From: a virus | Lineage: Duplodnaviria > Caudoviricetes | Reading direction: 5' to 3' (one strand) | Length of the DNA stretch: 64,000 nucleotides | IMG/VR virus record: IMGVR_UViG_3300033121_001941 | Location: 24,657 to 88,656 of that record | Shown here: positions 1 to 64,000 of the stretch, piece by piece | Layout: each line of letters starts with the position of its first letter | How positions within the stretch are numbered: the first letter of the stretch is position 1 | Program-made: the position numbers and the translations under genes | Notes under the pieces: generated by a model | The model's database searches: none | What the model was told of the DNA's origin: nothing | The model's input: only the letters and a program-made list of their open reading frames with translations

Positions 1-3
1 GGC

Positions 4-243
4 ATGTGTTCCTGTTCTCTAATGGCAAAAATAATAAATATTCTAGAAGAAAAATTAATTCACCGCGATCCTGACGCCGATGAACCTTCTTGGCGAACAA
101 GAGTCAAACGAAGGGAAAATGATATTCTTTTTCTTGCGTGGGTTAAAAATGCTAGCGTATTAGAATTGCAAGAACGTGTTCTTCAAGAAAAAGGTTGGAA
201 ATTAATTTCCATTCAACGAATGATTAGAAAACATGAAAAATGA
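4..243 (+). CDS. hypothetical protein (may be truncated by the window edge)
   Basis: 79-aa ORF whose stop overlaps the next ORF. Confidence 0.5.
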   Translation: MCSCSLMAKIINILEEKLIHRDPDADEPSWRTRVKRRENDILFLAWVKNASVLELQERVLQEKGWKLISIQRMIRKHEK

Positions 244-421
244 TCTGCATTCACATATTGAAATTAATATATCAATGATTCGATCTTTTTTGCGATCTGG
301 ATTACGTGAAGATGTTATTGTTCAACGACTTTTAAATGCACAATTCAAAATTGAAGATATTTATCTAGCTCTCGCGGCCGCAAAAATTCTAATTAAAAAT
401 GAAAAAACCCAATATGAATAA
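233..421 (+). CDS. hypothetical protein
   Basis: 62-aa ORF in an overlapping co-oriented run. Confidence 0.5.
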   Translation: MKNDLHSHIEINISMIRSFLRSGLREDVIVQRLLNAQFKIEDIYLALAAAKILIKNEKTQYE

Positions 422-635
422 TGTAATTTCTATGGAGAAATTTTCCGGTGCCTTTATTGAAAGGATCAAGTTTGACGACGACAATTCTGAATCGACGTTG
501 TATTTGTATGTAAATAACATTGCTAAACGTTGTGAATTTCGTCAAATAAGTTACGGTGGACATTTCATGTCGACGTCAGTAACATTTGACGAATTAAAAG
601 AATTGAAATTCATACTTGAAAAAATCATAAAATGA
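399..635 (+). CDS. hypothetical protein
   Basis: 78-aa ORF, coupled to neighbours. Confidence 0.55.
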   Translation: MKKPNMNNVISMEKFSGAFIERIKFDDDNSESTLYLYVNNIAKRCEFRQISYGGHFMSTSVTFDELKELKFILEKIIK

Positions 636-1096
636 CAGACAAGATAATTCATCTTGCCCGCAATCCTGGTCACCCTGTATTGGTTACGTGGTGTGGATTT
701 TCACAGGCAAAAGAATCTGAAAAATATATGCGTGATTTGAAAAAAATGCATGACAAATATGCTTCAGAAACTAATGTTCGCGCAATGACACAATCAAAAC
801 AACCGATTGTTACGTCGGGATTTTGGAACTGTTTTGCATGTAACGCAAATTTACGCGCTGAAGCTCGAAGAATTGCATGCATTTTGTACGTTTTGCCCAA
901 AGAAGAACATCTTGTCTTGGAAGGTTGTGGTGATTCATCTTGCGTGATTAGAAATCAAGGAGGAATGGCAACGAATGGTGGATGTCGTTGTGAATTACAT
1001 GAATTGCGTGAAGGAGTCAGGCAGTGGAAACAACATGCGTTGCGACTTGAATCACTTCTTGTTTCAAAAGTTAAGAAAATTAAGGTCAACAAATGA
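632..1096 (+). CDS. hypothetical protein with Cys-rich motifs
   Basis: 154-aa ORF; CxxC (CFAC) and GCGDSSC...GGCRC motifs; ATGA overlap with next ORF. Confidence 0.6.
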   Translation: MTDKIIHLARNPGHPVLVTWCGFSQAKESEKYMRDLKKMHDKYASETNVRAMTQSKQPIVTSGFWNCFACNANLRAEARRIACILYVLPKEEHLVLEGCGDSSCVIRNQGGMATNGGCRCELHELREGVRQWKQHALRLESLLVSKVKKIKVNK

Positions 1097-1260
1097 TTCC
1101 AATTTGTACGCATTACGAAGAAGACGATACGGGTGTTGGTGATAACAATCAATTACCTTGTTTTAAACCAGCAACACATTATTCATGTAAGAATTTTCCG
1201 CAAGATCAGAAATTAAATGCGTGTGAAAAACACAAATGTAGATGTAAACAGCCTACATAA
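1093..1260 (+). CDS. small Cys-rich hypothetical protein (55 aa)
   Basis: Manually translated MIPICTHYEEDD...CEKHKCRCKQPT; fills the gap and overlaps the previous stop by ATGA. Confidence 0.5.
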   Translation: MIPICTHYEEDDTGVGDNNQLPCFKPATHYSCKNFPQDQKLNACEKHKCRCKQPT

Positions 1261-1268
1261 TTATTGTC

Positions 1269-1451
1269 ATGTCTTCAAAACAAAAACGAAAAAAATTCAT
1301 TCCAAGGAACCTTGTTGTTCTTGGGATGTTGTTGTCGTGCAAAAGTGGATATATGCATGATCGACGTGAAGAGCGAGGTGGCTCACGAAATGAAATGAAA
1401 GATTTCATTGAAGAATACGAAGAATATAATGACGAATATGATGACACGTAA
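1269..1451 (+). CDS. hypothetical protein with acidic tail
   Basis: 60-aa ORF. Confidence 0.5.
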   Translation: MSSKQKRKKFIPRNLVVLGMLLSCKSGYMHDRREERGGSRNEMKDFIEEYEEYNDEYDDT

Positions 1452-1487
1452 GTGTCATTTTTATTGTTTCTATATTATGATTAAGAT

Positions 1488-2831
1488 ATGAAATCTGTTA
1501 TTGACATTCTTGAATCTCTAGAATCAACACAGGGAAGTCTTGCAAAGCGAGAAATTCTTGAAGTAAATCGAAACAATGAACTTCTTAAACGGGTTTTTGT
1601 TGCTGCGGGGGATCCATATACTGTTTACAATGTGAACAAATTTAAGTGCCCACCGCCTATTTCAAAAACAAGTAATGATAATGACGTTGTTTTACATTTT
1701 ATTGGAAATGTTCTTCAATGTCTTTCGAGCCGTTCTGTAACAGGAAATGCTGCGAAACAACTTGTTGTTGATACGTTTTCAACAATGTCTGAACTTCAAC
1801 AAAAATGGTGTCAACGCATTATTCTTAAGAATATGAGATGTGGCGTACAGGAATCAACTGTAAACAAAGTGTGGCCGGGAACTTTGAATAGTTTCGCTGT
1901 GGCCCTTGCTTCCACGGTAAAATCTGAATTTGTTGCAGGTGAAGGAATCAAAATTCTTGAACCTGTAAATTATCCTGTCCGCGTTGAACCAAAACTTGAT
2001 GGACTTCGTTGTATCGCAGTCAAACACAAAGGTGAAGTAACGTTTTATACGAGAAATGGGACAGTTCTTGAAACTCTTCCTCGCATTAAAAAAGCCCTTG
2101 AAAATGCAAATTATGACAACATGGTTCTTGACGCGGAAGCCATGAGTTCTGATTGGAATGATAGCATTCATGTTATTATGTCAAAAAAGACAAAACACGA
2201 TGACAGTGAAATTGTTCTAAATGTTTTTGACGCACTTTCGTACGAAGATTGGATTTCGCAGTCAAGTCATGAATCATATAATTCTAGGCTCGCTGCCGTA
2301 TCAGTTATCGTAAGTTCTGTGAACAATCCGTGCGTTAAACAAGTTCCACACATTATGGCGAAAAACGAAAGTGAACTTAAGGAATTTTTTGCTGAATGCA
2401 TGTCAAATCAGTTTGAAGGTGTAATGCTTAAAACCCTTAATACACCCTATTTGTTCAAGCGCAGTGATAATATCAAAAAACTTAAACCTTGCGTTACATA
2501 CGAAGGTGTAATTGTTGGTCATTATGATGGTCGCAGAGGGACAAAACGCGAAGGACTTTTTAATGGAATTGAAGTTGTTTTTCCGAACGGAATTGTAACT
2601 CGTGTTGGAAGTGGTTTTACTGATTCGATTCGAACTGATGTTCAACTAAATGGCCCAGATTCATATATTGGGAAAATTGTCGAAATCGAAGCGCAACCTG
2701 ATCCAATGACACTCGATGGTCTGTCAAAAGATGGGAAGGCCCGCTTTCCAGTTTTTTGTAGATTTCGTGATGAATCAGACGTTGATCCAAAGGTGATTGC
2801 TGCAGGCGTAAAATACTTTGAGGAATTGTAA
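1488..2831 (+). CDS. lig: ATP-dependent DNA ligase
   Basis: Motif I EPKLDGLR (KxDGxR), DAE, FDAL, EGVMLK, KLK and C-terminal OB fold (VGSGF...RFPVF). Confidence 0.95.
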   Translation: MKSVIDILESLESTQGSLAKREILEVNRNNELLKRVFVAAGDPYTVYNVNKFKCPPPISKTSNDNDVVLHFIGNVLQCLSSRSVTGNAAKQLVVDTFSTMSELQQKWCQRIILKNMRCGVQESTVNKVWPGTLNSFAVALASTVKSEFVAGEGIKILEPVNYPVRVEPKLDGLRCIAVKHKGEVTFYTRNGTVLETLPRIKKALENANYDNMVLDAEAMSSDWNDSIHVIMSKKTKHDDSEIVLNVFDALSYEDWISQSSHESYNSRLAAVSVIVSSVNNPCVKQVPHIMAKNESELKEFFAECMSNQFEGVMLKTLNTPYLFKRSDNIKKLKPCVTYEGVIVGHYDGRRGTKREGLFNGIEVVFPNGIVTRVGSGFTDSIRTDVQLNGPDSYIGKIVEIEAQPDPMTLDGLSKDGKARFPVFCRFRDESDVDPKVIAAGVKYFEEL

Positions 2832-2835
2832 GAAA

Positions 2836-3150
2836 ATGAAAGATATTTTTAATAAACAAATTTGTGTTAATGATAATGTTATATTTTCAACGAGAGGGAC
2901 ATGTAATTATTCACATTTATCATTGGGCGTAGTTACAAAAGTAACAGATCGTCACCTAATGATTTTAGTTTTAAAATCAAGTTCATTTGCATTTCGTAAC
3001 GGTCTTAGAAAAATTGTTTATTTCAAAAATGAAAACGATGAATATGATTCAAAAATAGTTGTTAAACGTAAACCAAACATGCCGTATAAGACACGTATAT
3101 TACGTAGTGATAATATTGTAGTTGTTCCCATGAACATGGTGAATGTATGA
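2836..3150 (+). CDS. hypothetical protein
   Basis: ORF; start trimmed to the ATG after the ligase stop. Confidence 0.55.
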   Translation: MKDIFNKQICVNDNVIFSTRGTCNYSHLSLGVVTKVTDRHLMILVLKSSSFAFRNGLRKIVYFKNENDEYDSKIVVKRKPNMPYKTRILRSDNIVVVPMNMVNV

Positions 3151-3455
3151 TTCTTTGGCGAGGAAAATCTAAAGCTTGTTCTTTTCCTGAACGAAGTCGT
3201 ATACGTTATCGTATCATATTAGAAGTTACGTCAAGTTCTCTTTCTCTTAAAAAAGAAGTGCTTTCACAAGCAGGTCATTGGAAAGTTGAACCATGGACAC
3301 TTTACCAACTGTGTTGGTATTTTGGGGCGCCTCAGTTTGGATTTAGGCACGCATGGTATGATGGCCCAAATTGCAGTTTTGCATTTGGGTTTTTAATTTT
3401 TAGTTGGCATCAATTTGATTGTAAAAAATGTGATAAAAATTTAAAGAAAACGTAA
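3147..3455 (+). CDS. hypothetical protein
   Basis: 102-aa ORF, coupled to neighbours. Confidence 0.55.
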   Translation: MILWRGKSKACSFPERSRIRYRIILEVTSSSLSLKKEVLSQAGHWKVEPWTLYQLCWYFGAPQFGFRHAWYDGPNCSFAFGFLIFSWHQFDCKKCDKNLKKT

Positions 3456-4334
3456 ATGAAAAAAACGTTGTTATTCACCGGATTGTTTCTCGTTGAAGTA
3501 TTGTCTTCTGCGCATTCATGGCGAAATGTTGGCTCCGCGTGGCAAATTTCCGATATTGAAAATCCGGTTGTTCAACATCAAAATTTAGTCAATGATCATT
3601 GTCCAACTGACATGATACATGTATCAGGACAAATGAAGCAAAACGATCCTATAAAAGGAAGCGTCGAGACGTTACAATTAACAACGTGTTTAAATTTTCT
3701 TGATGGTTTTGATGAAAATGGCATTCCAAAATTTCCTGAAAGATGTCAAATTTTTGATAAAGAAAAATGGAAAAAAATATCTTCAACACTAACAACGAAA
3801 CATATTAACGTATGTATCGATAAATTTGAATTTCCCAATATTCCCGGTGTTTATCCAATAATCGCTATTAATTACTATGAATCACAAACATTGTGTGCTT
3901 CAAAACAGAAACGTCTTTGTTTCGAAGATGAATGGACATTTGCTTGTGAAGGCCCAGAAGCTTTACCATATCCATATGGGTATGTTCGCGATTCTACAAC
4001 GTGTAATATTGATAAACAGTGGCGATTATTTGATGCAAATAAACTTATGCAACGAAAAAATATAATTGCTCGTGATGAACTTGCAAGATTGTGGCAAGGT
4101 GAAGCATCGGGAATGAGACCTAATTGTCATAGCGTATTTGGCGTATATGATCAAACAGGTAACGTAGATGAATGGGTTACGACTATAAATCTCAGGCCGT
4201 TTCAATCTGTGTTAACCGGAGGATATTGGGGCCCTGTTCGTGCACGTTGTCGTCCAAAAACGACCGTTCATAATGAAAGTCACTATTTTTATCAACAAGG
4301 ATTTCGTTGTTGTGTAACGCCAATTCAAAATTGA
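3456..4334 (+). CDS. FGE-sulfatase/SUMF1 (C-type lectin fold) domain protein with signal-like N-terminus
   Basis: KRLCFEDEWTFAC, PYPYG, FGVYDQTGNVDEW, GGYW and terminal GFRCC motifs. Confidence 0.85.
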   Translation: MKKTLLFTGLFLVEVLSSAHSWRNVGSAWQISDIENPVVQHQNLVNDHCPTDMIHVSGQMKQNDPIKGSVETLQLTTCLNFLDGFDENGIPKFPERCQIFDKEKWKKISSTLTTKHINVCIDKFEFPNIPGVYPIIAINYYESQTLCASKQKRLCFEDEWTFACEGPEALPYPYGYVRDSTTCNIDKQWRLFDANKLMQRKNIIARDELARLWQGEASGMRPNCHSVFGVYDQTGNVDEWVTTINLRPFQSVLTGGYWGPVRARCRPKTTVHNESHYFYQQGFRCCVTPIQN

Positions 4335-4346
4335 TATTTTAAAAAA

Positions 4347-4514
4347 GTGATTAAAGTTAAAACACTTAAACGCAGTAATCACAATAATGTGAAACGTCTA
4401 GCTACGTGGTTGAAATTAAAACATATTGATTCAATGAGTCATGGTCAATTATGTCGTCTAATTTGTTGGTTACTTACGCGACGAGAAAAACGTCAACGAA
4501 ATCTCATACCGTGA
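4347..4514 (+). CDS. small basic hypothetical protein (55 aa, GTG start)
   Basis: Manually translated open frame filling the intergenic gap. Confidence 0.4.
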   Translation: MIKVKTLKRSNHNNVKRLATWLKLKHIDSMSHGQLCRLICWLLTRREKRQRNLIP

Positions 4515-4578
4515 GAATATTTATTTTTCGGATAGAGGTTACCAATATTATGCAGTCCAAAATTAATCGTGGGTTAAC

Positions 4579-4830
4579 GTGGGTGCCTCAAAAACCATTC
4601 TAGAAACACCGATGACCAGTAAAATTCATTACTTTAACATGTGTCCCAGTCGTTGTTTTTGGAAATCAACAACGCCTATGAGTTCTATCGATATAACCAT
4701 AGATGTTAAATACGTTACGTGTCAGACATGCAAAAAAATGATTCTTGAACATGTGTTAAATGTTGATTGGGAAAAATTGAATATCGACGAATTGAATATT
4801 ATTTCTTCGTGGGCAAATTCAAAAAAGTGA
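4579..4830 (+). CDS. hypothetical protein (possible Zn-binding)
   Basis: 83-aa ORF with H...C...CxxC (VTCQTC). Confidence 0.5.
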   Translation: MGASKTILETPMTSKIHYFNMCPSRCFWKSTTPMSSIDITIDVKYVTCQTCKKMILEHVLNVDWEKLNIDELNIISSWANSKK

Positions 4831-4868
4831 ATTGTACTAACTACAAAATATAGAATGATTACATAGTA

Positions 4869-6203
4869 ATGAAAAAGTTTGATATTGATCGTCACATGAT
4901 TCCGTTTTTAACGTCGAATATATTTCTTGCCGAAATTTCTAGACGTATTATGAAAGTTGAATCTAAAACAATTTCGACAGCAGCAATTGGATTTGATCAA
5001 AAGAATGATCAAATTACAATGTATTACAATGCCGAATTCCTAGAATCACTTGATGATTGTGAAATTCACGGTCTTATCAAGCACGAATATTATCATTTTT
5101 TCCTTGGTCACCTCGTTGACCGTAGAAAAGAACCACATTTTTTGTTTAATGTTGCTGGTGATCTTGCAATCAATTCATTGATTATTGAACACGGAGTCCA
5201 AATAGGAAAAACAACATCAGAGTATGATGTTCGACTTTTGCCAAAGAGCGCTCTAATTCCTGGACAATGGCCTATTACTCGCGAAGGAAAACGATTGACA
5301 TCAAAAGATGTCAAGAGTGATAGTATGGAGGCGCTGATCGCATCATTTCCAAAACTTAAATCAACTGAATGGTATTTCAGTAAACTAGTTGAAAATAAAA
5401 AAGACGACTGGGGCGGCTGCGGCGACGCGGGCGACGCGGGCGACGCGGGCGACGTTTCGGGTAGTGGAGAAGGTGCAGGAGAAGGTGCAGGAGAAATTGG
5501 TACACTTGATGATCATTCTCTCTGGGATCAAGTCCCAGAAGATAAACGAGAATACGTAAAGGCAAAAATCACAGATATAATTAAGAATGCTGTGAACCAG
5601 GCTGATTCCAAAAATTCTTGGGGTAATATTCCTCAAGAACTTCGTGAAGAAATTCGTAAATCAATTTCGGGAACGATTGATTGGAAAAATGTTTTGCGCC
5701 AATTTGTTGGTAGTCTTGTTCGAGGTGCAAGAACGTCTTCGATTAAGAAAATCAACAGACGTTATCCGTACATTCACCCAGGAATTAAGCGTTCATATGT
5801 CGCAAAGTTGATTATTTTTCGTGATGAATCGGGAAGCGTCAGTAATGAGATGCTATCTGATTTTTTTGCAGAACTTGCGTCACTGACGAAAAATGTTGAA
5901 ATTGATTTCTGCCCATTTGATTGTTACTGCGATGAAAAAGATATTGTTCCGTGGCGAAAAGGTACAATTCCTGAAAAGGCAACAAAGCGTACACGTGGAG
6001 GTGGAACTGATTTTAACGCTCCCACTGCGATCATTAACGATGTAAAAAATCGTAAACGTTGGGACGGGGCATTGATTATGACTGATGGTTATGCGCCTAA
6101 ACCGGAACCATCTTACAAGAAGAGAGCTTGGGTCCTTGCAAAAGGATGCAAGCTTGAATTTGAAAGTCCTGAACTTCAAATCAAAATTGAAAATAATACA
6201 TAA
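4869..6203 (+). CDS. HExxH metallopeptidase-like plus vWA domain protein (DUF2201-like)
   Basis: HEYYH, NVAGDLAIN, acidic Gly-rich linker, DESGSVS (DxSxS MIDAS), GGGTDF, MTDG. Confidence 0.85.
   Translation: MKKFDIDRHMIPFLTSNIFLAEISRRIMKVESKTISTAAIGFDQKNDQITMYYNAEFLESLDDCEIHGLIKHEYYHFFLGHLVDRRKEPHFLFNVAGDLAINSLIIEHGVQIGKTTSEYDVRLLPKSALIPGQWPITREGKRLTSKDVKSDSMEALIASFPKLKSTEWYFSKLVENKKDDWGGCGDAGDAGDAGDVSGSGEGAGEGAGEIGTLDDHSLWDQVPEDKREYVKAKITDIIKNAVNQADSKNSWGNIPQELREEIRKSISGTIDWKNVLRQFVGSLVRGARTSSIKKINRRYPYIHPGIKRSYVAKLIIFRDESGSVSNEMLSDFFAELASLTKNVEIDFCPFDCYCDEKDIVPWRKGTIPEKATKRTRGGGTDFNAPTAIINDVKNRKRWDGALIMTDGYAPKPEPSYKKRAWVLAKGCKLEFESPELQIKIENNT
5421..5495 (+). repeat. in-frame GC-rich tandem repeats: GGCGACGCG x3.8, then GAAGGTGCAGGA x2
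   Basis: Visible directly; encodes GDAGDAGDAGD and EGAGEGAGE in the linker. Confidence 0.9.
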
Positions 6204-6204
6204 T

Positions 6205-6420
6205 ATGAATTTTTTTCTCAATAAGAACATTCATCGTTTTGCTAAAATTTTCTGGATGTGTTTGACGATTTTTTCTGTGGTCGGCGTTATTTCATCTAAG
6301 GATGTTCAAAATTCATATGCGTTTATCATGTACGTATACTTGATATTAATGTGGACTGGGAATCGTATTATTACAGAAGGTATTGAAGCAATATTCTCCA
6401 AAAAAGAAAAACAAGAATAA
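6205..6420 (+). CDS. small membrane protein (two hydrophobic segments)
   Basis: ATG at 6205 after the previous stop; hydrophobic stretches IFWMCLTIFSVVGVI and YAFIMYVYLILMW. Confidence 0.55.
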   Translation: MNFFLNKNIHRFAKIFWMCLTIFSVVGVISSKDVQNSYAFIMYVYLILMWTGNRIITEGIEAIFSKKEKQE

Positions 6421-6468
6421 TTTGGGTTATAACATTCATGAGGTATCATTTAAATAGAGTGTTACCTC

Positions 6469-6699
6469 ATGAACGTTAAATATAAACCCGGCGATATTCT
6501 CGTTTTGCGAAAATTTGCTTTCGATGCAAAACTTTGGTCAGATGCAAAATTAAATTCAATTGAATTTCATGGTTTGTTGCGCGAAAATCAATGTGCCATG
6601 GTGATATCATCATATAGCAATGACAATTTAATTGTATATGTTATTGCACCAGAAGGTGTTGGCTGGATATATGGCGCCAACGTTGAATTATTAGAATGA
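6469..6699 (+). CDS. small hypothetical protein (YxPGDL-type)
   Basis: 76 aa; YKPGDIL start resembles the next ORF. Confidence 0.55.
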   Translation: MNVKYKPGDILVLRKFAFDAKLWSDAKLNSIEFHGLLRENQCAMVISSYSNDNLIVYVIAPEGVGWIYGANVELLE

Positions 6700-6938
6700 A
6701 CAATTGTTATCCTGGGGATCTAATAAAAATTGATTCAAGAAATTTTTTATTGTATCGTCGTTTGTCTATGTCTGGAATTCCTTATGACGCATATGATGCT
6801 TTTTTGAATGATAATAATTCATCATTATCAATGATAATATCTTCAATTGAATTGAAATCTGCATGGAAAAAAGTTTACTATGTCATAACAATATATGGAC
6901 TGTTTTACTTGTTTGAAGCTAGAACTAGCAACATGTAA
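6696..6938 (+). CDS. small hypothetical protein (YxPGDL-type)
   Basis: 80 aa; CYPGDLI start. Confidence 0.55.
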   Translation: MNNCYPGDLIKIDSRNFLLYRRLSMSGIPYDAYDAFLNDNNSSLSMIISSIELKSAWKKVYYVITIYGLFYLFEARTSNM

Positions 6939-6981
6939 ATTTACATATCTTGAAATGTCATATATTTAAGAATAGTCATAT

Positions 6982-7740
6982 ATGATAGTTCCTTTTTCAA
7001 CACCTGATGAGCAGAAATCCGCATCACAATTAATAGATGAATTTAAAGGTTTAACGAATGTTAAACGTGAAGAATTTGTAATTTCAAAAATCATTGATGG
7101 ACACGTACCTTCAAAAATGAGAAATTACGTTGAAATTCAAACAACCTTTTTTGATTCAACAAAACTAGAAAGACAATTATTGTTTTATGTGACATCTGAT
7201 TATTTGTCTATCGGAACTGACGAAGATAATTTACGTTTTCCGTTGACACCAATTGGCGCTCAAATAATTGCAGACGAAATAGATTGTATATTCCCAACAA
7301 CGAAAATCGTTAATTTGATTTGGGAAAATGGGAATAAAATTCCTCCACAACCGTGGGGCCCACCATATGATTCAACAATGTCTTCAACGGAACGTATTGT
7401 AAAACATGATGAAAACGTAAATAAGAAAATATTAGAACTTGGATATGATCAATTCTCACTTCTCGTTGGTCATAAAAAAGATGTTGTGATTACTAGAAAA
7501 TTGGAAAAAACCCCAAAGCAGGTTGCAATTTATGGTTGGCATCAATTAAATTCAATTCCTATTCAATCTCTTTATCTTGGGCATGATAGTCATTATCTTG
7601 ATTATTCACACGGTCATCGTTTTTGTTCACGTATATGTTTCTTAGACGGTGTTCAAGATAATTTAGAAAGAATTCTTAAAGATCCAAATTTAGCGATCGG
7701 TATATCATCAGAAGGTCCTTTAATTTCTGTTCGTTATTAG
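6982..7740 (+). CDS. uncharacterised protein with GHKKD / IYGWH / DYSHG motifs
   Basis: 252-aa ORF; clustered His/Asp motifs suggest a hydrolase-like fold, function not assigned. Confidence 0.6.
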   Translation: MIVPFSTPDEQKSASQLIDEFKGLTNVKREEFVISKIIDGHVPSKMRNYVEIQTTFFDSTKLERQLLFYVTSDYLSIGTDEDNLRFPLTPIGAQIIADEIDCIFPTTKIVNLIWENGNKIPPQPWGPPYDSTMSSTERIVKHDENVNKKILELGYDQFSLLVGHKKDVVITRKLEKTPKQVAIYGWHQLNSIPIQSLYLGHDSHYLDYSHGHRFCSRICFLDGVQDNLERILKDPNLAIGISSEGPLISVRY

Positions 7741-8482
7741 AATTTTTTAGTGTGAAATTTTCCCAATATTTAGATGTTAATCTCTGTTTAAATCGTTTTA
7801 AAATTCGAGGAGATTTATTTAAATTCCCGCGTAATATCTCAATATCGTTATTGAGCAATTTTAATTTATGTGCATCACTCATATTTTCTTTTTGTTTTAT
7901 TGAAACAAATTTTCCTTTTTGATAATTTGAAATTAAATTCTTTGTTTTTTCAGTTATCGGATATTGAACTTTTCGTTTTTTCCAAGCTTTACGCATTTTT
8001 TCTTTTGTTTCATCTGAAACAGGTGAACGCTTTTGATGAGCAATTGATATGTTTTTACGCCATTCAATAGAGCGATTTTGTTGTGATTTTTTTAAATTTT
8101 CTGACCATTTTTCTGATCTGTTGTTTTGAATAGTACTAAATTTTTTCTTAGTTTCAAGTGAATGTTTTTTCCCACAAAATGTCGGCCCGCCTTCGCCTCC
8201 GGGTGTCATATTATATCCCTTAGTTGAATCAACATATGATTCATAATAATGTATCCAGTATTTTTCTTTTAAAAGTGCATCTTTCAAAGAAACAATCTTA
8301 GATTCGATAATCTCAAACTTGAAATTATCAATGCCATATTTTGAAAGTGCATAATGAAATTTTTGTTTAATTTTATGTGTTGAAATTTTTTGATGGCGCA
8401 CCCAACGTTTTTCAGGATTTTTTGAATATCCAATATAGATTTTGTTATTAATGATATTTGTAATTTTATAGATTGAATACAT
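7676..8482 (-). CDS. free-standing GIY-YIG homing endonuclease with NUMOD3-like repeats
   Basis: SIYKITNIINNKIYIGYS, E...E..WI, GYNMTPGGEG, GKKHSLETKKK. Confidence 0.9.
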   Translation of the reverse strand: MYSIYKITNIINNKIYIGYSKNPEKRWVRHQKISTHKIKQKFHYALSKYGIDNFKFEIIESKIVSLKDALLKEKYWIHYYESYVDSTKGYNMTPGGEGGPTFCGKKHSLETKKKFSTIQNNRSEKWSENLKKSQQNRSIEWRKNISIAHQKRSPVSDETKEKMRKAWKKRKVQYPITEKTKNLISNYQKGKFVSIKQKENMSDAHKLKLLNNDIEILRGNLNKSPRILKRFKQRLTSKYWENFTLKNSNNEQKLKDLLMIYRSLNLDL

Positions 8483-8609
8483 AATTTATTGTAGCAAATT
8501 GTATACGCATATACACGTATAATTTAATATTTTCTTCATTCAGACAGCCTTGAATTATTTTGAAAATAGTTTGTACAAATAGCAACTAACTTGATATCTT
8601 ATTAAACAT

Positions 8610-8684
8610 GGCCCAATCTAACTAATTGGTTCAGGTGGGCGTCCTCTCAAGACGCAGGTGTGGGTTCAATTCCCATTTGGGTCA
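8610..8684 (+). tRNA. trnE: tRNA-Glu(CTC)
   Basis: GGCCCAA/TTGGGTC acceptor; GCGTC-CTCTCAA-GACGC anticodon arm; GTGGG-TTCAATT-CCCAT T arm. Confidence 0.85.
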
Positions 8685-8864
8685 CAAATTCAGAATTAAC
8701 GATAATGAAAACTTTAATGACAAACAAACTGAACGAAAGAACATCTAACATGTTTTCGCTCTTTAGTCATTCAGTTTTAGGGCGTTTGCCTGAAACAAAT
8801 CCACGTCCCTTAAAGGGTTGAAAAGTGGTTCCGGTAAGAGACACCCGGTAAAAAGATAAGTTAG

Positions 8865-8937
8865 CGGGGTATAGCGTAACCTGGTAGCGCGTTTGCTTTG
8901 GGAGCAAATAGTTTCAGTTCAAATCTGAATACCCCGA
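8865..8937 (+). tRNA. trnP: tRNA-Pro(TGG)
   Basis: CGGGGTA/TACCCCG acceptor; TTTGC-TTTGGGA-GCAAA anticodon arm. Confidence 0.9.
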
Positions 8938-8979
8938 CGAAGAAGAAATTCTTTGTTCATTGACAATCTATATTCCTAA

Positions 8980-9052
8980 CGACGTGTCGCCTAGTGGCTA
9001 AGGCATCTTCCTTACAAGGAGAATATCATGGGTTCGAGTCCCATCTCGTCGA
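8980..9052 (+). tRNA. trnV: tRNA-Val(TAC)
   Basis: TCTTC-CTTACAA-GGAGA anticodon arm; ATGGG-TTCGAGT-CCCAT T arm. Confidence 0.9.
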
Positions 9053-9054
9053 CG

Positions 9055-16507: not shown

Positions 16508-16519
16508 GAATATAGAAAT

Positions 16520-16604
16520 GCTATCCTGATGGAATGGTAGACATGCTTGTTTCAAAAACAAGTTCTCACAAACGGGAGTAAGGGTTCAATTCCCTTGGGT
16601 AGCA
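16520..16604 (+). tRNA. trnL: tRNA-Leu(CAA)
   Basis: CTTGT-TTCAAAA-ACAAG arm; long variable arm. Confidence 0.9.
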
Positions 16605-16607
16605 CAA

Positions 16608-16931
16608 ATGGAATCATTGTTTAAAGATTTACTGAAAACACTAACAAAACATTCTCATATTTTGAGCGCGTTATCATCAACGATGATAAATCATTCAATT
16701 CTTTTAAAAACAATGATGAACGTTTGTTTGGAATGTGAAACGAATATAGCAACAGTTAAACACGTTAAACATCAGCGACAATTTTGTGATAGTTGTGCTG
16801 CGAGAGACATTGTGTCTAAATCAGATAATGAAATTAATTGGGTCGATCTTGAAGCAGCTGAACAAATTCGTCATTTAATGGTATTTGTTCAAGCTTTGAA
16901 TGAAAATACACAAACAGTAAAACTACATTGA
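16608..16931 (+). CDS. hypothetical protein with two CxxC motifs
   Basis: CLEC and CDSC. Confidence 0.6.
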   Translation: MESLFKDLLKTLTKHSHILSALSSTMINHSILLKTMMNVCLECETNIATVKHVKHQRQFCDSCAARDIVSKSDNEINWVDLEAAEQIRHLMVFVQALNENTQTVKLH

Positions 16932-17368
16932 AAAAATTTAAGATTACCCTTTTATCAGGTGTGTTGTCAAAACAACACACCTTTTCACTTTTTTCCTCAG
17001 TTGAAGCACTTTATTTGTCAACGTTTGAAGATCATATTGATGAAATCGCCATTGATTTGTGTACATTTTATGATAACGAATATGTTGAAGTTGAATGGTG
17101 TGGATGTGAATTTTCGATTGAAGGAAATGAATATTTTAGATACGACCTAGTCCGCATGATTAGGGCTCGACCGTCTCAAAATGGCACAGATTTAATCTTG
17201 TCAATACATTATGGTTGGTCAATGGATATTTTTCACGAATATTCTAAACATCTTCAAATTAAACGTTATGAAAACGAAACAGATGGATTCGATTTTGAAG
17301 ATGTTTTTAATGACATTCAAACAATTGACGACCTGATACCAAGTACTGTGAATTGGTCACTAAACTAG
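16928..17368 (+). CDS. hypothetical acidic protein
   Basis: 146-aa ORF, TTG start overlapping the previous stop. Confidence 0.55.
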   Translation: MKKFKITLLSGVLSKQHTFSLFSSVEALYLSTFEDHIDEIAIDLCTFYDNEYVEVEWCGCEFSIEGNEYFRYDLVRMIRARPSQNGTDLILSIHYGWSMDIFHEYSKHLQIKRYENETDGFDFEDVFNDIQTIDDLIPSTVNWSLN

Positions 17369-17382
17369 AATAGAATATAAAT

Positions 17383-18606
17383 ATGTTACCACTTGTTTTG
17401 GATTATTTACGAACGCATTCATTTCGTGATTTGAAGAATGATCATGGTGTAAATGCAAGAATTTCTTCAAATCGTAAAAAAATCAGTCTTAATTACGATC
17501 AAATCGAAGTTAAAAGCGGAGATAAACTTGCTGAACAATGTCGAGGTTTGATTGTAGCAAATATTACAAATTCTCCTTTTCACAAAGACGATTTGTGGAT
17601 GGATGTCCCTGGATATGTATTAAAACTTGTTGCGTGGCCTATGTCGCGTTTCTATAACGCGGGCGATGGGGCGGCGTCTAATATCAATTGGGATGATCCG
17701 AATCTTTCGGTATTTGAAAAACTTGATGGAACAATGATTACATTTTATCATTGTGATAACGAGTGGCACGTTGCTACAAGGTCGATGCCTGATGCAGATC
17801 TACCCATTTGTCAAGATCATATCGAAATCGGTAATATGACTTTTTCTGAATTGTTTTGGATAGCATTACGCAATGCGTTTGTAACAAACAATAGTGATTT
17901 AGCAGCATTTACCAATTGGGTTGATTCAACGTTTGACAAACGATGCACGTATGTTTTTGAATTGACATCGTCTTTTAATCGCGTTGTCGTTAAATATGAT
18001 GAAACACGAGTAACATTGCTCGCAATTCGTGATATTACGACTGGATTCGAGAAATCAATTTACAACGAAAATTTATGTGTTTCACGTCCAAAGCGTTGGT
18101 CATTACGCTCTGTTGATCTCGTTGCTTCGTTTGTGAATTCAATTGACGCAACAAAACTTGAAGGTGCCGTTGTTTGTGATTCACATTTTAACAGAATCAA
18201 AATTAAAAGCATGTCATGGTGTTTTGCATCACGATCAAAAGATACGGTTATTGCATCACGACGTAACGCCTTTATCGTAATTGTGAAAGGTCAACTTGAT
18301 GATGTTTTGTCATTGCTGTCAGATGAATCGTCACGAAAATTGTTAAAACTTCAAAATGGTTTAATGCATCTTACACACATGATTGACAAAGAATATCAAA
18401 AAATGTCTCATGAATGTGATGGTTCACGCAAACATTTTGCAACTCTTGTTTTTACATCACCTCTTAGAAATTATTCATCATTGTTCTTTTCTTTCTTTGA
18501 TAAGAAATATTCTACTGCTACGTCATGGTTAATTGATTTAGCAACAAAGGGAAAATTGTCAGATAGAACAATTGATATGTTCATTGAACATATTGACTGT
18601 TTATGA
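17383..18606 (+). CDS. RNA ligase, T4 Rnl1-like
   Basis: CRGLI, PMSRFYN, FEKLDGTM (motif I), FELTS, EGAVV, RIKIKS. Confidence 0.88.
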   Translation: MLPLVLDYLRTHSFRDLKNDHGVNARISSNRKKISLNYDQIEVKSGDKLAEQCRGLIVANITNSPFHKDDLWMDVPGYVLKLVAWPMSRFYNAGDGAASNINWDDPNLSVFEKLDGTMITFYHCDNEWHVATRSMPDADLPICQDHIEIGNMTFSELFWIALRNAFVTNNSDLAAFTNWVDSTFDKRCTYVFELTSSFNRVVVKYDETRVTLLAIRDITTGFEKSIYNENLCVSRPKRWSLRSVDLVASFVNSIDATKLEGAVVCDSHFNRIKIKSMSWCFASRSKDTVIASRRNAFIVIVKGQLDDVLSLLSDESSRKLLKLQNGLMHLTHMIDKEYQKMSHECDGSRKHFATLVFTSPLRNYSSLFFSFFDKKYSTATSWLIDLATKGKLSDRTIDMFIEHIDCL

Positions 18607-18628
18607 TTACTTAAGTTAGGAAGTAAAT

Positions 18629-18802
18629 ATGATTACTGTTATCAACATTTGGGGCGATGAAGACGAGAGTGATAATAAGATTGAAATAATCGACGATTCT
18701 AAAGAAAATTTAGAAAAGAAGAAAATTATTCAACAGGAATATTTTGAATCACTTTTAAAAAGACAACCTCAATTGCAAATTGTTCCTGTTGAACATCGAT
18801 AA
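18629..18802 (+). CDS. small hypothetical protein (57 aa)
   Basis: Manual translation MITVINIWGDED...; AGGA RBS. Confidence 0.5.
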   Translation: MITVINIWGDEDESDNKIEIIDDSKENLEKKKIIQQEYFESLLKRQPQLQIVPVEHR

Positions 18803-18815
18803 TCTTGCGAAGATT
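18801..18815. terminator. possible short hairpin at the convergence of the + and - operons
   Basis: AATCTT-GCG-AAGATT inverted repeat between convergent genes. Confidence 0.25.
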
Positions 18816-18818
18816 ATA

Positions 18819-20021
18819 CTACCATTGGTGCCCTAGGTTGATCCAACGTGCAGATGTTGGATCATAAGCAAAAGTGCCACCCGCACCTGGTGTTGATAAC
18901 GCAACAGCAGTTTCAAATTGATTTGCTGCTGAACTAGCGCTCGTAGTGTAATCATAAATTTGTACACTTGATACGCTTGGTCGAATAATAACAAATCTAA
19001 ATGCACCGCTTCCTGAAATTATACCATCAATTGATGGTCCTACGCCATGTGTAAATCGTAATAATGTAATAAATGCATTTGCCGTTAAAGCAAGATCTGA
19101 AGTAAGACCTGCCGTCGCGACATCCTGTACTGCAACCAACGTTGAACAACCAGTAGGCATTGATGCTGAGACGTCTGCTATCCAAGATGCTACACCTGCA
19201 ACAGTGGCGAGTATGTAACCGTCAGTGCCAGGCGCTAATTTTGATACCGCTACTGCTGCCGCGGTGTCGACGTCAGCGTTGACAATAAGACTTGATGCTG
19301 CATTCTGCACACCTGCAACGATATGTGGAATTCCCGTACCAGTAGGTACAGTCGCCCCGGCTCCCCAAGCCGCCGTCCCGGCCGTAGTTAACAATACTTG
19401 TCCGTTAGTTCCAGGTGCAAGTTTTGATACTGCAATTGCAGCTGATGTGTCAACATCAGCATTGACAATAAGACTTGATGCTGCATTCTGCACACCTGCA
19501 ACGATATGTGGAATTCCCGTACCAGTAGGTGGAGTGTAACTGCCTCCACCTGACGATACAATTAAATTGTACCAAGCATTATTCATCCAGTAAATTACTG
19601 CTGAACTATATGCAGTTGACAACGTTTTTGAAGTGCTACCATCGATTAAAATTCCCGTCGGTGGAAAAATATCAATGGGAGTAGTTCCTGACGTTCCCGA
19701 TGAATCTTTTATGATGTGTATCTGACCGTCACGTGGTCGTGGTGGCAAATATACGTTTATTCTTCCTGAAGCTGGTGCTGATGATACATTAACGTTAACT
19801 GCCGTTGTGTCACTTGATACATTGATTGTACCGTTACTCCCGACGACGACATATTCTAACGTAGAAATTGAAAATCTACCATTAAGTTGCAATTCAGATG
19901 GAACACCCGAGAGCCCAATTTGAACGTCACATGGAATCGCCAGTCGTTTAACAGTATCACTATTTGTATCTTTTACATATACAAATAACGATTTTTCTGA
20001 ATCAGATTTTGTGATAGACAT
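18819..20021 (-). CDS. putative tail fiber/spike-like virion protein with internal duplication
   Basis: Gly/Ala/Ser/Thr-rich; two copies of PTGTGIPHIVAGVQNAASSLIVNADVDT; last gene of the structural operon. Confidence 0.6.
   Translation of the reverse strand: MSITKSDSEKSLFVYVKDTNSDTVKRLAIPCDVQIGLSGVPSELQLNGRFSISTLEYVVVGSNGTINVSSDTTAVNVNVSSAPASGRINVYLPPRPRDGQIHIIKDSSGTSGTTPIDIFPPTGILIDGSTSKTLSTAYSSAVIYWMNNAWYNLIVSSGGGSYTPPTGTGIPHIVAGVQNAASSLIVNADVDTSAAIAVSKLAPGTNGQVLLTTAGTAAWGAGATVPTGTGIPHIVAGVQNAASSLIVNADVDTAAAVAVSKLAPGTDGYILATVAGVASWIADVSASMPTGCSTLVAVQDVATAGLTSDLALTANAFITLLRFTHGVGPSIDGIISGSGAFRFVIIRPSVSSVQIYDYTTSASSAANQFETAVALSTPGAGGTFAYDPTSARWINLGHQW
19279..19530. repeat. 69-bp perfect direct repeat (19279-19347 and 19462-19530), 183-bp period
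   Basis: Direct sequence comparison. Confidence 0.9.
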
Positions 20022-20026
20022 AATAT

Positions 20027-23000
20027 TTACAATGTTACTTGTCCAAATTTATCAACAGACAATGAAATAATTCTTGAATTTTGTGTTAACGGTGTTAATA
20101 CAGTTCTATTTCTAATTTGGCCATCAAAATATGGAACTGACGATGTTGCTTCAAGACTTAAGTTTTGCGATGAAGTATTTGCTGGATTTGTGATATTCCC
20201 ATCCATGTCAACAAATTTTACTGACACAGCTGCTTCGGTGACATTTTCATCTAAATTATCTTCAAATGGAAATTTTTCTGATGAAATATAAAATTTCGTG
20301 TATTGTCGTTGTTCTAACATATCGCGAAATTGTCCGTAACGTTTTTGTCTGAAGTAACTTTTTGTGAATTGTGACAATCCATTAATTACACCATATTTCC
20401 AACCTCTGATTATGGGTGAATGTAATGCATTATAACCTAACGAAAGTTGTGTAAAGTTTCTAAAGTCAGCAAAATGATTTGTTCCGCCTCTTAACCCGGA
20501 ATTTTGTTCAAAATAAACTGTATTTAAATCACCAAATCCATACAATATTTTAACAATGTCACTTTTTGAAAGTAAGTTTTTAGTGCTTGTAGCTAACAAA
20601 TCTAAATCACGTGGTATCCCAGAATACGCAGAATTTGTAGTTATAGGTGAATTTGGTGATGGATTAGGCACACACATAGTTATTGCCGAGGCGCCCGCCG
20701 CAGTTGGATACCTAGGCATAGGTATAATGGGTGTGAAATTTTTAAGATACGTAGGCCCTATTTGATAATAAGGTGTACCGCTAATAACATCATATATTCT
20801 GGTTGCAATAAACGATTTTTCAAAAAATACCTGCCTAGAAGCATTCGAATATCTTGCTTCATATGGATACGAAAATGTCCAATTTAAATCATTCAATAAC
20901 ATCAATCCTATTGTTATTGAATTTGATGTAGCTGGTAAATTAAAATAAATAAATCCCGGATTTCCCATAGGAATACTTGATAATGTTTGTACACAAATTC
21001 CTACGCCATTTACGTCTAGACATTTATCAATTGCTGGCATTAACGTGTCATAATAACGTTCTTTTTGATCATCAAATTGTGACAATCTTAAATTTCCAAC
21101 TTTTGTTGAATATTTTGTATACGTTTCCGCAAGTGAATCTTGATAATCATAGTCTACAGCTCCCGGCGTAGGTGCGAATCTTGCGCTGTTTTTACTAAAA
21201 ATTCTACCTCGACCCCTTGAAGGTGTTAGCACAACTTTTCCATCACTGCTTAAGGTTCTAGTTAGAAGCGAACCTGCAATGTAATCATCATAAGAACCAG
21301 ATGAATATGTTTCGACATACTCAACTTCAAACTGATCTAAAATTGGATCATTTCCTATGACAGTTTCAAAAATAGCAGGTGTATTTAAAATTTCACCTGA
21401 CGTATTATGATATTCTTTTCCTTCGCGTAACATACTACCGTAAACTGTCATGTTAATTGAACCAGTTAATAGCACGACGTCATGAACAATTGATCCAGAT
21501 GTATGAGGTGAAGGCGTTTCTGTTCCGTAAAACGCAGGTCGCGTTTTTGAAATAGCAAGTACGAGTTCGTCTTCAGGATAAATCAAATAAGGTGAAATTT
21601 GATGATCATCTAAACTTACTATTGACAAGGATATAAAATCACTGCCACTTAATATTGTTTCACCAAATTGTGCTCTGTTAATTGCATCCATTTCGGGAGT
21701 TAAATTATTGAAACTAAGCGTCTTTCTATTCAAGAAAAACTGATTCTGAACGTTATTGTTTAAATCAATACTTTGTCCCGAAGATATTTCTTTGCCGTAT
21801 ATAGAACGTCCCGAAGGATTAAATCCAGTTTGTCCTCTACCGAAATTATTAACCTGCAATTGAAAAATAGTCTGAGAAAAATTTGTTGCACTTTCATTTA
21901 CAAGTTGAATTTTTTCACTGTTAAACAAATCAAGCACGCCTGATCTATTTAAATCTTTATCTGCATTTAACATTAAACGTTGTATTAAAACAGAAACACC
22001 GTTTGATGTCATTGCAGTTAATTTTGCTGGTACTGATCCAACATATTCAAAAGTACCTCCTGACGTAGTTATGGGTGTTATAATTGCAGCTGGTTTTCCA
22101 TTGAATGCTTTAAATCCAACAGGTCTTAATTGACATGTATGATCATATGGCGGATGACTTGAAAACACCATATCAGACGTATTATCATCAAAATGCGTTA
22201 TTGTTCCTGACATGATAAGATCACGCCTTGTAAAATTACCTATTTTGTGCTGATTAAATAATGCAATGGTAATACCTGGACCACCTAGATCATAAGACGC
22301 CCGCAAATTTAAACCGGTTTCGTGTGGTATAATACACGTTGTTTTATCACGAAACCAACCATCACCCATTGAAAATGGAATTTCAATGATTGCTTTTTCA
22401 ATTACGAAAGGATGATTAATCGGCATTCGAAATACTTCGTTTGTAGAAGCTTTGTAGTTTTCATTATTTGATAATGATTTTCTATACTCTTTGCTTAATG
22501 CAGTTCTAACTGCATCTTTAGAATAAAGCGAGCCAATACTCGGATCAGTATGTGTTGAGGTTAAATTTAAACGTTCAATTGTCCCAGAAACAATTGAATT
22601 TCCAATTGCAGTAAATCCTCTATTATCTTCGGTGAGCGCTGCGCGTGTTGTATCAACACTAGGGTGACTTAAATCACCTTTGCTGTTTGCTGATACACTT
22701 GATGCTCCAATTTCAATTGGACTTGTTGAATTTTCAGGTAATACCCAACAACCAATCTTTGTATTGTAATAATATATGCTTGATGATACGGCAAACATAT
22801 TTGTTGAAATATTGATCGGTAAAGACATTTTAATTTGCGTCTTTGCTCTAAGATGATTAGAAAGTCCTAGACCTAACGCGTTAAAATTTGATGCACTAAA
22901 AAATGGCTCAATCGAAGAGTTGGGTGCATTGTCAAAAATTTTATCTTCTGACCAAGGATCAATTGTCGTTTGATAATCATCATTCAAAAATTCATCAGAC

Positions 23001-24250
23001 GCAATTTTTGACGTACTCGAAGTAACATTAAAATCACCAGCAAAAAGTGTTTGTCTATTAATCGCCGATGGATGATTTCCAGCATAAAACCGTTGTAATG
23101 TCGATGGATAATTTACAAGTGTGCCACTTCCGTATGAACTACTTCCATATCCGGCGTATAATATTGTTTTTCTATCATCAAACAACGTTTGCAATCTTTT
23201 ACTTTTATTACGTCTGTTCCCAGTATTAAAAGCACCCGGTAATGAACTTTGATTATCAAATATTCTTTGTTGAATTCGAGGTAATATTTTTCTTTTATTA
23301 ACGGGTGGTAAAAATATAAATGAAGTACCTTCTTTGTGTAAACCAGGCCAGTGTGCTTGCGGACGTAGAGACCAATTATATGGTATGTTAAGAGATCCAC
23401 TCGTAGCAACATCAAAACTAGAATCTAAAAAAACATCATTGTATACTGCACCACCAAGTTCAGATGTTAAACGTTGGAAATCATTACAACCTAGACCCGG
23501 GCTAAAATCTCTAAAGCGATTTGTACCAGACATAAAAATGCCAATTGTTGCACCTTCAACGTAATAACCGCTATCCTTTACGTCACGCAACGTAAGATTT
23601 GATCTAGGCGCATATCGAAATTCAATTCTTCCATTTTCATAAATGACTACGTCAAATCTTAAATTTGTATTCATTGCTCCCGTGTTAGTTAAACAAGACC
23701 AACGAATAACAAGACGTCTTCCTAATAATTTTGATGTATCATTAAACATCTTGACACCATATTGTGTTTGATTATACAATATTGGTGGCGTTTCAAGACC
23801 TTCTGTAATACGACGAGATTTTTCGGTTCCAAACGCTATTGGAATGCTATTTATGTCTCTAGATACTGTTAATAAATCGTCGTGCCAAGGACATATTAAT
23901 ACGTTTTGTGTAGAATTTGAAAGATTAATTGCATAATTTTGATAAGGGCTATATCCTCCATTAAATAATGCAGAAATAACATTCGCAACTGATGTTTCCG
24001 TTGGATCAACAAGCGCCATGCACCCGTTACTATCTGCAATAAATCTTTTATAAACTATGCCATCAAATAAAAAATCAAAACCTATGTTCTGAATTTCAGA
24101 CGTCTGATTATTAACGTTACCATCAATAATTGTTGACATAAAACGATCGTTGACGTCAACTAACCCAAATTCAGGTGATGATGTTTTTAATAAGACATAA
24201 TTTTCGAACCTTCTTGGTGGAGCTTGTCGTGAAGTTTTTGATGTTGGCAT
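20027..24250 (-). CDS. large virion structural protein (1407 aa)
   Basis: Beta-rich composition; lies in the baseplate operon; C-terminal YGQFRDMLEQR motif. Confidence 0.65.
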   Translation of the reverse strand: MPTSKTSRQAPPRRFENYVLLKTSSPEFGLVDVNDRFMSTIIDGNVNNQTSEIQNIGFDFLFDGIVYKRFIADSNGCMALVDPTETSVANVISALFNGGYSPYQNYAINLSNSTQNVLICPWHDDLLTVSRDINSIPIAFGTEKSRRITEGLETPPILYNQTQYGVKMFNDTSKLLGRRLVIRWSCLTNTGAMNTNLRFDVVIYENGRIEFRYAPRSNLTLRDVKDSGYYVEGATIGIFMSGTNRFRDFSPGLGCNDFQRLTSELGGAVYNDVFLDSSFDVATSGSLNIPYNWSLRPQAHWPGLHKEGTSFIFLPPVNKRKILPRIQQRIFDNQSSLPGAFNTGNRRNKSKRLQTLFDDRKTILYAGYGSSSYGSGTLVNYPSTLQRFYAGNHPSAINRQTLFAGDFNVTSSTSKIASDEFLNDDYQTTIDPWSEDKIFDNAPNSSIEPFFSASNFNALGLGLSNHLRAKTQIKMSLPINISTNMFAVSSSIYYYNTKIGCWVLPENSTSPIEIGASSVSANSKGDLSHPSVDTTRAALTEDNRGFTAIGNSIVSGTIERLNLTSTHTDPSIGSLYSKDAVRTALSKEYRKSLSNNENYKASTNEVFRMPINHPFVIEKAIIEIPFSMGDGWFRDKTTCIIPHETGLNLRASYDLGGPGITIALFNQHKIGNFTRRDLIMSGTITHFDDNTSDMVFSSHPPYDHTCQLRPVGFKAFNGKPAAIITPITTSGGTFEYVGSVPAKLTAMTSNGVSVLIQRLMLNADKDLNRSGVLDLFNSEKIQLVNESATNFSQTIFQLQVNNFGRGQTGFNPSGRSIYGKEISSGQSIDLNNNVQNQFFLNRKTLSFNNLTPEMDAINRAQFGETILSGSDFISLSIVSLDDHQISPYLIYPEDELVLAISKTRPAFYGTETPSPHTSGSIVHDVVLLTGSINMTVYGSMLREGKEYHNTSGEILNTPAIFETVIGNDPILDQFEVEYVETYSSGSYDDYIAGSLLTRTLSSDGKVVLTPSRGRGRIFSKNSARFAPTPGAVDYDYQDSLAETYTKYSTKVGNLRLSQFDDQKERYYDTLMPAIDKCLDVNGVGICVQTLSSIPMGNPGFIYFNLPATSNSITIGLMLLNDLNWTFSYPYEARYSNASRQVFFEKSFIATRIYDVISGTPYYQIGPTYLKNFTPIIPMPRYPTAAGASAITMCVPNPSPNSPITTNSAYSGIPRDLDLLATSTKNLLSKSDIVKILYGFGDLNTVYFEQNSGLRGGTNHFADFRNFTQLSLGYNALHSPIIRGWKYGVINGLSQFTKSYFRQKRYGQFRDMLEQRQYTKFYISSEKFPFEDNLDENVTEAAVSVKFVDMDGNITNPANTSSQNLSLEATSSVPYFDGQIRNRTVLTPLTQNSRIISLSVDKFGQVTL

Positions 24251-25155
24251 TAGTAAGACATTCCTCCAAACGCTAATGAATCTGTTCCGATTATGTTGTT
24301 ATCATAATCCCAACCACAAGTTGCTGAACGTTCATTATTTGCAATTGCAATATAATTATCGGTTGAACCTGTCATATGACTTAAAGTTGCTTGCGTTGTT
24401 GAATCAGTATATGAAGAAACTTCGGTATTTCGAACAAATCGATTATCAACGTATGGTTTCAATGAAAGTCTTGATGTTATTGAATAAGAATAACCTATGT
24501 TTGAAAGAACGTTTCTGTCATATGTCGTAGGATCTGATAAAAATGTCTCAGCTGAAGAATGTCTATCAACAAATCCGGGTTGTTGTGTTAAATTACGAAT
24601 ATAGACACTTACAATTTTATCTGTTCTTCCATGAAAATCAGTATTCCCGTCAATTACGTGTCCTTTAACTTCATGATCATGTAATGAAACAGCAGTAGAA
24701 AGATTTGATACATTCATTCGTATATTCAATGGTTCAATAACACCATCAAACATGTAACCTTCAATTGAAGTATCGCTACTTGTAATCATCGGAAACGTAA
24801 TAACATTTGAAAGAACGGGCGAATTTGTTCGTGTAGATCTTAGATAATTTTCTGGATTAAAATAATCTCGTTCTGTAAATTGTGGAACTGTATTAAAACT
24901 ATTAGTCATCCCAAAATGATTACGTTTTAATTTGTGCCCTTGCTCGCCGGCATGAATTTTAAACGTTCCTCGATCAAAGTGTTTTTGTTGTGTTAATTCA
25001 ACACCTTGTCTATAAGGATCTAACAATGTAGTATTAATGCTACTTGAATTATGAAATTCAGAACCTATGACAATTATTTTAGCAGATTGAACCTTTGGAC
25101 CTTCGTCAAAAAATTCATTTTCTTCTTTATTGTTGAAAAACTCTAATGTTGCCAT
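24250..25155 (-). CDS. putative virion structural protein
   Basis: 301 aa, translationally coupled within the baseplate operon. Confidence 0.55.
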   Translation of the reverse strand: MATLEFFNNKEENEFFDEGPKVQSAKIIVIGSEFHNSSSINTTLLDPYRQGVELTQQKHFDRGTFKIHAGEQGHKLKRNHFGMTNSFNTVPQFTERDYFNPENYLRSTRTNSPVLSNVITFPMITSSDTSIEGYMFDGVIEPLNIRMNVSNLSTAVSLHDHEVKGHVIDGNTDFHGRTDKIVSVYIRNLTQQPGFVDRHSSAETFLSDPTTYDRNVLSNIGYSYSITSRLSLKPYVDNRFVRNTEVSSYTDSTTQATLSHMTGSTDNYIAIANNERSATCGWDYDNNIIGTDSLAFGGMSY

Positions 25156-25163
25156 AATATTCT

Positions 25164-28100
25164 TTAATATTTAGAAATCGTTCCAACGATTTGTTGTAAT
25201 AAAAGATTGTCTTTAATACGACTGCGCTGAGAATCACCTGAATACATTTCCGTATAATACTGAATTTTATGTCTTTCTAACATATGTGATTCTATTACAA
25301 AATTAGTACCTTTAAAATTAGTTTTTCTTGGAATGAGCTGTTGTATGAAACTTCCGATTGAAGTATCAAACCATCTGAAAAATTCAAAGAAAGACTTAAA
25401 ATTTAATTTCTCACCAATACGATTAAAATAAATGTTTCTCATTTTTTCCAAATCAACATAATCTGGTGACATTAATAATTCTGGTGAACCTAACGCTGAA
25501 TCGAGTGCATCAAACGTTGAAAACAGAGTTACTATATCTCTGTTTAATGCATCTATTAATGAAAATTCCACAATGAAACGTGTATCATCGGTTGGTTGTT
25601 CACTTTTAACAAGTTCGTACGATGGCGCAACAGATGCCCATGGTGTATTATCAACAAGATCCTGATTTAGGAAACTTCTTATTCTAACTTTTTCATTTGA
25701 AGCAGCTTCATCAAAATAAGGTGAAAGATAACTGTAATCGTATAATTCACCTTTTACGTTATCCTTGTCATATGGAAATCCAGTTCCAGTAAGATGCATT
25801 CCATTTATACTAAAATCAATAAACGTTAATGCTCCTAATGGTCCTAAACTTGCAGATGCGTTCGCGCGGCGTGTACTCTGCTTTCCAAGTGTGTCCATAC
25901 GCAAACGTTCAAACGATCCGCTACGCGTTTTTACGAAATTGTAATTTACTAAAGGATCGTCAACACCAGTCGACAAATGATTTCTAATATGCTCGCGCCA
26001 CTCTAATTCACTCAAGGCTTTTGACCAGAATCTTAGATGCGACTGACGGCCTGTAAAAGCCGTAACACGTGCTTCAGAATTGGCCTTAGAAGTATTATTA
26101 AGATATATATAACCAGTTCCAGTACCCTCGGGGACCGAAATATTCTCGCCTAATACAAGAAAACTACCAGAACAATTGAAACTTGAACTAACGTCTCTGA
26201 GGCAATTTGATTCCGACGTTATCAATTCATAAAAGAAAGACGATGTTGAACGTACACATGATATATCACCATTATTTTGATTACCAAGACGCAAGAAGTA
26301 TGATGATGAAACTCTTGAACTAATTGAGTCATTACGTTCACAACCAAATGATACGTGCCATCTATCGCCGTCGAAAATGTCGTTTGTTCTTAAACTCATC
26401 GACATAAATAAAGTAGGACTATTTTCATTCGTGCCAGGTCTGAAATAAACCATCAACTTAGGATCAACAGATGACGATACCGCTAATAGGTTTGCAACAA
26501 GTCCAGAGTAACCTGTCATGCTTCCCGTAACACACATACGTAATAAGCTTTGTGTTGAACTTGTCATTGCACGAATATTTAATGGTGTGTATTTAACGAG
26601 TGTTTCAATTGTCCAAGATCCAGACGTTAACAAGCCGTCGCTTGGTTGATCACTGATACCATTTGGTGGGAAAATATTCTGATTCACAAAAGAGCCTCGA
26701 ATGTAAGGATATCCGGGTTCATATCGTGATGCTGACAAAAAAGGTGAAATGACCAATGAAGATGTTATAAACTCAGTCATTGTTCCAACGTTACGTTTGT
26801 TCTCTCTTGCACTTGACAATTGTCTCGTTGTCGGCCCACCGAACTCTCTTAATCTTACACTGTTATCAGGATCAATTCCAACAGCACGCAAAAATGATTT
26901 AATACTGTGTTGTGTACCTTTTGATCTGATAACATCGGGTAGGTTAATTAAGATTCGTCGCAATAATTCATTTTGAACGTATTTTAAAGGTCTTTCATTC
27001 GTGCTTATTTCTTGGCCTATGTTTTCTGCATTTATGTATTGTTCTAACGTTGAATCATTAAACATCGGAGGAAGTATAAACCCAAATTCTTTTACAAGAT
27101 CAAAAAGAAAATTATTTGGTGTACTGGAATTTGTTTCATAACTTACATTACGCACTGTACTAAACGTATCAACATACAATTTCATTTCATCAAAAAAACG
27201 AGCCCATATGTACAATAATGATAACATCAATTGTACACCACCAAGTTTTCCTTGTCCCGGTATTCCAGTCCCTGAATATGAATTATTGTTATCGCCTTCA
27301 GGTTCAACATATCCGTCAAATAACGATCCTTCGAGAAGATAATGTTGAGGAATTAATCTTGTTATAAGATTTGGATTTGCTCTGTCAAATTCTGATGCAC
27401 TAAATAACAACTTATCATTAAGATCAATTACATCACTATGAGCCGGAAATAATACCACGACACTTTCTTCTTTTTCATAAATCATTTTACTTGAAGTATC
27501 AAGTGAAGCATTTTGTCGTAATGAACTACCTGTCATATTTCCATCAACATCTAAATTTGAGTATGATGAAAAATTGCTTATTAAAGAATGTAAAGAATTG
27601 CCTGAACTATCTATGACAATCGTATTTGCGATATCATCATTATCAGTTGTTAAAGGTGGAGGTGGTTCATTAAATCTAAAATACAGTTTTAAGTCAGGCT
27701 GAGCATATATTGCTTTCGACATATAACTTTTTTGTTGAGCTGAACTTCTTACAGCATGAAAAACCCTGAATTCATCCAACGTGCCAGTAAGAGTTTGTGA
27801 TGGTGTTATAGTTGTTGAACCTTCATTGAAAACAGTTCCACTTCCTATAATGAAATCTGATGCATTGATATCAAGTAATCCTAACGCTTGACTTGCATTT
27901 GTGGTATTCTGAATTTCACCATCTTTAAAAAATTGTAGATATTGATTACCATCATCCTTATTGTAAATTGCGCAAATATGATTAAATTTTCCACGTTCTA
28001 AATTACATGGAACTGTCATTGAATGTGCACCAGAAACAACACTAAAACGAGCTTCCACATTTGTTGTTGATGTTGTGGGCATTAAATACAATGAAAAACC

Positions 28101-28697
28101 ATGATTTAATGTACTGTTAATTTTTTGACAAATTATCTGAGGTCCCACGGTTGCAGTAACTGGAAGTTGTAATAACATCTCCAAACTTAGTGATGTATCA
28201 ATTGGATTCAGAATAGATTCACCAGTTGTATTTTTTGAAAGTTCTGGATATAGAGCCCCCGCCGCATCTTTTACGATGATATACGTTCCCAACAAGGGTG
28301 ATGTTTCACCGGGCATTGTTCCGGTGAACATCAATTGACCATGAAATTTTGGGAAACTATCAAATACCCAGCGATCAAATCCTGTTAATTTTTCAAAAAA
28401 ATGTTCAACTTCTGCTTGTGTACCATCAAATGGGTAACCATTAATAATCTGTTCAAATGAAAGATTGACCTTTGCTTCTGCAGACATAAAGAATGTATGA
28501 TTTTCAAATGCTGTCCAATCTACGTTCAATTGTTGCGTAGACTTAAGTGGGGCATTTGCTGCATCATACATAAAAGATGACGTGTTCATAACGTTTGTGT
28601 CTTTTATGTCATTAAACGATAATTGAATTGGTTTCCCATTTTCAATTGTCGTTCTTAAAAAAGAAGGAGCATACGGTGAAATTTTTCTAATTGACAT
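25164..28697 (-). CDS. baseplate/tail protein with LamG (concanavalin A-like) domains
   Basis: FNHICAIY, LDEFRVF, LKLYFRFNE, DSSGNSLH, WTIE, WHVSF LamG-type motifs. Confidence 0.7.
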   Translation of the reverse strand: MSIRKISPYAPSFLRTTIENGKPIQLSFNDIKDTNVMNTSSFMYDAANAPLKSTQQLNVDWTAFENHTFFMSAEAKVNLSFEQIINGYPFDGTQAEVEHFFEKLTGFDRWVFDSFPKFHGQLMFTGTMPGETSPLLGTYIIVKDAAGALYPELSKNTTGESILNPIDTSLSLEMLLQLPVTATVGPQIICQKINSTLNHGFSLYLMPTTSTTNVEARFSVVSGAHSMTVPCNLERGKFNHICAIYNKDDGNQYLQFFKDGEIQNTTNASQALGLLDINASDFIIGSGTVFNEGSTTITPSQTLTGTLDEFRVFHAVRSSAQQKSYMSKAIYAQPDLKLYFRFNEPPPPLTTDNDDIANTIVIDSSGNSLHSLISNFSSYSNLDVDGNMTGSSLRQNASLDTSSKMIYEKEESVVVLFPAHSDVIDLNDKLLFSASEFDRANPNLITRLIPQHYLLEGSLFDGYVEPEGDNNNSYSGTGIPGQGKLGGVQLMLSLLYIWARFFDEMKLYVDTFSTVRNVSYETNSSTPNNFLFDLVKEFGFILPPMFNDSTLEQYINAENIGQEISTNERPLKYVQNELLRRILINLPDVIRSKGTQHSIKSFLRAVGIDPDNSVRLREFGGPTTRQLSSARENKRNVGTMTEFITSSLVISPFLSASRYEPGYPYIRGSFVNQNIFPPNGISDQPSDGLLTSGSWTIETLVKYTPLNIRAMTSSTQSLLRMCVTGSMTGYSGLVANLLAVSSSVDPKLMVYFRPGTNENSPTLFMSMSLRTNDIFDGDRWHVSFGCERNDSISSRVSSSYFLRLGNQNNGDISCVRSTSSFFYELITSESNCLRDVSSSFNCSGSFLVLGENISVPEGTGTGYIYLNNTSKANSEARVTAFTGRQSHLRFWSKALSELEWREHIRNHLSTGVDDPLVNYNFVKTRSGSFERLRMDTLGKQSTRRANASASLGPLGALTFIDFSINGMHLTGTGFPYDKDNVKGELYDYSYLSPYFDEAASNEKVRIRSFLNQDLVDNTPWASVAPSYELVKSEQPTDDTRFIVEFSLIDALNRDIVTLFSTFDALDSALGSPELLMSPDYVDLEKMRNIYFNRIGEKLNFKSFFEFFRWFDTSIGSFIQQLIPRKTNFKGTNFVIESHMLERHKIQYYTEMYSGDSQRSRIKDNLLLQQIVGTISKY

Positions 28698-28756
28698 TCT
28701 TATCTACATATCATGTGATGCATCTTTTAAGTTGTTAAAAGAGCACTTATGAATAA

Positions 28757-30277
28757 CTATCTTAAATCGCTTATACGAAATACAGGTGAAGCATCACGGT
28801 ACACAAAGCGATTTGAACCAATCAACACCAAAATATCAATTACGTATGATCTGTTTTTAGTTAAATTTGACATGTCAAGATTAAACTGCATTCCCTTTGC
28901 ATCACTTGACAACCTCGTAGAATTATACGTTGTGTCAAACGGAATCTCAATTAATCCAGTTGTATTATTCCGTACTTGATAATGAACGTCGCGTATAACA
29001 ATCCCAGGCAATTCAGCAGGAATTCTATTTGCAATAATTGTTGGTGAAGATGCATCAAAAATATGAACGCCTACATGAACACTATCATCACTAAAATGAC
29101 TTTCCTGTAAACCGTTGCAAGAAATTATATACTTCTTACTTCCTAGCGATAAAGAGCCACGTTCGGGTGGGAAAACACGTAGTTTGCTACCAGTATGATA
29201 GGCGACTGTTCCGTCGAGAGAACCCCAAATAGGTGTCATCAATATTGAACTTGATTGAACTAATTTTGAAACAAATGTTGAATTTGTTGATTCTAACAAA
29301 ACTGATGCAGAATATGCACCTGTAACAAAATTTATACCGTTCTTATGTTGCGATCCGGTAAATGTCAAAGTATACGTGCCACCAGAAATTTCTGTCATCA
29401 ACTTTAAAAGTAAACTATTGGAACCCGTTATTTGAGTAAGTAAAGAACCGCTTTTGAGATTGGTTAATTGATGATGAACGTAATTGAATAAAAATATATT
29501 TGATGTTGAATCTAAATAAAGAGATCTAGAATCATCCAATATAGAGTCATCGTATTTCACAATTAATTTGGGGCGTTTATCTTCATTATATGCCGTTCGT
29601 GAAGCAAATCTTTTTACAAAATACGATCTTTGGTTTATTTCAAGATCGTCGTTTAACGCTATTCTAAAACCTTCATCTGGTAGGAGACCTGCGATCGTAG
29701 CTGAAACAAGTGATGTAACATTTACTTCAAGATCTTCTTCGCCTGTCGTAAATAATTGAGTTTTTCTTAAACTTGCTCCACCTAAAATTGTCGTTGAAGC
29801 GGTAACATAATCAACCAACCCAGGTAATCCTCCACTTAATGCGCATCCTGACATAAGCCACGCGCCTTGTGCTCGCGAACCACTTAAAAAGTTACACACA
29901 TCAGTATCTGCGTAATACACTACGTCTTTTCCAAGACCTTCTTCAAATGATCTAGAAAGAGCGTGAACTGTTACTGTAAAATTAGATGGCGTCGGTTGTC
30001 CCCCATATACATCGAACAGTTTTAACGTGCAATTAAAGCTAGTACTGTTCATGTCAACTTTACCAGCTGTGACAAGACTTCGCAACGGATCTAGGTCATA
30101 GTGAATTAACAGACGTGAAAGTTCTGTGTTTATTGTACTACCTGACATTGTAGATCCGTATAACTTAAAAAGATCTAACGTTCCTGCATAACCAACATTA
30201 GAATCAACGACTCTATGAGATTTAATTACTCTATTCGTAATATATGCATCTCGATCAGATTTAAGAACTTTATACAT
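28757..30277 (-). CDS. putative baseplate/virion structural protein
   Basis: 506 aa; KSDRDAYIT, DLEVNVT..V, KRFASR, RPKLIVKYDD motifs; operon context. Confidence 0.6.
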   Translation of the reverse strand: MYKVLKSDRDAYITNRVIKSHRVVDSNVGYAGTLDLFKLYGSTMSGSTINTELSRLLIHYDLDPLRSLVTAGKVDMNSTSFNCTLKLFDVYGGQPTPSNFTVTVHALSRSFEEGLGKDVVYYADTDVCNFLSGSRAQGAWLMSGCALSGGLPGLVDYVTASTTILGGASLRKTQLFTTGEEDLEVNVTSLVSATIAGLLPDEGFRIALNDDLEINQRSYFVKRFASRTAYNEDKRPKLIVKYDDSILDDSRSLYLDSTSNIFLFNYVHHQLTNLKSGSLLTQITGSNSLLLKLMTEISGGTYTLTFTGSQHKNGINFVTGAYSASVLLESTNSTFVSKLVQSSSILMTPIWGSLDGTVAYHTGSKLRVFPPERGSLSLGSKKYIISCNGLQESHFSDDSVHVGVHIFDASSPTIIANRIPAELPGIVIRDVHYQVRNNTTGLIEIPFDTTYNSTRLSSDAKGMQFNLDMSNLTKNRSYVIDILVLIGSNRFVYRDASPVFRISDLR

Positions 30278-32121
30278 TAGCTTGATGCCCTTCCAATTAA
30301 ATCAAATTCAGGATATCTAATCTCAAATATTGATCCCGGCGGTGGGAAAATGATACCTTGTCTTGTGTTTGAGCTAACGTCAAATGACTCTTGACCATAA
30401 TCTCTATTGTTCACTGTACCTATGACGTTATTAAATACGACTTTGTTAATGGATATAACTCCCGGCACAGTAAAAATGGTGTTTACCACGTCTGACGTCA
30501 CAATAGGTTGATCTATGTGAAAATTCTTAATGTCAAACAACGTTCTTAATTTGACTAAAACGTTTTGTAATACGACGCTTTTGTTTAATGCGGGATCTAT
30601 TAAAACATCAAACGTAAACGTTAAATTTATCACCCTTGCATCTAATACGTCAATAGCGTCTGATATCATTCTATATGGATTTAGATATGTCCGAATATTT
30701 TGTTTAAGCGTATCAGGTGAAACTATTAATTTTGAATCTGGATCACGAGAAATGATAAATAATTGTGTTGCTAAGGGATTGTTCGGATTTGATCGTATCG
30801 CTGCTCGAAAAGCTCTTCCAAAATTTGAAGGCAATGTATAAACGCGTGACAACAAATCAGGTCTAGTTACAATTCTTTCTTGAGAGTTTCTTATTGACGG
30901 AATCAAGGTTTTTAACTCATCGATCGTCGGAGCATCTTCACCACCAGCAGCTTCTATCAGATTATTGACTTCTGTGCTTCCCCTAATGTTAGCAGCAACA
31001 GCTGACGGTGGATTACCAGGAAAAAACATTTTTAGTGTTTTTATTGTTCTAATATTATTCTTTGGAACATTATGATTTAATCCTCCACCATATCTGTAAT
31101 TGATTCGTAATGACGTATCTACTGCGGCGACGCCTAATGTTTTTGTTTGAAGTAATTTTTGTGGATTAACAGGAATTCTTGAAAACGTACGAGAATATGG
31201 AAATGCAATTGCAAAATCTGAAGGATCTGGAATTATGTCGTCTTCTAGCGTTGAAGCGTTTCCTCCTCCGAAAGTTAACGTTGTTTTTCTAGATGTTAGA
31301 TCTGTTTCAGAAATAAATCTATACGGCGCTGGAATAACTTTCATTGCGTCTTTGACCAATGAATTATCTTTTGCTGTATTTAATACGTTCTTATACACGA
31401 CGTCATGACTAAGAGAACCCACTTCATAATATGTGTTTCCATAATCATCAACTACAGAAGTAATTTCTGATACATTTGAATTTGAAATTGTCACTCTTCT
31501 GAATGGAACAAAATCAGAACTAATCACAACGGTCTCAGAAGACTCTTTTCCTGAAATACATAAACCATGATGCGCCATGATAAATGTAGCTGGAACGTTA
31601 TCATTGGTTTTTTCACCCACTTTTACTTGTGCAAAACGAGTACCATCTGATTTCTTTTTGTTAAAATCAATGTCTTCAAGTAAAACAAATTCAATCCCAT
31701 CGTCCGACTCTAAAACAGAACCAGCTTGAATCACTGGTATGCATGAATTTGACGGTTCTATCGTATTTGAAACATTTTCTGCTGGAACTTGTACATAAAA
31801 TGTTGCAGGTACAAGTGCAGGCGCTGCCCCCGAAATAGGCACTCCTGCAGTTTTAAGAGCTTTTTCAATATTTGGAATTTCAACTGCTGTGTCAGCATTT
31901 AGTTCAGAATATTGATGATCTAAATAAAATGAAAGCGTATCACCAGCATAAGCAGCAAAATCAAGAAGCAATCCTCCTAACGAAGATTCAGAAAAATCTT
32001 TAATCTTGTCAGGATAATACAGTCGAGCGTATTCAAGTAATTCTGCACGCAAACCATCAAAATCTTTTCCAAGATATCTTCTTTGACGTACCTCTTTTAA
32101 GTCTTCGCGTTTAAGTGCCAA
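30277..32121 (-). CDS. baseplate wedge subunit (T4 gp6/BplJ-like)
   Basis: YLGKDFDGLR, DFSESSLGGLLLD..AY.GD.LSFYLD, YRYGGG..HNV, AAGGED, QERIVT..D. Confidence 0.88.
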   Translation of the reverse strand: MALKREDLKEVRQRRYLGKDFDGLRAELLEYARLYYPDKIKDFSESSLGGLLLDFAAYAGDTLSFYLDHQYSELNADTAVEIPNIEKALKTAGVPISGAAPALVPATFYVQVPAENVSNTIEPSNSCIPVIQAGSVLESDDGIEFVLLEDIDFNKKKSDGTRFAQVKVGEKTNDNVPATFIMAHHGLCISGKESSETVVISSDFVPFRRVTISNSNVSEITSVVDDYGNTYYEVGSLSHDVVYKNVLNTAKDNSLVKDAMKVIPAPYRFISETDLTSRKTTLTFGGGNASTLEDDIIPDPSDFAIAFPYSRTFSRIPVNPQKLLQTKTLGVAAVDTSLRINYRYGGGLNHNVPKNNIRTIKTLKMFFPGNPPSAVAANIRGSTEVNNLIEAAGGEDAPTIDELKTLIPSIRNSQERIVTRPDLLSRVYTLPSNFGRAFRAAIRSNPNNPLATQLFIISRDPDSKLIVSPDTLKQNIRTYLNPYRMISDAIDVLDARVINLTFTFDVLIDPALNKSVVLQNVLVKLRTLFDIKNFHIDQPIVTSDVVNTIFTVPGVISINKVVFNNVIGTVNNRDYGQESFDVSSNTRQGIIFPPPGSIFEIRYPEFDLIGRASS

Positions 32122-32145
32122 TTTAGTGCTCCGTTCATTGTATAG

Positions 32146-32152
32146 TAAGTAT
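32146..32152 (-). promoter_or_regulatory. candidate late promoter ATACTTA
   Basis: ATAHTTA motif upstream of the wedge gene and recurring at other unit starts. Confidence 0.35.
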
Positions 32153-32165
32153 TACTTCTACATAG

Positions 32166-32633
32166 TTAAATAACATATAAGGACAACTGTAATGCGCGTG
32201 AACTAGATTGCAATGTTGGTATTACGTATGTAATCGATAGTCGTATTATACCTGTGTTTTTATTTTCAGTGCGGTCAATTTCTGAAATGAAATCTTGAAG
32301 ACTTACATACGGCATCCATTTTGTAACTGCATCACGTATTCGTTCAATAGCGCTTGCGTCAAAATCATCGAGTGTTGAAAACTCAGTAGTTAATGGTCTT
32401 AAATTAGCACCGAAATTATACAATCCTAAACGTTCACCCCAGTTTGTCAATAACAAATTCCTTAAATTATCATGAACTTGCTCTAATAAAGAATAATGCA
32501 TTTTGAACAATCCGTCAGCTCCACCTTCACGAAGAGGTGTCATTATTCCAATGGGCAAGGGTGATTTTACAAGAGATTCTATAACCTGTTGTTCTTGAGT
32601 TTTACCTGAACTTTTAAAGTTAAACGCTCCCAT
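32166..32633 (-). CDS. baseplate wedge gp25/GPW-like protein
   Basis: QVHDNLRNLLLTNWGERLGLYNFGANL...I.DAV.KWMPYV. Confidence 0.9.
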   Translation of the reverse strand: MGAFNFKSSGKTQEQQVIESLVKSPLPIGIMTPLREGGADGLFKMHYSLLEQVHDNLRNLLLTNWGERLGLYNFGANLRPLTTEFSTLDDFDASAIERIRDAVTKWMPYVSLQDFISEIDRTENKNTGIIRLSITYVIPTLQSSSRALQLSLYVI

Positions 32634-34304
32634 TTATGCCTTTTCTTGATACCCAAAACCCGGTCCGTCTGTTGATGCGTTATTTAAGACAGATCCATTT
32701 GAAATTCTCATATCAGTACCTATTTGATCAGAACAAAATTTTTCGCTATCAATTATTGCTAAAACATGACGACCTGCTAATACAATATCACCTGCGTCAT
32801 CTACGTACATAGATACGTCGTCAGAATTCTTAGGAACAGTTTTAGAATTGATGTATACTTTTCTATCTATTTTCGTTGGTTTGTCACCATTATCACTATC
32901 TTTTTGACCACCTTCAATTGTTTCTAACGATAAAGATCCTTGCGTATAATCTTTTGCCAAAATTAAAATATGATCACTGTTCGCTTCACCTCTTGCAGTT
33001 GTGATAATCATATCACCTGCCTTTAAAGCAGGAAGATCATTGTTTGTTGTTTCTAATTTTGCATTCTTTGCTAATGCTATTTCAAAAATACTCGAAATAA
33101 TATTCCCGATATATGCTTTATCTTTAAAGAAATCATGGTACAAGACTACGTTTGGGTCTTGTTTACTTGTATCAACTTTCGAATCATAAACATAACCAGC
33201 ACCCCCCGCGAATAAACACGCCCGTGCGAGAAGACCATTAGATGAAGTTTCGCTCAACAAATCAAATGTTTTACTTTTACCCAATGCCCTAGAATCAGCT
33301 TGAGGCCCTGTGTCTGGTTCGGGATATTCAACATATAACAAATGTTGTGCATAAAACTCTTTATCGTCATCATTTCCACCAAATGATTTTCCAACTAAAC
33401 CTTCGGCATATGCAACAATATCACTTCTTGGTGAACTTTCACCTTCTTTACTATTATCTTCTGGCGGTGTGTATCCTAAAAACCCACCAACACCTCCTAC
33501 GATACCTCCCGGTGATGATCCTATCATAGATCCCAGGGCGGCGATAAAAATCATTTCAACAACTTTAGTTGTTAGAACTTTAACTGTTGCAATTTGTGTG
33601 ACGCTACTAGGCGACATTGAACCAAATAAATTTGCTTTAAAAGCTATGTTACATAGTTCCTTAAATACGTCAGGAAGTGAACCAAGTTTAAGAACGATAC
33701 TTGGTATTTTAAGTACAATTTCACCAAACAATTTTGGAATTCCAGTTGCAAAAGATAACGACATGTCAAATAGCGTACTAAAATCTGTCATCTTGATGTT
33801 TGGAGGAACATCAAATCCTGGGATTGCCGGTGGTACTGATGGGATTCCGGGAAATTTTGCGACCATTTTGGGAGGTGGCATTACTTTCATCTTTAATGCT
33901 AATAGCGGAGGATTAGGAATTGCAAATGGAATAAACCCACCCGGAAAATTTTTGATCTTGATGTCTGCACCTAATTTGACGCCAAGTGAGATTGGACAAC
34001 ATATTGGCAAAAGCTTAAAATCAGATTTTAGATTAAGTCCGACAGCAATTTTTTCATACATTCCCAATGTGTTCTTATGAAAATCAGGAAACTTTTGTTC
34101 ATTTTCAAGATCTAATAAGTTCGCAAATGGCATTGCGGGTATTGGATCACCACACGGAAACAAAGGAGGTGTAGGAAGGTTCACAGTACCAAACGTGAGT
34201 TCATCTTTTATAGCCTGAATAAACTTCTGTTTAGCTTTAATAGTTAACTTACCTTCTTCATCAATTATTCCTGCATCAACCTGACACCCTGGACCTTTGG
34301 ACAT
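32634..34304 (-). CDS. baseplate-associated protein: Pro-rich N-terminus plus possible CHAP/NlpC-like C-terminal domain
   Basis: DIVAYAEGLVG, TSSNGLLARACL, GDMII, HILI, TIEGGQ pattern. Confidence 0.45.
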   Translation of the reverse strand: MSKGPGCQVDAGIIDEEGKLTIKAKQKFIQAIKDELTFGTVNLPTPPLFPCGDPIPAMPFANLLDLENEQKFPDFHKNTLGMYEKIAVGLNLKSDFKLLPICCPISLGVKLGADIKIKNFPGGFIPFAIPNPPLLALKMKVMPPPKMVAKFPGIPSVPPAIPGFDVPPNIKMTDFSTLFDMSLSFATGIPKLFGEIVLKIPSIVLKLGSLPDVFKELCNIAFKANLFGSMSPSSVTQIATVKVLTTKVVEMIFIAALGSMIGSSPGGIVGGVGGFLGYTPPEDNSKEGESSPRSDIVAYAEGLVGKSFGGNDDDKEFYAQHLLYVEYPEPDTGPQADSRALGKSKTFDLLSETSSNGLLARACLFAGGAGYVYDSKVDTSKQDPNVVLYHDFFKDKAYIGNIISSIFEIALAKNAKLETTNNDLPALKAGDMIITTARGEANSDHILILAKDYTQGSLSLETIEGGQKDSDNGDKPTKIDRKVYINSKTVPKNSDDVSMYVDDAGDIVLAGRHVLAIIDSEKFCSDQIGTDMRISNGSVLNNASTDGPGFGYQEKA

Positions 34305-34305
34305 G

Positions 34306-34752
34306 TTACTTAATCATTTCTAACAAAGAATTTAAAACATTATCATACACTTCATTTTGTTTTTTATCAAAATTTTTCAAAAATTCTTTTGCACGTTCAA
34401 GAATTGTTATATCACGAGAATTTCCCATTGATGCAAAAAGTTTCTTTGCTTGTTCAAAAGTAACAAGTCTAACTTCTTCAGTTTCAAAATCATGTTCACC
34501 CATAGGCCCAGACTGAACCATTAAATAATAGTGAGTAATACTATAACTTCCGACACCTGTTCCTAAATTTCCACCGTCAACAAACTCAGCTGGAACTCCT
34601 GATTCTTCGAGAACTTCACGTTGTGCTGTTGTTTGAAGTGAATCTTTCCCATCTACACGACCCTTTGGAAAACACCAAGGGCCATAATCGTTTGAAGGTT
34701 TTTCTAATTTTTCTAAAACAACGCCGCCGGCTGAGATCCATTTTTCAGACAT
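34306..34752 (-). CDS. NUDIX hydrolase
   Basis: SAGGVV and Nudix box FPKGRVDGKDSLQTTAQREVLEESG. Confidence 0.92.
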   Translation of the reverse strand: MSEKWISAGGVVLEKLEKPSNDYGPWCFPKGRVDGKDSLQTTAQREVLEESGVPAEFVDGGNLGTGVGSYSITHYYLMVQSGPMGEHDFETEEVRLVTFEQAKKLFASMGNSRDITILERAKEFLKNFDKKQNEVYDNVLNSLLEMIK

Positions 34753-34756
34753 AATT

Positions 34757-34763
34757 TAAGTAT
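34757..34763 (-). promoter_or_regulatory. candidate late promoter ATACTTA
   Basis: 4 nt upstream of the NUDIX ATG. Confidence 0.35.
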
Positions 34764-36311
34764 TCATTTTACAAGGATTTTTGACGCAAATTTAGCTTGA
34801 CCTGGTGCTAATGCGGGACCATTTTTATCAGAACCTTCAAGTTTAGAACCTGCAAACAGTCCACCCATCGTTGTTGTTAAAGGAGCTCCCGTAACTATTC
34901 CATCAACACCTGTTGCAGGTAAATCACTACATACTAATCCTTTATCAGCATCATCGCCACCAAGTTTGATATACCCTTTTTTTGCTGGTCGCAATACAAT
35001 ATCACCATTTGCCTTTATGACAAGAACTGCAAAATCATCTTCATTTGTTGATGAAACCAAATTTCCATTTACATCACGTTCAACATTACTTGTTACTAAT
35101 AACTCAATATCAGTTCTTGATATCAGACGAATTTTATCTGACTTGATTACAACTGCTCCATCACCTTTTTCAGAATCTTTTACGTTTTTCTTAGTTTGAT
35201 CTGAACTGACACCTTGAATTGGGCCAGTGCTTAATTTTGCGTTAAACGTATCAATTCCAAAATTTTTATCAACTTTTGTTCGTTGTGAAATTAAAATTCT
35301 ACTGCGGTCATTGATAAGATCTGGGTCTCCTTCGTTTTTAACAAGTTCTTTTGCAGATTTACCCAGTTCTTTATGATTAAGTTTATGACCTGAAATTGAT
35401 TTAACGTCAACTTTTTTGCCACTTGTTTTTTCAGTTTGGCCTCGCCCAACGACTAAATCTATCATTGCTGTTCCGGGATCCTGATCATCTTTCTCTGGAA
35501 ATCCTAATGCTACTTTCATCCCAGACGCATCAATTTCATATTGTGCGACTTCACCATTTCTATCTGTTCCCAAAACGATAAGCGAATTATTTGAGCCTTC
35601 CAGAGCAGTATCACCTGGTCGTTTTCTATAACGAGGAACAGCTTCTTTTATTACTGTTTTTCCACCATCTGTATCAGAACTTAATTTTTCATATGTATTT
35701 TCAGCGCCAGGTATTAGTGCAGTTTCTGCAATTGTATATCTTTGACCGTCACGTTCGTCGGCTCTACCATTTCTGAGTTCATAAACGGGTTCAGTAGATC
35801 CCTCAAACTGATCCTTTATTCCTGGCGTGAAACTAGGATCGAGACTTCTTGGAGCATGAGTATGATTTACATCATCAACAAAACCAGGCTCAACAATTCT
35901 GCACATCCAATAACCAAGATCATTGCTTGTACCCGCTTGATTTTCAAACATCACCCACACGTGTTCACCAGGTTTACACGGCAATGATATAGATGGAGGC
36001 AACAACGGAAATAAAAATAGTGATGTAGAAACTGCGGCGACGCCAGGAGATGATATTCTGCGTCCTATAATCGTATTTCTTGGCAGCACTTTAGCAAAAT
36101 GCATATTCGCAACTCTTAATGAATGTTGAAAATATGATAATTTATTATTGTCAATAATCGCTGGATCAAAGATTGTTTCTAACACTACGTAACGATATAA
36201 TAGAGGAAGATCGTTTTTTGACGCATGTTCGTAAGAAGCTCGTGTTCTTTGTACGTCTAATGCATTTCCTTCTGCAAAGTGTTTAGTAAGTTTAAAATTT
36301 TGATCACTCAT
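34764..36311 (-). CDS. baseplate hub/central spike (gp5/VgrG-like OB-fold) protein
   Basis: PCKPGEHVWVMF...GYW, GD..LEGSNNS.I.LG, IKSDKIRLISR; operon context. Confidence 0.7.
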   Translation of the reverse strand: MSDQNFKLTKHFAEGNALDVQRTRASYEHASKNDLPLLYRYVVLETIFDPAIIDNNKLSYFQHSLRVANMHFAKVLPRNTIIGRRISSPGVAAVSTSLFLFPLLPPSISLPCKPGEHVWVMFENQAGTSNDLGYWMCRIVEPGFVDDVNHTHAPRSLDPSFTPGIKDQFEGSTEPVYELRNGRADERDGQRYTIAETALIPGAENTYEKLSSDTDGGKTVIKEAVPRYRKRPGDTALEGSNNSLIVLGTDRNGEVAQYEIDASGMKVALGFPEKDDQDPGTAMIDLVVGRGQTEKTSGKKVDVKSISGHKLNHKELGKSAKELVKNEGDPDLINDRSRILISQRTKVDKNFGIDTFNAKLSTGPIQGVSSDQTKKNVKDSEKGDGAVVIKSDKIRLISRTDIELLVTSNVERDVNGNLVSSTNEDDFAVLVIKANGDIVLRPAKKGYIKLGGDDADKGLVCSDLPATGVDGIVTGAPLTTTMGGLFAGSKLEGSDKNGPALAPGQAKFASKILVK

Positions 36312-36315
36312 TTGT

Positions 36316-36341
36316 TAATTATATATAAGCTGCAATAATTA
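36316..36341. promoter_or_regulatory. divergent pair of candidate late promoters ATAATTA (- strand 36316-36322; + strand 36335-36341)
   Basis: 4 and 6 nt upstream of the two divergent ATGs. Confidence 0.45.
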
Positions 36342-36347
36342 CTTTCA

Positions 36348-37355
36348 ATGACTTCATCTTTAAATCTTTTACGTGAATATCTCAAACTGATTTTGATCTC
36401 TGAAGGCAAGGTCGAAGACCTTGCCAAACAGAATCCCAATGTTCCTGTCTTGGATCTCGCTTTTTCAGATTCAACTTCCACAAAGAAACTTCTTCCATGG
36501 ATGGTGAAGCAAGTGTCAAAAGGTGCTGACGTGGAACACGTCAGATCTGTTGCTTCACGTTTTGCAAAAGACGGTTCACGTCTTCAGAATAAAGACATAA
36601 ACTCTTACATTGAAATTGATGAACTTGAAACAGCACTTGATGCACTTGGTGCATCAAAGCGTTCTGAAAAAATTCAGGCAAAGTCAGGTGCAGTTAAAAT
36701 TTATGAAGACGACGCAAGCGTCGTCTTAAGAATCGACACAAAAGAAGCTGCTCAACAATACGGAAAAGGCACCAAATGGTGCATTACAATGGAAAAAGAG
36801 CAATATTACGAAGAATATGTTTCTGAAAATGTGCTGTTTTATTACATTTTGAGAAAAGAACTTCAGAGAAACAATCTTGACAAAATTGCTATAGCCGTAA
36901 TAAGAGACGATAATAATATCATTAATCAAATTCAAGTTTTTGATCAAACTGATGAAAAAATGACACCCAAAAAAGCTGGTGTGAGTATAAAATTGCTCAA
37001 CGCGATTAAATCTGATGCCAAGTCTCAACCAAAAACAAATTTAAACAAATTACAATCTGAAAAACATGATGAAGAATTTGTTAAAAATTGGACAACACTA
37101 ACACTTTATAAAGAAAAAATTTATGCTTTGGCATCTAGCGAAAAAACAAAATCTATTTTAAATAGATTATTAACAATTGAAACGGACAAACGTATTATAG
37201 AGATAATATCTGATATTATCAATGAAAAAGCTATAATCATACCAGGTATGATTATGTGGTTGGACGATAAAAATAAAAAACACAGAGAAAATGGACCCGC
37301 TCTTATTTTTGACGATGGATCTCGTCAATATTGGATTCACGGAAAAAAACAGTAA
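36348..37355 (+). CDS. PcfJ-like (GTKWCIT) protein with C-terminal HRxxGPA repeat
   Basis: KDINSY, AAQQYGKGTKWCIT, HRENGPALIFDDGSRQYWIHG. Confidence 0.6.
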   Translation: MTSSLNLLREYLKLILISEGKVEDLAKQNPNVPVLDLAFSDSTSTKKLLPWMVKQVSKGADVEHVRSVASRFAKDGSRLQNKDINSYIEIDELETALDALGASKRSEKIQAKSGAVKIYEDDASVVLRIDTKEAAQQYGKGTKWCITMEKEQYYEEYVSENVLFYYILRKELQRNNLDKIAIAVIRDDNNIINQIQVFDQTDEKMTPKKAGVSIKLLNAIKSDAKSQPKTNLNKLQSEKHDEEFVKNWTTLTLYKEKIYALASSEKTKSILNRLLTIETDKRIIEIISDIINEKAIIIPGMIMWLDDKNKKHRENGPALIFDDGSRQYWIHGKKQ

Positions 37356-37357
37356 TA

Positions 37358-37714
37358 TTAAGACTTTCCTCTAATTTTTTCAAACATTTCGTCAGGATTA
37401 ATTTCATCATCATCTGTTTGTGCCTTAGCAACAAGTTCCGCAAGCTTGATTAATTGATCATTTGCTCGACTCATTTTTTCAATATACGTCGCCATTGTTT
37501 TTCCGTGTACAGCGTGCTCAACTGATTTTTCTGCAGAAATACGTTTCAAAATAGAAAACATTTCATATGAATTTTGTCTATCAAGAATGGCATTCTGATA
37601 AATTTCGCGCCATAATTGTTTTTTCTTGTCATCAAGCGATTCAATGCTATCAAGTAATTTACTAAAGTCTTTTAAACGCGTATCTAGTTCAGGTGATTGT
37701 TCAATTAAAGTCAT
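37358..37714 (-). CDS. hypothetical coiled-coil protein
   Basis: 118-aa ORF. Confidence 0.65.
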   Translation of the reverse strand: MTLIEQSPELDTRLKDFSKLLDSIESLDDKKKQLWREIYQNAILDRQNSYEMFSILKRISAEKSVEHAVHGKTMATYIEKMSRANDQLIKLAELVAKAQTDDDEINPDEMFEKIRGKS

Positions 37715-38469
37715 ATTTGTTGTTCTTTTTTAATACGTTTATTCAATTCTCTTAATAAGGCTTTTTCTCTCATTAATTGCTTAGATTGTTCAGATCTTTT
37801 GCTGCCAAAGTTTGGACTACACACACCTCGTTTATTAAACATACCGTTGTTAGAACCTCTGCGATTCAATGATACTTTTAATCTTGTTGAAAGTTTAACG
37901 AATTTGTGTTTATGTATAGAACGTTCAAAAAGTAATTTTTTAATTTCACTCTCTGCATCGTCACTCAATTTGCAATCAATATAAGTTCGTCCTGTTAAAA
38001 TCCTGCTTATTGTACTTTGCGTAACATTAAATTGTTCACTCAATTCTGTTTGTGTTAAACCAGAAAGAAAACGTTCTTTAACATTAAAAACCTGTTCTTG
38101 CGTTAATTTAGCATGACAATGTTTATCGCCTCGATTGTTTTTTAATGTTTCAAAAGTTTTGATATGATCAACTGAACCATCGCCACCTTTTGTCATATTA
38201 TAACCATTTTCGGTTACAAAAGTTCCATGTTCTTTGATTAAATCAATTTCAGCTTTTTTAGCTTCAGCTTTTGAAAAGTATTCACCGAGTGTTTCACTCA
38301 ACCAATTATCAATGTTATATTTTCTTAGTGCACGATGAAATGCATAACATGATCCAGACTTAGCCTGGCTCAAGTGGGTCTTAAATCGTTTTTCTAATGT
38401 GAGCGAAGTCCAACCAATGTACGCTTTTCCGTTAATTTTGTTGGTGTGTTTGTAAACAAAAAATGTCAT
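37711..38469 (-). CDS. free-standing GIY-YIG homing endonuclease (HTH plus NUMOD3)
   Basis: FVYKHTNKINGKAYIGWT, FHRALRKY, GYNMTKGGDG, HTH LTQTELSEQFNVTQSTISRI. Confidence 0.9.
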   Translation of the reverse strand: MTFFVYKHTNKINGKAYIGWTSLTLEKRFKTHLSQAKSGSCYAFHRALRKYNIDNWLSETLGEYFSKAEAKKAEIDLIKEHGTFVTENGYNMTKGGDGSVDHIKTFETLKNNRGDKHCHAKLTQEQVFNVKERFLSGLTQTELSEQFNVTQSTISRILTGRTYIDCKLSDDAESEIKKLLFERSIHKHKFVKLSTRLKVSLNRRGSNNGMFNKRGVCSPNFGSKRSEQSKQLMREKALLRELNKRIKKEQQI

Positions 38470-38470
38470 A

Positions 38471-39199
38471 TTACCCTTGCAATTTTATCTTTTTGTAATG
38501 CTTTTTTATCGTTTGCATTGTAGTGGTAAGTTGTTTGGGACTCAACCTCGAAAGCTCACGCATATAAAATAAAGTTGCACCTTTATTAAGTAAATCAATT
38601 TCATCTATATTTTGAAATATAGTGATTATTGAATCAATACATGCAATTTCATTGTCTGTTTTTACCCTTGCTTTAATTTCTGCCAAAATATTCATCATAT
38701 CTTCTGCTCTATTTTCATGTGACATCATGTCATCCTGGGAAGGAACGACATTATGATTTTCAATAAATTTTTGTTCATGCATTGACAATGAATCAGGATC
38801 ATCTAAACTAACATTTCGTTTAATACGCTGAGATCTTTGTTTAGATTTAATACTTAACCAGTTTTTTGCAACAACGTTAAAATATGAAAATGCATTCGTT
38901 CCACGACTTTCATCAAATTTTCCAATCGTTTCAAACAACGCATTTACACCATCATTTTTTAAATCGTCATATGAATCATGTAAACTTGTAAACTTGTAAA
39001 TATTTATCAGGTTTTCAACAAGTTTTTCAAAGGCAGGTAAAATTCTCGTAACATATAACCCGTCTTTTATTTTTTTTTCTGTCGCTTTTTGATATTCAAC
39101 AATAGCTGCCTGCGTATCACTATTAAAATACAACCTCGTAGTTTTTACGCCTGTTTTAGGTTGTTCTCTTTTAATAGATTTCTTTTTTTGATCTGTCAT
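38471..39199 (-). CDS. RNA polymerase sigma-like factor (gp55-like late sigma candidate)
   Basis: LYF...TQAAIVEY, FEKLVENLI, KFDESRGTNAFSYFNVVAKN (sigma region 2-like). Confidence 0.65.
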   Translation of the reverse strand: MTDQKKKSIKREQPKTGVKTTRLYFNSDTQAAIVEYQKATEKKIKDGLYVTRILPAFEKLVENLINIYKFTSLHDSYDDLKNDGVNALFETIGKFDESRGTNAFSYFNVVAKNWLSIKSKQRSQRIKRNVSLDDPDSLSMHEQKFIENHNVVPSQDDMMSHENRAEDMMNILAEIKARVKTDNEIACIDSIITIFQNIDEIDLLNKGATLFYMRELSRLSPKQLTTTMQTIKKHYKKIKLQG

Positions 39200-39501
39200 T
39201 CTGACTCTTTTTCTTTGTTTTCTTCACTATCGTCAATTGAAATTTTATTTGCAATTAATAACAATGAATGTTTTGTTAGTTTAATATCAGATAAAAGTTG
39301 ATGAACGACTGGATCATCAAATGTTACTGGCATTTCTGCCACGGTTGAAATTCTTCTATAACAATCGTCTATTATATCCAATGATTGTTCAACTTGCTCT
39401 ATGATAACATCATGCATATCATTTAATCGTAATAATTTAATAACAAGAAAAAATATTAACATTATCAGCAAGACGATTATGAATAATAAAAATGCAATCA
39501 T
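39196..39501 (-). CDS. membrane-anchored hypothetical protein
   Basis: N-terminal hydrophobic helix. Confidence 0.6.
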   Translation of the reverse strand: MIAFLLFIIVLLIMLIFFLVIKLLRLNDMHDVIIEQVEQSLDIIDDCYRRISTVAEMPVTFDDPVVHQLLSDIKLTKHSLLLIANKISIDDSEENKEKESE

Positions 39502-40661
39502 ATTATATCCTTTAAAGCTTCGTCATAATAAGAACAAATGTTTTTAAATGAAAACTGTGTTTTTACTGTTTTCTGTAAATCTTTTGCCCATTCTTTTGGT
39601 GTTGCGCTACTGTCATAAAATTTCATTATTTTACGTTTAAAGTCATCTTCAGATGGATTTGCCCACCGCGCACCTTTTACAAATATGTGATTATCAACTC
39701 TAGTTGAATGTATATCACCTAATTGATATTGAATTGCGACAAATTTTCCTTTGTTTAAGAAATCAAGATGACCTGACCAATTGGTAGCAATTACTGGTAA
39801 TCCTGATGCCGCCGCCTCAAGTACAGGTAATCCAAACCCTTCACCCCTTGTTAACGTAACGAGAGCTTTAATTTGTTTATGCTTGTATAGTGATGATACT
39901 TCCTCGTCAGACATGTCGCCATGCAAAAGCGTCATTTTTGGATATTGACCTACGCGAACTTCTGAAAGTAGTTGTTTCATCATCACCTTTATTTGATTTC
40001 TATCGATCTTTGAATTTCTACCTGCGTTTGTTTTAATAACGATGCCTACATCTTTACGGTCTTTAAATACTTCACATAACCATTTGATAGTTAGGAATAC
40101 GTTTTTTCGATCATTATGAACATTGTTTCCAGTTAATTGTCCAAATAACAGAAAATTAAATGGTGTTGAAAAATCATCAAGCACTGTATTGCTTTCAATA
40201 ACATCAATTTGTTCAGTATACGACTCTGGGACAACAAGAACATCCTTGGTCAATTTTCCAGAATTTTCAAGACATTTTTTTGCATGTTGTGATGGGACAA
40301 TAACAAGATCCATTGAATTACATGAATTTACCCACTCTGGATTACAACGGTCAGTTTCTACAATTGCTGATAGCCCGACGTTGACTCGAGATAATTTTGG
40401 GTCCCATTCATTTGGTAACTTCAATTGAAAAGAAACATCAAATCCTGAGACTGCCTCAACTGTTGTTGTTCTGGTCATAATTTCTCCAATAAGACCATCG
40501 CACGCTTTAGGATCTATAATAAATGGAGTATCACCCCAAGGTGTAATAATAAACTTTACGTTTAAGTCTGATTTACTTAAAAGCCATTTTGCCAACTGCC
40601 TACAATGGGTACCATATCCGGACTGCGTTAGTACGGGACCACTTAGAACGACATTTTTCAT
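39498..40661 (-). CDS. GT-B (GT4-like) glycosyltransferase
   Basis: SGYG..CR, TRGEGFGLPVLEAAASGLPVIATNWSGHLDF. Confidence 0.9.
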   Translation of the reverse strand: MKNVVLSGPVLTQSGYGTHCRQLAKWLLSKSDLNVKFIITPWGDTPFIIDPKACDGLIGEIMTRTTTVEAVSGFDVSFQLKLPNEWDPKLSRVNVGLSAIVETDRCNPEWVNSCNSMDLVIVPSQHAKKCLENSGKLTKDVLVVPESYTEQIDVIESNTVLDDFSTPFNFLLFGQLTGNNVHNDRKNVFLTIKWLCEVFKDRKDVGIVIKTNAGRNSKIDRNQIKVMMKQLLSEVRVGQYPKMTLLHGDMSDEEVSSLYKHKQIKALVTLTRGEGFGLPVLEAAASGLPVIATNWSGHLDFLNKGKFVAIQYQLGDIHSTRVDNHIFVKGARWANPSEDDFKRKIMKFYDSSATPKEWAKDLQKTVKTQFSFKNICSYYDEALKDII

Positions 40662-42156
40662 AATTCAATCTTTTCCCATCGTTTGTTTGTTTTCCAATTT
40701 TCAGTTAACTGTGTTAATGTTTTGTCCCATTCACTGATTAAATGATCCATTGAATAATTTTTCAAAGCATGTTCTCGTGCAAGTTTTCCAACTTCTTCTC
40801 GTTTTTCTGGGCCCCATTCATATACAGTCATCATAGCTTTAGTTACACTTTCATGGGAAACAACATCTTCAAAAATATAAGGCACATTTTGATTTCCAAC
40901 AAGACACCGCGCAGATGATTTAATCGCTACACCATACTCGAATCCAGTTTCGTGATCAAGAACTTGTCTTGTTAACCCACCTGTGCAATTTGCAATAACA
41001 GGTTTCCCTGTCATTTTTGCTTCAAGAACTCCGAGACCAAATCCTTCATTAACGCTTATATTAACGACAACATCAGATATGTTGTAAAGTAAGTTCATTT
41101 CAGGGAAACCAACACGCTCTTTTGAAAATACCACGTTCTCCTTAAGATGAAGCATATCAATTACATGATGTAAATTCGCACCTTCAGGATCTAAAGGATC
41201 AGCATGCATAATTAAAGTTGATTTACGATGCCCATGAGTTTTTTCAAGCTGATCAAGAAACGCCTTAAAAGATACTATTATGTCTGATGGCATTTTTCGT
41301 CGTGCATTTCTGCTGACAAACGTTACGATAAAATGATCTGCGCGCGAAGAACCTAGTGCATTTGACTTAAATTTATCAGAATCTGATTTAGGAACTGGAT
41401 AAAATAATTCTGAAGGAACGGCATGGGGAATATAATTCGTTTTTTCTGGGAATCTTTTACTGACCATTTCATACGTTGGCCAATTAATACAATTGATTTG
41501 ATCAGTTGATTCGTATAAGACGCGATTAAATTCAGGCCAAGGATCATTATCCCACAAATGGTTATAAATGATAGGACACATCGAATGGATTTCGTCTTCC
41601 ATTTCCCAGACCCAATAGAAGAATCTTGGATCAGTGAACAACATTAACACATCAGGCTTTTCCTGTGCCAAAGCCTGTCTTAACATATTTTTATCACCAA
41701 ATCCATTCGTAGGTTTGATTACAAAATCTTCATTAACGACAACGGTATCATAATTTTCGTGTCGCACCGCGCCGCCGAAGCACTTAAATGAATATTTCCC
41801 AGAAGCAATAAGACCGGAAATTAACCACCGTGACTGGGTGCCTACTCCTGACGTACTCACATAAATTTGGACTATATCATCACTGACGATTAATCAGGTT
41901 GGGCGCTGTCGGATCATCGTCATATGTTTTTACATTTAGACTGACCGTAGTCTCTGAACCTTCTCCACTGTTTCCAGACAGGAGCTCGGCTGCTGATTAC
42001 AATTTAATTTTGACTTTTTAACTATCACGCTTATCGTTTCCAATTACGTTGTAGTGTCAATTTTAATGCTTCCCAGCAATTCACCCAATTTTACATCCGC
42101 TGAGCTGTAGTTGTTCACGGATGATCAGATAGCAATAATATCTTTTTTTTACGCAT
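40658..42156 (-). CDS. GT-B (GT4-like) glycosyltransferase, spliced: exon 1 42156-42117, exon 2 41859-40658 (413 aa)
   Basis: Joining exons gives MRKKKILLLSDHPLSTSGVGTQ; RNARRK and NEGFGLGVLEA motifs. Confidence 0.85.
41860..42116 (-). ncRNA. group I intron, 257 nt, no ORF (IA-like, with P7.1 and P5abc-like extension)
   Basis: P1 CATCCGT/GCGGATG with U.G at the splice site; P3 TTGGGTG/CGCCCAA; P GAATTGCTGGGAA; Q AATCAGCAGCC; R GTTCAGAGACTA; S GATATAGTCC; terminal G; P10 GCTCA/TGAGT. Confidence 0.92.
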
Positions 42157-43081
42157 AATTTTTAATCCACATGTTTACTTTATCTTTCCAATCTACGAAC
42201 TTCAAATCACTTCCCCACATAACAAATACATCAAACCCATTTGATTTAATTCTTTCAATTCTTTCATTGTCAAATTTCCAAATATTTTCTGCTAACATTT
42301 TTTTACTTGGATTCCAATCATTTGCTTTATATTTTTCAGGATTACAATGCCAATAATCTCCATTAAATTCAATTACAATCTTTTTATCAAAAGACACAAT
42401 ATCAGCAAAAATTTCTTTTTCACCTTTTTTAGAAATTAATTTCTCTATCTGAAAATTTAATTCAGGAAAAGTTGATTTTACATATTCAAATATTTCAATT
42501 TGGGGTCGCGTTTTTGTTCTTCTTTTTGCAAGCATAAAAGCATTTGATATGTTTCCATAATTTTTCTTTAATGTTTGTAATTGTTTTAATTTTTGTTCAA
42601 CAGTTAATGTTTTACCAAACATCGGATTGTTTTCGCCACCAAGCAAGTTTTTCATATATTCAATATAACATAATCTTGAACACGATCTTGTTACATCAAT
42701 ATCATTAAATCTCGGTTGAACATATACCATGTTGTAACAATGTTTATTTAAACAAGACTTGATAATCCCTTCTTTTTCATTTTTATGATTTTTCCACTTG
42801 TCAAAAGTTCCATCTTTGATATAAAATTTTGATGCACAAGATCTTCCACAAAACACTCTTATGTCTCTATTAGGACGATAATGATATTGAAAATGTTTAT
42901 TACAAACCTTACAAATACCTTGTTTTTGATTTAATTTTAATTTAGCGTAATTACGTTTAGATTTTAACTTCCCCCATAAAATTAAACATTCAGGTGAGCA
43001 CGTTTTTTTATTTGTTGAACTTAAACGTTTTTGACAAATTTGACATTTAGCGTCATTTTTTATCAGATTAATATAAAACAT
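42149..43081 (-). CDS. putative homing endonuclease (Zn-ribbon repeats plus Vsr/DUF559-like nuclease domain)
   Basis: CQIC...CSPEC, CKVC...FCGRSC repeats; ADIV...IVIEFNGDYWHCNP. Confidence 0.75.
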   Translation of the reverse strand: MFYINLIKNDAKCQICQKRLSSTNKKTCSPECLILWGKLKSKRNYAKLKLNQKQGICKVCNKHFQYHYRPNRDIRVFCGRSCASKFYIKDGTFDKWKNHKNEKEGIIKSCLNKHCYNMVYVQPRFNDIDVTRSCSRLCYIEYMKNLLGGENNPMFGKTLTVEQKLKQLQTLKKNYGNISNAFMLAKRRTKTRPQIEIFEYVKSTFPELNFQIEKLISKKGEKEIFADIVSFDKKIVIEFNGDYWHCNPEKYKANDWNPSKKMLAENIWKFDNERIERIKSNGFDVFVMWGSDLKFVDWKDKVNMWIKNYA

Positions 43082-43088
43082 AAATTGA

Positions 43089-44567
43089 TTATATCATCTT
43101 CGGATAAAAATATACGATGTTTTTACACCCATGAATTGTGAATAAGCGTTTATATGATTCTGTGATAAACTGTGAACAATTTTTTAGCGAAATTCTTTTG
43201 ATAGTATCAGTTTTCCAAGATTTAATTTCTGTTTCATAAATCTTTTCAAATCCAAATTTTTCAAAATTTGAACCATCTTCATATCTCAGATCAACACTCG
43301 AAACAATGTCATAATCAGAATAAACTGCTTGAAGTTCTTTTATTAATTTGCCAAAATTATTTTCAATGAAAACGCCTGAATCAGATGATATTTTGACTAT
43401 TTCTAAAACGTTATCTTGTTTAATGTTTATCGCTATACACATTCTTAATTGTTCATTTTGAAACAATCCATAGAAATTTTCAGACTTTTGTTCATTATCA
43501 AGATGTGTCAATTCGAAAAACGTTTTTGCATCATCGCTTGAAATAGCTTTAAACTCACAGTCACTTGATTTTAATCTCGAAAAATGATTTTTCAACCCAT
43601 TGTTAATTAGATTTTTGCACGCAGCCTGTTTATCTCGCCATTCATCTTCGAAAATGTGAATTAATCTGATACCTTTTTCAAGACACTTATCTGATTTTGT
43701 CTGGTGTTTGAACTTATCTTTGTTTAAAACGTCTGAATGCCAGTACAATCCGTTACATTCGATTCCCAAATTATTCTCTTTTATAAGAATATCGATTTCA
43801 ACACCGTTAACATATGATCTTCGTTTTATTTTGATTCCCAACGATTCAACGTAGTCACCAATTTCCTTTTCGAAATTTGATGTGCTCATATCACAATGAT
43901 TACAACGCTGTAACTTTTTACGTATCAAATTGTAAAAACTTAAAGACAAAATATCACCGCAACGTAAACATTTTATTTCAACGTTGCTTTTCCTGTTGTT
44001 GATTCTTGATTCAATATCAGAAATTTGTGTGATTAACTCGAAGTTATTCTTGATTTTTTCGTTGATTATTTTAATGAGTTCGTCAGAAGAATATGAATTG
44101 TATTTGTTTCCCAACGACGCTTGTGATATGTTCTCTAGTGATTTTGATGTAAACTTTGTTTGATCTTTTGCCCAATGTTTTATTTCACCAGACTTGAATT
44201 TTTCTTTTAACGTTTCTGAAACTTTAATACTTAGACCCTTTAATCTTTCGTCCATTTCTTTTGATTTTCCACGCGACCAATGAGATTTCTTTTGTGAAAT
44301 CTTCGTTAATTCAGAACGTAACTGTTTATCGTAATGCCCTTTCGCGTATTCTGAGAATCCAGATTCCCAATTATTCCATGAAACTTTTTCTTCACACGAT
44401 TCACAACATTTACACTTAGGAGGTACAGATAATTCATTCTTTAACAACCACAGTTGCCAAAGTTGTATTCCATGTTTATTTTTTGAGTGAAACGTGATGC
44501 CTCTAGACCACGGTCCAAGAACATCGTTACATAACGGACACTTAAATTGTTGATGTGAAGTAATCAT
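43089..44567 (-). CDS. putative homing endonuclease (Vsr-like EIDI...IECNGLYWH domain) with degenerate C-terminal GNAT-like region
   Basis: EIDILIKENNLGIECNGLYWHS...GIRLIHIFEDEW; N-terminal CPLC and CKCC. Confidence 0.7.
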   Translation of the reverse strand: MITSHQQFKCPLCNDVLGPWSRGITFHSKNKHGIQLWQLWLLKNELSVPPKCKCCESCEEKVSWNNWESGFSEYAKGHYDKQLRSELTKISQKKSHWSRGKSKEMDERLKGLSIKVSETLKEKFKSGEIKHWAKDQTKFTSKSLENISQASLGNKYNSYSSDELIKIINEKIKNNFELITQISDIESRINNRKSNVEIKCLRCGDILSLSFYNLIRKKLQRCNHCDMSTSNFEKEIGDYVESLGIKIKRRSYVNGVEIDILIKENNLGIECNGLYWHSDVLNKDKFKHQTKSDKCLEKGIRLIHIFEDEWRDKQAACKNLINNGLKNHFSRLKSSDCEFKAISSDDAKTFFELTHLDNEQKSENFYGLFQNEQLRMCIAINIKQDNVLEIVKISSDSGVFIENNFGKLIKELQAVYSDYDIVSSVDLRYEDGSNFEKFGFEKIYETEIKSWKTDTIKRISLKNCSQFITESYKRLFTIHGCKNIVYFYPKMI

Positions 44568-44581
44568 GTTACATTAGACTG

Positions 44582-44588
44582 ATATTTA
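44582..44588 (+). promoter_or_regulatory. candidate late promoter ATATTTA
   Basis: 6 nt upstream of the first ART-like gene. Confidence 0.4.
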
Positions 44589-44594
44589 AAACAA

Positions 44595-45545
44595 ATGGCA
44601 ACGTATAAATCAGATTTTACACCCGCGCGCAACGAACTTAATTCACTTTGGGATAAATATGGTGAAAATGTTTATTTTTTGTTTACGGAATATGAATATT
44701 CAACTTTTACTTCAGACATTGACATTAATTACAGATTTATGTTTGCGAAGTTTTTTGATCAAATTAGAAATTTGATACCATTAACAAAATCATCTTTAAT
44801 AAAATTAGCGGAGAGTTCATATGATTATGCCTTTAAAGCATATCAAAAACGTACTTCCATACCAGTTTCTGAAATATTCATTAAGATAATGAAAAAATGT
44901 GAAATTGATTACATTAAATTATTATCAAAATTCAAAAAATCAAAAATTAAACCTGAATTGGAAAAATCAAAACTTGGAAAATATGCATTTCCACAAGATC
45001 GTTTAAAAAACGACGTACCTTATGAATTTGATACAAAAATAGAATCTGATCTTTTAACAAATATTAATATGCATTTTTTAGGTAGTTCAAAACTATCAAA
45101 AGAAAATGCAAAATTAATTCAATCATTTTTGAAAACAGGAAAATATTCCGACATTTTTAAAGAACCAGATTGTGAAAAAGTTTATAGGAGAATGTTGGTT
45201 CCCACAAGTTGGTTGCAAAAAATATTAAATAAATCAAACATAGAATTACCCAACAAAGGTAACATTAACATGAATTTTTTGTATACACCATTAAAAAATT
45301 TTGGTGGATCATCTTGGTCAACAAGCACGAAGTTTGTGAATAGTTGGCGTCCATATGCGGCGGCGGCAGATAGCGATGTTAAAGTTACATTAATGGCAAA
45401 CGTATCTGATAATAAATGGAAATTTGTCATTGGAAAAAACGGATTGTATAAACTTAACATACCAAGTGACTTTACTGAACAACATGAAGCGGTAGGGTTA
45501 GGAACAATTAAAGTTTCAGGAATTAAATGGGAAATAGTAAAATGA
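44595..45545 (+). CDS. ADP-ribosyltransferase-like protein 1 (R-S-QxE) with extra N-terminal domain
   Basis: KVYRR, GGSSWSTS, TEQHEAV. Confidence 0.7.
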   Translation: MATYKSDFTPARNELNSLWDKYGENVYFLFTEYEYSTFTSDIDINYRFMFAKFFDQIRNLIPLTKSSLIKLAESSYDYAFKAYQKRTSIPVSEIFIKIMKKCEIDYIKLLSKFKKSKIKPELEKSKLGKYAFPQDRLKNDVPYEFDTKIESDLLTNINMHFLGSSKLSKENAKLIQSFLKTGKYSDIFKEPDCEKVYRRMLVPTSWLQKILNKSNIELPNKGNINMNFLYTPLKNFGGSSWSTSTKFVNSWRPYAAAADSDVKVTLMANVSDNKWKFVIGKNGLYKLNIPSDFTEQHEAVGLGTIKVSGIKWEIVK

Positions 45546-46138
45546 GAAAGCGTTTAAGAGAGGAAACTCAATCTGATCCTTTGGGCAAATATGCTTTTCC
45601 TAATGAAAGATTACCTGATTTTAAAGTTCCGGAAGAAATTGATACAAAAATTGAGAAACAGTTAATTGGGAACATCGCCGATCATTTTAACGGCGATGAA
45701 AAATTATCAAAAAAAAGCGTAAAATTAGTTCAATCATTTTTGAAAAACGGTTTGTATTCTGATATATTCAAAGAACCCGATTGTGAAAAAGTTTATAGAG
45801 GAATGGGCGTTTCATTGGGATGGTTGCAATTATTGTTAAAGACTTTTAAAGTACCTGATAAAGGTAAAATTAAAGTAAAGTTTTTATACAAACCCCTTGA
45901 AAATTTTGGTGGATCTTCTTGGTCAACAAGCGAAAGTTTTGCGCAAAACTGGGCATTGGATATGTACCATGATGTTGCTATAACTTTAATAGCAAACGTA
46001 TCTGACAATAAACAAAAATTCACTATTGGTGAAAATGGGCTCTATAAACTACGTGACCCAGCATTCTATAAGAATCAACAAGAAGCAGTGGGCCTGGGAA
46101 CAATTAAGGTTTCAGAAATTGAATGGATCGTAAGATAA
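45542..46138 (+). CDS. ADP-ribosyltransferase-like protein 2 (R-S-QxE)
   Basis: KVYRGM, GGSSWSTS, NQQEAV. Confidence 0.72.
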   Translation: MRKRLREETQSDPLGKYAFPNERLPDFKVPEEIDTKIEKQLIGNIADHFNGDEKLSKKSVKLVQSFLKNGLYSDIFKEPDCEKVYRGMGVSLGWLQLLLKTFKVPDKGKIKVKFLYKPLENFGGSSWSTSESFAQNWALDMYHDVAITLIANVSDNKQKFTIGENGLYKLRDPAFYKNQQEAVGLGTIKVSEIEWIVR

Positions 46139-46746
46139 TGAAAAAACGAATTTTTAAAGAAGAAACTCAGTCTGATCCATTAGGGAAATATGCTTGGCCT
46201 CATGAACGAGTAATTAAAGGTGAAGTTCCCGATGAGATAAATACAGAACTTGAAAATAAACTAATAGATGCGATTCAATTACATTTTGATGGAATACGTT
46301 ATTTTTCTTCTGAAGAAGCAAGTCAATTACAAAATTTATTGTCAAAAAACTTATATTCAGATATAATTTCTGAACCTAAAGTTGATGTTGTGTATAGAAC
46401 GATGTATGTTCCGAAACAATGGATTCAACATACTTTGGGCATTAAATCTATTTCAAATAAAGGTATGTTTGATAAAAATTTCAAATTTCATCCACTTCAA
46501 GGCCGAGCGTCTAGTTCATGGACAGAATCATATAAATTTGCAGAACATTGGGGTATTGTTTTTGATTCATACGTAATTTTACATGCAAAAATTTCAGATA
46601 ATAAAAATTCATTTTTATCAGGGAAAAATGGTTTATACAAACTAAAAAATCCTAATGTGTTCTTATCGCAAGAAGAAGTTGTAGGACTTTTTACTATAAA
46701 CGTTTTTAAATTAAGTTGGAGAATTATTTCTGCCGATGATTTTTAA
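46138..46746 (+). CDS. ADP-ribosyltransferase-like protein 3 (R-S-QxE)
   Basis: VVYRTM, ASSWTES, SQEEVV. Confidence 0.7.
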   Translation: MKKRIFKEETQSDPLGKYAWPHERVIKGEVPDEINTELENKLIDAIQLHFDGIRYFSSEEASQLQNLLSKNLYSDIISEPKVDVVYRTMYVPKQWIQHTLGIKSISNKGMFDKNFKFHPLQGRASSSWTESYKFAEHWGIVFDSYVILHAKISDNKNSFLSGKNGLYKLKNPNVFLSQEEVVGLFTINVFKLSWRIISADDF

Positions 46747-47549
46747 GGACAATGCTCGGTGTCTTTATACTGACACCATTTGCATGAATTTCGATTTTTT
46801 AGTTTCATCCCGCGCTTAACGCTGACGATCATATTATCAATAATCTTTAACGAACGTTTTGTTGTTAAATCACCTACTGATGTCACGATAAGTTCGCAAT
46901 GAGCTCCGGGTTTTGCTGTTCGTTTTAAAAGAGCGAATCCACATCTTACCAAACTGGGATCTGTTTTTGTTTTTAACGCCCAATAGTTTTTGTAATAAAC
47001 AAGTTGCAATTGAGTCATCTTGTCTTGTTTTTTCTCTCTCGTCCATCCAAACCCGCAAGTCTTAAAATCTATTAACCAGAAAAGTTGTTTATTTCGCGGT
47101 CCTGGTGCTTTAATTACGCAATCAATAAAGCCCTTAAAGGCATGTGGATGACCAATGATTTCTTCGTAAAGATAATGTTCTGCATCAACAAACTCCCATC
47201 CCGGGAACTGTTTATCAAACCATTCAGGAACATCACCGAGAATTGATAAACCTTCTTTTATGAAAGTTGTTTTTGCATCATCTGTATACTGTTCTACGTT
47301 TAAATCTTTATGAAGTTCCCATAATTCATTAAGTGAATTGATAAAGATGTCAGTATTCATTTCTTTTGTTTTTAAGAAATTTTCACAAGCACTATGAATC
47401 GCGGTCCCAAAATCCATGTGAATTCCTGGTTTGTCGACGTCAATTTTTTTAATCGCAGAAAGATAATGTCTATAACTACATTCAGTCCATCCTTTAATTT
47501 CAGAAAAACTAATATGAGGTTTTCCAGTCGGTAAATCAACAAATTCCAT
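46743..47549 (-). CDS. PD-(D/E)xK (RecB/Cas4-like) nuclease with probable Fe-S cluster
   Basis: HISFS...C, GTAIH, GFID, LIDFKT, QLVYY, CKWCQY...CP. Confidence 0.88.
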   Translation of the reverse strand: MEFVDLPTGKPHISFSEIKGWTECSYRHYLSAIKKIDVDKPGIHMDFGTAIHSACENFLKTKEMNTDIFINSLNELWELHKDLNVEQYTDDAKTTFIKEGLSILGDVPEWFDKQFPGWEFVDAEHYLYEEIIGHPHAFKGFIDCVIKAPGPRNKQLFWLIDFKTCGFGWTREKKQDKMTQLQLVYYKNYWALKTKTDPSLVRCGFALLKRTAKPGAHCELIVTSVGDLTTKRSLKIIDNMIVSVKRGMKLKNRNSCKWCQYKDTEHCP

Positions 47550-47584
47550 TATTATAATCTAATATACAATCTACGTATGAACAG

Positions 47585-47591
47585 ATAATTA
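47585..47591 (+). promoter_or_regulatory. candidate late promoter ATAATTA
   Basis: 8 nt upstream of ART-like gene 4. Confidence 0.4.
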
Positions 47592-47599
47592 ATATCAAG

Positions 47600-64000: not shown

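Follow-up and report, generated by a model that had tools for sequence, protein, structure and literature searches.

The window analysed here is a stretch of viral DNA of 64,000 nt. On its minus strand, a GT4 glycosyltransferase (GT) gene is split into two exons by a group I intron of 257 nt (42116..41860), as determined by reading the sequence and by Rfam, and two free-standing homing-endonuclease-like genes lie upstream of it. The features are as follows:

43089..44567, minus strand: second free-standing homing-endonuclease-like gene, 492 aa; matches phrog_559 and phrog_3339 (E 1e-42 to 1e-46) and Pfam MTES_1575 (E 4.5e-9)
42149..43081, minus strand: homing-endonuclease-like, free-standing gene of 310 aa with a Cys-rich N-terminus followed by NUMOD3 and a predicted Vsr-like nuclease domain
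42117..42156, minus strand: exon 1 of the GT4 gene; ATG at 42156-42154, 13 codons, then T
41860..42116, minus strand: ORF-less intron with no P2 or P9; RF00028, family model R1 and covariation
42094..42105, minus strand: internal guide sequence; GCUCA (42105-42101) forms P10 with exon 2, GCGGAUG (42100-42094) forms P1 with exon 1
42089..42093, minus strand: J1/3 linker UAAAA at the position of P2; UAAAA, AUAAAA or ACAAAA in 20/20 sequences, with no insertion
41991..42088, minus strand: 5′ strand of P3, P4, and P5 with its branched extension; helices 3-5 and 9-10 are 87-100% paired with many two-sided changes
41958..41990, minus strand: P6, P6a, P6b and GAAA loop; helices 11-13 are 100% paired and 6/10 pairs change on both sides
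41948..41954, minus strand: 5′ strand of P7, G-A-GACUA with the A bulged; helix 14 is 100% paired
41910..41947, minus strand: peripheral hairpin between P7 and P3′ (P7.1/P7.2-type); helices 15-16 pair in 100% and 85% of cells and show compensatory changes
41881..41905, minus strand: P3′ strand (41905-41899) and P8 hairpin (41898-41881); helices 3 and 17
41860..41868, minus strand: unstructured 3′ tail, AAAUUUAU and then the terminal G (41860); no P9 and no P9.0
40658..41859, minus strand: exon 2 of GT4; opens with bases 2 and 3 of the Leu codon, followed by STSGVG; supported by Pfam and homologues

The intron and its host gene

A covariance-model scan matched RF00028 (Intron_gpI) at 58.6 bits against a curated threshold of 50 (E 3.3e-14 for an 800-nt stretch, 2.6e-12 for the window as a whole), and exon 2 matched the Pfam domain Glycos_transf_1 at 48.9 bits against a threshold of 26.4 (E 6.9e-13). 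An earlier sequence-only reading had proposed a group I intron without an ORF in a glycosyltransferase gene and a check with group I models, and both scans agree with it; the intron coordinates and splice sites that it gave also proved exact. The sole ORF inside the intron, a 35-aa ORF starting with TTG in the ORF list, is not meaningful. The default Rfam gathering scan of the whole window did not pick up the intron because of the filters of that scan, and thus permissive scans are needed. For annotation, this means that default Rfam filtering overlooks the intron and that the GT gene would be mis-called with a start at GTG 41860. Our family covariance model R1 gave 287 bits for the window intron; it is the only intron detectable in the 64-kb window, where neither Rfam nor R1 found a further one.

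Megablast of the 2.6-kb region against cultured phages returned zero matches, so a close relative in culture is lacking for this phage. Over its 5′ and central parts, the intron shares 70-81% identity with introns from phages of Staphylococcus, Vibrio, Klebsiella and Serratia, among others. Those of the Staphylococcus, Klebsiella and Vibrio phages (for example, DW2 tail hydrolase, vB_SepS_BE22, KP2025 DNA polymerase and the capsid gene of Vibrio phage 1.232.O) are of subgroup IA, IA2-like, and share with the window intron the conserved P5 extension (ACUACAACG..GGAAAC..), J6/7-P7 and the peripheral hairpin between P7 and P3′. Since a P7.1/P7.2-type insertion between P7 and P3′ is a hallmark of subgroup IA, this insertion and the similarity to the staphylococcal phage introns suggest, on sequence grounds, that the window intron is of the same subgroup (IA2-like). 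These introns differ from that of the window in host gene (GT4 in the window) and in host phage lineage. In addition, in all four examined the terminal G directly follows a canonical P9 hairpin capped by a GNRA loop, whereas the window intron has 9 unpaired nucleotides there.

Exon 1 reads MRKKKILLLSDHP followed by T, the first base of a Leu codon. In the unspliced RNA, T42117, G42116 and A42115 make a TGA after codon 13, as had been claimed together with the dependence of expression on splicing, and production of the full-length GT protein would require splicing. When the exons are joined, the frame reads DHP-L-STSGVG; the predicted ligated junction is CATCCGT-TGAGTACG and the predicted N-terminal peptide of the spliced product is MRKKKILLLSDHPLSTSGVG. 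For exon 2, 80 homologous viral loci were found with identities of 51-73%. In all 72 intron-less loci, ..SDHPLSTSGVG.. or a close variant is read straight through, and each of the remaining 8 loci is interrupted at the identical point by an RF00028 intron. The comparison with intron-less relatives, which the sequence-only reading had named as a check, thus returned the same motif as its spliced reading SDHP-L-STSGVG. No second intron was found by Rfam in the long GT ORF of one related locus (L098).

In total, 19 further distinct introns were found, all at the codon of the window intron, so that the family has 20 members; a motif scan and family model R1 contributed 14 beyond the set of related loci. 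In the alignment of the 20 sequences, 92.6% of cells pair, compared to 30-40% when the partners are slid, and 47 of the 86 pairs, including pairs in P1, P10 and P7, show compensatory changes, a covariation reached by none of 500 shuffles. P1 (CAUCCGU/GCGGAUG) takes its 5′ strand from the last 7 nt of exon 1 (42123-42117). It has the U.G pair of the 5′ splice site in all 20 sequences, and compensations occur at two of its pairs (A-U in place of G-C in four sequences and G-C in place of C-G in one). P10 (UGAGU/GCUCA) has only 5 bp in the window copy, one of them G.U, and in the alignment it is 84% paired with changes on both sides at 4 of 5 pairs. The core elements, all of which had been called visible, are fully paired in P3, P4, P6 and P7 and 97% paired in P8. 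The 5′ strand of P7 pairs with UAGUCC (41874-41869) in a pseudoknot with P3, and its outer pair, G-C in 12 sequences, is A-U in the other 8, with the bulged base switching from A to C alongside. The 5′ strand of P3 lies at 42088-42082, P4 pairs 42078-42073 with 41996-41991, and P5 and its extension span 42068-42000. This branched extension contains a GAAA-capped hairpin; its outer stem (helices 6-8) pairs in just 26-51% of cells and is therefore poorly aligned or not conserved. The P7.1/P7.2-type insertion is a bulged hairpin of 38 nt, drawn as one nested hairpin rather than two side by side. The terminal intron base is G in 20/20 sequences. The single-sequence minimum free energy fold recovers P3-P5 and is only modestly better than shuffles (z -1.66).

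Since GTG 41860 opens a 400-aa GT ORF in the ORF list and P9 is missing, the intron could be dead, with the GT gene being a pseudogene or being translated from GTG 41860 without exon 1; the latter had been named as the case that would refute splicing. We regard this as very improbable. The exon 1 peptide M.KK.IL.LSDHP is conserved in all 20 intron-bearing alleles with many synonymous differences, which speaks against a start at GTG 41860, and exon 1 encodes the first strand as well as the DHP of DHPLSTSGVG, a conserved motif present in all intron-less homologues. In addition, P1 and P10 co-vary with the exons, and compensatory helix changes persist inside the lineage of introns that lack P9: these 11 sequences by themselves have 94.9% of cells paired and compensatory changes at 37 of 79 pairs, with pairwise identities down to 64%. 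The GT ORF is intact in the window, and exon 2 aligns without a stop over at least 330 aa in 9 of the 11 P9-less alleles, the other two loci ending early. From this conservation, we infer that the intron is actually spliced.

The intron and the upstream endonuclease gene

The stop codon of the 310-aa gene overlaps the start codon of exon 1 (ATGCGTAA), and the insertion site of the intron lies 40 nt downstream of the end of the gene. Its protein has NUMOD3 as its sole Pfam match (E 8.7e-5) and matches phrog_3339 (homing endonuclease), while members of its family match DUF559 and MTES_1575 with E-values down to 1.9e-7. Across 12 homologues, the residues D227, E238, H245 and D271 do not vary. Searches with phmmer against PDB sequences gave chance matches only. 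The family profile matched Vsr weakly among structures (E 0.012), and its match to I-Bth0305I (3R3P) was not significant (E 0.61). The window protein may resemble the I-Bth0305I/EDxHD family of Vsr-like nucleases and is, as in that family, associated with a phage group I intron; unlike I-Bth0305I, the window gene is free-standing rather than intron-encoded and has an added Cys-rich N-terminal region and NUMOD3. No homologue of the 492-aa gene was found at the corresponding place in any related locus, and this gene is probably outside the intron cassette.

Directly upstream of the GT gene, 18 of the 20 distinct intron-bearing loci have a homologue of the endonuclease gene or a C-terminal remnant of it, compared to 4 of the 72 intron-less loci. 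The distribution of the intron is patchy, and in a quick, unfinished tree search the GT tree needed at least 9 intron gains or losses. Two loci (L033 and L029) with flanks that are 98-99% identical differ by one block of 1,243 bp, which consists of the endonuclease gene, exon 1 and the intron and ends exactly at the 3′ splice site. Duplicated remnants of exon 1 upstream of the endonuclease gene were considered as a general feature and were found only in L081 and L104.

These results fit collaborative (trans) homing, as described in PMC3984707. The ORF-less intron would spread with the free-standing gene for the putative Vsr-like endonuclease, which may cut intron-less alleles, and repair would then copy the endonuclease gene, exon 1 and the intron together. 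Alternatively, the endonuclease and the intron may be independent invaders of one hot spot, linked merely by the 40-nt spacing, with the endonuclease targeting a site elsewhere (e.g., upstream intergenic) and the intron inherited vertically with occasional precise loss. Consistent with this alternative, L009/L010 have the endonuclease gene without the intron, L011 and L012 have part of it without the intron, and one lineage (L083/L097) has the intron without the endonuclease gene. T4 mobE (PMC2790892) also illustrates that mere co-conversion is enough for an adjacent endonuclease to mobilise an intron. However, the strong association across at least nine tree events and the near-identical genomes that differ by the whole block, with its right edge exactly at the 3′ splice site, make independent invasion improbable, and co-conversion by the endonuclease would mobilise the intron anyway with a similar practical outcome.

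Collaborative homing has been reported for the ORF-less psbA intron of cyanophage S-PM2 with the free-standing F-CphI and for the T4 nrdB intron with mobE (PMC3984707, PMC6083498 and PMC2790892). As in these pairs, intron and endonuclease co-occur in the window family and are patchy among close relatives. Unlike F-CphI (Endo VII-like) and MobE (HNH), the window endonuclease appears from its sequence to be Vsr-like with NUMOD3, and it lies upstream with the 40-nt exon between, so that the mobile block carries its own exon 1. Short ORF-less group I introns together with stand-alone endonuclease genes are also found in the Jug (jumbo gut) phages, where, according to PMC12880540, the endonucleases are of the HNH, PD-(D/E)XK and GIY-YIG types. 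The same paper gives about 18 group I introns per jumbo phage genome, in many genes, compared to only one in the 64 kb of the window; it places the Jug-phage introns in terL, nrdD, DNA polymerase and similar genes, and its main text mentions neither a glycosyltransferase nor, in the part available, a P9-less architecture. A literature search found no report of group I introns in phage glycosyltransferase genes. The GT host gene had been regarded as unusual, and while no precedent for it was found, it is weaker as grounds for interest given such intron-rich jumbo phages (PMC12880540).

The approximately 100 alleles collected show, side by side, the empty site, the endonuclease gene only, the endonuclease gene with the intron, the intron with a decayed endonuclease gene, and the intron only. 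As a natural archive, they richly document the homing cycle and how collaborative homing may proceed with a putative Vsr-like endonuclease. Taken together, these results make it very probable that 42116..41860 (minus strand) is a functional phage group I intron of type IA in codon 14 of a GT4 gene, that it lacks P9, that it belongs to an uncultured jumbo phage and that it is associated with collaborative homing.

Absence of P2 and P9

P1 and P3 are joined only by UAAAA at 42093-42089, just as the sequence-only reading had noted. P2, which it had described as lacking, is indeed absent, but this is no special feature: 20/20 family members and 3 of 4 related Staphylococcus and Klebsiella phage introns aligned to Rfam lack it, and the absence of P2 is ordinary. 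A literature search on the absence of P2 returned nothing relevant.

The P9 hairpin normally sits just before the 3′ splice site. In the window intron, the tail after P7′ is CAAAUUUAUG, and the first C pairs in P7, leaving 9 nt including the terminal G. The earlier statement that there is no room for a P9 hairpin therefore stands, with 9 rather than 10 nt unpaired. From reading and folding the sequence, no hairpin is possible in these 9 nt (AAAUUUAUG), and a hidden P9 or P9.0 was sought in the tail without finding a hairpin. Reading of the alignment gave no co-variation for a pairing of the tail with the P1 loop, no conserved hairpin spans the 3′ splice site, and the 'P9' of the Rfam alignment falls on bases of exon 2 and pairs poorly.

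The lack of P9 is not peculiar to the window copy and marks a lineage of 11 of the 20 members, which have 7-21 unpaired bases before the terminal G, with neither length nor sequence of the tail conserved, and no CC:GG in P5. P9 is present in the other 9, as eight classical GAAA-capped hairpins and one atypical one. The CC:GG in P5 occurs in 8/8 members with a GAAA-capped P9 and in 0/12 others, an association that is essentially one split between two intron clades and counts as one event, not eight. Since a diversified lineage of 11 lacks P9 and its relatives keep a GAAA-capped P9, the absence is real and derived, and on an evolutionary timescale it has been tolerated. The window copy is thus a structural variant within a known intron class; the only natural P9-less case that literature searches found was a trans-spliced intron of Prasinoderma.

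In the proposed splicing pathway, P1 would present the U.G pair of the 5′ splice site for attack by an external guanosine. The terminal G (41860) would then enter the site in P7, exon 2 (UGAGU) would be held by GCUCA as P10, and ligation would restore ...SDHP-L-STSGVG.... The lineage that lost P9 would also have lost a putative clamp between L9 (GAAA) and P5 (CC:GG), and its 3′ splice site is probably set by the terminal G and P10 alone. P10 shows no clean separation in length that would compensate for the loss of P9, with approximately 5-9 bp in P9-less and 3-8 bp in P9-bearing introns as read by eye.

P9 has been counted among the paired regions that are essential, and its absence has been called 'very unusual' (PMC3873408); according to PMC11417360, the second step needs P9.0 and P10 jointly, the loss of P9.0 being tolerated only while P10 remains according to work cited there. 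Therefore, the efficiency of splicing may be low or helper-dependent. One explanation is that these introns are competent only with help, such that folding and the choice of the 3′ splice site need unusual ionic conditions or a protein from phage or host (chaperone or maturase-like), and standard self-splicing in vitro would not occur. The unstructured, non-conserved tail is in line with this, as is the family alignment, where the P9-less lineage shows no new helix that would make up for the loss. However, the adjoining endonuclease cannot be an obligatory cis-encoded maturase, because in several P9-less loci only its C-terminal remnant is left beside an intact intron and GT frame: the frame is fully intact in L056/L059, L063 and L071, and in L125 and L106 it is intact for 290 and 239 aa, respectively, up to the end of the locus. 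Moreover, the P9-less design persists in three GT lineages with protein identity of about 38% at the lowest and presumably different hosts, and many group I ribozymes tolerate peripheral deletions. On balance, dependence on a helper appears unlikely.

We somewhat favour the view that the 11 P9-less introns splice accurately without P9, P9.0 or the L9-P5 clamp, through the terminal G and P10 only, and that the mobile unit, consisting of the endonuclease gene, the 40-nt exon and the intron, is a captured intermediate toward endonuclease-containing mobile introns; such splicing would be independent of helper factors. P9/P9.0 and the tetraloop contact between L9 and P5 are regarded as nearly universal in group I architecture and in the choice of the 3′ splice site, and a P9-less lineage beside P9-bearing relatives at the same gene position is a direct test of their dispensability. 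The naturally trimmed 3′ end could also interest engineers of group I ribozymes, e.g., for RNA circularisation.

The interrupted glycosyltransferase gene and its splice junction

The 257-nt intron interrupts a GT4 glycosyltransferase (GT) gene at codon 14, and the reading frames around it are arranged as follows.

Ending at 42149, minus strand: upstream ORF of 310 aa, whose stop codon overlaps the exon 1 ATG (ATGCGTAA)
42156-42154, minus strand: start ATG of exon 1, which has 13 codons (MRKKKILLLSDHP) followed by T and, if unspliced, by TGA
Called from GTG 41860, minus strand: GT exon 2 ORF of 400 aa with a Glycos_transf_1 (GT4) domain (E 6.9e-13)

In a permissive Rfam scan of positions 41600-42400, the group I covariance model Intron_gpI (RF00028, threshold 50 bits) matched the intron on the minus strand with 58.6 bits (E 3.3e-14), as the sequence-only reading had predicted. 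The match recurred in permissive scans of the whole window and of the entire 88.7-kb viral contig, while it went unreported, despite its score being above the threshold, when Rfam was run on the whole window with default gathering settings. No second intron was detectable when the window (1-64000) was scanned. Since the IMG/VR virus record estimates the 88.7-kb contig to be only 26% complete, the source is a jumbo phage.

By eye, P1 is formed by exon 1 CAUCCGU and GCGGAUG (42100-42094), with a U.G pair at the junction, and P10 by exon 2 UGAGU and GCUCA, whose guide bases lie immediately 5' of the P1 guide strand. The last intron base is the G at 41860, and joining of the exons gives CAT CCG T/TG AGT ACG (HPLST). 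A search of IMG/VR with the GT protein yielded 80 related loci (51-73% identity), and the predicted ligated sequence (KKKILMLSDHPLSTSGVGTQ or close variants) is an unbroken frame in 72 of them. The remaining 8 are interrupted at exactly the predicted junction, each by an RF00028 intron of 62-93 bits. Since 72 alleles are uninterrupted and 8 are broken by introns at the same point, the coordinates and the junction first proposed for the window's intron are correct. The insertion site is within DHPLSTSGVG, the most conserved N-terminal motif of the GT enzyme, a placement that is typical of homing sites.

A GT gene had also been considered an unusual host, and our literature search turned up no phage glycosyltransferase gene with a group I intron. 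However, a study of Jug (jumbo gut) phages describes 2,513 group I introns in 136 genomes, in many genes and with stand-alone endonucleases (PMC12880540). Because jumbo-phage introns in many genes are thus already documented, the host gene alone is a minor novelty. The window's intron is a structural variant of an established intron type. What is new is a diversified P9-less lineage alongside P9-bearing relatives at one site, together with a detailed natural record of an endonuclease-intron cassette.

A diversified intron family with and without P9

An exact motif scan located the conserved P3'-flanking motif in 48 viral stretches, and a family covariance model made from seven members recognized another 14 complete introns among them. 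All 20 distinct introns of the GT family are placed after ..L.DHP+T and before ..SGVG. One of them, in the related locus L098, is invisible to Rfam at E<=0.01, yet gets 208 bits from the family model. Base pairs were counted on an independent MAFFT alignment of the 20 introns, with the full structure written out including the P7 pseudoknot and P10. Standard pairs occupied 92.6% of 1,635 cells, compared to 30-40% with slid partners; both sides had changed in 47 of 86 pairs, and the covariation was not matched by any of 500 shuffles. P1 co-varies with the exon (CCGU/GCGG to CCAU/GUGG, and GCGU/GCGC in L098), P10 shows changes on both sides in four of five pairs, and in P7 a G-C to A-U switch is coupled with a change of the bulged base. 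With 26-51% pairing and a poor alignment, the outer stem of the P5 extension was left out as unsupported. The minimum free energy fold of the window sequence alone recovers P1, P3-P6 and a P7.1/P7.2-type hairpin, with an energy just modestly under that of shuffles (z -1.66).

The linker between P1 and P3 is UAAAA in the window and a near-identical 5-6 nt throughout the 20 members, and the alignment contains no P2 in any of them. Introns of cultured Staphylococcus, Vibrio, Klebsiella, Serratia, Aeromonas and Bacillus phages share 70-81% identity with the 5' and central parts of the window's intron, and P2 is likewise missing in three of the four that were extracted and aligned to Rfam. The absence of P2 noted earlier is real but not special, and is ordinary for this intron lineage.

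In all four of these cultured-phage relatives, the terminal G is immediately preceded by a canonical P9 hairpin with a GNRA loop. In the GT family, eight introns have a GAAA-capped P9 hairpin of 7-9 bp, with compensatory changes in all seven counted pairs, and L098 has a longer, atypical hairpin at the P9 position. The other 11 introns, the window's included, have just 7-21 unpaired, unconserved bases from P7' to the terminal G; in the window, the first base after P7', a C, pairs in P7, and the remainder is AAAUUUAU plus G. The lack of P9 recognized in the single sequence is therefore a real and lineage-wide loss, and the P9-less introns are spread over three GT lineages, one with about 38% protein identity to the window's GT. 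Tandem C-G pairs (CC:GG) in the P5 helix are found in 8 of 8 introns with a GAAA-capped P9 versus 0 of 12 others (the P9-less introns and L098). A contact between the L9 tetraloop and P5 is described for T4 introns, and the joint absence of P9 and CC:GG looks like the loss of both partners of a single tertiary contact. The association counts as one event, because it follows the one split that divides two clades of the introns.

Decay was considered as a reading of the P9-less state. The 11 P9-less sequences, whose pairwise identities go as low as 64%, have 94.9% of cells paired when counted by themselves and compensatory change in 37 of 79 pairs. Their GT frames are stop-free (400 aa in the window; exon 2 alignments of at least 330 aa in 9 of 11 alleles, the remaining two loci ending early), and the exon 1 peptide M.KK.IL.LSDHP is conserved with abundant synonymous variation. 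Decay was rejected on account of the covariation, the open frames and the conserved peptide, and the loss of P9 is apparently tolerated. Work summarised in PMC11417360 indicates that the loss of either P9.0 or P10 is tolerated but the loss of both is not, which fits a design that relies on the terminal G and P10. A literature search with limited coverage of the classic subscription literature turned up no natural group I intron that splices in cis and lacks P9.

An endonuclease gene gained and lost with the intron

The 310-aa protein encoded directly upstream of exon 1 has a Cys-rich N-terminus, a NUMOD3 motif (E 8.7e-5) and a C-terminal nuclease domain matching a PHROG annotated as homing endonuclease. 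Its homologues match DUF559 and REase_MTES_1575, and a profile of 12 homologues reached Vsr endonuclease structures at E 0.012 and I-Bth0305I at just E 0.61. A homologue or its C-terminal remnant lies directly 5' of exon 1 in 18 of the 20 distinct loci that carry the intron. It was not seen in L083/L097, whose exon 1 is adjoined by a sugar dehydratase gene, or in L093, for which upstream sequence is limited to 367 nt. Only 4 of the 72 intron-less loci have the endonuclease (complete in L009/L010, partial in L011 and L012). Since decayed copies adjoin intact P9-less introns, the endonuclease is not a cis-encoded helper that splicing strictly requires.

A quick maximum-likelihood tree was made of 81 GT proteins; on it, the presence of the intron requires at least 9 gains or losses, and near-identical alleles differ in whether they have it (L033 vs L029, L081 vs L079/L080, and L117 vs L070). 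L033 and L029 have flanks that are 98-99% identical and differ in one 1,243-bp block, which comprises the endonuclease gene, exon 1 and the intron and has the 3' splice site as its right boundary; therefore, the unit gained or lost consists of the endonuclease gene, its own exon 1 copy and the intron. This linkage matches the pattern called collaborative or trans homing, which is described for the S-PM2 psbA intron with F-CphI and for T4 mobE with nrdB (PMC3984707, PMC6083498, PMC2790892). In contrast to both systems, the endonuclease here is apparently Vsr-like and its gene is positioned upstream.

At L081:1690-1755, and equivalently in L104, the endonuclease gene is preceded by a truncated duplicate of the 5' end of the GT gene (MSEENTFLTPFNFKKKYKVIT, then a stop). 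This duplicate agrees with the sequence of L079, an intron-less neighbour, and breaks off some 16 nt short of the point where the intron is inserted. Thus, in that sub-lineage only, the endonuclease gene is flanked by two diverged copies of exon 1. The duplicate may have been left behind by the insertion event, and may hint at the position of the endonuclease cut.

A second free-standing homing-endonuclease-like gene (43089-44567, minus strand, 492 aa) lies 7 nt from the first, directly upstream, and matches phrog_559 and phrog_3339 at E 1e-42 to 1e-46 and Pfam MTES_1575. It has no homologue at the same position in any related locus, and so looks like a separate, recent arrival.

Observations at related loci and neighbouring genes

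In the related locus L059 (26-1525), a sugar-dehydrogenase-like gene is apparently split into two ORFs, between which lies a 233-aa Cys-rich ORF with a NUMOD3-like motif; the downstream ORF has ..IVVHNC.., which is similar to the C-terminal splice motif of inteins. In its layout the locus is reminiscent of the 'fractured genes' described with split inteins (PMC2677866). The 233-aa ORF has homologues in L026, L036, L038, L041, L052 and L053. The GT ORF after the L098 intron (2134-4581, minus strand) is 815 aa compared to about 400, and resembles the window's GT only up to about residue 270, which could reflect a fusion or an insertion (possibly an intein). The intron-less GT allele at L065:3001-4008 has an in-frame stop inside the aligned region, possibly reflecting a pseudogene or an assembly error.

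In the window, a borderline match to the tRNA-Sec model (15834-15919, plus strand; 47.6 bits vs a threshold of 47) sits in an array of about 22 tRNA genes. A second GT4 gene (39498-40661, minus strand) and the end of the intron-bearing GT overlap by 4 nt. Flavobacterium phage immuto is annotated with the same pair of GT genes in tandem, with about 34% identity to the intron-bearing GT.
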